A stretch of 55,666 nucleotides of DNA, from contig JBDHHL010000002.1 of the NCBI GenBank assembly GCA_039589375.1, positions 1 to 55,666 on the forward strand, given 5' to 3'. Below, piece by piece: positions 1-55,666 of the stretch. Under the pieces are notes generated by a model. That model made no database searches, was not told the DNA's origin, and saw only the letters and a program-made list of their open reading frames with translations. Position numbers and translations under genes: made by a program. The stretch is from Gemmatimonadota bacterium (GTDB taxonomy: Bacteria > Gemmatimonadota > Gemmatimonadetes > Palauibacterales > KS3-K002). Positions within the stretch are counted from its first letter, which is position 1; each line of letters opens with the position of its first letter.

Positions 1-2864
1 CGAAGCTCGAAGTTGGCGGTGACCAAGCGGCTCCCGAACAGCTGGTCGTAGATCGGGCAAGGGCTATTGTTCAACCCGATGAACGAACTGTTGCCCGACG
101 GAGGTGAGGCGCATTCGCCGTATCCGAACGAACCCGAGTCATATCCTCGGACCAGCTGCTGGTACCCGAGGAACAGCGCTTGCATCCGCAGATCTTCGCC
201 GCCGCTCCCGTAACGGCCGAAGTGCAGGAGGCGCCCGGCCAGCGTGTACGGCGCCAGCGGCATGAAGTAGCGACGGTAATCCGCGAGGGCTCCGACGTAG
301 TTGAGCGAGCCGAAGTTTGGCGCGACTTCCAACCGGTAGCGCTGCCCCAGCACGGGCCCGGTGTAACCGAAGAACGTGTTGTCGTAGACGAGGGCGGCGG
401 TGGCCGTTCCCAGATTGAGCGCTCTCGGCGTGCAAAGCGAGATGAAGATGTCCTCATCCGTCTCGCATTTCGGGAACTCCTCTTTCGTCTCGTCGAGCAG
501 GCTGCCCGCGGGTGACAGGGTTCTGGTAATGAGCTCGTAGTCGTACGAGATATTTCGGTAGCGGCCACTGAACTCGACACGCTGTACACGATTCAGCGGG
601 TAGATCAGCGAACCCATCAGCTCGCGGCTCGTCTGGCGCAATCTCAGCTCTTGCTCGAGGAACTCTCCCGTCGTTGGATCGAGGCCGAAGCCGAATCGCC
701 GGTTCAGGATCGGGACCTGGCCACCGGTCACACCCCAGTTCCAGCGCGACCTGCGGTTGTTGTAGCCGACAATCGCGGCAATATCCTGGAAGCTGCCGTT
801 GACCTGGAGTAGCGTGGCGAGAGAGTGCTCGCCCAGGTTGTCGCTCCAGAACAGCGCTGTTCCACCGCCCACAAAGGTCCCGTAGCGGTCGCTGCCAACG
901 GCAACCTGGGGCGGAGCGATATAGTCCAGCGACAGGCCGGCGCTGTACTTGGCCGTCTCGAACTCGTCGGAGGTTACCGGCAGGCCGAGTTCCGCGTTCC
1001 CGACCAACGCCATTACATCCCCCACGGCCCGGTCTGCCGGTGGAAGCACGGCTGGGCTGATCTCGGCGAGCGGCGGCAGCACCGGCCCCCCTTCGAGCAC
1101 CGCCGTGGAATCGATTGCGTAGATCGTATACCGGTCGCCTTCGTAGGCGCTGAACACGATCCGATCAGCATCGCTCGCCACCGACATAGCCGGACTGAGC
1201 TCGGTGATACCGCTGACGCCCGTCGTCAGGTTGGTGACTTGGTAGATGGCGCTATCTGACAGGTCCACCCGGTAGATGTTGCTGATGCCGTTGGCATCGG
1301 ACAGGAAGTACAGGCTCGACCCGTCCGACGACCACTGTGGATTGATGTTCTTGGCAGCCGGGAAGCCGGGGACGCGCTCGATTTCTCCCGACACAGGATC
1401 GATGAGGGCCAGTTGGTACGCTCCCCAATCGAGCGTCCGCAGATCGGTGGTGAACCGGTCGGTGACAAAGGCTATACGGCTGCCGTCGGGAGACCACTCC
1501 GGCTGGAGATCAGCATACGGGTCATCGGTCAGTTGACGCCACTCACCCGTTTCCATGTCGAGGACGAAGAGGTCCATCAGGCCGCCAACCGCTGCGGCGT
1601 AGACGATATGTCGCCCATCCGGAGAAAAGGCCGGGTTGAAGATCTCTCCTGCCTCCGAGATCTTGAACTCCCTGACGGCCTTTCCGCGCTCGGCATCAAT
1701 GACGGTGATGATCGGCTTCCCCCTGCTCACACCTGCAAAGACGAACTCGCGACCGTTGGGGTGCCAATTTCCGGCCGAATTGATGAACTGCAGACTCTCG
1801 TAGTGCGGGTCCGTGGCCGTCTTGAGGATCTTCTTATTGACCTTCCCCGTCTCCGAGTCGGCGCGGAACATCTCGATGGAGAATCGATCCTTCTCCGACA
1901 GGAAGACGACCTCCGATCCGTCCGGGCTAATCGAGGGCGCGATGTTCAGGTTACCGCTGCCAGTTTCCGGAGAGATAACGACACGGCCGAACTCGCTCGC
2001 CGGCTGCGTGACTTCGACTAAGCCCTCGTAGGCTTCACGGATAGACTCTTCCCACGAAGCCATCAGCTCGTCCGGCGAGATCTGGAGAACGCCGGCGATG
2101 GCCTGCGCTACGTTCCCCGTCGTTGAGGCTGCCTTGAGAATCTCGCCGACCGCTGGATCGCCCCAGCGACCCCCTATGTAGGCCCAAAGCGCGTGGCCGT
2201 ACCGGTAAGGGAAGTACTTCGGGTTGGCCAAATCGCGGAAGGTGGGAAAGACGTCTCTGCGCACCGCATCGTGCATCCACATGGCGGTGTGCGCGTAGAC
2301 CGGCCCCAGCGACAGGTATTCCGCCATTCCCTCGATGAACCAGAGCGGCATAGCGAGCGCCGTGGGGAACCCGCCCCCGATGGCCGAGCGTGACTGCGTC
2401 GTTATGTCGAACTGAAACGCGTGCACCAACTCGTGGCCTAGTACATGGTCGGTCTCGGCCAGTGAGCCGGCCATCGGGAGGACGACCCTCCGCTTGAACG
2501 CCTCGGTGACACCGCCGGTGGCTTCATCGATCGTGCCATAGAGGGCCGTCGTTTGCTCGAAGTCGGGGTGGTCGGCGTAGAGGATGATCGTCTGCCGGCC
2601 GCTCAACTCATGATTGAACAGCCGCGACAGTCGCGCGTACCAACGCTCGGCCATCCTACCGGCCTGATCGACAGCATCCCGCGCCTCCGGGTAATAGAGG
2701 ATATCGAAGTGGGCGGTCTTCAGTGTCTTGAAGTCGAATTTCTCGTACTGAACCTTGTTCCGACCGAAGTACTGGGCCTCCGCCACACCTGCCCCCGGAC
2801 CCACGGCCAGAAACAGAGCCAGAGCCAAGCCTACCGCATACGGACGAGCGCCGTCGAATCTCAT
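1..2864 (-). CDS. Partial (3' end off-window) multidomain outer-membrane protein: zinc-metallopeptidase-like domain (HExxH) + TolB-like WD40 beta-propeller repeats + Omp85/surface-antigen-like C-terminal barrel
   Basis: Absent from the ORF track because no stop lies inside the window. Hand translation of the minus strand from ATG (complement of 2862-2864, preceded by GGAGGA) stays open to base 1. Signal-like N-term MRFDGARPYAVGLALALFLAVGPGAGVAEAQ. GHELVHAF motif. Repeated TolB-type blades (FSPDGRHIVY, WSPDGSRIAF, WSSDGSSLYF). Barrel-like C-terminal region ending ...GSRLVTANFEL at the window edge. Confidence 0.8.
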   Translation of the reverse strand, partial: MRFDGARPYAVGLALALFLAVGPGAGVAEAQYFGRNKVQYEKFDFKTLKTAHFDILYYPEARDAVDQAGRMAERWYARLSRLFNHELSGRQTIILYADHPDFEQTTALYGTIDEATGGVTEAFKRRVVLPMAGSLAETDHVLGHELVHAFQFDITTQSRSAIGGGFPTALAMPLWFIEGMAEYLSLGPVYAHTAMWMHDAVRRDVFPTFRDLANPKYFPYRYGHALWAYIGGRWGDPAVGEILKAASTTGNVAQAIAGVLQISPDELMASWEESIREAYEGLVEVTQPASEFGRVVISPETGSGNLNIAPSISPDGSEVVFLSEKDRFSIEMFRADSETGKVNKKILKTATDPHYESLQFINSAGNWHPNGREFVFAGVSRGKPIITVIDAERGKAVREFKISEAGEIFNPAFSPDGRHIVYAAAVGGLMDLFVLDMETGEWRQLTDDPYADLQPEWSPDGSRIAFVTDRFTTDLRTLDWGAYQLALIDPVSGEIERVPGFPAAKNINPQWSSDGSSLYFLSDANGISNIYRVDLSDSAIYQVTNLTTGVSGITELSPAMSVASDADRIVFSAYEGDRYTIYAIDSTAVLEGGPVLPPLAEISPAVLPPADRAVGDVMALVGNAELGLPVTSDEFETAKYSAGLSLDYIAPPQVAVGSDRYGTFVGGGTALFWSDNLGEHSLATLLQVNGSFQDIAAIVGYNNRRSRWNWGVTGGQVPILNRRFGFGLDPTTGEFLEQELRLRQTSRELMGSLIYPLNRVQRVEFSGRYRNISYDYELITRTLSPAGSLLDETKEEFPKCETDEDIFISLCTPRALNLGTATAALVYDNTFFGYTGPVLGQRYRLEVAPNFGSLNYVGALADYRRYFMPLAPYTLAGRLLHFGRYGSGGEDLRMQALFLGYQQLVRGYDSGSFGYGECASPPSGNSSFIGLNNSPCPIYDQLFGSRLVTANFEL

Positions 2865-3151
2865 CGGGTCCTCCAACAACCGAGCAACCAGGGCCAGTTA
2901 CCGCTTGGCCGAGCGCGCAAAACAGGCCAAGCCTTGCAAAGATACGCGACCCGGCGCCGGCGCGCGACCTTCGGTGCCGGGCGCTCAGGCGCGAACCGGC
3001 CAGTCACCCCGAGGGACCGGCCGATTCTCCTAGCGTCTACCCATTCCAGTGCCTTACTACCCTGTATAACGCCCGGCGGCACGCCCTTGTTCCATCTACC
3101 TAATACCCAGCGAGACCCACCAGGCACCGCGCCAGCACAGCAGCGTACCGT

Positions 3152-3694
3152 TTACTGACGAGCAAGCAATACAGGCTCGCCATACAAGTCTTCGAGCCGT
3201 TCCCTGATCGATTCGTGCTGAACCGCCTCGAGGCAGATCGATTGCATCTCCTCCCAGACCGCAATCACCGAGTTTGCGACCTGCGCGTATCGCAGCGTGT
3301 CGCCCCGGGCCTGCAGCGACGCCATCAGGGGCAGCACATCCTCTATCGCCTGGCGATATGGGGCGAGGCAGCCAGTGAGGCCCGGCCCAACCAGGCGTCC
3401 GATGTGCTCGAGGTGCGCCGATCGCGGCCCTTGTATCTCGGCCACGATGATCGAGAGCGCTTCCTTATCAGGCTCCGGTACCGCCGGCGTGACCACCCCC
3501 CCAGCCGCTGCAGCGTGGTACGAGAACCGTTTCGGAGAGGGAACGGTCTTCGTCGCCGGCAGGGTAGTGCCGTCGGTCTCCTCCGCCTCGATCACGCGAA
3601 TCCAGCGATTTCCGGCTGGCCTGTTTGCCAGCAGCAGCGCCATGGCAAACACGGTGCATACGGCAATCAGTGCGCGGTATCTCTTGATGTTCAT
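3152..3694 (-). CDS. Hypothetical membrane-anchored or secreted protein
   Basis: 180-aa ORF. AGGAG about 13 nt upstream of the ATG. N-terminal hydrophobic anchor ALIAVCTVFAMALLLA. No recognisable family. Confidence 0.55.
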   Translation of the reverse strand: MNIKRYRALIAVCTVFAMALLLANRPAGNRWIRVIEAEETDGTTLPATKTVPSPKRFSYHAAAAGGVVTPAVPEPDKEALSIIVAEIQGPRSAHLEHIGRLVGPGLTGCLAPYRQAIEDVLPLMASLQARGDTLRYAQVANSVIAVWEEMQSICLEAVQHESIRERLEDLYGEPVLLARQ

Positions 3695-3978
3695 TTATGG
3701 ACAAGTCTCCTATCAGGTTCTCATCAAATAGGCACCAATAGCTACTCGGCCTTCGTACAGTGATGACAGTCGTGCCCTCCGCTTCGTTAAACGGGCAGTG
3801 CCCGATTGCCGCGCCCAGAGCCCACCGCTAGAATGCCGTAGTCGTAGGCTGCGGGTATCCGCAAGACGGCGCTCTGCAGCCGACTACCAGTGATATCTTC
3901 TGGCAACACCTGACCTGCCGAGACGGCGGATCGGTGCCCGGCGAGTGGTCGCGGGGGCCTCGTATCGTGAACGACGGC

Positions 3979-4010
3979 CGTCAGGGGATCAGAATCCGTA
4001 CGTCAGGGGA
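3979..4010. promoter_or_regulatory. 10-bp direct repeat CGTCAGGGGA x2 (3979-3988, 4001-4010), 22 bp centre to centre, just upstream of the channel gene; possible regulator site
   Basis: Read directly from the sequence: ggCCGTCAGGGGAtcagaatccgtaCGTCAGGGGAgaacc. It lies 18 nt upstream of the 4028 ATG. Confidence 0.2.
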
Positions 4011-4027
4011 GAACCCGGGACCAGCTG

Positions 4028-5032
4028 ATGAGCAGGCGTGACAGCGACCGGAACAACGCGCCCAGTCTCTTGACCGCCGCTTCGGTGGACCGGCCAGCGA
4101 TCACGCTTCGCGAGGCACTCGGGCCATTCCGGCGTCGCTTCGGATGGGCGGGTATCTACTTCTTGGTCGTCTTCCTCGTCGGCATGGTGGGCTATATGCT
4201 CATCGAGCACTGGCGATGGTTCGATGCCCTTTACATGGCGGTCACTACGGTCACGTCGGTGGGGTTCATGGAGGTACGCCCCCTGACGCCTGCCGGCCGT
4301 TCGTTTACGATCGCGATCGAGAACTTGAAGAATCACTTCATCGTCTGTGGCGCGGGCCGGATGGGGCGAGTCGTTGTGGCCGAACTCATCGAATCGGGGC
4401 ACCCATTCGTGGTGATCGAGAACAACCCGTCACGCCTCGCCACGTTGCTCGAACTGCACTCCGAAGTGCTCATGGTCGAAGGAGATGCGACCCGCGAACA
4501 GACGCTGAGGAGCGCTCGAATCGCTCGCGCCAGCGGACTCGCGACTTGCCTAGCCGACGATGCCGACAACCTGCTGGTCTGCATCACCGCCCGTCACCTC
4601 AACCCGGAGTTGACCACGGTCGCCCGGGCCTACAACGAAGAATCCGTCGAGAAGCTCAGACGTGCCGGGGCCGAACACGTCGTGTCGCCCAATCAGAGCG
4701 GCGGCATACGCATGGCCTTCTCGCTCCTGCGCCCGTACGTCGTGAGCTTCCTGGACTGCGTGATCGCTGATGCGGGACTCGAACTGCGGCTGGAACAAGC
4801 AACCATTCCGGCGACGTCCCACCTCATGGGCCAGACGCTTGCCGAGGCAAAGATCCCACAGCGGACGGGCCTCATCATCCTGGGGCTCCGCCGAGCCGGC
4901 GAGGACGGACCGCTCACCTACAATCCAGGGCCGGAAACCCGACTCGAAGCCGGGGACGTGATGATCGTGATGGGCGGGGCAGGTCAGGTCCAGCAGCTTC
5001 GGGACTACGCCGACGTCGCCCTCGAGGTGTGA
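4028..5032 (+). CDS. K+ channel-like protein with RCK/TrkA-N and TrkA-C domains (atypical pore, see findings)
   Basis: TM1 IYFLVVFLVGMVGYMLI. Pore-helix and filter-like WFDALYMAVTTVTSVGF. Rossmann HFIVCGAGRMGRVV and the rest of an RCK NAD-binding fold. C-terminal TrkA-C-like LEQATIP...GDVMIVMG. Confidence 0.8.
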   Translation: MSRRDSDRNNAPSLLTAASVDRPAITLREALGPFRRRFGWAGIYFLVVFLVGMVGYMLIEHWRWFDALYMAVTTVTSVGFMEVRPLTPAGRSFTIAIENLKNHFIVCGAGRMGRVVVAELIESGHPFVVIENNPSRLATLLELHSEVLMVEGDATREQTLRSARIARASGLATCLADDADNLLVCITARHLNPELTTVARAYNEESVEKLRRAGAEHVVSPNQSGGIRMAFSLLRPYVVSFLDCVIADAGLELRLEQATIPATSHLMGQTLAEAKIPQRTGLIILGLRRAGEDGPLTYNPGPETRLEAGDVMIVMGGAGQVQQLRDYADVALEV

Positions 5033-5035
5033 GAT

Positions 5036-5058
5036 AGGACGTCGCCGTCGGACGTCCT
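5036..5058. terminator. Hairpin between convergent genes (AGGACGTC / 7-nt loop / GACGTCCT), likely bidirectional terminator
   Basis: Perfect 8-bp inverted repeat between the channel stop (5030-5032) and the gyrB stop (5078-5080). No clear T-run. Confidence 0.4.
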
Positions 5059-5077
5059 GCAGCTCGTAGAATTCGGC

Positions 5078-7174
<2,097 letters not shown>

Positions 7175-7210
7175 CTATGTGTCAATCACGAGCATCTTGA
7201 CGCCCCAGTC

Positions 7211-7525
7211 TCAAAGGCCTTCGTCGAGCCTGAAGACGATCTTCTCGAACTTGCCGCGCCTACGTCCGGCATTGAGCCTGGCCAGAATACGGCGCTCCAT
7301 CAATTGAAGCTCCATCAACCAGGCCGACGAGCGCACTTCAACGAACAGTGTCGCCCGATCGAAACCCACGGGCCTCGCGACACGCGCGATCTGAGGGCCG
7401 ACCAACTCAGGCCATTCCGGAAGGACGGCTGCACGCTCGACTCCTTCCGCCAAACCGCGCGATCGCAGCACCCCTTCGATCAGCCGCCCAATTCGCTCGA
7501 ACGACCCGCCACGCTTCTCGCTCAT
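7211..7525 (-). CDS. DUF721 / DciA-like protein
   Basis: 104 aa. ATGA overlap with the recF stop. Sits in the typical recF-DUF721-gyrB position. Sequence pattern ...LPEWPELVGPQIARVARPVGFDRATLFVEVRSSAWLMELQ matches the DUF721 family as I know it. Confidence 0.8.
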   Translation of the reverse strand: MSEKRGGSFERIGRLIEGVLRSRGLAEGVERAAVLPEWPELVGPQIARVARPVGFDRATLFVEVRSSAWLMELQLMERRILARLNAGRRRGKFEKIVFRLDEGL

Positions 7526-8661
7526 ACAGGGCGCATCTTGCCGTTTTCGATTCGGTATTCCGCAAGGCTACCCCCCATGAAAGCGAACTCATCCGGCTTG
7601 GGGGACGTCACGATCACCTGACCCCACTTTTCGGCGGTCAGCAGATCCACGACCCGTCCCGCGCGCATGGGATCGAGCTCTGCGAATACGTCATCTAACA
7701 TCACAATCGGGCGGCGGCCCCGCGCGACGCGCAGCGCTTCCGCCTCGACCATCCGTAAAGCTACCGCCGCCGTCCGTTGTTGGCCCGCCGAACCGAAACT
7801 TCGGAGCAACACGGAATCCGACCCGCCCGTCACCGAAAAGCTCAGGTCATCGCGGTGCGGGCCAACCAACGTAAGACCGCGTCGTCGCTCTCGTTCCACC
7901 TGGCGCTCCAACTCGACCAGGAAGGATCGCGCCCAGGACTCGCGGGCCGCGGGCTCAGTTGCCGCATCACCCGGCTCCGGTGCACGTACGGACGGCCGAT
8001 ACTTCAGCGCTGCCTCCTGCCCACCGGAAATCGCGGTGTAGTAGCGGGCGAAGCTGTCGCGCCTGGCAGTCACCCAGCGCGCTCTCGTCTCGAGGATCCG
8101 GCTTCCGGCTTCCACAAGGCCGTCGTTCCATGCCGCCAGCTCGAGCGGGCCGGCACCATCCCGTAACAGGCCGTTCCGCTGTGATAGAACCTGGCGGTAG
8201 CGCTGCAGGGCCAGCAGGTAGCCGGGCTCACCGAGCGAGAGGACGATATCGAGGAACCGCCGTCTAGCACCGGGTCCCCCAACGACGATTTCGACGTCGC
8301 TGGCTGTGAATACGATTGCGCCGACCCGGCCGATGGCATCGCCAACGCGATCGGGCTCATCACCGTCGACGGTGACCTTCTTCCGGCGACCGTCGCGCGA
8401 GTAGCCGGCCGCAACATCCACTTCCCCGCTGTCGCCCGATAAGTGCCCTTCAACCCGGAAATACTCCCGCCCGAAACTCACGAGCTGATCGTCACGCGCC
8501 CCTCTAAGTGAGCGGAAGATCTCGAGGTAGTAGATTGCCTCCAGCAGGTTGGTCTTGCCCTGACCGTTGTCGCCTATCAGGGCCGCTCCACGCTCTGGAA
8601 GCTCGACGACCTCGTCCTCAAAATTCCGGAAATGCCGGAGACCCAACCGCTGGAGAAACAC
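7522..8661 (-). CDS. recF: DNA replication and repair protein RecF
   Basis: N-term FLQRLGLRHFRNF plus Walker A GDNGQGKTNLLEAIY. C-terminal signature SAGQQRTAAVALR and Walker B IVMLDDVFAELD. GTG start. Confidence 0.93.
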   Translation of the reverse strand: MFLQRLGLRHFRNFEDEVVELPERGAALIGDNGQGKTNLLEAIYYLEIFRSLRGARDDQLVSFGREYFRVEGHLSGDSGEVDVAAGYSRDGRRKKVTVDGDEPDRVGDAIGRVGAIVFTASDVEIVVGGPGARRRFLDIVLSLGEPGYLLALQRYRQVLSQRNGLLRDGAGPLELAAWNDGLVEAGSRILETRARWVTARRDSFARYYTAISGGQEAALKYRPSVRAPEPGDAATEPAARESWARSFLVELERQVERERRRGLTLVGPHRDDLSFSVTGGSDSVLLRSFGSAGQQRTAAVALRMVEAEALRVARGRRPIVMLDDVFAELDPMRAGRVVDLLTAEKWGQVIVTSPKPDEFAFMGGSLAEYRIENGKMRPV

Positions 8662-8821
8662 CTAGAAAATTTAGGTATTCTAGCGGCCTTTTCAAGGTGC
8701 GGTCGGGTGAAAAATATCAGCTGTTTCGCCTGTTTTGCGGGGTGCGGCGGGTGTAGCGAGAAGTTACCAGCGAGTTGCCGTGACGCACCGGCCCAGCCGC
8801 ACGCGGCGGCACACGCGCCTC

Positions 8822-9274
8822 CTAGAATTCCCTACAAGCGAGGGGGAAGACGTCGCACTCTATGACCATGACCACCACCGCCTCCGACACGTGCCGCTGC
8901 CCGATCAGGTCTTCCGCGATGCCGCGAAACTGGAGGTGTGTACCTGTTTCGAACCGCGGGATCCTGACTTCGAAGTCAACCTGTACAACTTCCTCTGGTT
9001 CGCTGAACTCCGCTCGGCCCAACGCAAGCGTATCGGATGAATTGGCACGGGCGAGGAAGAATTCGACGGCGGTTATCAACCCCGAGGCCTCGACGACGAC
9101 TATGTGCGTAGAGTCTGCCGCGACGGAGGTTTCCTTCGGTGGCGCGACGACTGCGACGGTGGTGGCTGGTAGCGGTGCCCCGAGGCCCGTAGGGCGGTCG
9201 CGAGATGTCTCACAACCTGCCAAGGCCAGGACGCCCATAGCCGCCAGGGGCAGCAAATACTTCAGGGTCTTCAT
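8822..9274 (-). CDS. Hypothetical lipoprotein
   Basis: Signal peptide plus lipobox MKTLKYLLPLAAMGVLALAGC. Beta-rich remainder with no family call. Confidence 0.6.
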   Translation of the reverse strand: MKTLKYLLPLAAMGVLALAGCETSRDRPTGLGAPLPATTVAVVAPPKETSVAADSTHIVVVEASGLITAVEFFLARANSSDTLALGRAEFSEPEEVVQVDFEVRIPRFETGTHLQFRGIAEDLIGQRHVSEAVVVMVIECDVFPLACREF

Positions 9275-9467
9275 CGGAGAGAACTTGACCTCCCGAAGGT
9301 TTGCAGGCCCGCGCCCACTTCTAATATGCTAAATTCCGAAGTCGACCGGAACCGGCCCCTTCCCGAGTACTCTTACTATCCTCGGCCCGACTGACGGCCC
9401 AGAAGGATGCCCACCTTCTCGAGTGCCGCCATAGAGCCCCGGCCCTTGGCCAACCGCTCGCGGCATG

Positions 9468-10286
9468 TCACTTCAGCAGATCGCGCCAGGACGGCCTCTC
9501 GCGTTCCAGCGGCTCGTCGTGTTCAACACGATCGAGCACTCCGTTGAGCACCAACCGCATCCTGTCTACCGCGCGGCGATAACCCGCGCGCGCGAGAGAG
9601 ACCGTTGCAACCAGGAAGGCCGGAGAAAGTAGCGCCAACGCGTTCGGGATTTCCGCGCCTGAAGCGATGATCCCGGTAGCAACCATGCTCAGCGGCACTC
9701 CGGCGCCGACCCCCAGCCCCCAGAACCAGCCGGCCCTGTCGTTGCCCAAATCGAGCGTCAACGACACCTGGCTCGATTCCTCGTCAAGCGGGACCACCCG
9801 CAGCTCGACAGCTTTGCTCTTCTTGGCCAGCTGGTAGCCCTTACCGAGCAGGTCGAGTCCTCGCATTAATGAAGCCACAACGCCGCTCTCGGGTTCCCAC
9901 AAGGAACCGATCTGGGTGCGCCGGACCGATCGGAGGCTCTCGTTCGCTTGGAAGTGCGACTCGAGCTCCAGCTTGACCTCCTCGGCGGGCCTCGGGACAA
10001 TCCGGGTCGCCGTAACGAGGCTGGAGCCGCACAGGCGTGTGGCCCAGCCCCGCTCGGTCAGCAGGGTTCCGTCCGGCGAAGCAGCATGGTATTCTGCCAA
10101 CGCCCTGCGGATATTGGCCTCGGACAGACCGACCTCGGCAGCGATCCGGATCACATCGGCCTCACTGAGCTCCGGCACGGTGGCACCTGCCTCGGACTCC
10201 AGTTCCGCGGCCCGCCGAATAACGGCTTCCAAATCCCGGCGCGTTATGAGGTGGCCGCCGGCCTCATCCATCGCTTGGCGCTCCAC
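9468..10286 (-). CDS. Hypothetical membrane protein, co-transcribed downstream of the SPFH gene
   Basis: 272-aa ORF starting 19 nt after the SPFH stop. C-terminal hydrophobic pair WFWGLGVGAGVPLSMVATGIIA / LLSPAFLVATVSLA. The start may be GTG 10286 or ATG 10271. Confidence 0.55.
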   Translation of the reverse strand: MERQAMDEAGGHLITRRDLEAVIRRAAELESEAGATVPELSEADVIRIAAEVGLSEANIRRALAEYHAASPDGTLLTERGWATRLCGSSLVTATRIVPRPAEEVKLELESHFQANESLRSVRRTQIGSLWEPESGVVASLMRGLDLLGKGYQLAKKSKAVELRVVPLDEESSQVSLTLDLGNDRAGWFWGLGVGAGVPLSMVATGIIASGAEIPNALALLSPAFLVATVSLARAGYRRAVDRMRLVLNGVLDRVEHDEPLERERPSWRDLLK

Positions 10287-10304
10287 CTGTTCCTGAGGGA
10301 CAAA

Positions 10305-11198
10305 TCATTCTTCCCTCTTCTCCACCGGGACCGGCTCGCCGGAGGCGAGACGACCGGGCATCGCATCAGGCGCCGGCAACTCCTTGGCCTCTTCCTCGAC
10401 CTCTTCCTCGAACTCCTCTGCTTCCTCCTCCAGAGCCTCGGCCGGTAGTGCGCCGGCGGCCCGCATGAACGGCTTGAAGAGATCCATCGGGATGGGGAAG
10501 AGCGTCGTCGAGTTGTTCTCCGCGGCGATCTCGGAGACCGTTTGGAGGAAGCGTAACTGCAAGGATGCAGGGTCGCCGCTCATGATTCTGGCGGCCGCTA
10601 CGAGGTTGCGAGAGGCCTGGTACTCGCCCCGCGCGTTCACGACCTTCGCCCGCCGCTCACGCTCGGCTTCCGCCTGGCGAGCCATCGCCCGCTTCATCTC
10701 CTGTGGAAGATCGATGTCCTTCACCTCCACCGCGGTGACCTCTATGCCCCAGACATCGGTCTGCTCGTCGATGATCGTGCGCAGCATGTCGTTGTACTTT
10801 TCACGCTCGGCAAGCAGATCGTCCAGCTCGGCCTGCCCGATCACCGATCGAAGCGTCGTCTGCGCCAGTTGAGAGGTGGCGAAGAGGAAGTCCTCCACCT
10901 CGACTATGGCTTTGACCGGAACGTTGACGCGAAAGTAGAGGACCGCATTGACCTTCACAGAGACGTTGTCGCGTGTGATCACGTCCTGCGGCGGGATGTC
11001 CATCGCGACGATCCGCAGGCTCACCCGTTGCATACGCTCGATGCCGAACGGGACGAGAAAGATGAGTCCGGGTCCTCGCGGGGCACGCAGCCGCCCGAGG
11101 CGAAATACCACCGCCCGCTCGTATTCCCACAGAACCCTGAGACTGGTGGCCAGCGCTGTAGCTCCGGCCACGGCGAGACCTGCAAGTAGGTATTCCAA
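10305..11198 (-). CDS. SPFH/Band 7 (stomatin-like) protein with an acidic C-terminal tail
   Basis: [12 protein letters not shown]...[25 protein letters not shown]...[29 protein letters not shown]. The track ORF runs to 11609 but would overlap the cytochrome c gene, and third-position GC looks low upstream. I chose TTG 11196-11198, preceded by GGGGGG. The start is uncertain. Confidence 0.78.
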
Positions 11199-11490
11199 AA
11201 CCGACCCCCCTGTTGATTCCGCCACTACGACGGGGACTGTCCAGACGGCTAAGAGTATCGGAAGTTTGAAAGTTAGCCCTCCGCAAAGACTCGCGCGAGA
11301 ACGTCGAGGCGTCGGCGGTAGAAGTAATGGGATCCAGGCGTAGCCCAAGCGAGGGTCGGAGAAAGTGAAATGCCAGAAGCTAGGAGACAGATGTCGACCC
11401 CCGGAGGCCATCCAGGAACGGTCGCCTGCCACTGGCACCGCTCCCGCGCCCGCCGGGGGCCGGGTCGAGCTTGGTCTGCTGAAACCGCCG

Positions 11491-11955
11491 TCAGCTACCC
11501 TTGCTGAGGGTGAAGACGTACGCTGCCGCGGCCGCGGCCTGCTCGTCACTGATGCCGCTGCCACCCTTCGCGGGCATCGCCGTACCGACTGTAGACGCGC
11601 TGGCGTCAACGCCTTCCATGACCGTCTTCACGATACCCTGGTAGGACCCATCGCCGTGAGCCCACTCGTCGTCCGTCAGGTTTGCACCGAGACCCGGGAC
11701 ACCGGTCCCATCCGCACCATGACAAACGTTGCATAGACCGGCGCCGCCAAATATCTCCTGGCCCTGTGCGACCATCTCCATGGTGACGCCCTCGGGCAGC
11801 TGCACCTCGGCCTGCTGTTCGGCCTGGGGTGCCTCAGCCGCAGCAACCTCGCCGGATGCCGCTTCTTGCTGGCCAGGCTCGCCGCCGCCACAGGCCGCCA
11901 TGACCGTGAGGCCGAGCACGACTCCCAACATCGTCAAACCGCGCTTGCGAAGCAT
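11491..11955 (-). CDS. Class I c-type cytochrome, lipoprotein
   Basis: ATG at 11953-11955 preceded by GGAGGGG. Signal and lipobox [22 protein letters not shown]. Haem motif CNVCH. Distal Met in GTAMPAKGG. Confidence 0.8.
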
Positions 11956-12125
11956 CTGAACCCCTCCAGTGTGGTTTAAGGGCAACTCACCGTGAGCGTG
12001 TCTCAGCGCACGAACCGATCGGAGTCTTCCAGCGGATGGTCGGGGCCCATCAGCAAGCTGCAAATCAACTCGGATGCTATCGTTATCAGCCATCGATAAT
12101 ACCGGGGTCGCTGCAACGCGTCAAG

Positions 12126-12863
12126 CTAATCCCGCCCTGCTCGCTCTCTCGGCAAGCCACATTTCGCACAGAACCGCCAAGCCGGCTCCAGTTCAGTGCC
12201 GCAGGCCTTGCATACCCCCGTCGTTACGGGGGAACCACAGAACGGACAATAGGAAGCGCTATCGGGGACCTCGACCCCACACGTATGACAAAGCTCCAGG
12301 GTCTCTCGCGGCATCTCGGCGGCGTCCGGGCTATGCGCTACACCCCCGCCGACACTTGCGTCAATCGCATCGGGGACCGGGCTTGCGGCGGGAGACTCGG
12401 ATCCGGCCGTCGCCTCTTCCAGATTCGCAGGTTCGACATCGGGGTCCGGTGCGAGTTCCCTGATGTCCACCGCGTCGGTCGCCCAATCCGCCCGCTCGCG
12501 CAGCTCGGGCGGCGCGTAGCGTATGTCGCCGGGCGGAGGGATCCCTACAGGATTGAGCGATACACGATGCTCCGGGAACGACTGATAGCGCCGAATATCG
12601 GGCAGCACCTCCTCGAGGCCTGCTCGCAGGTTGCCCTGCATTTCGCCGTCGCCCAGCAGGTAGCCTCTTTCGCCCGAGAGCAACCGAGAGAGAGCCACCT
12701 CGTACTCGTCGTTGGAGCTGAAGCCGATCGAATTGCGGATCCGCCGGTACGGGACCAGTTGCTCATGAAGCTCGAAAACCGTGAGCGATCTAGTCAGTGC
12801 CGACGGCTGTTGCCGGCGCAAGCTCTCCACAAGCTCGACATAGAGACGATCCAGGTCGTCCAT
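12126..12863 (-). CDS. Hypothetical protein with a C-terminal double zinc-ribbon
   Basis: C-terminus CHTCGVEVPDSASYCPFCG...CKACGTELEPAWRFCAKCG. The internal ATG at 12863 was chosen to avoid overlap with the upstream gene, whose stop is at 12901. Confidence 0.6.
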   Translation of the reverse strand: MDDLDRLYVELVESLRRQQPSALTRSLTVFELHEQLVPYRRIRNSIGFSSNDEYEVALSRLLSGERGYLLGDGEMQGNLRAGLEEVLPDIRRYQSFPEHRVSLNPVGIPPPGDIRYAPPELRERADWATDAVDIRELAPDPDVEPANLEEATAGSESPAASPVPDAIDASVGGGVAHSPDAAEMPRETLELCHTCGVEVPDSASYCPFCGSPVTTGVCKACGTELEPAWRFCAKCGLPRERAGRD

Positions 12864-12900
12864 GGCGTCGTAAGCCCGCCTCGCTATCAGTTCTGTCTGC

Positions 12901-13995
12901 CTACTCCTCGCGCTCGAAGAGATAGGCGCTGTCTTCGTGACGATTCCCGGCAGAATCACACACCGAAAACCGACTTCCCGACCAAATGGCGGCGGCCCCG
13001 TATTCGCCGCGCTTGTTCACGGCGTAGAAGTTGACGTTGAAGTTGGGCTTGCCCTCTTCGTCAAGCAGTCGTTTCTCGGTCGTGAGATGGGCGATTCTCG
13101 CGAGCGCCGCCAGGCAGGCATCCTTCGGCGCCTGGCCGCGCCTCATGAACTCGACGATCATCATCGAACCGCAGCTCTTGATCACCGCCTCGCCGCGTCC
13201 CGTAGAGCCGGCCGCCCCAACATCATTGTCCACGTAGAGACCGGCCCCGATGATCGGGCTGTCCCCGACGCGGCCGGGCACCTTGAACGCCAAGCCTGAC
13301 GTCGTTGTCACGCCCGACAGCTCACCGGCTGCATTGACCGCACAACAGTTGATCGTGCCATAATGGCGCTTTCCTTCCCAGGCGTCGATGAGGCCGAATT
13401 CCGTGATACCCTCCTCGGACTGCTCCGGTGTCAGGTAGTCGTCGTCCGGACTGAGCCGGCTTCGCCAACGCAGCCAGACGCGCCGCGCCCGGTCGGTCAG
13501 GAGTTCCTCCTCCTCGAAGCCCATCTCACGAGCGAATTGCGCGGCACCCGCTCCGACCAAGAACACGTGGTCTGTGTACTGCATAATTGTCCTGGCCACC
13601 TGGGCGGGGTGCTTGAATCCCTCGAGCGCTCCAACGGCGCCGGCGCCGCGTGTTGGGCCGTGCATCACGGACGAGTCCAGCTGAACCACGCCCAGCGCGT
13701 TGGGTAGTCCGCCGTAACCGACGCTCGTGTCCTCCGGATCCGCTTCGACGATGCCCACGCCTTCCACGACGGCGTCCAAAGTGTCCACTCCGGACCCCAT
13801 CAGCTCCATGGCGCGCTCGGTCGCAGGCAGTCCGTTTCGACTCGAGATGACCACAGGGCCGCCTTGCGGGCCCAGCCGGCTCGGCGCTCGCGGGCTCGCC
13901 TCCAACGAGTCGGCGGCGATCAATTTCCCACCCAGCGCGCCTAAGCCCACCATCGTTCCAGCCTTCAAGAATTCACGGCGCGTCGGCCGATTCAT
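12901..13995 (-). CDS. Ntn-hydrolase of the asparaginase-2 family (glycosylasparaginase or isoaspartyl peptidase), Tat-exported
   Basis: Tat motif TRREFLKAG. Autoprocessing site HYGTINCCAV. GRVGDSPIIGAGLYVD and GAAGSTGRGE motifs. RBS GGGAGGAAG. Confidence 0.85.
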   Translation of the reverse strand: MNRPTRREFLKAGTMVGLGALGGKLIAADSLEASPRAPSRLGPQGGPVVISSRNGLPATERAMELMGSGVDTLDAVVEGVGIVEADPEDTSVGYGGLPNALGVVQLDSSVMHGPTRGAGAVGALEGFKHPAQVARTIMQYTDHVFLVGAGAAQFAREMGFEEEELLTDRARRVWLRWRSRLSPDDDYLTPEQSEEGITEFGLIDAWEGKRHYGTINCCAVNAAGELSGVTTTSGLAFKVPGRVGDSPIIGAGLYVDNDVGAAGSTGRGEAVIKSCGSMMIVEFMRRGQAPKDACLAALARIAHLTTEKRLLDEEGKPNFNVNFYAVNKRGEYGAAAIWSGSRFSVCDSAGNRHEDSAYLFEREE

Positions 13996-14019
13996 GGCTT
14001 CCTCCCGTTCAGTGGTGCG

Positions 14020-14286
14020 TCAGTCCTCGCCTCTCATACTATCCAGCTGCGCAACGACATCACGAATCCGCCGCGCCATCTTCCCTATCGCCTCCACGCC
14101 TCTCTTCTGCTCGGCGCTCAACTGGTCCGCGTCCATCAACAGAAGCTCCGCTTCGGCCATTATCGCGGTAAGCGGCGTACCGACGTCGTGGCGGAAGTCT
14201 TTGACAGCCTGCACCAAACGATCCAGCTGCGCGTCGCCACGCTCACTACCCCCTGCCTCACTCATGCATCCCCCAAACTCGATCAT
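14020..14286 (-). CDS. Stand-alone HisKA (DHp) domain mini-protein, no ATPase domain
   Basis: 88 aa. H-box FRHDVGTPLTAIMAEAELLL followed by a second helix. ATGA overlap with the upstream CNNM gene stop. Confidence 0.6.
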   Translation of the reverse strand: MIEFGGCMSEAGGSERGDAQLDRLVQAVKDFRHDVGTPLTAIMAEAELLLMDADQLSAEQKRGVEAIGKMARRIRDVVAQLDSMRGED

Positions 14287-15638
14287 CCGCCTTCGCCGGG
14301 GCGTGCCTCCCCATCTACGTCGGCGTTGTCATCTCGCTTCACCAACAGAACGTAGCGTACACGGCGCTCGTCCACCGTCCTGACCACCAGTTCGGCACCC
14401 TCGACATGTACAGAGTCGCCAGGCCTCGGTACGTGCCCCAACTCGCCGAGTATGAATCCGCCCAGAGTATCGTAGTCCTCCAAGGGCAGATCCAACCCGA
14501 AGCGCTCCTTCACCTCGTCGAGTGGCGCGCCACCGTCGATCAGGACCTCGCCTCGAGGTGTTGTCGTAACCATGGGTCGTGCAACGTCGTGCTCGTCGTA
14601 GATCTCGCCGACGATCTCTTCGATCAGGTCCTCCAGTGTGACGAGGCCATCGGTGCCGCCGAACTCATCCACGACTATCGCCATGTGGACCTTCATGCGG
14701 CGGAATTCGGCCAGCAGATCGTCGACCGACTTCGTGTCGGGCACGAAGTTGGGTTCGCGCATGATCAAGGACACGTCGAAATCGGCATGCTGCCCGGAGG
14801 CAGCGAGAGGCAGAATGTCCTTCACCAGCACTATCCCCACTACGTTGTCCAGGCTCTTATCGTAAACCGGAAGTCGTGAGTGCCCCGAACGACTGGTGAC
14901 TTGGACAAGCTCGTCGAGTTTCACATCGACCGACACCGCCACGATATCGGGGCGTGGCGTCATCACTTCCCTCGCCATGGTCCGCGTGAGCTCGAAGACG
15001 CCGGTGATCATCTCCTCTTCGTCGTGCTCGACCTTGCCCATCTCCCGCGCTCGCTCGACCAGCAGCAACAGCTCCCACCGACTGTGTACTCGCTCCGCCT
15101 CACTGGGCAGACGCACGCCGAAAATGCGCAGGAGCGCGTTGGCCGACTCGTTGACCGACCAGATGAGGGGACTGCCAAGCCGCGTGAAAGCGATCAGGGG
15201 CTTGGTAAGCCAGCGCGCGAGCTGCTCGGGGTGGAGAATCGCCACGGTCTTCGGTGCCACCTCGCCCAACACCACGTGGAGGTAGGTGATCGCGGTGAAG
15301 GCGAGGAATACGGCCACCGCGTGGCGAGCGATCCAGCTGAAGGGACTGGGCAGGCCGGAGAACAGAGAGACCAGCGTCTCGGCGATAGCCGGTTCACCGA
15401 TCCACCCCAGCCCCAGAGAAGCTAACGTGATCCCGACCTGACAAGACGAGAGATACAGGTTCAGTTCGGCCTGAGCCGTGCGGACCGCACGTGCCAAACG
15501 ATCTCCTCGCTCGGCCATCCCAGCCAGCCGCGTATCGTCGGCGCTGACCAGTGCGAATTCTGCTGCGACGAAGAAACCGTTGGCGCCCACCAGAAGCAGG
15601 ACGGCCAGCAATCTCCAAGCGACTTCAATCGCTGTCAT
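14283..15638 (-). CDS. CNNM/CorB-type transporter (DUF21 + CBS pair + CorC_HlyC), 'hemolysin family' protein
   Basis: N-terminal DUF21 (GFFVAAEFALVS...CQVGITLASLGLGWIGEP). CBS pair region. C-terminal CorC/HlyC-like GDSVHVEGAELVVRTVDERRVRYVLL. ATG 15636-15638 was chosen; the track start is a TTG at 15656. Confidence 0.88.
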   Translation of the reverse strand: MTAIEVAWRLLAVLLLVGANGFFVAAEFALVSADDTRLAGMAERGDRLARAVRTAQAELNLYLSSCQVGITLASLGLGWIGEPAIAETLVSLFSGLPSPFSWIARHAVAVFLAFTAITYLHVVLGEVAPKTVAILHPEQLARWLTKPLIAFTRLGSPLIWSVNESANALLRIFGVRLPSEAERVHSRWELLLLVERAREMGKVEHDEEEMITGVFELTRTMAREVMTPRPDIVAVSVDVKLDELVQVTSRSGHSRLPVYDKSLDNVVGIVLVKDILPLAASGQHADFDVSLIMREPNFVPDTKSVDDLLAEFRRMKVHMAIVVDEFGGTDGLVTLEDLIEEIVGEIYDEHDVARPMVTTTPRGEVLIDGGAPLDEVKERFGLDLPLEDYDTLGGFILGELGHVPRPGDSVHVEGAELVVRTVDERRVRYVLLVKRDDNADVDGEARPGEGG

Positions 15639-15654
15639 TTCGGATCGGCTGCAC

Positions 15655-15685
15655 AAGAAAAAGCCCCGGCGACGACACCAGGGCC
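15655..15685 (-). terminator. Rho-independent terminator-like hairpin after the small ORF
   Basis: Minus strand reads GGCCCTGG-TGTCGTCG-CCGGGGCT followed by TTTTTCTT. The stem has one G.U pair. Confidence 0.45.
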
Positions 15686-15702
15686 ATCAGGGATTGCGCG
15701 CG

Positions 15703-15978
15703 TTAGCTACTCCCCTTCGCCTCGACGCTATTCGTGCCGCCGTACGGCGTCACCGGCCGGCAGTAGCGCCGGCCCAACTCGCTGAGCTGGTCTAGCTCCT
15801 CCTCGGTGACTCCGGGATAGCGTTTGGCCATGTACTCCATGGTTTCCCTGAACCAGACATCCTGTTGATCGTCGGTGGCCCCGAGTACACCGCACCGCCT
15901 GATCTGGCCGAATAGCTCGTCGCGCGCCTTGTCGAACGTCGAAGTCCCGTTCTTGCCCCCCTTCTTACGTTTGCTCAC
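15703..15978 (-). CDS. Small hypothetical protein (91 aa) with a basic N-terminus
   Basis: GTG start with a strong GGAGG 5 nt upstream. Followed by the terminator-like hairpin. MSKRKKGGKNGTSTF... No family recognised. Confidence 0.55.
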   Translation of the reverse strand: MSKRKKGGKNGTSTFDKARDELFGQIRRCGVLGATDDQQDVWFRETMEYMAKRYPGVTEEELDQLSELGRRYCRPVTPYGGTNSVEAKGSS

Positions 15979-16080
15979 GAATCCTCCTATACCTACAATT
16001 AGTCCGCCTTGACTGAATGACGGAGCATCGATACCAAAAGCTGGTTGGACTGGACTTAATTATACTGGCCCGCCCACAAC

Positions 16081-17691
16081 ATGCAAACGGCGAGAGCTGA
16101 CATGGCGGAAACCATGGATCCGGTTCGCCTCGAGGTCTACCGCTCGCTCTTCCATGGCATCGCCGAGGAGATGGGGGCCGCGCTGCGGCGGAGTGCCTAC
16201 TCCCCCAACATCAAAGAGCGGCGAGACTACAGCTGTGCCATCTGCGATCCGCAGGCGGCACCGGTGGCCTTGGGCGATCACATGCCCGTGCACCTGGGCG
16301 CGATCCCGCAGAGCGTGCGGGCTGCCTTGGCCGGGCGGAGCTTGGAAGACGGCGACGTCGTCGTCCTCAACGATCCTTTCCACGGTGGCACTCATCTGCC
16401 CGATCTAACTGCCGTTCGCGGCGTGTGGCTGGACGGATCAGAGGCCCCGATCGCATACGTAGCGTCGCGTGCCCATCACGCCGACGTAGGGGGAAGCGCA
16501 CCGGGCTCGATGCCGCTGTCACAGGAGATATTTCAGGAAGGGATTCGCATACCGCCCGTGCTCTTGGTACGACGCGGCAAGCTGCAAAGGGACATCTGGA
16601 GCCTGCTCCTGACAAACGTGCGTACCCCCAAGGAACGGGAAGGCGACCTCCAAGCGCAAGCCGCCGCTCTAGATGTGGGCGTCCGCCGGCTTCGCGAGCT
16701 AGCCAGCCGCCGGGGCGCCGATTCGCTCCGCCTCGCCTTCTCGGCCCTGTCGTCTTATGCCGATCGGCTGGTTCGCAGCGTGATCGAGCAGATCCCTGAC
16801 GGCGAGTATCGAGCCGAGGACGCTATGGACGACGACGGCGTCGGCACGGACAGAATCCGAATCGTCGCATCGGTGCGAGTAAGCGGCCAAGAGATGCACG
16901 TCGATTTCAGCGGGTCGGGCCTGCAGTGCCCCGGGAACATCAACGCCGTTTCGGCGATTACGGAATCAGCAGTCCGCTACGTGCTCCGCTGCGTAGCCGA
17001 AGCGATCCTGGGCATCTCTCTGCCCGCGGGTGGCGGCGGCTTGGCATCGGTGAGCATCGTGACACCGCCGGGGACGGTGGTGAACGCCCTGCCGCCGGCA
17101 GCGGTCGCAGCGGGGAACGTAGAGACGTCGCAGCGGATCGTGGACACGGTGTTCCGCGCGCTCGCTTTTGCTCTGCCGGATCTAGTGCCGGCCTGCTCGA
17201 GCGGAACGATGAACAACTTCACCGTGGGAGGCGTGGACCCAGCGACCGGTGAGGCATTCGCTTACTATGAGACCGTGGCCGGCGGCATGGGCGCGAATCG
17301 CGAAAGAGGCGGACTCTCGGGCGTCCACACGCACATGACCAACTCGCTTAATACACCCGTGGAGGCGCTGGAGCACGCGATCCCGGTACGCGTGCGTCAC
17401 TACTCGCTCCGCCGGGGCTCGGGTGGAGACGGGAATCGGCGAGGAGGAGACGGACTGCGCCGAGATATCGAGCTACTCACCAAGGCAAGCATTTGCGTCC
17501 TCTCGGAACGCCGTCGCCTCGCCCCGTGTGGGGCAGCCGGAGGTACAGCCGGCGCGCGCGGCGAGAACTGGTTGCACCGAGACGGCGAGTGGACCGAATT
17601 GCCCGGTAAGTTCACCACGGTGGCTGAGCCAGGCGATATCCTCAGCATACGAACCCCAGGAGGCGGAGGTTGGGGAAGCGAAAGATCCTGA
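16081..17691 (+). CDS. Hydantoinase B / oxoprolinase family protein (HyuB-like)
   Basis: RLEVYRSLFHGIAEEMGAALRRSAYSPNIKERRDYSCAI, NDPFHGGTHLPD and TPGGGGWG are typical of the family. No HyuA partner is in the window. Confidence 0.88.
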   Translation: MQTARADMAETMDPVRLEVYRSLFHGIAEEMGAALRRSAYSPNIKERRDYSCAICDPQAAPVALGDHMPVHLGAIPQSVRAALAGRSLEDGDVVVLNDPFHGGTHLPDLTAVRGVWLDGSEAPIAYVASRAHHADVGGSAPGSMPLSQEIFQEGIRIPPVLLVRRGKLQRDIWSLLLTNVRTPKEREGDLQAQAAALDVGVRRLRELASRRGADSLRLAFSALSSYADRLVRSVIEQIPDGEYRAEDAMDDDGVGTDRIRIVASVRVSGQEMHVDFSGSGLQCPGNINAVSAITESAVRYVLRCVAEAILGISLPAGGGGLASVSIVTPPGTVVNALPPAAVAAGNVETSQRIVDTVFRALAFALPDLVPACSSGTMNNFTVGGVDPATGEAFAYYETVAGGMGANRERGGLSGVHTHMTNSLNTPVEALEHAIPVRVRHYSLRRGSGGDGNRRGGDGLRRDIELLTKASICVLSERRRLAPCGAAGGTAGARGENWLHRDGEWTELPGKFTTVAEPGDILSIRTPGGGGWGSERS

Positions 17692-18488
17692 CAGCCGAAG
17701 GGCTGCGCCAAGGCATACGAACGACTCGAATCGTAGTCGCCCGACGCGTGCGCGTTGGGGAGTACCGCTTCTTCTTGAGTGAGGGAGGTTTTGGTGCCCC
17801 CCTGCTCATGCTGCACGGTCTGGGCGCGTCCAGCAAATGGTGGTACCCGCTCTTCCCGGAACTCACGTCCGAGAACTTCCGGATAGTCGCACCGGACCTT
17901 CCCGGTTTTGGTCAGTCGCGCGGCAAGGCCATGACTGTGAAATCGACAGCACGCATCGTAGTCGAACTGGCCGATCGCCTCGGGCTGGGGCAGTTCTTCC
18001 TCTGCGGTCACTCGATGGGGGCCGCGATCGCCGCGCAAGTGGCAGCCGACGTGGGTGCCCGAGTGCGACGGGTGGCCTTGATCGACAGCGCTGGGATCGC
18101 CGGCCGACGGGGCGCACGCTGGCTTGGCCGGCTTGCGCAACCGTGGTCCTGGTGCCCGGCCGGGTTCTACACCACGCTGTTCGGCGACCTCTTGAGGGCC
18201 AGGCCGCGGAACTTGATCGAAAGCGCTCACCATCTCAGACGCTACGACATTCTGCCCGTGCTCGAGCTCATCCGGGTGCCCACGCTGCTCTTGTGGGGCG
18301 AGAAGGACAGCCTCACGCCGCTGGAACACGGAGAGATCATGGCAGGGAAGCTCCGCGATGGTCGCCTAGAGGTGATCCCGAAGGCCAAGCACTTGCCGAT
18401 GGTCAGCCACCCGGAAACAACATCGCGGCTTATGGTGAACTTCTTTCGGGAGGACTTGAAGTCGAGGGGCCGAGCAGATGCCGGGTGA
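17670..18488 (+). CDS. Alpha/beta-fold hydrolase
   Basis: LMLHGLGASSKWW, nucleophile elbow GHSMGA, C-terminal KHLPMVSHPE. TTG start preceded by AGGAGGCGGAGG. 22-nt overlap with the hyuB-like gene. Confidence 0.85.
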   Translation: MGKRKILTAEGLRQGIRTTRIVVARRVRVGEYRFFLSEGGFGAPLLMLHGLGASSKWWYPLFPELTSENFRIVAPDLPGFGQSRGKAMTVKSTARIVVELADRLGLGQFFLCGHSMGAAIAAQVAADVGARVRRVALIDSAGIAGRRGARWLGRLAQPWSWCPAGFYTTLFGDLLRARPRNLIESAHHLRRYDILPVLELIRVPTLLLWGEKDSLTPLEHGEIMAGKLRDGRLEVIPKAKHLPMVSHPETTSRLMVNFFREDLKSRGRADAG

Positions 18489-18500
18489 GGAGATGCGCTA

Positions 18501-19277
18501 CTACATCTCCTCGGTCAGCAGCTCACCCGCTGTGTATTCTGTCAGCTCGAGGATCACCGAACCAACCTTGAGCTTGGTAACGAGTTTGACCGGCACACGA
18601 CGCTCGTCGTCGGTGATGTAGATCTCGGCCTCGCCACCCTCAGAGAAGAGACCACCTGCCTTTATGATCGGGCGGACCACGATCGTCGAGTATTCGCCTG
18701 CAGGTACCTTGACCCTGTCACGCCGCAGCACCTCGAGGATCACCGGGTTCCGATCGAGCTGGTAGTACCGGTTCCACTCGTATCTCTCACCGACCTCCAG
18801 CGGTACCGAACGTACAAAGTAGACGAACGAGGCATCGTCCAAGGCGCCCTGCGGAATCGGCCCAGTCTCTCCATCGTGGCGACTGTAGACCCCACTTTCG
18901 AGATCGAACTCATATACGCGGTAACGCTCGTAGCTCCCCTGCTTGGAGTCCTGCAGGTAACGCCGACTGGCAAGCTGAATGATATCCAGCCATGACTCCT
19001 GTTTGTCGATCAGCTTGTAGAACGGCGTGGAGCCTTGAATGACGGACTGCAGGTGATACGTGGCGTAGCCGGCAACGGTGTCTATCCCTTCGACGACCAT
19101 GAACGCGCTGCCGACCTTTAGCGGTCCGAACTTGACTCGATAATCCAGACGCTCGCCGACGCCATAAGGCACCGCGGCCGGAGTTCCCGTGGTCGCCGGG
19201 TCTGGCGGCCCGTCCTGGGCAACCGCATGCGACGGAGTCCAAAGCAGAACAAGTGCGAGCAGCGTATATCGCGTCAT
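18501..19277 (-). CDS. DUF3108-family protein (secreted)
   Basis: Start MTRYTLLALVLLWTPSHAVAQ at 19277 forms an ATGA overlap with the GT2 stop. ERLDYRVKFGPLKVG...YITDDERRVPVKL pattern is typical of DUF3108. Confidence 0.75.
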   Translation of the reverse strand: MTRYTLLALVLLWTPSHAVAQDGPPDPATTGTPAAVPYGVGERLDYRVKFGPLKVGSAFMVVEGIDTVAGYATYHLQSVIQGSTPFYKLIDKQESWLDIIQLASRRYLQDSKQGSYERYRVYEFDLESGVYSRHDGETGPIPQGALDDASFVYFVRSVPLEVGERYEWNRYYQLDRNPVILEVLRRDRVKVPAGEYSTIVVRPIIKAGGLFSEGGEAEIYITDDERRVPVKLVTKLKVGSVILELTEYTAGELLTEEM

Positions 19278-19996
19278 AGCCCCCTCAACAAGCCAATGTA
19301 ATCCCTCGCCGCTTGCCAAAGCGAAAGCCGGCTCCGCCGGGCCCGAAGATCGTAACGGGGCTCCGAGACCGTTTCCTCGACGCGCCGCGTGTGCGGGGCC
19401 ACCGCCATTAGAAGCTCCACACTGGCCGCCCAGCCGTCACGCCTCAGCAGACGATCGCCGTCGAGTTCCTTCAGCGTCTTCTTGAGCAAACCTACGCGAT
19501 AAGCGCGAAGTCCAGACAGCGGGTCGCTCACTTCCTTGGGAAAAGCGTACTTCCTTTCCAGCCACGGCAGCCCCCTGCGCAAACAACGAACAGCGAGCGG
19601 CACCGTTCTCTCATTCGGTGGTTGCGCGGAGACGACGAGATCAGCGCCCCCTTCCACCCGTTTCACCATGGCCGGGATCGCCGTTGGCTCGTCGGTGAAG
19701 TCGGCCTGGAGGGTGACAGCCACGTCACGCCTCGGGTACGATGCGCGTGCGACCACCTCTCTCAATAGACGCTCCAGCGATGCGCCGTGCCCCTGCCGCC
19801 GCTCGTTGCGCAGAAGATCGAGGGGAAGAACCTGTGAGTAGGGTGTTACGATCTCCAGAGTCTGATCGGTCGAGGCATCATCGAGGAAGAGTACGCGGTA
19901 ATCGCGATTGAAGTCCGACATGACCTGCCGGACCTTCCAGAGAAGGACGCCGGCGGTATGCTCTTCATTGTGGGCAGGAATGCAAATGTATATCAC
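19274..19996 (-). CDS. Family 2 glycosyltransferase
   Basis: MIYICIPAHNEEHTAGVLL...VLFLDDASTDQT (GT-A fold DxD region). Confidence 0.85.
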   Translation of the reverse strand: MIYICIPAHNEEHTAGVLLWKVRQVMSDFNRDYRVLFLDDASTDQTLEIVTPYSQVLPLDLLRNERRQGHGASLERLLREVVARASYPRRDVAVTLQADFTDEPTAIPAMVKRVEGGADLVVSAQPPNERTVPLAVRCLRRGLPWLERKYAFPKEVSDPLSGLRAYRVGLLKKTLKELDGDRLLRRDGWAASVELLMAVAPHTRRVEETVSEPRYDLRARRSRLSLWQAARDYIGLLRGL

Positions 19997-20094
19997 TGTG
20001 AATACAACGACCTATCTATTCGGGCCCGTTCCGGTCAGGACCCGTCCCAAGCGGCAATCCATGTGACCGGCTTTGTCCTAATACCAGCGGCCCG

Positions 20095-20883
20095 CTAGGC
20101 TGTTCCCGGCGGTTGCCATTTCCAGCGCCTATGATGCCAAAAATACTGCTCGGGGTAAAGCCGCACCCGACGCTCGACCTCCGCCACCCAGCGCCGGGTC
20201 AGATCAATGACCTGGTCTCTCGCATCCACTCCCTCGGCCGGATCCAATCGAATAGTCCAGGCATGGTACTGACGCGGACCGACCCTGTGAGCGCCTCCCA
20301 CGAAGAACGGCGTTCCAGTGCGAAGCGCCAGTAACGCCGGCGACCTGTGAGTGGACGCGGGCCTGCCGAAAAACGGTATGAACACGCCCTTATCTCGCGC
20401 GTCCTGATCGGCGACGAACGCGACCACTCGACCCTCCGCGAGGCTCGCGGCCATCCGATTCCACGCGTTGGCATGGAATATCAATCCCATTCCGAGATTA
20501 CCACGCATCTCCTCCACGTACCGGCTCACGCTGCGGTTCGCGAGTCTCAGCATGACGGCGTCGACGGGAAAGCCGCCTGCCGCCAACGCGGAACCGGCCA
20601 ACTCCCAATTCCCGAAGTGGGCGCTGACAACGACCACACCGCGCCCCTCATCGAAAGCCGATTGGAAGGAATCCCGACCATCCCATTCGACCAGCCTGCG
20701 CCGCACCTCGTCCAGGCCCCCGCGCATGAGCGCAGCTAGCCCGAGCGCTTCTCCGCCTACGTGCTCGAAGCAAGCTTTCGCCGTGAAGCGTACCCACTCC
20801 TCGTCCTTTTCGGGGAACGCCTTAGCGATCTGGGTCTCGACTACTTCGCGCCGCCAACCCGCCCTGTATGCCAACCGCCCCAA
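20095..20883 (-). CDS. Lipid A biosynthesis (LpxL/HtrB-family) lysophospholipid acyltransferase; the N-terminus probably extends upstream
   Basis: SAHFGNWELAG (HX4E-type motif region), FVADQD, PEQYFWHHRRWK. TTG start at 20883 is the first canonical start, but homologous sequence continues upstream (see findings). Confidence 0.8.
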   Translation of the reverse strand: MGRLAYRAGWRREVVETQIAKAFPEKDEEWVRFTAKACFEHVGGEALGLAALMRGGLDEVRRRLVEWDGRDSFQSAFDEGRGVVVVSAHFGNWELAGSALAAGGFPVDAVMLRLANRSVSRYVEEMRGNLGMGLIFHANAWNRMAASLAEGRVVAFVADQDARDKGVFIPFFGRPASTHRSPALLALRTGTPFFVGGAHRVGPRQYHAWTIRLDPAEGVDARDQVIDLTRRWVAEVERRVRLYPEQYFWHHRRWKWQPPGTA

Positions 20884-20981
20884 TCGCCGGCCAAGGTTCT
20901 CGCTCAGTGCCGGCGGCGTGCGTCCCAGTACGCCAAACGCCGAGCGCGTGATTGCAGATTCAAGGAAATGGCGCAGTCGTT

Positions 20982-22817
20982 TCAGCGGACCGTCACTCCC
21001 CCACGGGCCGCTTCGCCGTCAGCGCTGCGGAACTGCATCTCGTACAGCCGACGATAAGCTCCGTCCCGTCCCATCAGGTCCTCGTGACGGCCGGACTCGA
21101 CGATACGGCCCTCATCCAGAAAGATGATCTTGTGGGCGCCTTGAATCGTGGAGAGTCGATGGGCGATGACGATCACGGTCCGGTTGGCCAATAGCCGGTC
21201 GATGGCCCCTTGCACAAGCCGCTCCGACTCCGTGTCGAGAGAGGAGGTCGCTTCGTCGAAGATGAGGATGGGCGGGTCCCGCAGGATCGCGCGCGCTATC
21301 GCTACCCGCTGGCGCTGGCCACCGGAAAGTCGAACCCCACGATCTCCCAAGACCGTGTCGTAGCCGTCCGGCAGGCGCCCGATGAACTCGTGCGCGTTCG
21401 CCGCCTGCGCCGCCGCCTCGATCTGATCCTGGCTGTAGCGACCGACGGCACCATAGGCGATGTTGGCCCGCACCGTGTCGTGGAAGATCACGGTCTCCTG
21501 CGATACCACCCCCAACAGTTCGCGCAGGGAAGCAAGGCGAATGTCACCGAGCTCAGCGCCGTCGAGCGTGATGCGGCCGGCCTGCGGCTCGTAGAAGCGC
21601 GGTAGTAAGTCGGCTATCGTGCTCTTTCCACCTCCCGATGGTCCCACGAGCGCCACGACCTCACCGCGGTTCACGTCGAAGCTGATTCCTTCCAGGACGG
21701 GGTCGGCGTCGTAGGCGAAATGCACATCCTCGTAGGCAATGCGCTGATCGAGATCATCCACTTTGATTCCGGCGGCATCGAACGGCTCACTCGGTACATC
21801 CAGTACCTCGAAGAACCGTTCCGCGGCCGCCAGAGAGGCCTGAGCATGCGCCGGGAACGCTGCCAGCGCTTTGATCGGAGATTGAACTCGCAGCGATATG
21901 GTGAGGAACGTCAGGAACGCCTCGGCGGTCATTTCGCCACTGAACACGAACTGAGCGCCCACCCAGACAAGAACTACCGTGACGATGCTCCCCAGTACTT
22001 CGGAAAGTGGCGAACTCAGCAGCGCTATTCGTTCCGCCCGGACGACGTGTTTGTAAGCTGCCTGATTCGTGTCGATGAAGCGGCGGCGCTCGTGGTCCTC
22101 GGCGCCGTAGGACTTGACGAGGCGCGCCCCGGACGCCGTCTCCTGCAGCATGCTCGTCAACTCGCCCTGCATCTCGAAGGCACGTCGGAAGCCGTGGCGC
22201 AGCCGCCAGATCATCGGCTTCAGGAATCCGAGGAAGAGCGGAGCTACCACTAACGCCAGCAGCGTCAGCTTCCAAGAGATCAAGACGAGAGCCGTGATGA
22301 AGGCAGCCAAAGACACAACGTGTCTCACGACATCCGAGACCGTCAGCATGACGACCTGCTTCGCCTGGGACGTGTCGGAGAACACGCGAGAGAGTAGCTG
22401 CCCCGCCTTGTACCTATCGAAGAACCCTAACGGTAGGGTTTGTATGTGACCATACAGCTCGTTACGCAGATCACGTGTAATGCCTTCCCGAATCTTGACG
22501 TTAAGAACCTGGGACGCGTAGTAGAACGCGTTCTTTAGCAGGATCCCGACCAGTACGACAATGACGAGGTTGCGCAGCGCCGTACTCGGGTCCGCTAGGT
22601 TGATGAGCCCACCAACGGTCGCATCGAGAAAGCGTTCGACCAGGCTCCCGCCCGCCGTCAGCATAGCCGTGTCGCCGAACAGCGAACGGAGGAACGGGAT
22701 GAGAAGAATCATCGTGAAGCCATCGAGCACGGAGCCGATGGTCGTTGCGACCAGGCCACCAAGGAAGACCAGCCGGTAAGGACGTAAGAAGCGGAGCAGG
22801 CGGAGGAAGAGCTTCAC
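20982..22817 (-). CDS. msbA: ABC transporter permease/ATPase, MsbA-like lipid exporter
   Basis: Six-TM ABC exporter N-half. Walker A GPSGGGKST. Signature LSGGQRQR. Walker B ILIFDEATSSLD. GTGA overlap with the upstream gene stop. Confidence 0.88.
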   Translation of the reverse strand: MKLFLRLLRFLRPYRLVFLGGLVATTIGSVLDGFTMILLIPFLRSLFGDTAMLTAGGSLVERFLDATVGGLINLADPSTALRNLVIVVLVGILLKNAFYYASQVLNVKIREGITRDLRNELYGHIQTLPLGFFDRYKAGQLLSRVFSDTSQAKQVVMLTVSDVVRHVVSLAAFITALVLISWKLTLLALVVAPLFLGFLKPMIWRLRHGFRRAFEMQGELTSMLQETASGARLVKSYGAEDHERRRFIDTNQAAYKHVVRAERIALLSSPLSEVLGSIVTVVLVWVGAQFVFSGEMTAEAFLTFLTISLRVQSPIKALAAFPAHAQASLAAAERFFEVLDVPSEPFDAAGIKVDDLDQRIAYEDVHFAYDADPVLEGISFDVNRGEVVALVGPSGGGKSTIADLLPRFYEPQAGRITLDGAELGDIRLASLRELLGVVSQETVIFHDTVRANIAYGAVGRYSQDQIEAAAQAANAHEFIGRLPDGYDTVLGDRGVRLSGGQRQRVAIARAILRDPPILIFDEATSSLDTESERLVQGAIDRLLANRTVIVIAHRLSTIQGAHKIIFLDEGRIVESGRHEDLMGRDGAYRRLYEMQFRSADGEAARGGVTVR

Positions 22818-24397
22818 CGCACCTCACCGCGCGGTCTCAGAAGGGCGACGGGCAAAATCATCTCGTCCGGGCTGACTCCGCCATGAAGGAAGCTGTCCTT
22901 GTACCGTGCTTGGTACTCCCTCAACTTGGTGGGATAGACGAAGAAGTAGTCCTCGCGTGCGAGCAGGTAGTTAGCCTTCAAGCGACCGGCAGGCAGACGG
23001 ATCTTCTCGCCGTCCGCGACCGCGAAGACATCGGCCGGAGTCTCGGCCCTGAGATCGTCCCCGTACTTGTAACGCAGACTCAACGTCGCGTCCCTCTTGG
23101 CAAACACCGTCGTCGGACGATGGCAGTGGACGGACCCGTGATCCGTCGTCAACAGGACCCGGGCACCGCGTGCACGAATGATCCTCAGCGCCTTTCGTAA
23201 ATCCGAGCCTTCATACCACGTGGTCGTCAGCCGACGCAGGGCTTCCGCATCGCGCGCCATTTCGAGCAGGAGCTGTGACTCGCCGCGACCGTGAGTCAGC
23301 AGATCCACGAAGTTGAACACGATGGCAATCGCGCGGCGATCGTCAAGGAGCGCCGGCAGGCGCTTGAGCATCGCCTCGCCGTCGCCCGCCGCATGGACCT
23401 TCTCGTAGTGGGTCGGAACCTGACCCTGAGTGAGCGCCCGGATTTGCTCGGCGAACAGCTCGTGTTCGAAGGAGTTGAGGCCTGACTCCTCGTACTCTTC
23501 CGGCCAGCCTTGTCGCTTCTCGGCCAGTTGAACAGGGAAGAGCCCGCTGAAGATCGCATTGCGGGCGTAAGGCGTGGCCGTGGGTAGGATGGACAGGTAA
23601 AGATCCTCCTCGATATCGAAGTCTTCATCCACGATCGCCTGCAGCGCGCGCCACTGGTCGAGACGCAAGCAGTCGATCACGATCAGCACCGCTGGCCGTT
23701 CGTGCGCAAGTAAAGGCAGGAAGAAGTCCGGGACGATATCGACCGATAGTGATGGACGCTCACCTCGGCCTTTAGCGACCCAGTCCGCATAGTTCTCGAG
23801 GACGAAGTCACAGAATCGTCGCCGTGCGTCTGCCGTCAACGTACGGAGCGAGTCGAGGAGACCTGTTTCCTCAGCCGTGCTGAGCTCGAGTTCCCAGTCA
23901 ACGAGATCGGAGTACAGGTCCGTCCAGTCACGCCACTCGCTCGCCGTACCGATTCGCACCTGCATCTCTGCGTAAGCCTGAACGAAGTCGCGGGCCATCT
24001 GCTGGTGTCGAAGCACCGGGCCTTCGAGTATGCGCGCCACGGCCGAAGCTACCTGCCTAGGGCTTGTGGGTTTCACGATGTAGCCGTCGGCGCGCCGCGC
24101 GATCGCCTCCGTGAGCGTAGCCTCCTCTTCGCTCTTCGTCACCATCACGACGGCGATGCGCGGATCAGCACCGCGGATCTCTTGGAGTACCTCTGTACCC
24201 GTACGGCCAGGCATCTCCTGGTCCAGAAGGATCAAGTCATAGCTACGCCGCCGGAGCTGACTGAGCGCATCGTCTCCGTTGGGAAGCGTGTCCACTTGAT
24301 AGCCACGCTGCTCGAGGACCAGGCGGTGTGGTAGGAGAAGATCGACCTCGTCGTCCACCCACAAGATGCGGCCCTTGGCCCGCCTTCTTTCCTCCAT
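22814..24397 (-). CDS. PorX-like response regulator: receiver domain fused to a PglZ (alkaline-phosphatase superfamily) domain
   Basis: Receiver: ILWVDDE...DLILLDQEMPGRTG...VVMVTKS...GYIVKP. PglZ-like: VLIVIDCLRLDQW...TDHGS. ATG 24395-24397 overlaps the TonB-like stop (TGATG). Confidence 0.85.
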   Translation of the reverse strand: MEERRRAKGRILWVDDEVDLLLPHRLVLEQRGYQVDTLPNGDDALSQLRRRSYDLILLDQEMPGRTGTEVLQEIRGADPRIAVVMVTKSEEEATLTEAIARRADGYIVKPTSPRQVASAVARILEGPVLRHQQMARDFVQAYAEMQVRIGTASEWRDWTDLYSDLVDWELELSTAEETGLLDSLRTLTADARRRFCDFVLENYADWVAKGRGERPSLSVDIVPDFFLPLLAHERPAVLIVIDCLRLDQWRALQAIVDEDFDIEEDLYLSILPTATPYARNAIFSGLFPVQLAEKRQGWPEEYEESGLNSFEHELFAEQIRALTQGQVPTHYEKVHAAGDGEAMLKRLPALLDDRRAIAIVFNFVDLLTHGRGESQLLLEMARDAEALRRLTTTWYEGSDLRKALRIIRARGARVLLTTDHGSVHCHRPTTVFAKRDATLSLRYKYGDDLRAETPADVFAVADGEKIRLPAGRLKANYLLAREDYFFVYPTKLREYQARYKDSFLHGGVSPDEMILPVALLRPRGEVR

Positions 24398-25077
24398 CAC
24401 AGCTTCCAAGTGTAGCTGTACCAAACGGCGACAGCCCTGCCCGCCCGCTCTGCCGGCTCGAACACCCAATCCCGGGCCTCGCGCATGAGGTTGTTGTTGT
24501 AGTCCGAATCGGGAGTCGGTGGGTCCAACCTGACGCTGTCGACAACGCCGGCCTGAGTGATGAATACCCAGACCGTCACTTCGCGACCCCGGACATTGGC
24601 CGGCCGGTTGAGCGGCGCCATGATGACACCGCGCGGCGTCGGAGGCAGGAGCCGGCGAAGCCCTGTCATCGCGTTCCCGCGATCACCCCTTCCCTCGCCT
24701 CCAGGCAGGCCGGCGCCCGATTCGGGGCCCTCGCGTGTGCCCTCGCCTGGCTCACGAAGCTCGAGCTCGCTCAAGGCCAGCAGCGGTTCCTCAATCAACT
24801 CCTGGATCTCGACCTGCTCTATGACCGGGGTCTCGGGCTCAGGTGGGATGACGATCTCGACCGGAGGCTTGAGAACGACGGCCCGCATGCCCCCTCCTCC
24901 CGGTGCGGCCATGGGATCACCGCTCCCCGGGCCAGCGGCGGCATACGGAGTCAATCGCTCCGGTTTGCTCTGGAAGAACAGCAGGAGTGCTAGATGTATA
25001 AGAAGAGAGAGGAGCAGACCGATACGCCAGACTCTACTCTCCCGGCGTAGCCGCCCTCGAACTTGCTCCAAGGCCAT
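24397..25077 (-). CDS. TonB-family protein (N-terminal anchor, Pro/Glu-rich linker, TonB_C-like domain)
   Basis: TM WRIGLLLSLLIHLALLLFF. Linker PPVEIVIPPEPETPVIE. C-terminus VTVWVFITQAGVVDSVRLDPP...ARDWVFEPAERAGRAVAVWYSYTWKL. Confidence 0.7.
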   Translation of the reverse strand: MALEQVRGRLRRESRVWRIGLLLSLLIHLALLLFFQSKPERLTPYAAAGPGSGDPMAAPGGGGMRAVVLKPPVEIVIPPEPETPVIEQVEIQELIEEPLLALSELELREPGEGTREGPESGAGLPGGEGRGDRGNAMTGLRRLLPPTPRGVIMAPLNRPANVRGREVTVWVFITQAGVVDSVRLDPPTPDSDYNNNLMREARDWVFEPAERAGRAVAVWYSYTWKL

Positions 25078-25098
25078 GGGTCCACGGTCCCCTGCCGT

Positions 25099-26313
25099 TT
25101 ATCTATTTATATCCCGTCCGTCGGCACCGACAATACCGAAGTCGGCGATCTGAACGCTCTGGCCGTCGCGGTCGAGTATCCAGACCTCGCCGACGCCAGA
25201 CACTACGACATCAGTGGCGAAGCGAGTTTCGCGGGCCACTCCTACGACCCGCGGCTCGGTACCGGAAATATCCACCAGCGCGACACCTTCCGGACCAGCA
25301 GCCACATAGACGCGATCACCCTCCAAATCCGCAGCGTAGGCGAACCTCACTCCTTCGTAGTGTTGTACCACGCGCGGTGCTGCCGGGTCCGTCGCATCCA
25401 TGATGAACACGCCACCGGTCCCGGCGGCTATTGCCAGCCGGTTCCCGTCCATGCGAACGGTCCGACCGGCCGCTGGCAGCGTGACCTCACCTATCTTAGC
25501 AAGTTCCGGCCCGTAGGCCACCAGGCGATCATCCCAAAGGACCCAACCGATGCTGCCGTCACGGCTGAAAGCCATATCGGTGACGTAGTCAGGGTTCTCG
25601 ATCCCGGTCACCGTCTCTACGGCCACTTCGTGGACATCCTTCCGGACATCGAGTAGGCGCACCGAGTCCAGCCCGGCCACAGCCAACCGATTCGCGAAGC
25701 GCCCCATCGAGCCGCCCCCTCGTTCATCGATCACCTGTCCGTAGACCGAATCGCTCGATATCTCGAATGAAAGCAGGTTGGAGAAAGTGCTCAAGATGAG
25801 CAGGTCGAGATGCGGCATGACCGCTACGTCCTCGATACCGCGCACGCCGGAACCGCGCGGATGCACGGTGCCGTCATCTCGAATCAAGCGCGCGCCACCC
25901 ATGCCGACAACCGCTGCCCCGCCCGGGAAACGCGTGATCCGGTCGGGCACTACGTCCAAAGGCACATCCAAGAAGGAGTAGTTGAGGGTCGGGCCGGCGG
26001 CCATTCGGCGTTCGTATTTCTTGTCCATCTCGAGGCCGACCAGAAACCCGATCAGCCCGCCGATGGCAGCCGCTACGATCCCGACGCAACCTTTACTGCT
26101 ACAGGATGACTTGACTACCTCGTCCGAGGTGAAGGCGTAGGCGGGGATGCCAACGGCAAGAGCACCGCCAATGCCAAGAAACCAGCGCTTGTGACTCTTC
26201 GCCTGAGCTAGCGCGGGAGCTGGTGACGCGACAGCCAAAGCCACCGCGAGAGCAACGGATCGCCAGAAGAGCTTCGAGACGAGTCCACCGGTCCCTACGG
26301 CGCTACTCTTCAT
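25099..26313 (-). CDS. Secreted or membrane protein with a glycine-zipper segment and an LVIVD-like beta-propeller
   Basis: Signal ...AVASPAPALAQA. Gly-zipper GIVAAAIGGLIGFLVGL. Repeats of the type GGVFIMDATDPAAPRVV / EGVALVDISGTEPRVV. Confidence 0.6.
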   Translation of the reverse strand: MKSSAVGTGGLVSKLFWRSVALAVALAVASPAPALAQAKSHKRWFLGIGGALAVGIPAYAFTSDEVVKSSCSSKGCVGIVAAAIGGLIGFLVGLEMDKKYERRMAAGPTLNYSFLDVPLDVVPDRITRFPGGAAVVGMGGARLIRDDGTVHPRGSGVRGIEDVAVMPHLDLLILSTFSNLLSFEISSDSVYGQVIDERGGGSMGRFANRLAVAGLDSVRLLDVRKDVHEVAVETVTGIENPDYVTDMAFSRDGSIGWVLWDDRLVAYGPELAKIGEVTLPAAGRTVRMDGNRLAIAAGTGGVFIMDATDPAAPRVVQHYEGVRFAYAADLEGDRVYVAAGPEGVALVDISGTEPRVVGVARETRFATDVVVSGVGEVWILDRDGQSVQIADFGIVGADGRDINR

Positions 26314-28519
26314 TATTGACTACCTCGAATACGCGTCGCCTTCTGGCCATCTGCTCGCCGATGTTGTCCCAGATCCTCAGCCTGATCTCGTATTCGCCGT
26401 CCGGCACCTCCTGAGGATCCAACGATAGGAACTCGGTCACCCGATCGCGTCCTTCCATCTCCACCTGGCGGCTGTACCGCAACTCCAGCCGATCGTCTCC
26501 AACGATGCTGAATCCCCAAGCATCGGCGAGTAGACCAAGCAACGCCATGACTCCGCCGCTGCGCTTGAGCCTTTTCACCCGAACCTGGATCGACACATCG
26601 TAAGAGGCGAAGTTTTCGGGATCGCGCTCGAGGCCATAGATCTCGTAGTAGATGTGCACGGGATCGCCCGATTGGAACTGCCTCGCGGCGTTCGCCCACA
26701 CCTCGAAGTCCGATCGCCGCCTCGGCTCCTCCACTAGCGGCTTCACATAATCGGCGATCAAGATATCACTAACGCTGAGCGTATCCTCGATGAACCGCTC
26801 GACCGTGAACGTGTCCCGCGACGCGGCAGCACGCCAACTGACTTCGTCACGAGTCTCGACCGCCGCCACCAGCGTGCCACCCGGCGGTAGGATCACACGC
26901 CAACTCCGATTCTCATCGAGGTCGGACGACTCCGCGTAGGCCACGACTTCGGTCCCGACGCGCCGTATCAGCGTCTCACCAAAATCGTCGAGCAGGAACA
27001 TGCCCGTCTCGAACTCACCCCTCTCCAGATCGAGGTCCCGCGACAACTCTTCCAGCGGCAGCGCCGCGTGGATCTCGAGCGCGACCTCGTTCATTGTCTC
27101 GCCGCGGAAGCGGGCAAGCTGGACCGGCAAGTCCAGCATCTCTGGAATCGACGGGATGTTGTCGTACGTTGACGGCTGCAAGTAGCGATAATTGTCGGCG
27201 ATGAACTTGTAGTCGCCAGCGAATCGCGCGTTCATGTAGCCGGGCATCTGGCGGAAGATGAAAACCGGCCCGTCCTGGCCGTAGCTCCAAATAATCGATC
27301 GCCGGCCCACAGCATACGGGTTGCCCTGCGAGTACGGGCTTGCCCCGAAGCTGGCGATTGAGACTGGCAGGCCGTAGCGAACGTAGATGATGCCCTGATC
27401 CGTCTCCCAGCCACGCAGATCGGCCTCCGGCGCCGAGAAACGCAAGTCCGCGTACGCTACGCGTGCCAAATGCTCTAGGTGGCGTTCGTTGGACTCGGTT
27501 AGATAGAGCGGGTCGGTCAAACGCCAGAAACGTTCATTGTACTCGGCCCGGGTCTCCTCCTCGAGATCGAGGTACACTTCTGCATCATCGCGCCGCATCA
27601 CTTCGGCAAGACTCTCGATTTGGGACCGTTCCTCATCTACTAGTCGCGAGAGTCCTTCCTCGAAAGCCTCCGCCGCCTCCTCCTCGCGCCCTGCCACGTG
27701 CAGACCCAGACCCAAGTACAGATGGGGCATCGGACGCTCGGTATGAGCCTCCCGAAGCCTACGCCCAATCGCCAGATACTCGCCGAGTCGGTACTCATCC
27801 AGCAACTGTCCCATCAGGCGGATCGACGCCCCCACGTGCGCCGGATCGTACCTTATCGCCGCCCGATAGTGCTCGATCATCTCCTCTTTCGTGACCTGGC
27901 CCGAGCCCTCGATCGCCGGGGTGCTCTGCATGTAGTCGTTGCCATAGCGAGAGGCACCATCCACACCCATCGCGCCATAAAGCCCCGAGCCCACATCGTC
28001 TTGCGGCGGTCCCCGAAGGAGCGGTGAAAAGCGCCGGTGCTCGAGCGACCTGTACCACAACTCCTTGATGTAGCCCAGGTTGAAATGCACGTCCGCCAGG
28101 ACCTCGGGGTCACCACGTTTCTCGGCCTCCGTGATGGCACGGCCGAACAGCCGCGAGGCATCAACCTTCATATGCTGCTTCATACGAAGGCGAGCCAGTT
28201 CCAATAGGTAGCGCGGTTCCGAGGGGCTGAGCCGCAGCGCCTCGAGAAGCGCATCCTCAGCCTCGAGACGATCGCCAAAATCCGTCTCTACGGCGCTCGC
28301 TCGTTGCGTGTAGAGGCGACCGATGTAGTAGTAGGTGTCAGCAAGCTTGGGTGCGGCATCGCGGGCCTTCTCGAATTCGGCGAAGGCAAGTACTGTATCG
28401 CCCGCGGAGGCATGGGCCAGCCCTTGCTCGATATGCCTCCGGGCAACTTGTTCCTGCGCCCAGCCGGCCTGAGCCGACACGAGCACAAGAGCCGGTAGCA
28501 GAAATCGGACGAGTCGCAT
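26303..28519 (-). CDS. TPR-repeat + GWxTD-domain protein (secreted)
   Basis: Signal MRLVRFLLPALVLVSAQAGWAQ. TPR-like N-half. The literal GWxTD motif is in DLRGWETDQGIIYVRYGLP. ATG 28517-28519 chosen. Confidence 0.8.
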   Translation of the reverse strand: MRLVRFLLPALVLVSAQAGWAQEQVARRHIEQGLAHASAGDTVLAFAEFEKARDAAPKLADTYYYIGRLYTQRASAVETDFGDRLEAEDALLEALRLSPSEPRYLLELARLRMKQHMKVDASRLFGRAITEAEKRGDPEVLADVHFNLGYIKELWYRSLEHRRFSPLLRGPPQDDVGSGLYGAMGVDGASRYGNDYMQSTPAIEGSGQVTKEEMIEHYRAAIRYDPAHVGASIRLMGQLLDEYRLGEYLAIGRRLREAHTERPMPHLYLGLGLHVAGREEEAAEAFEEGLSRLVDEERSQIESLAEVMRRDDAEVYLDLEEETRAEYNERFWRLTDPLYLTESNERHLEHLARVAYADLRFSAPEADLRGWETDQGIIYVRYGLPVSIASFGASPYSQGNPYAVGRRSIIWSYGQDGPVFIFRQMPGYMNARFAGDYKFIADNYRYLQPSTYDNIPSIPEMLDLPVQLARFRGETMNEVALEIHAALPLEELSRDLDLERGEFETGMFLLDDFGETLIRRVGTEVVAYAESSDLDENRSWRVILPPGGTLVAAVETRDEVSWRAAASRDTFTVERFIEDTLSVSDILIADYVKPLVEEPRRRSDFEVWANAARQFQSGDPVHIYYEIYGLERDPENFASYDVSIQVRVKRLKRSGGVMALLGLLADAWGFSIVGDDRLELRYSRQVEMEGRDRVTEFLSLDPQEVPDGEYEIRLRIWDNIGEQMARRRRVFEVVNNEE

Positions 28520-28560
28520 CACGGCTGCGGTCCTTTGTCGTCAATGTCGAGAACCCGCAC

Positions 28561-28588
28561 ATTTTAAAAGTAGGCCAGCGAGCAACAA
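28561..28588 (-). promoter_or_regulatory. Candidate sigma70-type promoter of the long minus-strand envelope operon (TTGTTG-N16-TAAAAT)
   Basis: Minus strand: ccTTTGTTGctcgctggcctactttTAAAATgtgcggg. It lies in the only AT-rich patch upstream of the GWxTD gene. Consensus use in this phylum is unverified. Confidence 0.35.
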
Positions 28589-28757
28589 AGGAAAACCCCG
28601 AGTGCGGAGCCCGTTGCAGAACTGCAGGCGCGAGAGCGACTTCGGCATACCAAGCTGCCATGCGACGAGAGCGGCGCACCTGCTCCTGTGGCCACCCGCC
28701 ATCCTCGGACCTGCCCTTGCTCAACTCGGTGCGGGCGGCCAAGTTAGCCAGCACCCT

Positions 28758-28773
28758 GTTGGGCCGGCCCAAC
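28758..28773. repeat. Perfect 16-bp palindrome GTTGGGCCGGCCCAAC (possible operator)
   Basis: Read directly. It lies in the 450-nt intergenic region, 36 nt upstream of the small TM ORF. Confidence 0.3.
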
Positions 28774-28809
28774 CTCCACGACAGCACGTTGATAGGAGAG
28801 ACCACAGCC

Positions 28810-28932
28810 GTGATAGGGCTTGAAGGAGCGATTCTCGTTCCGGTTCTTATCCTCGGGAGCGCCGCAATCTTATACTACGGGCTCATCTCAGTTCGCTCGC
28901 GCCAGGTGGAGAGGCGAGACGCAGAGCAATGA
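28810..28932 (+). CDS. Candidate 40-aa single-TM micro-protein upstream of kbl
   Basis: GTG start with AGGAGAG 9 nt upstream. (M)IGLEGAILVPVLILGSAAILYYGLISVRSRQVERRDAEQ is a hydrophobic helix plus a basic tail. It is the tail of a longer, implausible track ORF. Confidence 0.3.
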   Translation: MIGLEGAILVPVLILGSAAILYYGLISVRSRQVERRDAEQ

Positions 28933-28974
28933 TCCGGCAATTGACCCCGCCGGCCTAACCGTCCGGGAGGTGGC

Positions 28975-30162
28975 ATGAACGGTCTATTCGAGCGACTGCG
29001 AAGCGAACTCGGCGAGATGCAGGAACAGGGCGTCTACAAGCGGCTGATCCATCTCGATTCACCGCAAGACGCGGTCGTGCGAATCGAGGAAACGGGCGGC
29101 GAGGTCATCAACCTCTGCTCGAACAACTACCTCGGTCTTTGCAGTACGCCGGAAGTCGTCTCGGCAGGAGCGGCTGCCTACGACCGTTACGGCGCTGGGA
29201 CATCATCCGTCCGCTTCATCTGCGGGACCTTCACCCTACACCGCGAACTCGAGACAAAGATCGCCGATTTTCTTGGCCTCGAATCGGCCCTGACATACGT
29301 GTCGTGCTGGAACGCCAACACCGGGCTGATGCCGACTTTCCTCGAAGAGCAGGACGCGCTGATATCCGACGAGCTGAACCACGCATCAATCATCGACGGC
29401 GTCCGCATGACGCGGGCGAACCGGAAGATCTACGCGCATTCCGACATGAAAGAGTTGGAGCAAGCCCTGAAGGATACCGCGGATGCCAGAAGCCGGTTCA
29501 TAATCACCGACGGCGTATTCTCCATGGAGGGTGATATCTGCAAGCTGCCGGACATCCTCGAGCTAGCCGAGAGGTACGACGCCGTGCTCGCCGTGGACGA
29601 TTCACATGCCACAGGAGTACTGGGTCAGACGGGTCGGGGCACCCCAGAGCATTACGGATTGCACGGAGAGGTGCCGGTGGTCACGAGCACGCTGGGCAAA
29701 GCGCTGGGCGGTGCCGCAGGCGGCTTCACCGCCGGACCCGCTGAGCTTACCGATTATCTGACGCAACGCTCGAGACCAATGCTATTCTCCAACGCGTTGC
29801 CCCCGGCTACAACCGCGCACTCGCTAGCAGCCATAGAGTACCTCGATAGCCACCCGGAACTCATCCAGAAGCTAAAGGGGAACACGACCTACTTCCGAGA
29901 GCAGCTTACGGAGGCAGGCTTCAAGCCGATCGAAGGGGATACGCCAATCGTGCCGATCATCATTGGTGAGACGGCGGAGGCCATCAGGTTTAGCAAGATG
30001 CTTCTCGACGAGGGCGTATTTGTTATCGGCTTCGGATACCCGGTCGTGCCGCACGGCACGGCGCGAATCCGCTGCCAGGTTTCGGCCGCGCACGAAGTCG
30101 AGCATCTGGACGCCGTGCTGGATGCGATGAAGAAGGTGGGCACCAAGCTGGGAATCATCTGA
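28975..30162 (+). CDS. kbl: 2-amino-3-ketobutyrate CoA ligase (glycine C-acetyltransferase)
   Basis: GVYKRL...CSNNYLGL...SVRFICGT...[11 protein letters not shown]...DDSHATG...STLGKALGG (PLP lysine). RBS GGAGG. Confidence 0.9.
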
Positions 30163-30172
30163 CGAGGCCAAC

Positions 30173-30838
30173 ATGGTCCGAATCGCACCGAGCATCCTGA
30201 GCGCCGACTTCACTCACCTTGGCGAACAGATCGCCGAAGCTGAAGCTGCAGGTGCGGACTGGATACACGTGGACGTGATGGACGGGCATTTCGTGCCGAA
30301 CATCTCCGTCGGTCCGATGATCGTGGAGGCGGCACGACGCTCCACACAGCTGCCTCTCGACGTCCACCTCATGATCGAAGAGCCGGATCGTTATCTGCAC
30401 GAATTTGTCAGTGCCGGCGCAAACTGGCTCACCGTCCACCAGGAGACCTGTCAACACCTACATAGAACGGTACAGATAATCAGAGAGCTCGGAGCCCACC
30501 CGGGAGTTGCGGTTAACCCGGCCACACCGGTGGAGTCGCTGACCGAGATCCTGCCATTCGTGGACCTGATCCTAGTGATGACTGTGAACCCGGGCTTTGG
30601 AGGCCAGGAATTCATCGAGGAATCCTTGGCAAAGATCCGTCGGCTCCAACACCACATAGCTTCCATGGGCGGTCCTGGGCCCGTGATCGAGGTAGACGGA
30701 GGCATAGACCCAGAGACGGCGCCAGCGGTGGTGGCCGCCGGAGCCACCGTACTCGTTGCGGGTTCAGCGGTATTCTCCGGCGGCTCGATCAAGGACAATC
30801 TGCGAGCCCTCCGCCGCAGCCTGGCTGTGGATGTGTGA
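30173..30838 (+). CDS. rpe: Ribulose-phosphate 3-epimerase
   Basis: [17 protein letters not shown]...[18 protein letters not shown]...[13 protein letters not shown]...VDGGI. Confidence 0.93.
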
Positions 30839-30936
30839 CTTTCGGGGAACCGAGCCTGGCCAGCCTGCGTTTCTATTGCGATTGGTTGCGGCTGTGATGA
30901 GAGCCGCTGACGGTGAACGATAGCTGACCGAGAAGA

Positions 30937-31038
30937 ATGCCCCGATTCGAGTGTACCAGTTGGCCTTGCATCTGTTGTAGCGGCGCCCATGCCGCCGCGC
31001 CGCGTTGCACTCGGGAGCGCAGTGATTCGATGAGTTGA
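30937..31038 (+). CDS. Candidate Cys-rich leader peptide (33 codons) of the cysteine operon
   Basis: ATG 30937; MPRFECTSWPCICCSGAHAAAPRCTRERSDSMS; TGA 31036-31038. Five Cys codons at 30952, 30967, 30973, 30976 and 31006. Weak purine-rich GAGAAGA upstream. Confidence 0.35.
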   Translation: MPRFECTSWPCICCSGAHAAAPRCTRERSDSMS

Positions 31039-31061
31039 GTCTCCCATTGACGAGCACCGAG

Positions 31062-31095
31062 ACGGCCGCGGCCTCGAACAGGACGCGGCCGTTTT
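31062..31095 (+). terminator. Intrinsic terminator/attenuator hairpin immediately upstream of the cysM-like gene
   Basis: ACGGCCGCG (31062-31070) pairs perfectly with CGCGGCCGT (31084-31092). 13-nt loop, then TTTCTGTC. Only about 25 nt remain before the 31121 ATG. Confidence 0.5.
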
Positions 31096-31120
31096 CTGTC
31101 TACCAGGAGTTAGCGAACCG

Positions 31121-32077
31121 ATGGCGGTCACTACGCGAGACAAGCCCCGAGCAGGCGTCCGAATCGAAACGCCGGCCTACGAGACGCCGGGTGTTGGGGA
31201 CATACAGGGCCTGGTCGGCAACACCCCGCTCGTGCCGCTCTCGCTTCCCGGCGTAGAGCCTGGAGTCCAAGTCCTCGCCAAGGCTGAGTGGCTCAACCCC
31301 GGCGGTTCCGTGAAGGATCGGGCCGCGCGAGCCATCGTACTAGACGCGGAATGGCGCGGCGAACTTCCGGGAAGGCGGCTGCTGGATGCCAGTTCCGGCA
31401 ACACCGCGATCGCGTATGCCATGCTGGGTGCCGCGCGGGGCTTCCCGGTGACGATTTGTCTGCCGGCCAGCGCGAGCGCAGAGCGGAGGACGCTGCTGCG
31501 AGCCTACGGCGCGCAGGTGATCGAGACCGAGCCGCTCGAGGGTTCGGACGGTGCAATCCTCGCGGCGAGGCAGCTAGCGAGCGAGAGGCCCGAACTCTAC
31601 TTCTACGCCGATCAGTACAACAACCCGGCCAACGCCCGTGCTCACTTCGAGACGACCGGGCCGGAGATCTGGCGCGGGACCCGCGGTGCCGTAACGCACG
31701 TGGTGTGCGGCCTGGGAACGAGCGGGACGTTGATGGGTGTGGGCCGTTACCTGAGAACGCACAACCCTGACATCGAGCTGATAGCGGTCCAACCCGACGA
31801 CGCGTTCCACGGGATCGAGGGCCTCAAGCATCTACCCACGTCCATCGTTCCCGGCATCTTTGATGCGTCGCTGCCCGACCGCACTGTTCGGGTGCGCACG
31901 GAGGAGGCATATGCTATGACGCGTCAGCTTGGCCTCGGCCTCGGTTTGCTGGTCGGTCCTTCATCCGGTGCCGCTGCCTTTGCCGCCCGGCAGCTGGCAT
32001 CGGAGCTTGGCCGAGGTTGCGTCGTGGCGCTCTTCCCGGATGGCGGCGAGCGTTATCTGAGTCTGAACCTCTGGTAG
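31121..32077 (+). CDS. cysM: Cysteine synthase family PLP enzyme (CysM-type by context)
   Basis: GNTPLVPL...NPGGSVKDRAA (PLP Lys)...SSGNTAIAYA...GTSGT. Followed by JAMM and sulfur-carrier/E1 genes, as in CysO-dependent cysteine synthesis. Confidence 0.85.
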   Translation: MAVTTRDKPRAGVRIETPAYETPGVGDIQGLVGNTPLVPLSLPGVEPGVQVLAKAEWLNPGGSVKDRAARAIVLDAEWRGELPGRRLLDASSGNTAIAYAMLGAARGFPVTICLPASASAERRTLLRAYGAQVIETEPLEGSDGAILAARQLASERPELYFYADQYNNPANARAHFETTGPEIWRGTRGAVTHVVCGLGTSGTLMGVGRYLRTHNPDIELIAVQPDDAFHGIEGLKHLPTSIVPGIFDASLPDRTVRVRTEEAYAMTRQLGLGLGLLVGPSSGAAAFAARQLASELGRGCVVALFPDGGERYLSLNLW

Positions 32078-32084
32078 GCATACG

Positions 32085-32582
32085 ATGGGTGAGATCCAGC
32101 AACGGAAGGAAGCCACGGTGACCGGCCCTCGTTTGGCACTCAGCCTCGATGTGGCTGCTGTGATCCGTGAGCACGTCGAGGCCGCCTACCCGGAGGAAGC
32201 GTGCGGAGGTTTGCTCGGAAACCCCAACGACGAGGGGAGTTGCCAGGTGATGGCCGCCGTACCGATCGAAAACTCCCGCAGCGGCCAGCGGAAGCGGCGC
32301 TACTTGATCGGCCCGGAAGATGTGTTGCAGCTAGAGAAAGACGCGGAAGCTGCAGGCCTTGAGGTGATCGGCTACTACCACTCGCATCCCAACGCGCCCC
32401 CGCTCCCTTCCGAGTTCGACCGGGAGCACGCCTGGCCATGGTACGCTTACCTGATCATCAGCGTTCATGCAGGGAAGTCAGTCGACGCGCAGGCGTGGAG
32501 ACTCGCTGAGGATCGTGAGGCTTTCGATCCCGTCCATATCGACCCGACGGTATCACTGACCACAGAGATCGGTAGACAATGA
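32085..32582 (+). CDS. JAMM/MPN+ metalloprotease (Mec-like)
   Basis: EEACGGLLG and YHSHPNAPPLPSEFD (E...HxHx7Sx2D JAMM motif). Alternative in-frame GTG at 32118 with GGAAGGAA upstream. Confidence 0.85.
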   Translation: MGEIQQRKEATVTGPRLALSLDVAAVIREHVEAAYPEEACGGLLGNPNDEGSCQVMAAVPIENSRSGQRKRRYLIGPEDVLQLEKDAEAAGLEVIGYYHSHPNAPPLPSEFDREHAWPWYAYLIISVHAGKSVDAQAWRLAEDREAFDPVHIDPTVSLTTEIGRQ

Positions 32583-34033
32583 AGACGATATCGATAGTCG
32601 TTCCCACTCCGTTGCGGCAGTACACGGACGGCCGCGATACCGTTGACGTGGAGGCATCCACGGTCAGCGAAGCGCTCGCTGCCCTCACAGAACGACACTC
32701 GGCTCTGAAGAGCCATCTGTACTCCGAAGACGGGCAGCTGCGGAGTTTCGTGAACATCTACCTAAACGACGAGAATATCCGCTACCTTGAGGGAGAAGGC
32801 TTTGCAAGCCTGAAGAGCGGAGACGAGATAAGAATCGTACCTTCTATCGCTGGCGGAGTGACAAAGCTGGAGATGGACCACGTGGAGCTAAGCCCTCAAG
32901 AGATCCGGCGCTACGCCCGGCACATCATCATGCCCGAGGTCGGGTTGGAGGGGCAGACGAAACTGAAGGAGGCGCGGGTACTCCTCGTGGGGGCCGGCGG
33001 CCTTGGCTCGCCGGCCTCCCTATACCTGGCGGCCGCCGGCGTGGGGACGCTGGGCCTAGTGGATTTCGACGTTGTGGAATACAGCAACCTGCAGCGGCAG
33101 GTCATCCATGGCATGGGCGACGTAGGGCGCCCAAAAGTGCACTCGGCGCGCGCCCGGCTCCTGGACATTAGCCCGGAGATCGCGGTCGAGACCCACGAGG
33201 TGCGGCTGACATCGGAGAACGCGCTGGAGATACTCGATGGCTACGACATCGTCGTGGATGGCACCGACAATTTCCCAACTCGCTACCTGGTGAACGACGC
33301 CTGCGTCTTACTCGGCAAGGCTAACGTCTACGGTTCCATTTTCAGGTTCGAAGGGCAGGCATCCGTATTCTACGCCAAGGATGGGCCATGCTACCGCTGC
33401 TTGTTCCGCGAGCCGCCGCCGCCGGGTCTCGTACCGTCATGCGCAGAGGGAGGCGTACTAGGCGTTCTGCCGGGAATCGTCGGCGCCATCCAGGCCAACG
33501 AGACGATCAAGCTGATAATCGGTCAAGGCGAGTCGCTGATCGGTCGGCTGCTGCTATTCGATGCTCTGCGCATGAGTTTCCGGGAACTACGCTTGCGCAA
33601 GGACCCGGACTGCCCAATCTGCGGTCAGCAGGCTACGATTCGGCAGTTGATAGACTACGAGGCGTTCTGCGGCGTCGGCGCTGCCCAGCAGGAGCAGGCG
33701 ACAGCCGATGGCGTAGTACCGGCAATCACGGCCTCCGAACTCAAGACACGACTCGACGCCAACGATGTGATTCGAGTAATCGACGTTCGCGAGCCGTACG
33801 AGTTGAAGATCTGCAGCCTCGAAACGGCTGAGCCGATCCCATTTCGTGCCGTACCCGACCGAGTGTCGGAGCTGAGTACCGCCGAGGATATCGTCGTGAT
33901 CTGCCGTAGCGGGCGGCGCAGCGCTGATGTCGTTCGCTACCTTCGGGAAAAGGGCTACACCAAGGTCTACAACCTGAAGGGAGGTTTGCTGGCGTGGTCG
34001 GACGAAGTGGACCCATCGATGCACAGGTACTAA
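32579..34033 (+). CDS. Tri-domain fusion: ThiS/MoaD/CysO-like beta-grasp sulfur carrier (aa 1-93, ends AGG) + MoeB/ThiF-type E1 adenylyltransferase + C-terminal rhodanese (MoeZ-like)
   Basis: ...GDEIRIVPSIAGG | VTKLE | MDHVELSPQEIRRYARHIIMPEVG...LLVGAGGLGSPASLYLAAAGVG...CYRC...CPIC...rhodanese VICRSGRRS. ATGA overlap with the JAMM stop. Confidence 0.88.
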   Translation: MKTISIVVPTPLRQYTDGRDTVDVEASTVSEALAALTERHSALKSHLYSEDGQLRSFVNIYLNDENIRYLEGEGFASLKSGDEIRIVPSIAGGVTKLEMDHVELSPQEIRRYARHIIMPEVGLEGQTKLKEARVLLVGAGGLGSPASLYLAAAGVGTLGLVDFDVVEYSNLQRQVIHGMGDVGRPKVHSARARLLDISPEIAVETHEVRLTSENALEILDGYDIVVDGTDNFPTRYLVNDACVLLGKANVYGSIFRFEGQASVFYAKDGPCYRCLFREPPPPGLVPSCAEGGVLGVLPGIVGAIQANETIKLIIGQGESLIGRLLLFDALRMSFRELRLRKDPDCPICGQQATIRQLIDYEAFCGVGAAQQEQATADGVVPAITASELKTRLDANDVIRVIDVREPYELKICSLETAEPIPFRAVPDRVSELSTAEDIVVICRSGRRSADVVRYLREKGYTKVYNLKGGLLAWSDEVDPSMHRY

Positions 34034-34053
34034 GGAAGACAGACTAGAGACAC

Positions 34054-34863
34054 GTGCCGCATTCGTATTTTTCGGGCGAGCCACTGGTACTCGCGCACCG
34101 TGGGGCCTCCGGCTACGCGCCGGATCACACGCTTCCAGCCCTGGAAATGGCGTTCGAGCAGGGGGCAGATGCCATCGAGGTCGACGTCCATCTTTCGCGC
34201 GACGGACACCCCGTCCTTCACCACGGCGGCGATCTTTCTGAGAACACGGAAGGGCGAGGTCCCGTCAACGAGTACACGCTGGACCAATTGCGGCAGTTTG
34301 ACGCCGGGTACCTCTTCTCGAGCGACGACGGCACCAGCTACCCTTACCGAGGGAAAGGGCAGCAGATCACTACACTGGCCGAAGCCCTTACGACTTTCCC
34401 ACAGGCCCGTTTCAACCTGGACGTCAAGGAACGACGTGCCGCCCGGCCGACCCGTGAACTGATCGACCGACACGGAGCGGGCGACCGCGTTCTGATCGCA
34501 TCATGGTACTCGTGGCAGCGAGCCCCCGCGCTTCGCGGCTATCCCGGCCCTTGTAGCATCACCATGGACCAGATGCTCCCTTTCCTGCTACTTCACTGGA
34601 CTCGGCTCGACGGCCTTTGGGACGCGCGTATCGACGCCATGCAGCTACCCGAACGACAGTGGGGCTTACGCGTGGTGACGCCCAGGCTAATCGAGCGTGC
34701 TCACCGGCTGGGCATGCGCGTCCACGTCTGGACGGTAGATGAAGAGGCCGACATGGACAGGTTGCTCGACTGGGGCGTAGACGGCATCATCACCAATAAG
34801 CCCGACTTGGCCGTCAAGGCCCGGGCACGCCACCTTGGACAACCACGAGAGATCAACGCCTAG
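34054..34863 (+). CDS. Glycerophosphodiester phosphodiesterase
   Basis: LVLAHRGASGYAPDHTLPALEMAFEQGADAIEVDVHLSRDGHPVLHH...VHVWTVDE...GVDGIITNKPD. GTG start. Confidence 0.88.
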   Translation: MPHSYFSGEPLVLAHRGASGYAPDHTLPALEMAFEQGADAIEVDVHLSRDGHPVLHHGGDLSENTEGRGPVNEYTLDQLRQFDAGYLFSSDDGTSYPYRGKGQQITTLAEALTTFPQARFNLDVKERRAARPTRELIDRHGAGDRVLIASWYSWQRAPALRGYPGPCSITMDQMLPFLLLHWTRLDGLWDARIDAMQLPERQWGLRVVTPRLIERAHRLGMRVHVWTVDEEADMDRLLDWGVDGIITNKPDLAVKARARHLGQPREINA

Positions 34864-34878
34864 AAGCTAGGGTGCCGT

Positions 34879-36075
34879 ATGGACTACTCAACCTATAGGT
34901 TCGTGCGTGGCAGGGTGCTGCTTCGCGTTATGTGGATCCCCATCATATTGAGCCTGATGGTGACAGAGACATTTGCCCAAAACGACCGTCCGCGAGCACG
35001 GGAATTAGGCATCGCGCCCGGCATTTTTCAGCCCGGTGACTACAACGCGATCACCGACGTCTCGGGGGTGCGCGTTGGCCAGACCACGGTCTGGGAAGGT
35101 GACTCGATCCGAACCGGTGTTACCGTAATCCTCCCCCACGATGGCAACATTTTCCGCGAACGCGTCCCGGCGGCCATGTACGTTGCCAACGGTTTCGGCA
35201 AGCTTCTCGGCATAACGCAGGTACAGGAACTCGGCGAGCTCGAGACGCCCATCGCGCTGACCTGCACCCTCTGCGTGTGGCGCGTGGCCGATGCCATGGT
35301 GGAGTACCTTCTGGCCCAGAAGGGAATGGAGGGCGTGCGCTCGATCAACCCGGTCGTCGGCGAAACAAACGACGGCTACCTCAACGATATCCGCGTGCGG
35401 CCGATCCGCCCGGAGCACGTAGTGAGCGCCCTCGAATCCGCCGCGAGCGGCCCGGTCGCCGAAGGCGCGGTGGGAGCAGGAACCGGTACCCAGGCTTTCG
35501 GCTGGAAAGGGGGAATCGGTACAAGCTCGCGTCTCCTTCCCGATGGACTGGGTGGGTGGACCGTCGGTGTGCTTGTGCAGTCGAACTTCGGCGGAGTCCT
35601 CCAGATGCTCGGTGCGCCCATAGGGATCGAGCTGGGCCGGTACATGTACCGCAGTCAAGTCGAAGGCACAGGAGGAGAAGACGGAGACGACGGAGACGGC
35701 TCGATAATGGTCGTTGTTGCGACGGATGCACCGCTGTCACATCGCAATATCGAGCGTCTCGCCTCGCGCGCCGTTCTTGGGCTCGCCCGTACGGGAGCAC
35801 CCGGCTCGAACGGAAGCGGGGACTACGTTATCGCCTTCTCCAACGCCTCGTCCGTCAGACGCCAGCCCGGGATCCGGGAGCCCATAACGGTAAGCGACCT
35901 TCCCAATGACGCTATGACAGCTCTTTTCCAGGCGGCCGTGGAGGCGACGGAAGAAGCTGTCTATAATTCGCTGTTCAAAGCCGTGACGGTAAGTGGCCAC
36001 CACGGAACGACCGAGGCATTACCAATCGACAAGACAATCGAGATACTCGCCAGGCATGGCTTGCCGAGGAGATAG
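34879..36075 (+). CDS. P1/S58 family peptidase (DmpA / beta-aminopeptidase-like), secreted
   Basis: NAITDVSGVRVGQTT...RTGVTVILP...VVGETNDGYLNDI...GAVGAGTGT...GGIGTSS. Signal-like N-terminus. Confidence 0.85.
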   Translation: MDYSTYRFVRGRVLLRVMWIPIILSLMVTETFAQNDRPRARELGIAPGIFQPGDYNAITDVSGVRVGQTTVWEGDSIRTGVTVILPHDGNIFRERVPAAMYVANGFGKLLGITQVQELGELETPIALTCTLCVWRVADAMVEYLLAQKGMEGVRSINPVVGETNDGYLNDIRVRPIRPEHVVSALESAASGPVAEGAVGAGTGTQAFGWKGGIGTSSRLLPDGLGGWTVGVLVQSNFGGVLQMLGAPIGIELGRYMYRSQVEGTGGEDGDDGDGSIMVVVATDAPLSHRNIERLASRAVLGLARTGAPGSNGSGDYVIAFSNASSVRRQPGIREPITVSDLPNDAMTALFQAAVEATEEAVYNSLFKAVTVSGHHGTTEALPIDKTIEILARHGLPRR

Positions 36076-36078
36076 AGC

Positions 36079-36291
36079 ATGGCAGGGACTCCGGAAGACC
36101 AACCGTCCGGCAGCGACCGCCGGAGCAACTTCGAGCTCAGGGAACGGCTGGACGAAATCATAGCCATGGCTAGAAAGCTGAGCCAGGACGGCACCACCAT
36201 GTCCCGGGAAGAGCTCGATAGTGTTCGCGCGCGGATCGAGTGGCTGGCTGAGGAGATCTGGGGAGCCGCAGTCTACGGGCCGCTGGAGTAG
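36079..36291 (+). CDS. Small hypothetical protein (70 aa)
   Basis: ATG 3 nt after the upstream stop, with GGAGA upstream. Helical, charged sequence. No family recognised. Confidence 0.45.
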   Translation: MAGTPEDQPSGSDRRSNFELRERLDEIIAMARKLSQDGTTMSREELDSVRARIEWLAEEIWGAAVYGPLE

Positions 36292-36319
36292 CTGCCAGTA
36301 AGAACGCCGCCGAGCGCTG

Positions 36320-37289
36320 TTACGGCACGTCGACGGTTGAGTTGAACTCGCTGCTCAGCAAAGCATCCCGGACAGCCTTGCAGATCTCTATGCCAGAGAG
36401 GGTCTGGGCTTCTTGTGTAGCAGCTCCCAGGTGCGGAACCGCCAGCACATTGTCCAACTTCAGCAAGGGATGATCCAGAGGAGGGGGCTCCTGCTCGAAG
36501 ACATCGAGCGCGGCACCGGCTAGCCTCTTCTCCTCGAGCGCTGCAACGAGCGCGGCCTCATCCACTACCCCGCCACGAGCCGCGTTGACGAGATAGGCGC
36601 TCGGCTTCATCAGCGCCAGTTCCTCGGCCCCAAGCAGCCCGTGGGTCTCCTCGGTGAGCGGCGTATGGATCGAGACGACGTCGGCTCGGCCCAGAAGAGT
36701 CGATAGCGCGGCCAACTCGGCGCCCATCTCCTCCGCGCGTTCCCGGGACAGATAGGGGTCGTACACAAGGACATGCATCCCCAACGCCTTCGCACGCCGG
36801 GCCACCTCCGAGCCGATCCGCCCGGCACCTACCAGACCCAACGTCTTACGATGCAGCTCGCCCCCCCTGAAGCGAACTCGCTCCCACTCGCCGCGCCTGA
36901 GAGACGCGCTTGCCTGTGCGATGTGGCGCACAAGAGCGAGCATGAGGCCCAGGGTGAACTCGGCAGCCGAGATGATGTTGCCACCCGGAGAGTTGAGCAC
37001 CGCAATCCCAAGCCGATTGGCGACTTCCACGTCGATGTTGTCGATGCCTACGCCGGCACGCCCGATGACCTTCAGCCGCCCAGCCGCTGACAGGACCTCT
37101 TCCGTGACCCGCCGTGCGGCTTCGGACGATGATGGCGTCGTAGTCGCCGATGATCGGAATCAGTTCACTAGGGCTGATGGTGGGTCGCTCGTCGACAACT
37201 ATCCCCTCGGAAGCCCGCAGGATCTCAATGCCATCCGGTGTTATGGCATCGGCAAGCAGAACACGGAACGTGCGATCGACTTCTGCCAT
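36320..37289 (-). pseudogene. serA: D-3-phosphoglycerate dehydrogenase-type 2-hydroxyacid dehydrogenase (short form) interrupted by a 1-nt frameshift
   Basis: The N-terminal ORF (36846..37289) reads ...GDYDAIIVRSRTA, then goes out of frame. Homology resumes in the other frame as VTEEVLSAAGRLKVIGRAGVGIDNIDVEVANRLGIAVLNSPGGN...GLVGAGRIGS (36320..37030 ORF). The switch is at the G-run around 37108-37113. Confidence 0.75.
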
Positions 37290-37302
37290 CTCGGTGTCGC
37301 CT

Positions 37303-38397
37303 TCACTCCTTCATGATGAGCTCGATCTGTTCCAGCAAAGCCTCGAGCTCGTCCAATGTATGGTCGCCCATGTGGCCGATCCGGAAGGTCCGCTCCTTCA
37401 GTCTCCCGTATCCCGATGCGATCGTGAAGCCGCGTTCCGCCAGCTTCCGAGTGATCTCGACTCCGCTAAGCTCGTCGGGCAGCTGTACGCAAGTGACGGA
37501 CGGCGAACGGCGGCCTTCGGCTGCCAGCACCCGCAACTCGATGCCGTGCCGCTCCTGCATTTCATCGACCCAACGCCACGTGCGCTCCGCCATCGCTTCA
37601 TGTCTAGCCCAACGGGCATCGAGTCCTTCCGCCTCGATGCGCGCCAGCTGTTCATCGAGAGCGTAGAGTAGAGAGACGGCAGGCGTGTTCGACGTTTGGT
37701 TGTTGGCGGCAGCGTTCTCTAGGGCGTCGAAGTCAAAGTAAAGGCCGCGACCCGACACATCCAATGACCGCTCGTAGGCGCGCTGCGATGCGACTCCGAA
37801 GGCAAGCCCCGGTGGCAAAGCCATGCCCTTTTGGGAACCGGTCAGGGCGAAATCAAGGCCCCAGCCATCCACTTCCACCGGCGTAGCCCCCACGGACGTC
37901 ACGCAGTCCACAAGCACAAGAGTATCAGGCGCGACCTGGCGGATCGCCTCGGCGATGGCCTCTATCGAATTCAACACACCGGTCGAGGTCTCGGAATGCA
38001 CTACCGTTACCACGTCATACTCGCGCCGATCCAGCGCGTCGACGAGAGTCTCCGGCTCGTTCGATTCTCCCGGCTCGACGTCGAGCCGGTCGGCCTCTCT
38101 GCCGCAAGCGACGGCAATCTTGTAGAACCGCTCGCTGAAGGCGCCGCACACCATGGACAGCACCGTCCGCGGCGCACAGTTGCGGATAGCCGCCTCCATA
38201 AGGCCGGTGGCCGATGAGGTAGAGACATATACCGGGCGCTCCGTCCCAAACAGCCGGCGCAGTCGCGGGGAGACGCGTCCCATCAACGCCTCCATGTCCG
38301 CACCGCGATGACCGATGACTGGGCGCAGCATCGCCCTCAGCAATTCGGGCCTCACCTCGGTGGGGCCCGGGAGAAAGTATCTGCCGAACTCTGACAT
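37303..38397 (-). CDS. Class V aminotransferase (serine-pyruvate/glyoxylate or phosphoserine aminotransferase type)
   Basis: FLPGPTEV...VVHSETSTGVLN...LVDCVTSVG...GSQKGMALPPGL (PLP Lys). Lies 13 nt upstream of the serA-like gene. Confidence 0.88.
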   Translation of the reverse strand: MSEFGRYFLPGPTEVRPELLRAMLRPVIGHRGADMEALMGRVSPRLRRLFGTERPVYVSTSSATGLMEAAIRNCAPRTVLSMVCGAFSERFYKIAVACGREADRLDVEPGESNEPETLVDALDRREYDVVTVVHSETSTGVLNSIEAIAEAIRQVAPDTLVLVDCVTSVGATPVEVDGWGLDFALTGSQKGMALPPGLAFGVASQRAYERSLDVSGRGLYFDFDALENAAANNQTSNTPAVSLLYALDEQLARIEAEGLDARWARHEAMAERTWRWVDEMQERHGIELRVLAAEGRRSPSVTCVQLPDELSGVEITRKLAERGFTIASGYGRLKERTFRIGHMGDHTLDELEALLEQIELIMKE

Positions 38398-38535
38398 TAT
38401 CCTGAAGCTGGACTGAGTCGCTAGCGAAGCCGTGCGGGACCAGGCCGGTTCGCCCTTCCCCGCGGTTCACACCGTATCTAGATTATCGCCCGTTTCCAAC
38501 ACAATGCAACAGCGAACGAAAGCGGTAACCGGCCA

Positions 38536-39276
38536 ATGAGCAAGAAGCAGAACCAGAAGCAGGGCGCTGAGCGAAACAAATGCCCCGGCTGCGGGACGCG
38601 GGTCGACGCAACCGACAAGTTCTGTCGCCAGTGCGGCGTGCCACTCGCCGCCGGAGCCAAGGCGAACGGTGGGATGCGAGGGCTGATCGGGCTACGAGGC
38701 TTCGGCCTGGCCATCCTCGCGCTCGCGGTATTCTACGCCGTGCTGCAGTACGGGGGCGGCGGATCGACGGAGTCCGATCAGGCGCCCGCACAGCGCATCT
38801 CCATTTCAGAACTCGGTCGCGGTAGCCCGACCGCTTCCCCGAACCCGCGGCTGGCAGCCGATCAGCTGTTCAATGAAGCGCTGACCGCCTACGAGAGCGG
38901 CGACAGCGCGGGCGCGGCACAGTTCATACCCATGGCTTTGAGCGAGTATCGCGGCCTCGCCGACCTCGACTTGGACGCCCGATACCATGTGGCGCTACTC
39001 GAGCTCGCGGCGAGTCAACCGCGATCAGCGCTCGCGCAGGCAGACACGATGCTCGCTCAGGTCCCCAACCATCTCTTCGGATTGCTGGTCGCCGCCCGCG
39101 CTCACGACTTGCTGGGCCAACCCGAACAAGCAGCGGACTACTATCAGCTGTTCCTAGACGCGTACACGCCGGACGTGGCGGCATCGCGCCAAGAGTACCT
39201 CGATCATGGCCGCGCGCTACCGGCGCGCCAGCAGATGGCCCTCGAATACCTGCGGGCTCAGGGACGCAATCCGTAG
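38536..39276 (+). CDS. Hypothetical zinc-ribbon + TM + TPR-like protein
   Basis: CPGCGTRVDATDKFCRQCG. TM GFGLAILALAVFYAVL. Helical repeat-like C-terminal half. Confidence 0.6.
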   Translation: MSKKQNQKQGAERNKCPGCGTRVDATDKFCRQCGVPLAAGAKANGGMRGLIGLRGFGLAILALAVFYAVLQYGGGGSTESDQAPAQRISISELGRGSPTASPNPRLAADQLFNEALTAYESGDSAGAAQFIPMALSEYRGLADLDLDARYHVALLELAASQPRSALAQADTMLAQVPNHLFGLLVAARAHDLLGQPEQAADYYQLFLDAYTPDVAASRQEYLDHGRALPARQQMALEYLRAQGRNP

Positions 39277-39309
39277 GCCCGGTAGAGACTCAAGTCGCGT
39301 GAGGTGATC

Positions 39310-39744
39310 ATGAAGTCGCACACAGACTACAGAACGTTCAACACCAGGAAGCCTCAGGAGATCATCCACATTACACCGTGGGTGGAGGAGGAAGTGGCGA
39401 AGAGCGGTATCGAGGAGGGTCTCTGCCTGGTGAGCGCGATGCACATCACCGCGTCCGTGTTCGTCAACGACAACGAGTCAGGTCTTCACCAAGACATCCT
39501 GGACTGGCTGGAGGGAGACCTCGCGCCCTGGCACGGACACCCGGCTCGCGGCGACGACTACCTGCACAACCGAACAGGAGAAGACAACGGCGCGGCGCAC
39601 CTGCGCAACCTGACGGTTGGGCACGAGGTCACGATCCCCGTGACCAGGGGCAGGCTCGACCTCGGACCCTGGCAGCGCGTCTTCTACGGTGAGTGGGACG
39701 GCGGGAGGCCGAAGCGCGTCGTCTTGAAGATCATCGGCGAATGA
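39310..39744 (+). CDS. YjbQ/UPF0047 family protein (secondary thiamine-phosphate synthase-like)
   Basis: ITPWVEEEV...[26 protein letters not shown]...NGAAHLR...[21 protein letters not shown] 39310 has GAGG 5 nt upstream; the track start is a GTG two codons earlier. Confidence 0.85.
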
Positions 39745-39818
39745 GAAGTGGAAAAGCGAGCTTCAACGCCGAAGTCGGTCTTTCCCAATCCTCTTGACCG
39801 TCCTACATTTACGCCGTC

Positions 39819-40061
39819 ATGATTAGAGATCGCATCAACGAGCGCACCGTTATGCTCCGGGACTGGCTTTATCCCGAGAGGATCAATCCCGGTCACCGCG
39901 TTCGCTGCCAGTTGCCCGGGTGCCACGCAGTACTCGGGCGGAGCGGTCATCATTTGCGCTTTCGATCTCTACGGCGTAGCGATGCAGCACTGCCGCCGGA
40001 ATGGGTGGGTTGGCACTGCAACCGCTGCGGTCACCTGAACGTCTACTGCCCGATCGGCTAG
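39819..40061 (+). CDS. Possible small Cys-rich (zinc-ribbon-like) protein
   Basis: 80 aa with CQLPGC ... CNRC ... C. Moderate third-position GC. No clear RBS. Confidence 0.3.
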   Translation: MIRDRINERTVMLRDWLYPERINPGHRVRCQLPGCHAVLGRSGHHLRFRSLRRSDAALPPEWVGWHCNRCGHLNVYCPIG

Positions 40062-40184
40062 CCCGGCCCCGGCCAGGGCGTTGATCCTCCAAGCACAGCA
40101 GACTCATCAGGGGCGGGCAGCGCAGGCCCGTCCACCTCGCGGCAGTTATCGATAGACCAGACGCCAACACAGAAGGCGATTTCT

Positions 40185-42335
40185 ATGCTCTCTGAATCGC
40201 TGAAAGGGCCGCTCAACCTGCGCCGGGCATTGCTGCTGTCGGCGGGCGTTCTACTGACTACCGGTACCGCGTTCGCTCAGGAGAAGCGGCCGATTCGAGC
40301 GAATGACCTCTACAGAATCCGCTCGGCCAGCGACGTCGTCTTCTCACCGGACGGCGAGCGTGTCGCCTATGTGGTTACTCAGATCGATTCCGCCGACAAC
40401 ACGTACTACGGCCACATATGGGTAGCGGACTCGCGGCAAGGAGATACGCGCCAGCACACGCGCGGCAAGGTCCGCGACCGTAGCCCGGCATGGTCTCCGT
40501 CCGGGTCGAGCATAGCCTTCGTATCCGATCGCGGAGGCAATGGCCCCCAGATCTACATCCTCCCAATCGACGGTGGTGAGGCATGGCCTCTCACCGATAT
40601 GAAGAACGGGGCCTTCGATCCCGTATGGTCGCCCGACGGCGACCATTTGCTCTTCACCTCCGAGTTGTCCACAAGGGAGTTAGAAGAAGGCGAGGGAGAG
40701 CAAGCTGGTAGCGTAGTATCCGGCGGGGCTGCGATCGCGACCGACACGGCGATGTGGGGCTCGATGGCAGCCATCCGGAATTGGTTGGCCAGAAACGCCG
40801 CCGCCGAAGAGCCGGCGGTCATTACTCGACTGGATTTCCTGGGTGAGCGACAACTGCTGCCGATCGAGACTTGGGCGCACATTTATCTGATAGGTCTCGA
40901 GGACAGAAAGCCGCGACGCCTCACCGACGGCAACTATGACTTCTACGATCCCGCTTTCTCGCCGGACGGTGACAGCATCGCCTTTGTCGCCCGCATCACC
41001 GAGGGGATACACCCGGACTACTCGCTGAAGAGCGACCTGTTTGTGATGGATCTGGCGTCGGGTGAGCGGCGGAGAATCGACATACCGGACTACGCCATCT
41101 CGGCACCCTCATGGTCGCCCGACGGGAGCAGCATCGCCTTCAGCGCTCGCGATACCGCCGACCGCTCCTCTGCCCATACGCAGGTCGGTCGCATCGGTAG
41201 CAGCGAGAGCGCCAGCGTGGCCGGAGTCACCTGGTTGACTAGCCCACTCGATCGTAGCGCCCGCCAGTTCCGCTGGGCTCCAGACGGACGATCTGTTTAC
41301 TTCACCGCCGGCGTTCACGGCACCGCCCCGATCTACCGGGCGAGATTGGACAACGGCGAGATACGCCAGGTCGTCTCCGGAGAGCGCGGCGTGCTCAGCT
41401 TCGACATCGCGGCCAAGACTCTGGCCTACGTGACTACCGAGCCGGCAAACCCGTCCGAGGTCTACGTGGCCGAAACCAGCGGTGACGACGAGAGGCGGCT
41501 GACCGACCTCAACACCGACTGGTTGGCGGCGGTGCACGTGCAGCGCTACGAAGGGTTCTACTACCGCAGCTTCGACGGCCGCCGCATTCAGGGCTGGCTC
41601 ATCAGGCCGGTGGGATACGATCCGGAATCGAAGTCCCCGCTGGCGCTCGAGATCCACGGAGGTCCGCATGCGATGTGGGGGCCAGGCGAGCCCACCATGT
41701 GGCACGAGTTCCAGCTCCTGTCAGCCAACGGCTATTTCGTGCTATTCACCAACCCTAGGGGAAGCGGTGGCTACGGCCACGACTTCAAGCACGTGATTCG
41801 GCGAGCTTGGGGTGATGGGCCGATGCGTGATGTGCTGACGGCGGTAGACACGGTGGTCCAGCGCGGTCTGGTGGATGAGGACCGCATGGTAGTCACTGGC
41901 GGCAGCTACGCCGGCTACCTCACCGCCTATCTCGTCGGCCATGACCACCGTTTCAAAGCGGCCGTGGCGCAGAGGGGCGTGTATGACCTCGCCACTTTCT
42001 TCGGCGAAGGCAACGCGTGGCGGCTGATACCGTGGGAGTTCGATGCCTATCCCTGGGAGGACCATGAGGTTCTGCGCCGGGAATCGCCTATCACCTACGC
42101 GCAGAACATTCAAACTCCCTTGCTGATCATGCATTCCGACCGCGACTTGCGCACGGGCGTATCGCAATCGGAGATGCTCTACCGCACGCTAAAGGTGCTG
42201 CAGAAACCGGTCGAATACATCCGCTATCCCCGCGAAGGCCACGACTTGTCGCGCAGCGGTGAGCCTTTGCTCAGAGTCGACCGGCTGCTGCGGATACTGG
42301 AGTTCTTCGACCGTTACATCGGTCTCGGAGAATAG
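40185..42335 (+). CDS. S9 family serine peptidase (TolB-like propeller + prolyl oligopeptidase-type alpha/beta hydrolase domain), secreted
   Basis: Signal LLLSAGVLLTTGTAFAQ. Propeller blades FSPDGERVAY / WSPSGSSIAF / WSPDGDHLLF. Catalytic GGSYAGYL, plus D and H regions (HSDRDLR, EGHDL). Confidence 0.9.
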   Translation: MLSESLKGPLNLRRALLLSAGVLLTTGTAFAQEKRPIRANDLYRIRSASDVVFSPDGERVAYVVTQIDSADNTYYGHIWVADSRQGDTRQHTRGKVRDRSPAWSPSGSSIAFVSDRGGNGPQIYILPIDGGEAWPLTDMKNGAFDPVWSPDGDHLLFTSELSTRELEEGEGEQAGSVVSGGAAIATDTAMWGSMAAIRNWLARNAAAEEPAVITRLDFLGERQLLPIETWAHIYLIGLEDRKPRRLTDGNYDFYDPAFSPDGDSIAFVARITEGIHPDYSLKSDLFVMDLASGERRRIDIPDYAISAPSWSPDGSSIAFSARDTADRSSAHTQVGRIGSSESASVAGVTWLTSPLDRSARQFRWAPDGRSVYFTAGVHGTAPIYRARLDNGEIRQVVSGERGVLSFDIAAKTLAYVTTEPANPSEVYVAETSGDDERRLTDLNTDWLAAVHVQRYEGFYYRSFDGRRIQGWLIRPVGYDPESKSPLALEIHGGPHAMWGPGEPTMWHEFQLLSANGYFVLFTNPRGSGGYGHDFKHVIRRAWGDGPMRDVLTAVDTVVQRGLVDEDRMVVTGGSYAGYLTAYLVGHDHRFKAAVAQRGVYDLATFFGEGNAWRLIPWEFDAYPWEDHEVLRRESPITYAQNIQTPLLIMHSDRDLRTGVSQSEMLYRTLKVLQKPVEYIRYPREGHDLSRSGEPLLRVDRLLRILEFFDRYIGLGE

Positions 42336-42336
42336 C

Positions 42337-42364
42337 GGCGCTTGAAGGCTGGGTTCAAGACGCC
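42337..42364. terminator. Hairpin between convergent genes (10-bp stem with one bulge, 7-nt loop)
   Basis: GGCGCTTGAA-ggctggg-TTCAAGACGCC, directly after the S9 peptidase stop and before the hisF-like stop. No T-run. Confidence 0.4.
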
Positions 42365-42405
42365 CGCGTTCGGGCAGCGTATCACCGCGCTGTCCCCATA
42401 GGGGA

Positions 42406-43101
42406 TCATGCGCAGGCGAGTCCGTGCTCGCCGAGATACTCTGCGATGAACTCTAGGGTCACCGCGCCCGAGTGAAGCAGCGAGCCCAGCAGCACGGCAT
42501 CGGCGTTGCCAATCATCAACGCATCCAGCAGATCCTCGACACCTCCAGGCGTACCGGCGGCGACCACGGGCCTGGTAACAGCCGAACTCACAGCGCCAAG
42601 CAAGTCGAGGTCGTAAGGGGTGCCCTGGGGATCGCCGCCGAGAGGTTCGACGATCAACTCGCCAGCGCCCTGCGCTTCCGCGACTTTGGCCCATGTGACA
42701 GGATCCCACTCCGTGGCCGCGCCGTGCGGACCTTCGTATACACGCCAGATTTCACCCTCGCGGCGCGCCGCTATGAAGACGGAAACCGACTCCGATCCGA
42801 GGTGACCGGTCAACGCGGCAATGAAATCAGGGTCGGCCAGCCCCATGGCCTGTACAGCAACCCGGGTGACGCCGGCAGTCAGGAACACCTCGGCCTGTGC
42901 TACGGTGGCCGGTTCTGTACCTATCGTGACGGGTAGTCGGACGGCAGGCGCCAATTCTCGAGCCAGGGGGATCAACATGTCGGGCGGTGAGGCGCGGCCA
43001 TCGATCAGTAGTTCCCTGGCCCCGGCTTCCGCATAGGCCACGGCCGCTTCCACCGGGTCGGCGCCCCGTTCCGTCTTCCGTGGCCCGACGCGCTCGACCA
43101 A
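42406..43101 (-). CDS. HisA/HisF-family (beta/alpha)8-barrel protein, divergent; the true start is probably upstream (CTG 43152)
   Basis: GADPVEAAVAYAEAGARELLI...ADPDFI...WAKVAEAQGAGELIV...VVAAGTPGGVEDL...ADAVLLGSLLHSG aligns by eye to the HisF layout. TTG 43101 is the first canonical start. Confidence 0.72.
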   Translation of the reverse strand: MVERVGPRKTERGADPVEAAVAYAEAGARELLIDGRASPPDMLIPLARELAPAVRLPVTIGTEPATVAQAEVFLTAGVTRVAVQAMGLADPDFIAALTGHLGSESVSVFIAARREGEIWRVYEGPHGAATEWDPVTWAKVAEAQGAGELIVEPLGGDPQGTPYDLDLLGAVSSAVTRPVVAAGTPGGVEDLLDALMIGNADAVLLGSLLHSGAVTLEFIAEYLGEHGLACA

Positions 43102-43157
43102 GCTTCCGGCCGCGTCTGTGGAGAGAACAGGTATGACCCTCTTGCTGATCAGTGGGG

Positions 43158-44018
43158 CTATTCCTCATCCACGGGTTCGGCAGCGAACGGGACGTTCTTC
43201 CGGATGCGGTGGCTGAACAACGTGATCTCGGTGAATCCTGCTTGCTGGAGCAGAGACTCACCCTCTTCCCAGCCTTGATCGAAGCTGGCGGGAACGTGAC
43301 TGTCCGTTCCGATGGTCATCGTCGCTACGTGGGCCTCCTTCGCCAACTTCAGAATTCCGAGACCGGGATACGGTTCGCCCGGGGCTTGAACGACTCCGGA
43401 CGTATTCACCTCGAGTCCCAGGCCCTTGCTCACCAACTTCTCGACGATGCTCCCGATTTGTGACTCGAACGGCTCAACGTCAAAAGGCCCGTAGTACTTC
43501 ACGCCGAAGCGCTTCACCAGGTCGATATGGGCCAGCACGTCGAAGTTCCCCCAGTCGAGCGCCTCTTCTACCGCCTCGAAATAGCCACCGTAGGCCTCCG
43601 ACGCTTCGCGATCCTTGAAGTAGTGGCCTACGGAGAATCCTCCGGAAACTTGCTCCCCACGCACGACATGGACCGCGCCGATGATGAGATCGAAGTCCAC
43701 AGAGTCGACAAGCGCATCGAGCGTCTCGACCCATTCCGGTCTGTATTCAAGTTCGCCGCCGAGCAGTATGCGAAGCTCGGGATACTCCGGCTGTAGCCGC
43801 TCGATCTCGTGTTGGAGCTGCTCGAATCGCTGGCGCGCTTCGACGAGATCGAGGATCCAGTCTCCCTTGTCGGCATCCAGCGTCTCGGCGTGGTTCGTGA
43901 AACAGATCTCCTCGAAGCCGAGGGCGACGGCAGTACGACAGACTTCCTCAGTGCCGCCACGTCCATCGGCCGAGTACTGGTTGTGTAAGTGGTAGTTGAC
44001 TCGCACGGTTCGCCTCAT
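43158..44018 (-). CDS. PHP-family phosphoesterase (histidinol-phosphatase HisJ/HisK-like)
   Basis: VNYHLHNQYSADG...ICFTNHAE...GGELEY...GAVHVV...LAHIDL...IGTDSH. The internal ATG at 44018 forms an ATGA overlap with the methyltransferase stop. Confidence 0.8.
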   Translation of the reverse strand: MRRTVRVNYHLHNQYSADGRGGTEEVCRTAVALGFEEICFTNHAETLDADKGDWILDLVEARQRFEQLQHEIERLQPEYPELRILLGGELEYRPEWVETLDALVDSVDFDLIIGAVHVVRGEQVSGGFSVGHYFKDREASEAYGGYFEAVEEALDWGNFDVLAHIDLVKRFGVKYYGPFDVEPFESQIGSIVEKLVSKGLGLEVNTSGVVQAPGEPYPGLGILKLAKEAHVATMTIGTDSHVPASFDQGWEEGESLLQQAGFTEITLFSHRIRKNVPFAAEPVDEE

Positions 44019-44656
44019 CTGACGACTGCGATCGCCATGCCGTCGCGGGTCGGTACGACGATCGATGTGAAACGCCCGCCGGCCAGCCGGCGATTGAACT
44101 CCCTGATCCCCAACACGTCCGGGTCCGTCGCATCGCTCTTCAGGACTCGTCCCTTTTGGAACGCGTTGTCGGCGACCACCAGGCCACCAGGCCGTACATT
44201 GGTGGCGCACCACTCCAAATAGAGCGGATAGCTCTGCTTATCCGCATCAATGAAGACAGCGTCGAACGGCCCTTCCTCCGCTATCTCAGGTAGGAGCTCA
44301 GCTGCGGCGCCTACCCGAACGTCCACGCGGTCCGCAAGGCCGGCCCGCTCGATGAACCGGCGCGCCAACTCCGCTCGACCCGGTTCTCGCTCCAAAGTGA
44401 TCAACAGGCCATCCTCCGGCAGAGCGCGAGCCATCCAGATGGCGCTGTATCCGCCCAGCGTCCCCAACTCCACGACCCTGAGAGCGCCGACGGCACGTAG
44501 CAGTACCTGGAGCAGTCTCCCTTCATCCGCGTCGATACTGATCTGCGGCAGGCCCGCATCGACGGCCTCTCGTCGCAGCCGGGCCAGCACGTCATCCTCA
44601 GGCGCGAAGAGATCCGCGACATAGCGAATACACGCTTCTCGATTTCGTTCATCCAT
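44015..44656 (-). CDS. Class I SAM-dependent O-methyltransferase (family 3, caffeoyl-CoA OMT-like)
   Basis: RVVELGTLGGYSAIWMA...FIDADKQSYPLYLEW...LRPGGLVVADN. Confidence 0.88.
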   Translation of the reverse strand: MDERNREACIRYVADLFAPEDDVLARLRREAVDAGLPQISIDADEGRLLQVLLRAVGALRVVELGTLGGYSAIWMARALPEDGLLITLEREPGRAELARRFIERAGLADRVDVRVGAAAELLPEIAEEGPFDAVFIDADKQSYPLYLEWCATNVRPGGLVVADNAFQKGRVLKSDATDPDVLGIREFNRRLAGGRFTSIVVPTRDGMAIAVVR

Positions 44657-44707
44657 AGCTGCTTGGGCCCACGCTCACCCGGGGGCCTAGCGCTCAGGCA
44701 AGCAGCG

Positions 44708-46105
44708 CTACCGGGCTCCCGATGCCGATCCGGCGTCTCCTGTCACCCGCCTGGCCGCCCGGACCCACACCCTGACTTTCGGTTGCGTTGCCACTCGCGG
44801 TCGCAAGGTTAAACCACGCAATCGCTCGCCCAACCTGTTCGGGTCCGAGGCGGCGAGATCTGCGACCGATTCGACGCCCACTCGCCAAAGCAGCTGCGCG
44901 TTGGCCGTGCCGATCCCACGGAGCGTCGATAGTCGAGCCGCAGCAACCCACTTCTCTGCGTCAGCGAGCGAAGACTCGGTCGCCTCGGCCACCGCTTGCG
45001 GTTCGGCCCGGGCAAGCGCGAAGACGTCACGGTAGCGGGTCGTGGCCAGGCGCTCCATAGTGGAGGACTCCACCACCCACAGCCCCTCAAGCTGCGGCCT
45101 GACCGAGTCGGTGTTCCAGCGGTCCATGCCGAACAGGGCAGCGAGCGAAAAGACAGCCGCAGCAGCCGCCGCCGCCATAGCGCGACGGGGCTGGACCCTC
45201 AGAGCGCCTGGCGAGCCGACATTCTCAGCAACAGCGACACGCACCATAACGAGCGACTGGTAGACCACGAAGCAGTCCAGCGCGAACACCGGAAAACCGA
45301 AAAAACCCAGAAGTGGCATCTCGAACAACTTGAAGTTCTCGAAGCCTGGAACGGTGTAGATCCATTTGCTCCGCGATTCGATGTTGTACAGCTCCCATAG
45401 GAAGCCAATCATCAGACCGCCGGCCAGGAAGCGGAGCAGTCGTCCCGGCCGTCCAGCCGACAGGTCACCTATGAGGCTGCGGCCAGGATCGCGCCGGTAG
45501 TTCAAAGGCTCGAGCAGCAGCGTCAGGGCACCCCAGATCATCGGGAAGAACAGCCGCGGCCACGCAAGGCTCAAGCCAGCGAAGACGATACCGGCGATGA
45601 AGATGCCGACAAGCAACCGACGGCTTGTATGAAACGTCGGCCAGCGAAGCATCTCGAACCTGTTGCCCACGGCCAGCAACCGCTCCGCAACGAAAATCGC
45701 GGGAAGGACCGTCATGAACGAAATCGTGGTCCCGAGCCAACGCAGCGGACGCTCCGGCGGCAGGAACACGTAGTACCAATTCGCGACTCTGATGTTGACG
45801 ACCTCGAAGAAGAACCAAAGAACAGCAGACCACCCAAGTAGCGAAAAGGCAAAGCGAGGGCGTGAAACGATGTAATAGCGGCCGCTGATAGTCGCCTGGA
45901 CCGCATCGAGTACTAGGATCGTCGGGTACCACGCGGAGACGTAGTACCAATTGATGAATGGCTCGACCTCCCTCAGCATCAACGCCGTGGCGGCGGCAAA
46001 GAAGGCCAAAGCAGGTACCGCGATCAACCACGGCCGCGGGCGCAGTTTGTCCGGTGGATCCCTATCCTGCTGGCCTTCCAGCCAACGTCCCTGCGTGGCG
46101 ATCAT
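44708..46105 (-). CDS. Polytopic membrane protein with a C-terminal helix-hairpin-helix (DUF4332-like) domain
   Basis: At least 8 hydrophobic segments. Two similar halves (FFFEVVNIRVANWYYVFLP / GFLWELYNIESRSKWIYTVPGF). C-terminus LRGIGTANAQLLWRVGVESVADLA. Confidence 0.65.
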   Translation of the reverse strand: MIATQGRWLEGQQDRDPPDKLRPRPWLIAVPALAFFAAATALMLREVEPFINWYYVSAWYPTILVLDAVQATISGRYYIVSRPRFAFSLLGWSAVLWFFFEVVNIRVANWYYVFLPPERPLRWLGTTISFMTVLPAIFVAERLLAVGNRFEMLRWPTFHTSRRLLVGIFIAGIVFAGLSLAWPRLFFPMIWGALTLLLEPLNYRRDPGRSLIGDLSAGRPGRLLRFLAGGLMIGFLWELYNIESRSKWIYTVPGFENFKLFEMPLLGFFGFPVFALDCFVVYQSLVMVRVAVAENVGSPGALRVQPRRAMAAAAAAAVFSLAALFGMDRWNTDSVRPQLEGLWVVESSTMERLATTRYRDVFALARAEPQAVAEATESSLADAEKWVAAARLSTLRGIGTANAQLLWRVGVESVADLAASDPNRLGERLRGLTLRPRVATQPKVRVWVRAARRVTGDAGSASGAR

Positions 46106-47898
46106 CGAGCCGGCGTCGGCCCGTCGAGCCGCTCGTGCAGGCCGGCAAGCTCGGGAGCTGCATAGGTCACGCGGCCGCCGACGATCGTGGCGAGGACGCG
46201 GACGTCCTTGATCTCTGCTGGATCGATGTTCACCAGGTTGCGATCGAGAATCGTAAAGTCGGCCATCTTGCTCACTCGCATACTGCCCTTTTCGTGTTCT
46301 TCACCAGCAGCAAATGCGTTGTTGATCGTGTAGGCCTGGATGGCCGTCTCAACGTCAATCCGCTCCTCGGGGAACCAACCTTCTTCCGGCTCTCCCTCCA
46401 GAGTCTGCCGCGTAACGGCAGCGTATATGCCCAGAAGCGGTTTTGCCGGGTACCACGCAGCGTTGGTGCCGGGCCAATCAGAGCCGAAGGACAAGACGGC
46501 TCCTCCTTCCATCAGCGACTTGAACGCATAGGCTCCCTTGCAGCGCTCGTGGCCGATTCGCTCCTCCATCCAACGCATGTCATCTATGGCGTGGTAGGGC
46601 TGCACTTCAGCCACGACCCCCAACTGGCCGAAGCGCTCGAAATCGTCTTCCTCCACCACCTGCGCATGGATCATCCGAAAGCGGCGTTCGCCGGGGCCAT
46701 TCCGCTCGATCGCCATTTCGAACCAATCGAGCAGAGTGTCCACTGCCAAGTCGCCGATGGCGTGGACTTGCGGAATCAGGCCTACGGAATCAGCGGCGCG
46801 TATGAGCTCGGCCATGCCGGGCGGCTCCAGCACCATGGTACGCCAGATACCCCTGTTATCGGGTTGGTGGTCGTACGGCTCCCGAAAGCGGGCGCCAGAG
46901 TTCCCCATAATGCCGTCGACGAAGCCCTTGAGCCCTCCGATCTTCAGATACTCGTCACCGTACCCGGAGCGGATGCCAATTGCCGCCAGGTGCGACCAGT
47001 TGTCGAGGGTCGGGCGAGTGTAGACACGAACGGTCAATTCGTTCCTATCCAGCAAATACTGAAACACCCGCATCTGATGCGACCGCGTGATATCGTGAAT
47101 GCCGGTCACACCGTTCTCGGCCAAGCGCTGCAAAGCCACCCTGGCCTCGAGCACCCTCTGCTCGAACGACTTTGGAGGTATGGCCCGCCTGACAATATCG
47201 ACCGCTGTGCCCGTGAGGATGCCGGTCGCCTCTCCCGTACCGGGGTCACGCTCGATAGTGCCGCCAGCTAGATCCGCCGTGTTACGCGTAATCCCGGCCC
47301 GCTCCAGAGCCACCGCGTTAGCCAGGTGCTCGCCGCGATCCCAGCGGCTGAGGAGCACAGGTGTCTCCGGCGTTAGGGGGTCGATCATGCTTCGATGTGG
47401 CTTGAAGCGCCCCCCACCGGCTGCTTCCTCCTCCCGGCCGGTTGAGCCCATGGCCCACTCCTCGTACGCGCCCCAGTCTCCTCCCAGAATCCAGGCGCCC
47501 TCCGGTAGCCGGTCGCGGGCTCCCTCGACTCGCTCCGCTAGTGTCGCCGCGTCGGAGACATCGAGGAGGTTGATACCGAGCAGGAGCTGAGCAGCGTAGT
47601 CGAAATGCGTGTGGTTATCGATGAACCCAGGGACGACGAAAGCGCCGCCCAGGTCGATCATCGCCGTGCCGGCCCCACGATAATCGGCTAGCTCGTCCCG
47701 ACTACCGACCGCCAGAATCCGGCCGGCGCGTATGGCCACACCTTCGGCCAGCGGATGTTCAGGCTCCACGGTATAGAAGTCGCCGCCGACGAGTATCATG
47801 TCCGCCGTGGCGCGCGTCGTCCCCGAGCGGCAGGTCGCCTGTACACCGATCAGCACCGCAGCTACGGCAACGGCCATTAGCAACATGGAGTTACGCAT
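46102..47898 (-). CDS. Amidohydrolase-3 family metal-dependent hydrolase (YtcJ-like), secreted
   Basis: VVPGFIDNHTHF...QVHAIGD...GSDWP. ATG 47896-47898 (MRNSMLLMAVAVAAVLIG) is preceded by AGGAAG. ATGA overlap with the downstream gene. Confidence 0.85.
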   Translation of the reverse strand: MRNSMLLMAVAVAAVLIGVQATCRSGTTRATADMILVGGDFYTVEPEHPLAEGVAIRAGRILAVGSRDELADYRGAGTAMIDLGGAFVVPGFIDNHTHFDYAAQLLLGINLLDVSDAATLAERVEGARDRLPEGAWILGGDWGAYEEWAMGSTGREEEAAGGGRFKPHRSMIDPLTPETPVLLSRWDRGEHLANAVALERAGITRNTADLAGGTIERDPGTGEATGILTGTAVDIVRRAIPPKSFEQRVLEARVALQRLAENGVTGIHDITRSHQMRVFQYLLDRNELTVRVYTRPTLDNWSHLAAIGIRSGYGDEYLKIGGLKGFVDGIMGNSGARFREPYDHQPDNRGIWRTMVLEPPGMAELIRAADSVGLIPQVHAIGDLAVDTLLDWFEMAIERNGPGERRFRMIHAQVVEEDDFERFGQLGVVAEVQPYHAIDDMRWMEERIGHERCKGAYAFKSLMEGGAVLSFGSDWPGTNAAWYPAKPLLGIYAAVTRQTLEGEPEEGWFPEERIDVETAIQAYTINNAFAAGEEHEKGSMRVSKMADFTILDRNLVNIDPAEIKDVRVLATIVGGRVTYAAPELAGLHERLDGPTPAR

Positions 47899-47981
47899 GG
47901 GCAGCTTCCTGCGAAGGGTTGTAGGCACGGTTATCGGCAGATAATGTAGGCTCAAATTAGACTCTCAAAAGGGGAAGCACC

Positions 47982-49199
47982 ATGAGACGAAGGACGTTCT
48001 TGAGATGGGCCGGCGCTGTTGGCACAGCCACAATGCTGCCCGGAACGCGACTGCGAGCAGCAGCCGCAGGCTCGATCGAGCAACCTCGTGGTGACCAAGG
48101 GATCGATCCGCTTCCGGACTCCGTGTACCGGGATCGGACCAACAGAGCTCTGGATTTGATGTCCGACCACGGACTCACGGCTCTGTTCAGCGAGCCTGCC
48201 ACAAACTTCTCGTACCTGCAGGGGGCCAGCTTCGGCCGCAGCGAACGGTTGTTGGCACTGGTAGTCCGCAAGCACGGTGGGCCCCTCATCGTCGCCCCGA
48301 GTTTCGAGGTCGAGCGCGTCGAGCAAGCGATCGGGTCGCGCGCCAAAGTAGCGGGCTGGCAGGAACACGAAAGCCCGCACGACCTGGTGGCCAGTATCCT
48401 AGCTCCGGCGGGTCCTGGCCGCATCGGGATCGAGCCGAGCACACGCTACGGAGTTGCGCGTCGACTGCAGGATGCAATGCCGGACTGGGAGTTCGTGGAC
48501 GCTACAGACCTGTTCACGCATTTGCGAATCATCAAGTCCGAAGCGGAACTCGCCCTGATTCGCCGGGCCGTATCCATCACCGAAATCTCCATCGCCGCGA
48601 CGTTCGCCAGCCTCGAGGCCGGCGTCTCCGAGCGAGAGGTGGCCAGATACCTGAGCGAGCAGATGAGCGGGCACGGTGCTCGAGGCGGGGGCCTCGTCCA
48701 GTTCGGCCCCAACAGCGCGCTGCCGCACGGCGGTCCCGGTAGCGTTCGCCTGGAGCACGGGATGCCGGTCCTTATCGACGGCGGATGCCGCGTACACGGC
48801 TACACGTCGGACATCACGCGAATGCGTTTCTTCGGCGACGAACCCTCACCCCAGCATCGTGAGGTCTTCAACACCGTGTTATCGGCCCAGAGCGCGGCAT
48901 ACGAAGCAGGACGTCCGGGCATGGAGTTCCAGGACCTCGATCGGATCGGGCGCACCGTCATCGATTCGGCGGGCTACGGCGAGTACTTCACCCACCGATT
49001 GGGCCACGGTATGGGAATGGACGGTCACGAACCGCCGTACCTAGTGAAGGGCAACCGTCGAAGGCTGGAACCCGGAATGGTGTTCACGATCGAGCCCGGG
49101 ATCTACTTGCCGGGTCGGTGGGGCGTTCGCATCGAAGACGATTTCGTTGTTCGGGAAGGCGGGCTGGAGCCCCTCAGCACACGCGTCTCCCATATGTGA
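47982..49199 (+). CDS. M24 family Xaa-Pro aminopeptidase/creatinase-like peptidase, Tat signal
   Basis: MRRRTFLRWAGAVG Tat motif. DGGCRVHGYTSDITR...HRLGHGMGMDGHEPP...EPGIY...IRIEDD. Confidence 0.9.
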   Translation: MRRRTFLRWAGAVGTATMLPGTRLRAAAAGSIEQPRGDQGIDPLPDSVYRDRTNRALDLMSDHGLTALFSEPATNFSYLQGASFGRSERLLALVVRKHGGPLIVAPSFEVERVEQAIGSRAKVAGWQEHESPHDLVASILAPAGPGRIGIEPSTRYGVARRLQDAMPDWEFVDATDLFTHLRIIKSEAELALIRRAVSITEISIAATFASLEAGVSEREVARYLSEQMSGHGARGGGLVQFGPNSALPHGGPGSVRLEHGMPVLIDGGCRVHGYTSDITRMRFFGDEPSPQHREVFNTVLSAQSAAYEAGRPGMEFQDLDRIGRTVIDSAGYGEYFTHRLGHGMGMDGHEPPYLVKGNRRRLEPGMVFTIEPGIYLPGRWGVRIEDDFVVREGGLEPLSTRVSHM

Positions 49200-49287
49200 G
49201 TAGCTTGGCGCCGCTTCCTTGACTGACCGCAGCCGGTTCGAGATATTCGCCGCGGCCCCAGAACGGACATCCACCAGAGCGAACGAA

Positions 49288-49548
49288 ATGAAGTTTCAGC
49301 TGACGACACACCTCACGCCCGAGGAAGTCATTCAAAAGGCCGAAGACTACTACGGCGAGCACACCGGCCTCGAGGTGCAGGAACGCGGAGACAACCGGCT
49401 GAAGTACTCGGGGACTATCGGCATCGCCGAGGTTTCAGCCTACTGCGACCACGGCCATACCACGGTACAGGTGGAGACTGACCGCGGAGTCGGATTCGAT
49501 GTCACGGATCGGGCGCTGCGGTTCCTGTATTCGATCCCGCACGTTTAG
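49288..49548 (+). CDS. Small hypothetical protein (86 aa)
   Basis: An internal ATG (MKFQLTTHL...) of the 49219 TTG ORF. No family recognised. Weak RBS. Confidence 0.4.
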   Translation: MKFQLTTHLTPEEVIQKAEDYYGEHTGLEVQERGDNRLKYSGTIGIAEVSAYCDHGHTTVQVETDRGVGFDVTDRALRFLYSIPHV

Positions 49549-49654
49549 GTGCGGACGTGGACGCGGGCGCTGGCGAGACGATGACGATGGCGATGGTGAG
49601 ATTTCGATCGTCTTTGACCTAGGCATCGGCTTATTCGACACCGAGGACTACGAG

Positions 49655-49936
49655 ATGACTGAAGGCAAACTAAGGATTCGGGTAACCCTACCCGACCTCT
49701 GGCGCGAGCAGAAGATGGAGTTCGCGTCCGATACTTCCGTGGCGACGATCAAGGAACAGGCGCTGCCTGCACTCCTGCGTCGGAGCGAAGTGGACCCCGC
49801 CAGCTACTACGTCGAGTACTTCGAGAAGGAGATCGAAGACGAATCGCGCACCCTGTCCGACCTCGAGGTCTCGGCCGGTGACGTGATCTCGCTAAGGCCC
49901 TACGATATGGACCATCCGGCGCCGTTCAACGGGTAG
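49655..49936 (+). CDS. Small hypothetical protein (93 aa), beta-grasp-like pattern
   Basis: ATG 49655 with GAGGA 7 nt upstream. MTEGKLRIRVTLPD...TLSDLEVSAGDVISLRPYD. Confidence 0.45.
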   Translation: MTEGKLRIRVTLPDLWREQKMEFASDTSVATIKEQALPALLRRSEVDPASYYVEYFEKEIEDESRTLSDLEVSAGDVISLRPYDMDHPAPFNG

Positions 49937-49963
49937 GCAAGCGGCCCCAGCCGCGGGACGTGG

Positions 49964-50689
49964 CTAGCGGCGCCTACGCCCCTGTATGCTTGACGCGAGG
50001 GAATGTGGGAGCGCTTTCATCACCCATGCCATCAGACGCCACCGTTTTGTGACATAGACGTGCCGCTTCCGCTTGCGGATTGCCCCGAGGATCTGCAGCG
50101 CAGCCTTCTCAACCGGAGCCACCCAAAACGTGTCCAGCCGGCCCTCGGTCATCGGCGTGTCGACAAACCCGGGTTTCACATCTGTCACCCGCACGTCGAC
50201 CCCGAGCCGGTCAGCCTGGAACTGCAAAGCCTCTAGATAAGTGGAATCGAAAGCCTTCGAACTGCTGTAGGCCGTAGTGATGCCGCGCAGGGCAGAGATG
50301 GAGGAGATCCCGACGATGTGCCCCGAACCGCGCTCAACAAAGTACTCCATCGCCGTTCGAGCCATCGCGGCGAAGCCGACAACGTTGACCGAGATGATCT
50401 CCAACTCTTCCTCCCAGCTCGGTTTCGATGAGCCGACACCCGAGTTGATGACAATGAGTTCGACATCGCCCATCTCATCGATGAGTTCCGTCAGAGACTG
50501 CCGGGCTTCCTCTGGCCGTGTCAGATCCATCTGCTTGACATAGGCGCGCGTGGGAAGTTGACCCTGAAGTTCCTCCATCGCCTCCAGCTTTCTACCGGTC
50601 AGGCCGACCTCGTACCCGTTCTCCGCCAGGACTTTCGACAGAGCACGGCCGATTCCGGTACTGCTCCCGATGACGATCGCTTTCCTCAT
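49964..50689 (-). CDS. Short-chain dehydrogenase/reductase (SDR)
   Basis: ATG 50687-50689 preceded by GGAGG. MRKAIVIGSSTGIGRA (TGxxxGxG), NSGV, YSSSK catalytic Tyr-Lys. Confidence 0.88.
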   Translation of the reverse strand: MRKAIVIGSSTGIGRALSKVLAENGYEVGLTGRKLEAMEELQGQLPTRAYVKQMDLTRPEEARQSLTELIDEMGDVELIVINSGVGSSKPSWEEELEIISVNVVGFAAMARTAMEYFVERGSGHIVGISSISALRGITTAYSSSKAFDSTYLEALQFQADRLGVDVRVTDVKPGFVDTPMTEGRLDTFWVAPVEKAALQILGAIRKRKRHVYVTKRWRLMAWVMKALPHSLASSIQGRRRR

Positions 50690-50839
50690 GTTCTCGACCT
50701 CCAATGGCACGCGCCTCGCGTCTCCCAAAATCCCAGCTTGCCGCCTGAAAGCGGCGGCGATCATAGACCAGCAACGCCAGGAGCGTCAAGCTTTGACGGG
50801 TCTCTTCGGAAATGGGCCTCTCATGCTAGATTGGTGTCT

Positions 50840-52285
50840 ATGAACCGATTCGAAGACCTGAAGCTCCCGGACGGGCTAGTCGAACATCTGCACGGCCTCG
50901 GCTATCGCCATCCCTCGGCGCTGCAAGTAGAAACGGTGGCCGTGGTCGCGCGGGGGACCACTGTGATGGGGATCGCTTCCGCCGGAAGCGGCAAGACCCT
51001 CGCATACGGCCTGGGCCTCGCCGCTCGTCTGGATGCGGCGGCGCCCGGCCCGCAGGCGTTGGTGCTGCGGCCGACCGATGATGGGGCCGAGAACACGGCG
51101 GACTCGCTCCACAGCCTGATGCAGGGCAACGGCCTTGACGTGAAGGTCGTGCGTCCCCGGTCGGCTACGACCGCGCACGTGGCCGTCGGCAGCCCGAGCG
51201 CAGCGCTGGCCGCCATCGAGCACTCCGCCATCAAACTCGACGCACTGAACGTCCTCGTCGTCGACGGCGTTTCCGCGATGGTCGAACTCGATGCTTCCGA
51301 AGCCCTGGAGACGCTGACGGCCCAGATGCCCAAGGAGGCCCAACGCGTCATCTTGACTTCCGAGCTCAACGGGTCGGTAGAGGACTACATCGACCGTCAC
51401 GCGCGACGTGCCCGTCGGCTGGCCTATCTGCCGGCAGAGGTCGAGCCGCTGGGCCACGTCACCCTGGAATACTACTCGGCTCCGCGGACGGCGTGGGTAC
51501 CTGCCCTCTCCAGCTTTCTGGAAGCGCAGGGTGCAAAAGCCGGCGAAGCCTGGACGATCCGCTGCCATCACGAGCGAGATGCGGAAGAGCTCGCCAATCG
51601 CCTCGCCGTACGGGGCTTCGATACGCGTGCAAACCGCTCGCATGTGCGTGTCAAGATCGAAACGGGAGACGAAAACAGGATTGAGCCCGGCGCGCGGTCC
51701 CTCTCGTGGGGCGCACCACTGGACCTACAGAGCTTCCAGAGTCGGGTGACGAACGCGGCGCGAGCCATCGCCTTCATCGAGCCACGGGAGGCGGCTCACC
51801 TGCAACGTCTGGCCAGCACACTCGCCGTAAGGCTGGCAGCGCTCAAGGTCACGCACCCGGGAGAAGCGCATCGCTCTGCGCAGCAGACTCGAGACGAACT
51901 CCGCGAGGCCACGACGAATCGCGATCTCGAACCTTACGTCTTACTAATTGAACCTTTGCTGGATGAGTTTACCCCGACTCAACTGGCTGCCGCAGCCACG
52001 GCATTGTACCGCGAGAGGGTCCCGGAGACACCCGCTCAACCGCTCCCCGCCTGGACACGCCTTTACTTCGCCGTTGGGCGGCGCGACGGAGTGCGCCCCG
52101 CCGACCTTGTCGGCGCGATCACCGGCGAATCCTCCGTGTCAGGCGAAGGGATAGGTCGCATAGAGATTAGGGACAACTATTCTTCTGTGGAAGTCGCCGC
52201 ATCAGTCGCCGATCGGGTGATAAAGAGTCTGGCGACAGCGACAATCCGAGGGAGACCCGCACACGTGCGGGTATTCAGGGAGTAG
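50840..52285 (+). CDS. DEAD-box helicase homolog with degenerate catalytic motifs and an intact DbpA-type C-terminal RNA-binding domain
   Basis: FEDLKLPDGLVEHLHGLGYRHPSALQ, ASAGSGKT (motif I kept). VVDGVS replaces DEAD and TSE replaces SAT. The HRIGRTGR region reads QSRVTNAARA. C-terminus LYFAVGRRDGVRPADLVGAITGE...IGRIEI...VEV is DbpA-like. Confidence 0.85.
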   Translation: MNRFEDLKLPDGLVEHLHGLGYRHPSALQVETVAVVARGTTVMGIASAGSGKTLAYGLGLAARLDAAAPGPQALVLRPTDDGAENTADSLHSLMQGNGLDVKVVRPRSATTAHVAVGSPSAALAAIEHSAIKLDALNVLVVDGVSAMVELDASEALETLTAQMPKEAQRVILTSELNGSVEDYIDRHARRARRLAYLPAEVEPLGHVTLEYYSAPRTAWVPALSSFLEAQGAKAGEAWTIRCHHERDAEELANRLAVRGFDTRANRSHVRVKIETGDENRIEPGARSLSWGAPLDLQSFQSRVTNAARAIAFIEPREAAHLQRLASTLAVRLAALKVTHPGEAHRSAQQTRDELREATTNRDLEPYVLLIEPLLDEFTPTQLAAAATALYRERVPETPAQPLPAWTRLYFAVGRRDGVRPADLVGAITGESSVSGEGIGRIEIRDNYSSVEVAASVADRVIKSLATATIRGRPAHVRVFRE

Positions 52286-52304
52286 TCGAGATATAGCCGG
52301 GATC

Positions 52305-52340
52305 AGGGGGGCGGCCCAAGAACGGGCCTACTTCCCCCCT
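52305..52340. terminator. GC-rich hairpin between the convergent helicase-like and HU genes
   Basis: AGGGGGGCGGCCC-aagaac-GGGCC-tactt-CCCCCCT. No T-run. Confidence 0.35.
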
Positions 52341-52359
52341 CCCGCACCTGACCTCGTCC

Positions 52360-52644
52360 CTACTTCAGGCCGTCCTTCAGGCCTTTCCCGGGACGAAACG
52401 CCGGCGACACCGATGCCGGAATCTCGATCGCCTCACCAGTACGAGGATTCCGACCCATGCGCGCACCGCGTCGCCGAGTTTCGAACGTGCCGAACCCGGT
52501 GATCTGGACCTTAGCGCCTCCCTTGAGGGTGTCGGCGATGATGCCCTTGTCGACATCGAAGAGGGCGTCCACCGCGCGGCCAGAGTCGGCTTTGCTAAGG
52601 CTGGTGGCTGCAGCGAGTTTGTCGATGAGTTCGGTTTTGTTCAC
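52360..52644 (-). CDS. hup: HU family DNA-binding protein
   Basis: (M)NKTELIDKLA...GFGTFETRRRGARMGRNPRTGEAIEIPA...PAFRPGKGLKD. The second GTG (52644) was chosen: AAAGGAG lies 6 nt upstream and it gives the canonical MNKTEL N-terminus. Confidence 0.92.
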   Translation of the reverse strand: MNKTELIDKLAAATSLSKADSGRAVDALFDVDKGIIADTLKGGAKVQITGFGTFETRRRGARMGRNPRTGEAIEIPASVSPAFRPGKGLKDGLK

Positions 52645-52701
52645 CACAAGCTCCTTTCGGGAAGTTTGTGATCAGAATTGGAAAAGGGCGAAGCCGGCTC
52701 T

Positions 52702-52731
52702 ACTGTAAGGCTAAAACCCAAGGATCGTCAA
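52702..52731 (-). promoter_or_regulatory. Candidate promoter for the HU gene (TTGACG-N18-TACAGT)
   Basis: Minus strand: cccTTGACGatccttgggttttagcctTACAGTagagcc, about 60 nt upstream of the HU start. Confidence 0.35.
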
Positions 52732-52961
52732 GGGAAAAGCTAGGTATCAAGCCAACTTTCGCCCTATTGGGCCTTCAGCAGGCATGATCTGGGAGATCAA
52801 CGCCTCAAGGCACTTATTGCGCAAGTTATTCTATCACAGCGGTTTGCGGCGATGGCGTGCCCGGGAGGACGCACAAAAGGTACCAAGTATTACAATTGTG
52901 CGGGGCCGCGTCCTGAACCCCCGAGATTCGGACATTTCCGGCGTTCAGCGGCTTTTCAACC

Positions 52962-54104
52962 CTACTGCACCGTGAAGTTCCCCGCAGCGTCTGGCGCCGC
53001 GCTGGTAGCGCCATCAGTGTCCGACAGAACCACCGATGTCAGAATCACGGTGTGCGTTCCAGACGGTGCTGTTGGCTGAACAGTGACCGAGATGTTCAGA
53101 ATCCGCCCCTGACCCGGCTCGATAACGTCGCCATCCACGTCGAAGAGTACTACCCGAACTCGGCCTGGTGCGACCTCGTTGAAATCGGTGGCCCCAAAGG
53201 ATGCCGCCCTGTCCGCGGCCCTGATGTCGTCCAAGCTGGCAATGACGGACGTGTTGAACGTGAGGTCGAACTGGACGCCTGCCACGCTGTCCCAGTTGGC
53301 CAGGCCGATGGCCAGCGAGTTGCCCGACGACCCCGCGGCCCCAGATGCGTCGACCGCGATCAGCCGATCAGGATCCGCGCTCACCTCGAATGTGACGTAC
53401 CTTGGGGGTGACAGATTGCCGGCGTTGTCTTTGATTTCGGCCCGCAGCTGATTCACACCGGGCGTGAACGCGGTGCTGTCGGGAACCAGCAGGGTGGCGC
53501 CGGAGTCGTCGATCAGGTCGAAGAGCGGCGCCAGGTTGGCGCCAGCCGGGTAGAGCGTAGAGAACGTACCGCTCTGCGTGAAGACGCCGCCGACGGGTTG
53601 ACCGCTTTCGATCTGATAGCTCGTCGGGTCCGGCCCGCTTGCGTACTCCACGTTAGTCTGGTCCGCGTACTCGACCGCGAGCGCGAACCCCGACTGTCCC
53701 GCCGTGGTCTCGTCCTGATCCGGTGAATTGAAGCGAACGAGGGGGACACGGCCGTCGTGCGCCACCGTCAGCGTGTCGGCGGCTTCGTTCCCGGCCGAGT
53801 CCACGGCCAGCACGGTGATCGTATTGACGTCGTCCGGCCAGACGCGGACGGTCGAGGAGAAAGCTCCGGAACTGCCTGCCAGATCTGTGAGCGTATCACG
53901 AGGGCTGGCCACGGTCACGGTGGCTCCCGGCTCGGTGGTACCAGATACAGTCGGGTTCCGATTGTTCGTCGGGCTCTCGATGGGATCGACGACGAGGTCG
54001 ATGGTCGTATCGCCAGGCCCGGAAGAATCAGAGCAACCCGCCACGAGCAAGGCACCCAGAACGACTACCGGCCACGCCGGGAGCACCAACCTACGCACGG
54101 TCAT
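52962..54104 (-). CDS. Lipoprotein with Ig-like domains and a C-terminal cohesin-like domain
   Basis: ATG 54102-54104 preceded by GGAAGGGAG. Lipobox VVLGALLVAGC. C-terminus ...SLAIGLANWDSVAGVQFDLTFNTSVIASL...GRVRVVLFDVDGDVIEPGQGRILNISVTVQPTAPSGTHTVILTSVVLSD matches the cohesin pattern. Confidence 0.7.
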   Translation of the reverse strand: MTVRRLVLPAWPVVVLGALLVAGCSDSSGPGDTTIDLVVDPIESPTNNRNPTVSGTTEPGATVTVASPRDTLTDLAGSSGAFSSTVRVWPDDVNTITVLAVDSAGNEAADTLTVAHDGRVPLVRFNSPDQDETTAGQSGFALAVEYADQTNVEYASGPDPTSYQIESGQPVGGVFTQSGTFSTLYPAGANLAPLFDLIDDSGATLLVPDSTAFTPGVNQLRAEIKDNAGNLSPPRYVTFEVSADPDRLIAVDASGAAGSSGNSLAIGLANWDSVAGVQFDLTFNTSVIASLDDIRAADRAASFGATDFNEVAPGRVRVVLFDVDGDVIEPGQGRILNISVTVQPTAPSGTHTVILTSVVLSDTDGATSAAPDAAGNFTVQ

Positions 54105-54152
54105 CGAGATCTCCCTTCCATATCTTGCCGATGGCCTCCACATACACGGCAT

Positions 54153-55142
54153 TCACAGGCGTGCGCTCAACGAAAGCTGCGTCTCGTCGCCTAATTGGTT
54201 AACGCCAATCTCCCGGGCGAGGTCGAACTGGAAACCGCCCAGGCGAATTCCGATGCCGAAGGTGGAGCCGGTGTTCGTCTCTAACAGCGTCTCCGCGAGC
54301 CAGCCCGCACGTACAAACAGCATCTCACGGATCCCGAGTTCCGCGCCCACGTACTGACTACCGGTTTCCAAATGACGGAGCGCGTGTTCAAGGTCGAAAG
54401 CGACCCGCAGTCGCAGATGACCCTCGGGCCGCAGATGGCCCAAGATATCGTAGCCCATGCCCGCACGGACCCGGCTCGGCAGCGGTTCCTTCTGCGACCC
54501 GGGCAAGTCGCTCAACTGCAGCCCGGGCCCGATGTTCACGGCGCCCAGCCCCAGGTCCAGCGGCACGCTCCGAAGCGGCATCCAGATCAGGCCCGCGTCC
54601 ACCGCGAAGGTGCTCCCTTTCAAGTCCCCGGCCAACTCGCTGCGTATCCACTTCGCCGCGACGCCCACGGAAAGCCGCTCGAAGACCGAACGACCGAACG
54701 CGACGCTCGCTATCAGGTTGTTGGGAGTGATGGTCCCGGCGATGTCGTCCGGCGATGACGGGCCGGCCAGCGGGATGTCTCCAAAGCTCTGGACCTCTGC
54801 CGATAGCGCGACTACGCCGACCCCCGACACCGGTACAGCCACCGCGAACTGGGTAACCCGAAACTCGAGGGGCCCGTCGTAGCTCGATACCAGCGGGAAG
54901 ACGTCTCCCACCGAGGCAATGGCCGCAGGGTTCCACTTCAGCCCCTGTAGGTCGCCGGCGAGCGCTACGCCGGCCCTCCCCATCCCCACGCTTCGTGCGC
55001 CGGTCGGCACCAGCAGGAAGGCGACTTCGCGGTCGAAGTCCTGGGCGCAAGCGGGACGCACAGACATGGCAAGCGCGCCGACCGCGAGTAACATTGCGAC
55101 CCGCAGGCGCAGATTCGACGGCAGCAGTGCGCTCCCAACCAC
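54153..55142 (-). CDS. PorV/PorQ-family outer-membrane beta-barrel protein (T9SS-associated family)
   Basis: Signal ...LAVGALAMSVRPACAQ. N-terminal family motif FLLVPTGARSVGMGRAGVALAGDLQGLKWNPAAIA. Alternating barrel strands to a C-terminal ...LSLSARL. GTG start. Confidence 0.7.
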   Translation of the reverse strand: MVGSALLPSNLRLRVAMLLAVGALAMSVRPACAQDFDREVAFLLVPTGARSVGMGRAGVALAGDLQGLKWNPAAIASVGDVFPLVSSYDGPLEFRVTQFAVAVPVSGVGVVALSAEVQSFGDIPLAGPSSPDDIAGTITPNNLIASVAFGRSVFERLSVGVAAKWIRSELAGDLKGSTFAVDAGLIWMPLRSVPLDLGLGAVNIGPGLQLSDLPGSQKEPLPSRVRAGMGYDILGHLRPEGHLRLRVAFDLEHALRHLETGSQYVGAELGIREMLFVRAGWLAETLLETNTGSTFGIGIRLGGFQFDLAREIGVNQLGDETQLSLSARL

Positions 55143-55158
55143 AGCCAGTCCCCCGACC

Positions 55159-55666
55159 CTAACGACCCGGCACGATCAGCTTCCGCGTCGCGGAGAATGT
55201 GCCGGCGCGAAGGCGCAGCACGTACAGGCCGGCTCCCACAAACTCTCCGCGATCGTTCCTACCGTCCCAAACAACCATATGTTGGCCAGGGGTCAGGTCG
55301 GTGTTCAGCAGCTGACGGATACGCTGGCCCCGCACGTTGTACACATCAGCTACGACCCGTACGGCTGTTACACGACGCTGTTCACCTTCACCGGCCAGCG
55401 CCGGCCTCACCATATCCGGTATCTCGAGATCGAGCTTCGTTCCTTGGCCGACGGCGACCGGATTCGGGTACGGATTGCTCAGCCGGAAATCCAGCGGCAG
55501 GGTCGTCAACTGTGCGTTCACGATGTCCGCGTAGTGGACCGCACCCCTTCCGTCGGCGACGAGCATCTCCACCAGCTCCAGAACGGACTCATCGGCCACG
55601 CCACTCCCCGTGACGGCGCTCACCGGTATTCTCACCAACGGACCCGCGCCGCCGGGCAGCGTTCTC
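55159..55666 (-). CDS. Partial (5' end off-window) secreted protein ending in a T9SS-type C-terminal sorting domain (FlgD-Ig/Por_Secre_tail-like)
   Basis: The frame stays open to the window edge. C-terminus LSNPYPNPVAVGQGTKLDLEIP...VVADVYNVRGQRIRQLLNTDLTPGQHMVVWDGRNDRGEFVGAGLYVLRLRAGTFSATRKLIV. Confidence 0.75.
   Translation of the reverse strand, partial: RTLPGGAGPLVRIPVSAVTGSGVADESVLELVEMLVADGRGAVHYADIVNAQLTTLPLDFRLSNPYPNPVAVGQGTKLDLEIPDMVRPALAGEGEQRRVTAVRVVADVYNVRGQRIRQLLNTDLTPGQHMVVWDGRNDRGEFVGAGLYVLRLRAGTFSATRKLIVPGR

Follow-up and report, generated by a model that had tools for sequence, protein, structure and literature searches.

Does the spacer between rpe and a cysM-like gene of a Gemmatimonadota bacterium (KS3-K002) carry a switch that ties transcription of the genes behind it to the supply of Cys-tRNA? 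The spacer lies in the window, by which we mean the whole 55,666-nucleotide stretch of DNA that was analysed (GCA_039589375.1, contig JBDHHL010000002.1, positions 1 to 55,666, forward strand), and a first-pass annotation of that stretch had proposed trp/his-style attenuation. To our knowledge, cysteine has long been the conspicuous gap among the amino acids under leader-peptide attenuation. The cysteine cases that have been tested are mycobacterial translational attenuators only (bioRxiv 10.1101/834739), and a terminator-based version has been predicted only, for cysS (PMC8632094).

Results

The operon downstream of the spacer

The identity of rpe, the upstream neighbour of the spacer, was confirmed with Pfam. 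The spacer and the genes that follow it are:

30839-31120, plus strand: rpe–cysM spacer, 282 nt
31105-09, plus strand: Shine-Dalgarno (SD) sequence of cysM, AGGAG
31121-34033, plus strand: presumably regulated operon, cysM-like / JAMM / CysO-MoeZ (Pfam matches)
31121-32077, plus strand: cysM-like PLP enzyme, ATG at 31121 (Pfam PALP)
32085-32582, plus strand: JAMM/Mec-like protease (Pfam Prok-JAB)
32579-34033, plus strand: CysO-MoeZ fusion, ThiS-ThiF-Rhodanese (Pfam)

The Pfam matches bear out the cysM-JAMM-CysO/MoeZ operon of the first-pass annotation, and the genes are those of the CysO-thiocarboxylate route to cysteine (pathway after PMC4803200, PMC8280819). The gene order rpe, leader, cysM, JAMM, CysO/MoeZ is kept in loci L001-L006 and L081. 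Two antisense ORFs, 30451-31143 and 30764-31057, were rejected as genes; neither had a credible Pfam match, and the former overlaps rpe.

A strong terminator directly before cysM

The spacer ends in a 9-bp GC hairpin in which ACGGCCGCG (31062-70) is paired with CGCGGCCGT (31084-92), followed by UUUUCUGUC. In the numbering of a classical attenuator its two halves are:

31055-31072, plus strand: segment 3, terminator 5' arm ACGGCCGCG (31062-70) with the upstream flank CCGAG (31057-61), common to antiterminator and terminator
31084-31101, plus strand: segment 4, terminator 3' arm CGCGGCCGU (31084-92) with the U-rich tract UUUUCUGUC (31093-31101)

With a dG of -25.4 kcal/mol (z = -5.0; 0 of 200 shuffles fold as well), the hairpin is the strong terminator that had been claimed. 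A terminator scanner did not call it, solely owing to the 8-nt loop limit of that program. The cysM ATG lies 21 nt past the terminator tail, and cysM starts 0-28 nt past the U-run in every clade member, so that read-through is required. A consensus promoter/terminator scanner found no sigma-70-like promoter in the spacer (30839-31120), in keeping with the earlier remark that no room is left for a promoter before cysM. The hairpin and T-run are kept in all relatives, although the loop differs in length, and the core GGCCGCGGCC is invariant in seven clade members; since the stem does not vary within the clade, no covariation comes from it. The GGCCGCGGCC palindrome was rejected as a dispersed repeat, with only two copies in the window.

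A leader ORF with clustered Cys codons

Upstream of the terminator lies a short ORF (uORF), and the C-I-C-C run and five Cys codons attributed to it are present.

30937-31038, plus strand: leader peptide uORF, 33 codons plus TGA, MPRFECTSWPCICCSGAHAAAPRCTRERSDSMS (ATG 30937, TGA 31036-38)
30952 (TGT), 30967 (TGC), 30973 (TGT), 30976 (TGT) and 31006 (TGC), plus strand: Cys codons of the uORF
30967-30978, plus strand: regulatory Cys cluster TGC-ATC-TGT-TGT (C11, I12, C13, C14), proposed ribosome stall site

One additional Cys codon (30952-54) precedes the cluster. Cys accounts for 0.53% of codons in 20 long window ORFs, where it is written as TGC 39 times and TGT 11 times, and TGT is therefore the rarer synonym, as had been presumed. 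The probability of at least five Cys in 33 codons is 9e-7 given the coding frequency, and 2e-3 if the sequence is random with the same composition, and that of at least three TGY in four codons is 8e-5. The SD of the uORF is weak (GAGAAG), and in relatives it is weak and inconsistent. The uORF ATG, on the other hand, is invariant in the alignment of clade relatives, and the TGCATCTGT core is kept in L001-L004 and L006. Outside the Cys run the peptides are not conserved even inside the clade; they have in common only that run and the codons that form the hairpin behind it. The window peptide drew no match in Pfam or NCBIfam. A window-wide search for further Cys-cluster short ORFs that might hint at a 'ribulon' gave 674-802, which lies within an apparent antisense coding sequence, and 11729-11959; neither precedes a sense-strand gene, and both were rejected.

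A promoter-like motif after rpe

30845-30871, plus strand: promoter-like motif GGGAACC-N17-GTT, ECF/SigH-type, beginning 7 nt past the rpe stop codon
30846-51 and 30869-71, plus strand: -35 element GGAACC and -10 element GTT (motif match)

A search of the whole window returned this single match to GGGAACC-N17-GTT. The motif is kept at the same place in L001, L004, L005, L006, L081, L049 and L060, and L002 carries it as GGAGGAACC. It is a candidate promoter for the leader, with transcription predicted to start near 30877-30880. The motif ends 65 nt before the uORF ATG, which would imply a leader, with a predicted 5' UTR of about 60 nt ahead of the uORF. In L003, TTGACC-N17-TATCAA ends 9 nt before the uORF ATG, and the transcript of that locus may be leaderless.

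Predicted mutually exclusive helices between the Cys codons and the terminator

30980-30985, plus strand: segment 1, GCGGCG, 5' arm of the post-Cys hairpin, starting 2 nt after the last cluster Cys codon
30993-31015, plus strand: segment 2, of which 30993-98 pairs with segment 1, and 30994-31002 plus 31010-15 pair with 31055-72 (antiterminator)

The complementary sequences named in the first-pass annotation are in place: GCGGCG in segment 1, CGCCGC/GCCGCG (30993-31004) in segment 2 and CGCGGC (31067-72) in the terminator 5' arm. The last cluster Cys codon ends at 30978 and segment 2 follows from 30993, so that segment 1, starting 2 nt past that codon, would be covered by a ribosome stalled at C13/C14. 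The footprint size used for this masking was the general value for bacterial ribosomes. In the relatives segment 1 begins 0-2 nt past the last Cys codon, as in the window. When RNAfold was given the RNA that a ribosome halted at Cys13/14 would leave exposed, with the 3' arm cut off, 30994-31002 and 31010-15 paired with 31055-72. In six of seven clade members the same procedure (stalled-ribosome RNA, cut before the 3' arm) had the downstream half of the post-Cys hairpin base-paired to the terminator 5' arm.

In the window alone these helices are inconspicuous. Neither hairpin 1:2 (z = -0.96) nor the antiterminator fold (z = +0.17) is more stable than in shuffled GC-rich sequence, and the fold of the whole spacer is not significant (z = -0.72); the antiterminator duplex itself has a dG of -23.7, against -18.5 +/- 2.7 in shuffles (p = 0.028). 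The significance of hairpin 1:2 and of the antiterminator comes only from their conservation in relatives. Antiterminator duplex energies beat dinucleotide shuffles in six of the seven clade members (p = 0.004-0.08), the predicted antiterminator of L004 being no better than chance. On the alignment, which comprises only seven sequences, two of them (L001 and L005) close to each other, hairpin 1:2 is 82.5% paired, with four of nine pairs changed on both sides; hairpin 1:2 and terminator together are 85% paired, against 26-52% when slid, with five pairs changed on both sides; and for the antiterminator the figures are 92.9% in register and 30-49% when slid, with two compensatory pairs. MAFFT misaligns the outer antiterminator pairs of the window, where the partner is CUCGG (31010-14), displaced from the aligned columns, and only columns that align were counted. 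The proposed 1:2, 2:3 and 3:4 helices held up on conservation, and on window energies alone the first two did not stand out.

L060, from an independent Gemmatimonadota lineage, has a terminator of different sequence, and the 3' arm of that terminator recurs over 11 bp within the Cys uORF of the same locus (dG -25.2, p = 0.004).

With segment 1 masked, the terminator is still favoured at equilibrium by about 10 kcal/mol (-44.7 vs -34.2), and the switch must therefore be kinetic, as in trp.

The arrangement recurs at cysM loci

The six closest relatives are Gemmatimonadota MAGs with CysM 72-77% identical, and all relatives come from MAG or metagenome contigs. Each of the six keeps rpe, the Cys-run uORF, a hairpin directly after the Cys codons, a segment that pairs with the terminator 5' arm and a near-invariant terminator. 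A metagenome scan added one further close relative only, L081, which is an exception: the promoter motif and terminator are kept, the leader is 75 nt shorter and the Cys codons are isolated, with no Cys run.

More widely, a Cys-cluster uORF precedes cysM on the sense strand in 41 of 149 loci, against 6 on the antisense strand and 4.55 in shuffles. A hairpin with a T-run before cysM accompanies 36 of the 41 loci with a Cys uORF and 24 of the 108 without one (Fisher p = 1.8e-13). Loci with both features span Gemmatimonadota, Chloroflexota and Acidobacteriota, and their leader sequences are otherwise unrelated. The Cys-rich uORF and the alternative helices, on whose presence in relatives the first reading had staked itself, are thus both conserved, and the combination of uORF and terminator upstream of cysM is found in the six nearest relatives and in three phyla. 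Rfam 15 at the gathering threshold gave no match to a catalogued RNA family in the whole window or in 16 related loci, and at E <= 10 the spacer returned sub-threshold terminator-like fragments only. A described Cys leader or terminator at cysM or cysO in Gemmatimonadota, Chloroflexota or Acidobacteriota was not found in literature searches.

Discussion

A predicted cysteine attenuator

We consider it likely that the spacer holds a transcription attenuator of the classical ribosome-mediated, leader-peptide type, which senses cysteinyl-tRNA and controls the cysM / JAMM / CysO-MoeZ operon. The observed basis for this consists of the sequence features, their conservation, their structural compatibility and their association with cysM; from it we infer translation of the uORF, ribosome stalling, kinetic competition between helices, the identity of the promoter and a response in vivo. 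The conserved architecture and some compensatory changes lend computational support to the trp/his-style attenuation first suggested, and each of the computational checks named along with that suggestion favoured it.

Transcription would start upstream of the uORF, probably at GGGAACC-N17-GTT, and perhaps polymerase would also read through from rpe. When Cys-tRNA is plentiful, the ribosome would pass through the uORF and cover or unwind segment 2 while polymerase makes segments 3 and 4; the GC hairpin and U-run would form and transcription would end some 25 nt short of cysM. Under Cys-tRNA shortage, the ribosome would stall at C13/C14 (30973-78), its footprint masking segment 1 (30980-85), and the free segment 2 (30994-31015) would capture the terminator 5' arm (31055-72) once made. 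With the antiterminator formed, the terminator would come too late and polymerase would read into cysM. Since the terminator is favoured at equilibrium, the model depends on kinetic trapping.

Alternative explanations

The Cys uORF might instead regulate cysM with no part for an intrinsic terminator, either through translational attenuation, with the ribosome binding site of cysM occluded as happens in mycobacteria, or through Rho-dependent polarity, and the hairpin would act as a constitutive partial terminator or stabiliser. The only experimentally proven Cys uORF attenuators do act on translation (bioRxiv 10.1101/834739), and the terminator forms at equilibrium regardless of stalling. Additionally, cysM lies 0-10 nt from the U-run in several relatives, with little SD, and initiation there may depend on upstream events. 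In the window, however, the cysM SD lies 3' of the terminator, and the predicted folds pair it neither with the Cys tract nor with another conserved element. What is conserved for segment 2 is its pairing with the terminator 5' arm, and a hairpin with a T-run is far commoner where there is a Cys uORF than where there is none. We regard this explanation as unlikely.

Could the uORF be an independent small gene for a Cys-rich micropeptide, metal- or redox-active or acting in trans, with the hairpin as its own terminator and the adjacency to cysM reflecting a functional linkage? Its conserved start codon and Cys cluster would fit such a gene, a small ORF with a terminator resembles a complete transcription unit, and trans functions exist for some leader peptides (PMC7298713). 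The peptides themselves argue otherwise, as they share poly-Cys alone across phyla, range from 12 to about 50 aa, and in four cases searched had no family match in Pfam or NCBIfam. The RNA hairpin accounts for the residues that follow the Cys run (H-G / S-G), and no space is left for a promoter of cysM's own. There is little probability that the uORF is a gene of this kind.

Sulfur-metabolism genes in other phyla are often under riboswitch or T-box control, and the terminator could likewise answer to a ligand or a protein (a riboswitch, a T-box-like element or an RNA-binding protein), with the Cys codons incidental. Such a factor might bind at the invariant GGCCGCGGCC palindrome; the spacing between the palindrome's arms varies from about 7 to 16 nt, however, which suits an RNA hairpin and not a dimeric operator. 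The interval between uORF and terminator is poorly conserved among the relatives, the spacer resembles nothing in Rfam beyond terminator-like fragments, and in-frame Cys runs recur in unrelated leaders, which together make control of this kind highly improbable. Coincidence, with the hairpin serving as the rpe terminator and the Cys-rich ORF being random, is strongly disfavoured by the comparative data and has a negligible chance of being right: GC-rich spacers do hold many short ORFs and possible helices, and in the window alone the z-scores of the alternative helices do not stand out, but relatives and other phyla preserve the uORF and its frame, the Cys cluster and the architecture, and the hairpin lies 224 nt past rpe, behind a conserved promoter-like motif.

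A wider class of cysteine attenuators

The locus and its relatives suggest that a trp-style switch also governs cysteine biosynthesis, in three poorly studied, mostly uncultured phyla. A joint reading of the results, which we put forward tentatively and which may well prove too broad, is that cysM-type synthases in at least Gemmatimonadota, Chloroflexota and Acidobacteriota are guarded by an uncatalogued class of Cys-codon leader-peptide transcription attenuators that is large and probably polyphyletic; that in Gemmatimonadota the attenuator stands in series with a SigH/SigR-like ECF promoter as a two-input gate; and that it would be the first classical terminator-based attenuator for cysteine biosynthesis genes. 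Such a gate, if real, would switch the CysO-dependent pathway on only when a thiol-/oxidative-stress sigma factor is active and Cys-tRNA is short. The element could serve as a sequence signature for cysteine regulons in MAGs, as an Rfam candidate and as a compact Cys-responsive part for synthetic biology.

Comparison with known systems

In M. tuberculosis, where the mec-cysO-cysM pathway is stress-regulated, mec-cysO-cysM and moeZ are under SigH / SigR (ECF) control (Sharp et al. 2016, PMC4803200; Khan et al. 2021, PMC8280819). The gene set (CysM, JAMM/Mec, CysO, MoeZ) is that of the window, and the window motif fits the SigH consensus GGAAYR-N17-18-GTT (PMC4803200). The M. tuberculosis promoter, in contrast, has no Cys-uORF terminator attenuator downstream, and the likeness of the window motif to it is one of sequence only. 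The ECF-type motif hints at joint redox and cysteine control, echoing the SigH control of the same genes.

The mycobacterial polycysteine leaderless short ORFs (Canestrari et al. 2020, bioRxiv 10.1101/834739 / Mol Microbiol 114:93) act on translation, the Cys tract pairing with the SD of the next gene. Cys leader peptides have also been predicted in Actinobacteria (Seliverstov et al. 2005, PMC1262725), with no terminator, as stated there and in bioRxiv 10.1101/834739. These elements share with that in the window a uORF that carries Cys-codon runs and precedes cysteine-metabolism operons, and stalling on scarce Cys-tRNA is their signal. The element in the window differs in having a strong intrinsic terminator as its conserved output, an SD that is not sequestered in the predicted folds and, in all likelihood, a 5' UTR. 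Pairing of the SD with the Cys tract, the mycobacterial hallmark, is absent from every predicted fold of the window, and the strong terminator lies between the two.

The classical attenuators are trpL, hisL, leuL, thrL, pheL and ivbL in Enterobacteria and those of trp in Corynebacterium and Streptomyces (PMC1262725). The element in the window resembles them in its short uORF with clustered codons for the end product, in its predicted segments 1-4 with exclusive 1:2 / 2:3 / 3:4 helices and stall geometry, and in a GC hairpin and U-run directly before the first structural gene, with no sigma-70-like promoter after it; in both, the terminator is thermodynamically favoured and the antiterminator must form first. 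It differs in apparently sensing cysteine, in lacking sequence similarity, in its phylum (Gemmatimonadota) and in its likely ECF-type promoter. Furthermore, only three of four consecutive codons are regulatory, with scattered Cys codons besides, and the uORF extends about 60 nt beyond segment 2, its end falling about 20 nt short of the terminator flank.

The uORFC-8-2 motif, which precedes cysS in Rhodobacterales (Brewer et al. 2021, PMC8632094), is a predicted Cys-tRNA-sensing intrinsic-terminator attenuator. It too has tandem Cys codons (usually at positions 14-15; 13-14 in the window), stems and a terminal U-run. Its target, however, is an alphaproteobacterial tRNA synthetase gene and its first stem takes in the Cys codons. 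The element in the window precedes not cysS but a cysteine biosynthesis operon, has its Cys codons immediately 5' of the first stem, and is unrelated in lineage and sequence. The two elements, both of them predicted only, are set apart by this description, and Rfam 15 returned no match. The kind of mechanism proposed here is already known (PMC1262725, bioRxiv 10.1101/834739, PMC8632094); the pairing of amino acid and operon is new.

The leader of the cysM operon

The 282-nt spacer between rpe and the cysM-like gene carries an upstream ORF (uORF) with Cys codons, present exactly as the first-pass annotation had described it, and the strong terminator that it had placed ahead of cysM.

Features of the leader and operon (forward strand)
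30173-30838, rpe (Pfam Ribul_P_3_epim, E = 2e-80)
30845-30871, promoter-like motif GGGAACC-N17-GTT, starting 7 nt past the rpe stop
30937 (ATG) to 31038 (TGA), leader uORF, peptide MPRFECTSWPCICCSGAHAAAPRCTRERSDSMS
30952 TGT, 30967 TGC, 30973 TGT, 30976 TGT, 31006 TGC, uORF Cys codons
30980-85 / 30993-98, helix 1:2 (post-Cys hairpin), GCGGCG / CGCCGC
30994-99 / 31067-72, helix 2:3 (antiterminator), GCCGCG / CGCGGC
31062-70 / 31084-92, terminator hairpin (3:4), ACGGCCGCG / CGCGGCCGU, then UUUUCUGUC; -25.4 kcal/mol
31105-09, cysM Shine-Dalgarno sequence (SD) AGGAG
31121-32077, cysM-like PLP enzyme gene
32085-32582, Prok-JAB/JAMM gene, downstream of the cysM-like gene
32579-34033, CysO-MoeZ fusion gene, downstream of the JAMM gene; single 484-aa ThiS-ThiF-Rhodanese protein

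Cys accounts for 0.53% of codons in a set of 20 long window ORFs. At coding frequency, five Cys codons among 33 would arise with probability 9e-7, and in random sequence of matching composition with probability 2e-3. TGT had been presumed the rarer synonym, rightly, since TGC outnumbers it 39:11 in these ORFs. The terminator hairpin has z = -5.0, with equally good folds in none of 200 shuffles; a simple terminator scanner overlooked it solely because of an 8-nt loop limit. The cysM SD and ATG lie within 28 nt past the terminator, and a promoter scan detected no sigma-70-like promoter in the spacer, in agreement with the proposed entry into the operon by read-through.

A small hairpin in the inferred 5' UTR (30889-30907, GCGGCU-GUGAUGAG-AGCCGC) may be a 5' stabilising stem; at the equivalent place two relatives, L001 and L005, carry one that differs in sequence (GAGAG...CUCUC). 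On the minus strand, a 230-aa ORF (30451-31143) covers the leader and part of rpe and exceeds rpe in length, and a naive longest-ORF caller would choose it over rpe. It has no Pfam match and overlaps the well-supported rpe, and was rejected as a GC-rich shadow ORF.

The JAMM gene overlaps the start of the fusion gene (ATGA). In the fusion, a CysO-like ThiS domain (aa 1-93), ending ...SIAGG at residues 92-93, is joined in frame to a MoeZ-like ThiF-Rhodanese enzyme (aa 94-484), and the Gly-Gly C-terminus of ThiS is thus not free. This arrangement suggests that the JAMM protease must cut the fusion to free the active sulfur carrier, in the manner of a ubiquitin precursor.

Alternative helices

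The complementary segments of the 1:2 and 2:3 helices exist at the coordinates originally proposed. In RNA representing the stalled state, the stretch not covered by a ribosome halted at Cys13/14 and cut before the terminator 3' arm, RNAfold pairs 30994-31002 and 31010-15 (segment 2) with 31055-72, but in the window alone stability did not exceed that of shuffles for hairpin 1:2 (z = -0.96), the antiterminator (z = +0.17) or the whole spacer (z = -0.72). With segment 1 masked, the terminator state still beats the antiterminator state by ~10 kcal/mol at equilibrium (-44.7 vs -34.2). Thus the switch must be kinetic, and the model predicts that the antiterminator has to arise before polymerase has made the 3' arm. 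The trp attenuator is likewise kinetic, its antiterminator preceding the 3' arm.

Conservation in close relatives

A CysM protein scan of 185,579 species-representative genomes yielded 80 loci, the best six of which are Gemmatimonadota MAGs at 72-77% identity (L001-L006). These best matches assign the window to that phylum. All six share the order rpe, leader, cysM, JAMM, CysO-MoeZ and keep the Cys-run uORF, alternative helices and terminator, the conservation by which the first-pass annotation had proposed to judge the element. The uORF ATG is invariant and the Cys run is centred on TGCATCTGT (leader peptides MAQLVCICCHCACCHG..., MGKMIRTGCICTHRHG..., MRRRDRICSCPCICRHG..., MAGFVCICCWRR..., MAQLVCACCHCARCHG... 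and ...FCTTCICICRHG...). The 5' arm of the post-Cys hairpin begins 0-2 nt past the last Cys codon, and its codons CAC GGC or AGC GGC account for conserved 'H-G' or 'S-G' residues; segment 2, the hairpin 3' arm with a few following bases, can pair with the terminator 5' arm instead. The terminator is near-invariant (CCGGCCGCGGCC - loop - CGCGGCCGG, then a T-run). The cysM start codon follows the T-run by 0-28 nt in this clade, so cysM is reachable by read-through only.

Stalled-state folds pair segment 2 with the 5' arm in six of seven sequences, and this duplex beats dinucleotide shuffles in six of seven (p = 0.004-0.08), its energy in L004 showing no significance. On a MAFFT alignment, with pairing slid out of register as control, 85% of cells were paired for hairpin 1:2 plus terminator (26-52% when slid; five pairs changed on both sides, four of them in 1:2) and 92.9% for the antiterminator (30-49% when slid; two such pairs). 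The terminator stem is without variation and therefore carries no covariation information; its invariance is plausibly due to a triple constraint, as segment 3 pairs with both 4 and 2, and 2 with the coding segment 1.

A metagenome scan added one further close relative, L081 (CysM 73% identical), which keeps the promoter-like motif and terminator (475-683). Exceptionally, the L081 leader is reduced by ~75 nt, and the Cys codons of its uORF (MISRKCRPATEAARTHRCT) are all isolated and make up no run; L081 represents a degenerate version of the attenuator or else a minimal one.

Cys-rich leaders at other cysM loci

Short ORFs with at least three Cys in six residues, at most 400 nt upstream of cysM, occur at 41 of 149 usable loci in the sense direction, against 6 antisense and 4.55 in shuffles. 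Examples (MFNLFCCCCCHKAGRLG, MKHLTCCCCCCQMR, MFYLSACCCLKRGDKRPSDG, MARLCCCRRMRGGSPAVAPTLVS, MLNFHMSPVGPKKNLACCCCRTSLEVGTR) come from Anaerolineae and other Chloroflexota, Acidobacteriota and other Gemmatimonadota. A stable hairpin with T-run lies between uORF and cysM in 36/41 of these, compared with 24/108 loci lacking the uORF (Fisher p = 1.8e-13), and inspection revealed terminators in L049 and L060, which are among the five loci scored as lacking one. The L060 terminator differs in sequence (GGCCGCGACCCC...GGGGUCGCGGCC), and the L060 Cys uORF contains an 11-nt copy of the terminator 3' arm, giving an explicit antiterminator (dG -25.2; shuffles -17.2 +/- 2.5; p = 0.004). Otherwise unrelated leaders thus share in-frame Cys runs, a terminator and a downstream cysM, a recurrence that argues more strongly than any other evidence for the Cys codons as the sensor.

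Chloroflexota have a Cys leader type of their own, ~100-200 nt upstream of cysM, to which no Rfam family matched (L014, L016, L022, L027, L029, L035, L036, L039, L042-L044, L050, L051, L054, L063, L080, L119, L135). Its Cys codons, UGUUGUUGU-CUGAAG, form the 5' arm of a hairpin and pair with CUUCAGACGGC; after this hairpin come two terminators, one nested in the other, an inner GAAGGCGUGG...CCGCGCUUUU within an outer GCCGACAG...CUGUCGGCUUUUUU, and the peptides have the conserved ending ...CCCLKRG(R/DKRPSDG).

A promoter-like motif upstream of the uORF

GGGAACC-N17-GTT has one match in the window, not significant by itself (~0.9 expected by chance). It is kept at the same place, after rpe and upstream of the uORF, in L001 (3729-3755), L004 (3600-3626), L005 (3694-3720), L006 (3675-3701), L081 (484-510), L049 (412-438) and L060 (3675-3701), with the variant GGAGGAACC in L002. 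By motif alone it matches GGAAYR-N17-18-GTT, the consensus for SigH of M. tuberculosis (PMC4803200), where mec-cysO-cysM and moeZ are direct targets of this sigma factor (PMC4803200; PMC8280819). The motif suggests that an ECF-type, possibly thiol-stress-responsive promoter feeds the attenuator. This reading argues against the hairpin being just the rpe terminator and agrees with read-through into the operon.

L003, alone in the clade, has a sigma-70-like TTGACC-N17-TATCAA before the leader (1590-1630) in place of the ECF-like motif; its uORF ATG lies only 9 nt past the -10 hexamer, and the uORF may therefore be leaderless, as in mycobacteria. GGGAACC-N16-18-GTT also occurs within the cysM coding region (~+530 nt) of several Gemmatimonadales loci without a Cys leader (L055 1745-1771, L075 4531-4557, L115/L117 3037-3063, L150 1520-1546), where it may either have arisen by coding coincidence or serve downstream genes as an internal promoter.

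Proposed mechanism and alternatives

The leader is probably a Cys-tRNA-keyed leader-peptide transcription attenuator of the cysM operon. Comparative evidence supports the attenuation first proposed, even though 1:2 and antiterminator stability is unremarkable in the window alone. Observed are the sequence elements with their geometry and conservation, the compatibility of the structures and the link to cysM. The mechanism built on them presupposes that the uORF is translated, although its SD is weak and variable, that ribosomes stall, that transcription and translation are coupled in this phylum, that the helices compete kinetically and that there is a physiological response. Transcription would start upstream of the uORF. 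With charged Cys-tRNA, the ribosome would trail polymerase through segment 2 as far as 31038, ~20 nt short of the terminator flank, thereby preventing helix 2:3; helix 3:4 would arise and transcription stop at ~31093-31100. Under Cys-tRNA shortage, the ribosome would halt when C13 or C14 occupies its A site, with its 3' footprint over 30980-85, leaving segment 2 single-stranded to capture the emerging 31055-72, and polymerase would read past the U-run and on through cysM, JAMM and CysO-MoeZ.

Control of cysM by the uORF without termination is unlikely; most Cys-cluster uORFs are followed by a hairpin and T-run. That the uORF is an independent gene for a Cys-rich micropeptide seems quite improbable: part of its conserved sequence belongs to the hairpin arm, and the leader peptides matched nothing in Pfam or NCBIfam. 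Ligand or protein control of the terminator is very improbable; the inter-arm spacing varies (~7-16 nt) and the T-run is always present, which is more in keeping with an RNA hairpin than with an operator bound by protein. A chance arrangement is scarcely credible.

Comparison with known systems

The Rfam scan proposed in the first-pass annotation found no Rfam 15 family matching the window or 16 related loci, and literature searches turned up no Cys leader with terminator described for cysM, for cysO or for these phyla. Seliverstov et al., who predicted Cys leader peptides in Actinobacteria, stated explicitly that terminators were absent (PMC1262725). Canestrari et al. (2020) showed that leaderless polycysteine sORFs of mycobacteria act as translational attenuators through SD occlusion, and considered uORF-mediated attenuation for cysteine previously undescribed (bioRxiv 10.1101/834739). 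Brewer et al. (2021) described uORFC-8-2, found ahead of cysS in Rhodobacterales, in which a uORF with tandem Cys codons is combined with a terminal U-run; they read it as ribosome-mediated transcription attenuation (PMC8632094).

The window element has every sequence-testable feature of trp/his-type attenuators. In contrast, it has neither the SD sequestration nor the absence of a terminator that defines the mycobacterial class, and it differs from the cysS motif. It thus appears to represent the classical mechanism, here in new lineages and on genes of cysteine biosynthesis. Such attenuation is textbook knowledge, and uORFs that sense cysteine have precedents; new are the predicted use of a terminator for this purpose at cysteine biosynthesis genes, the apparent occurrence of this version in three phyla that have been little studied, and a possible series connection of attenuator with ECF promoter, all of use for annotation.
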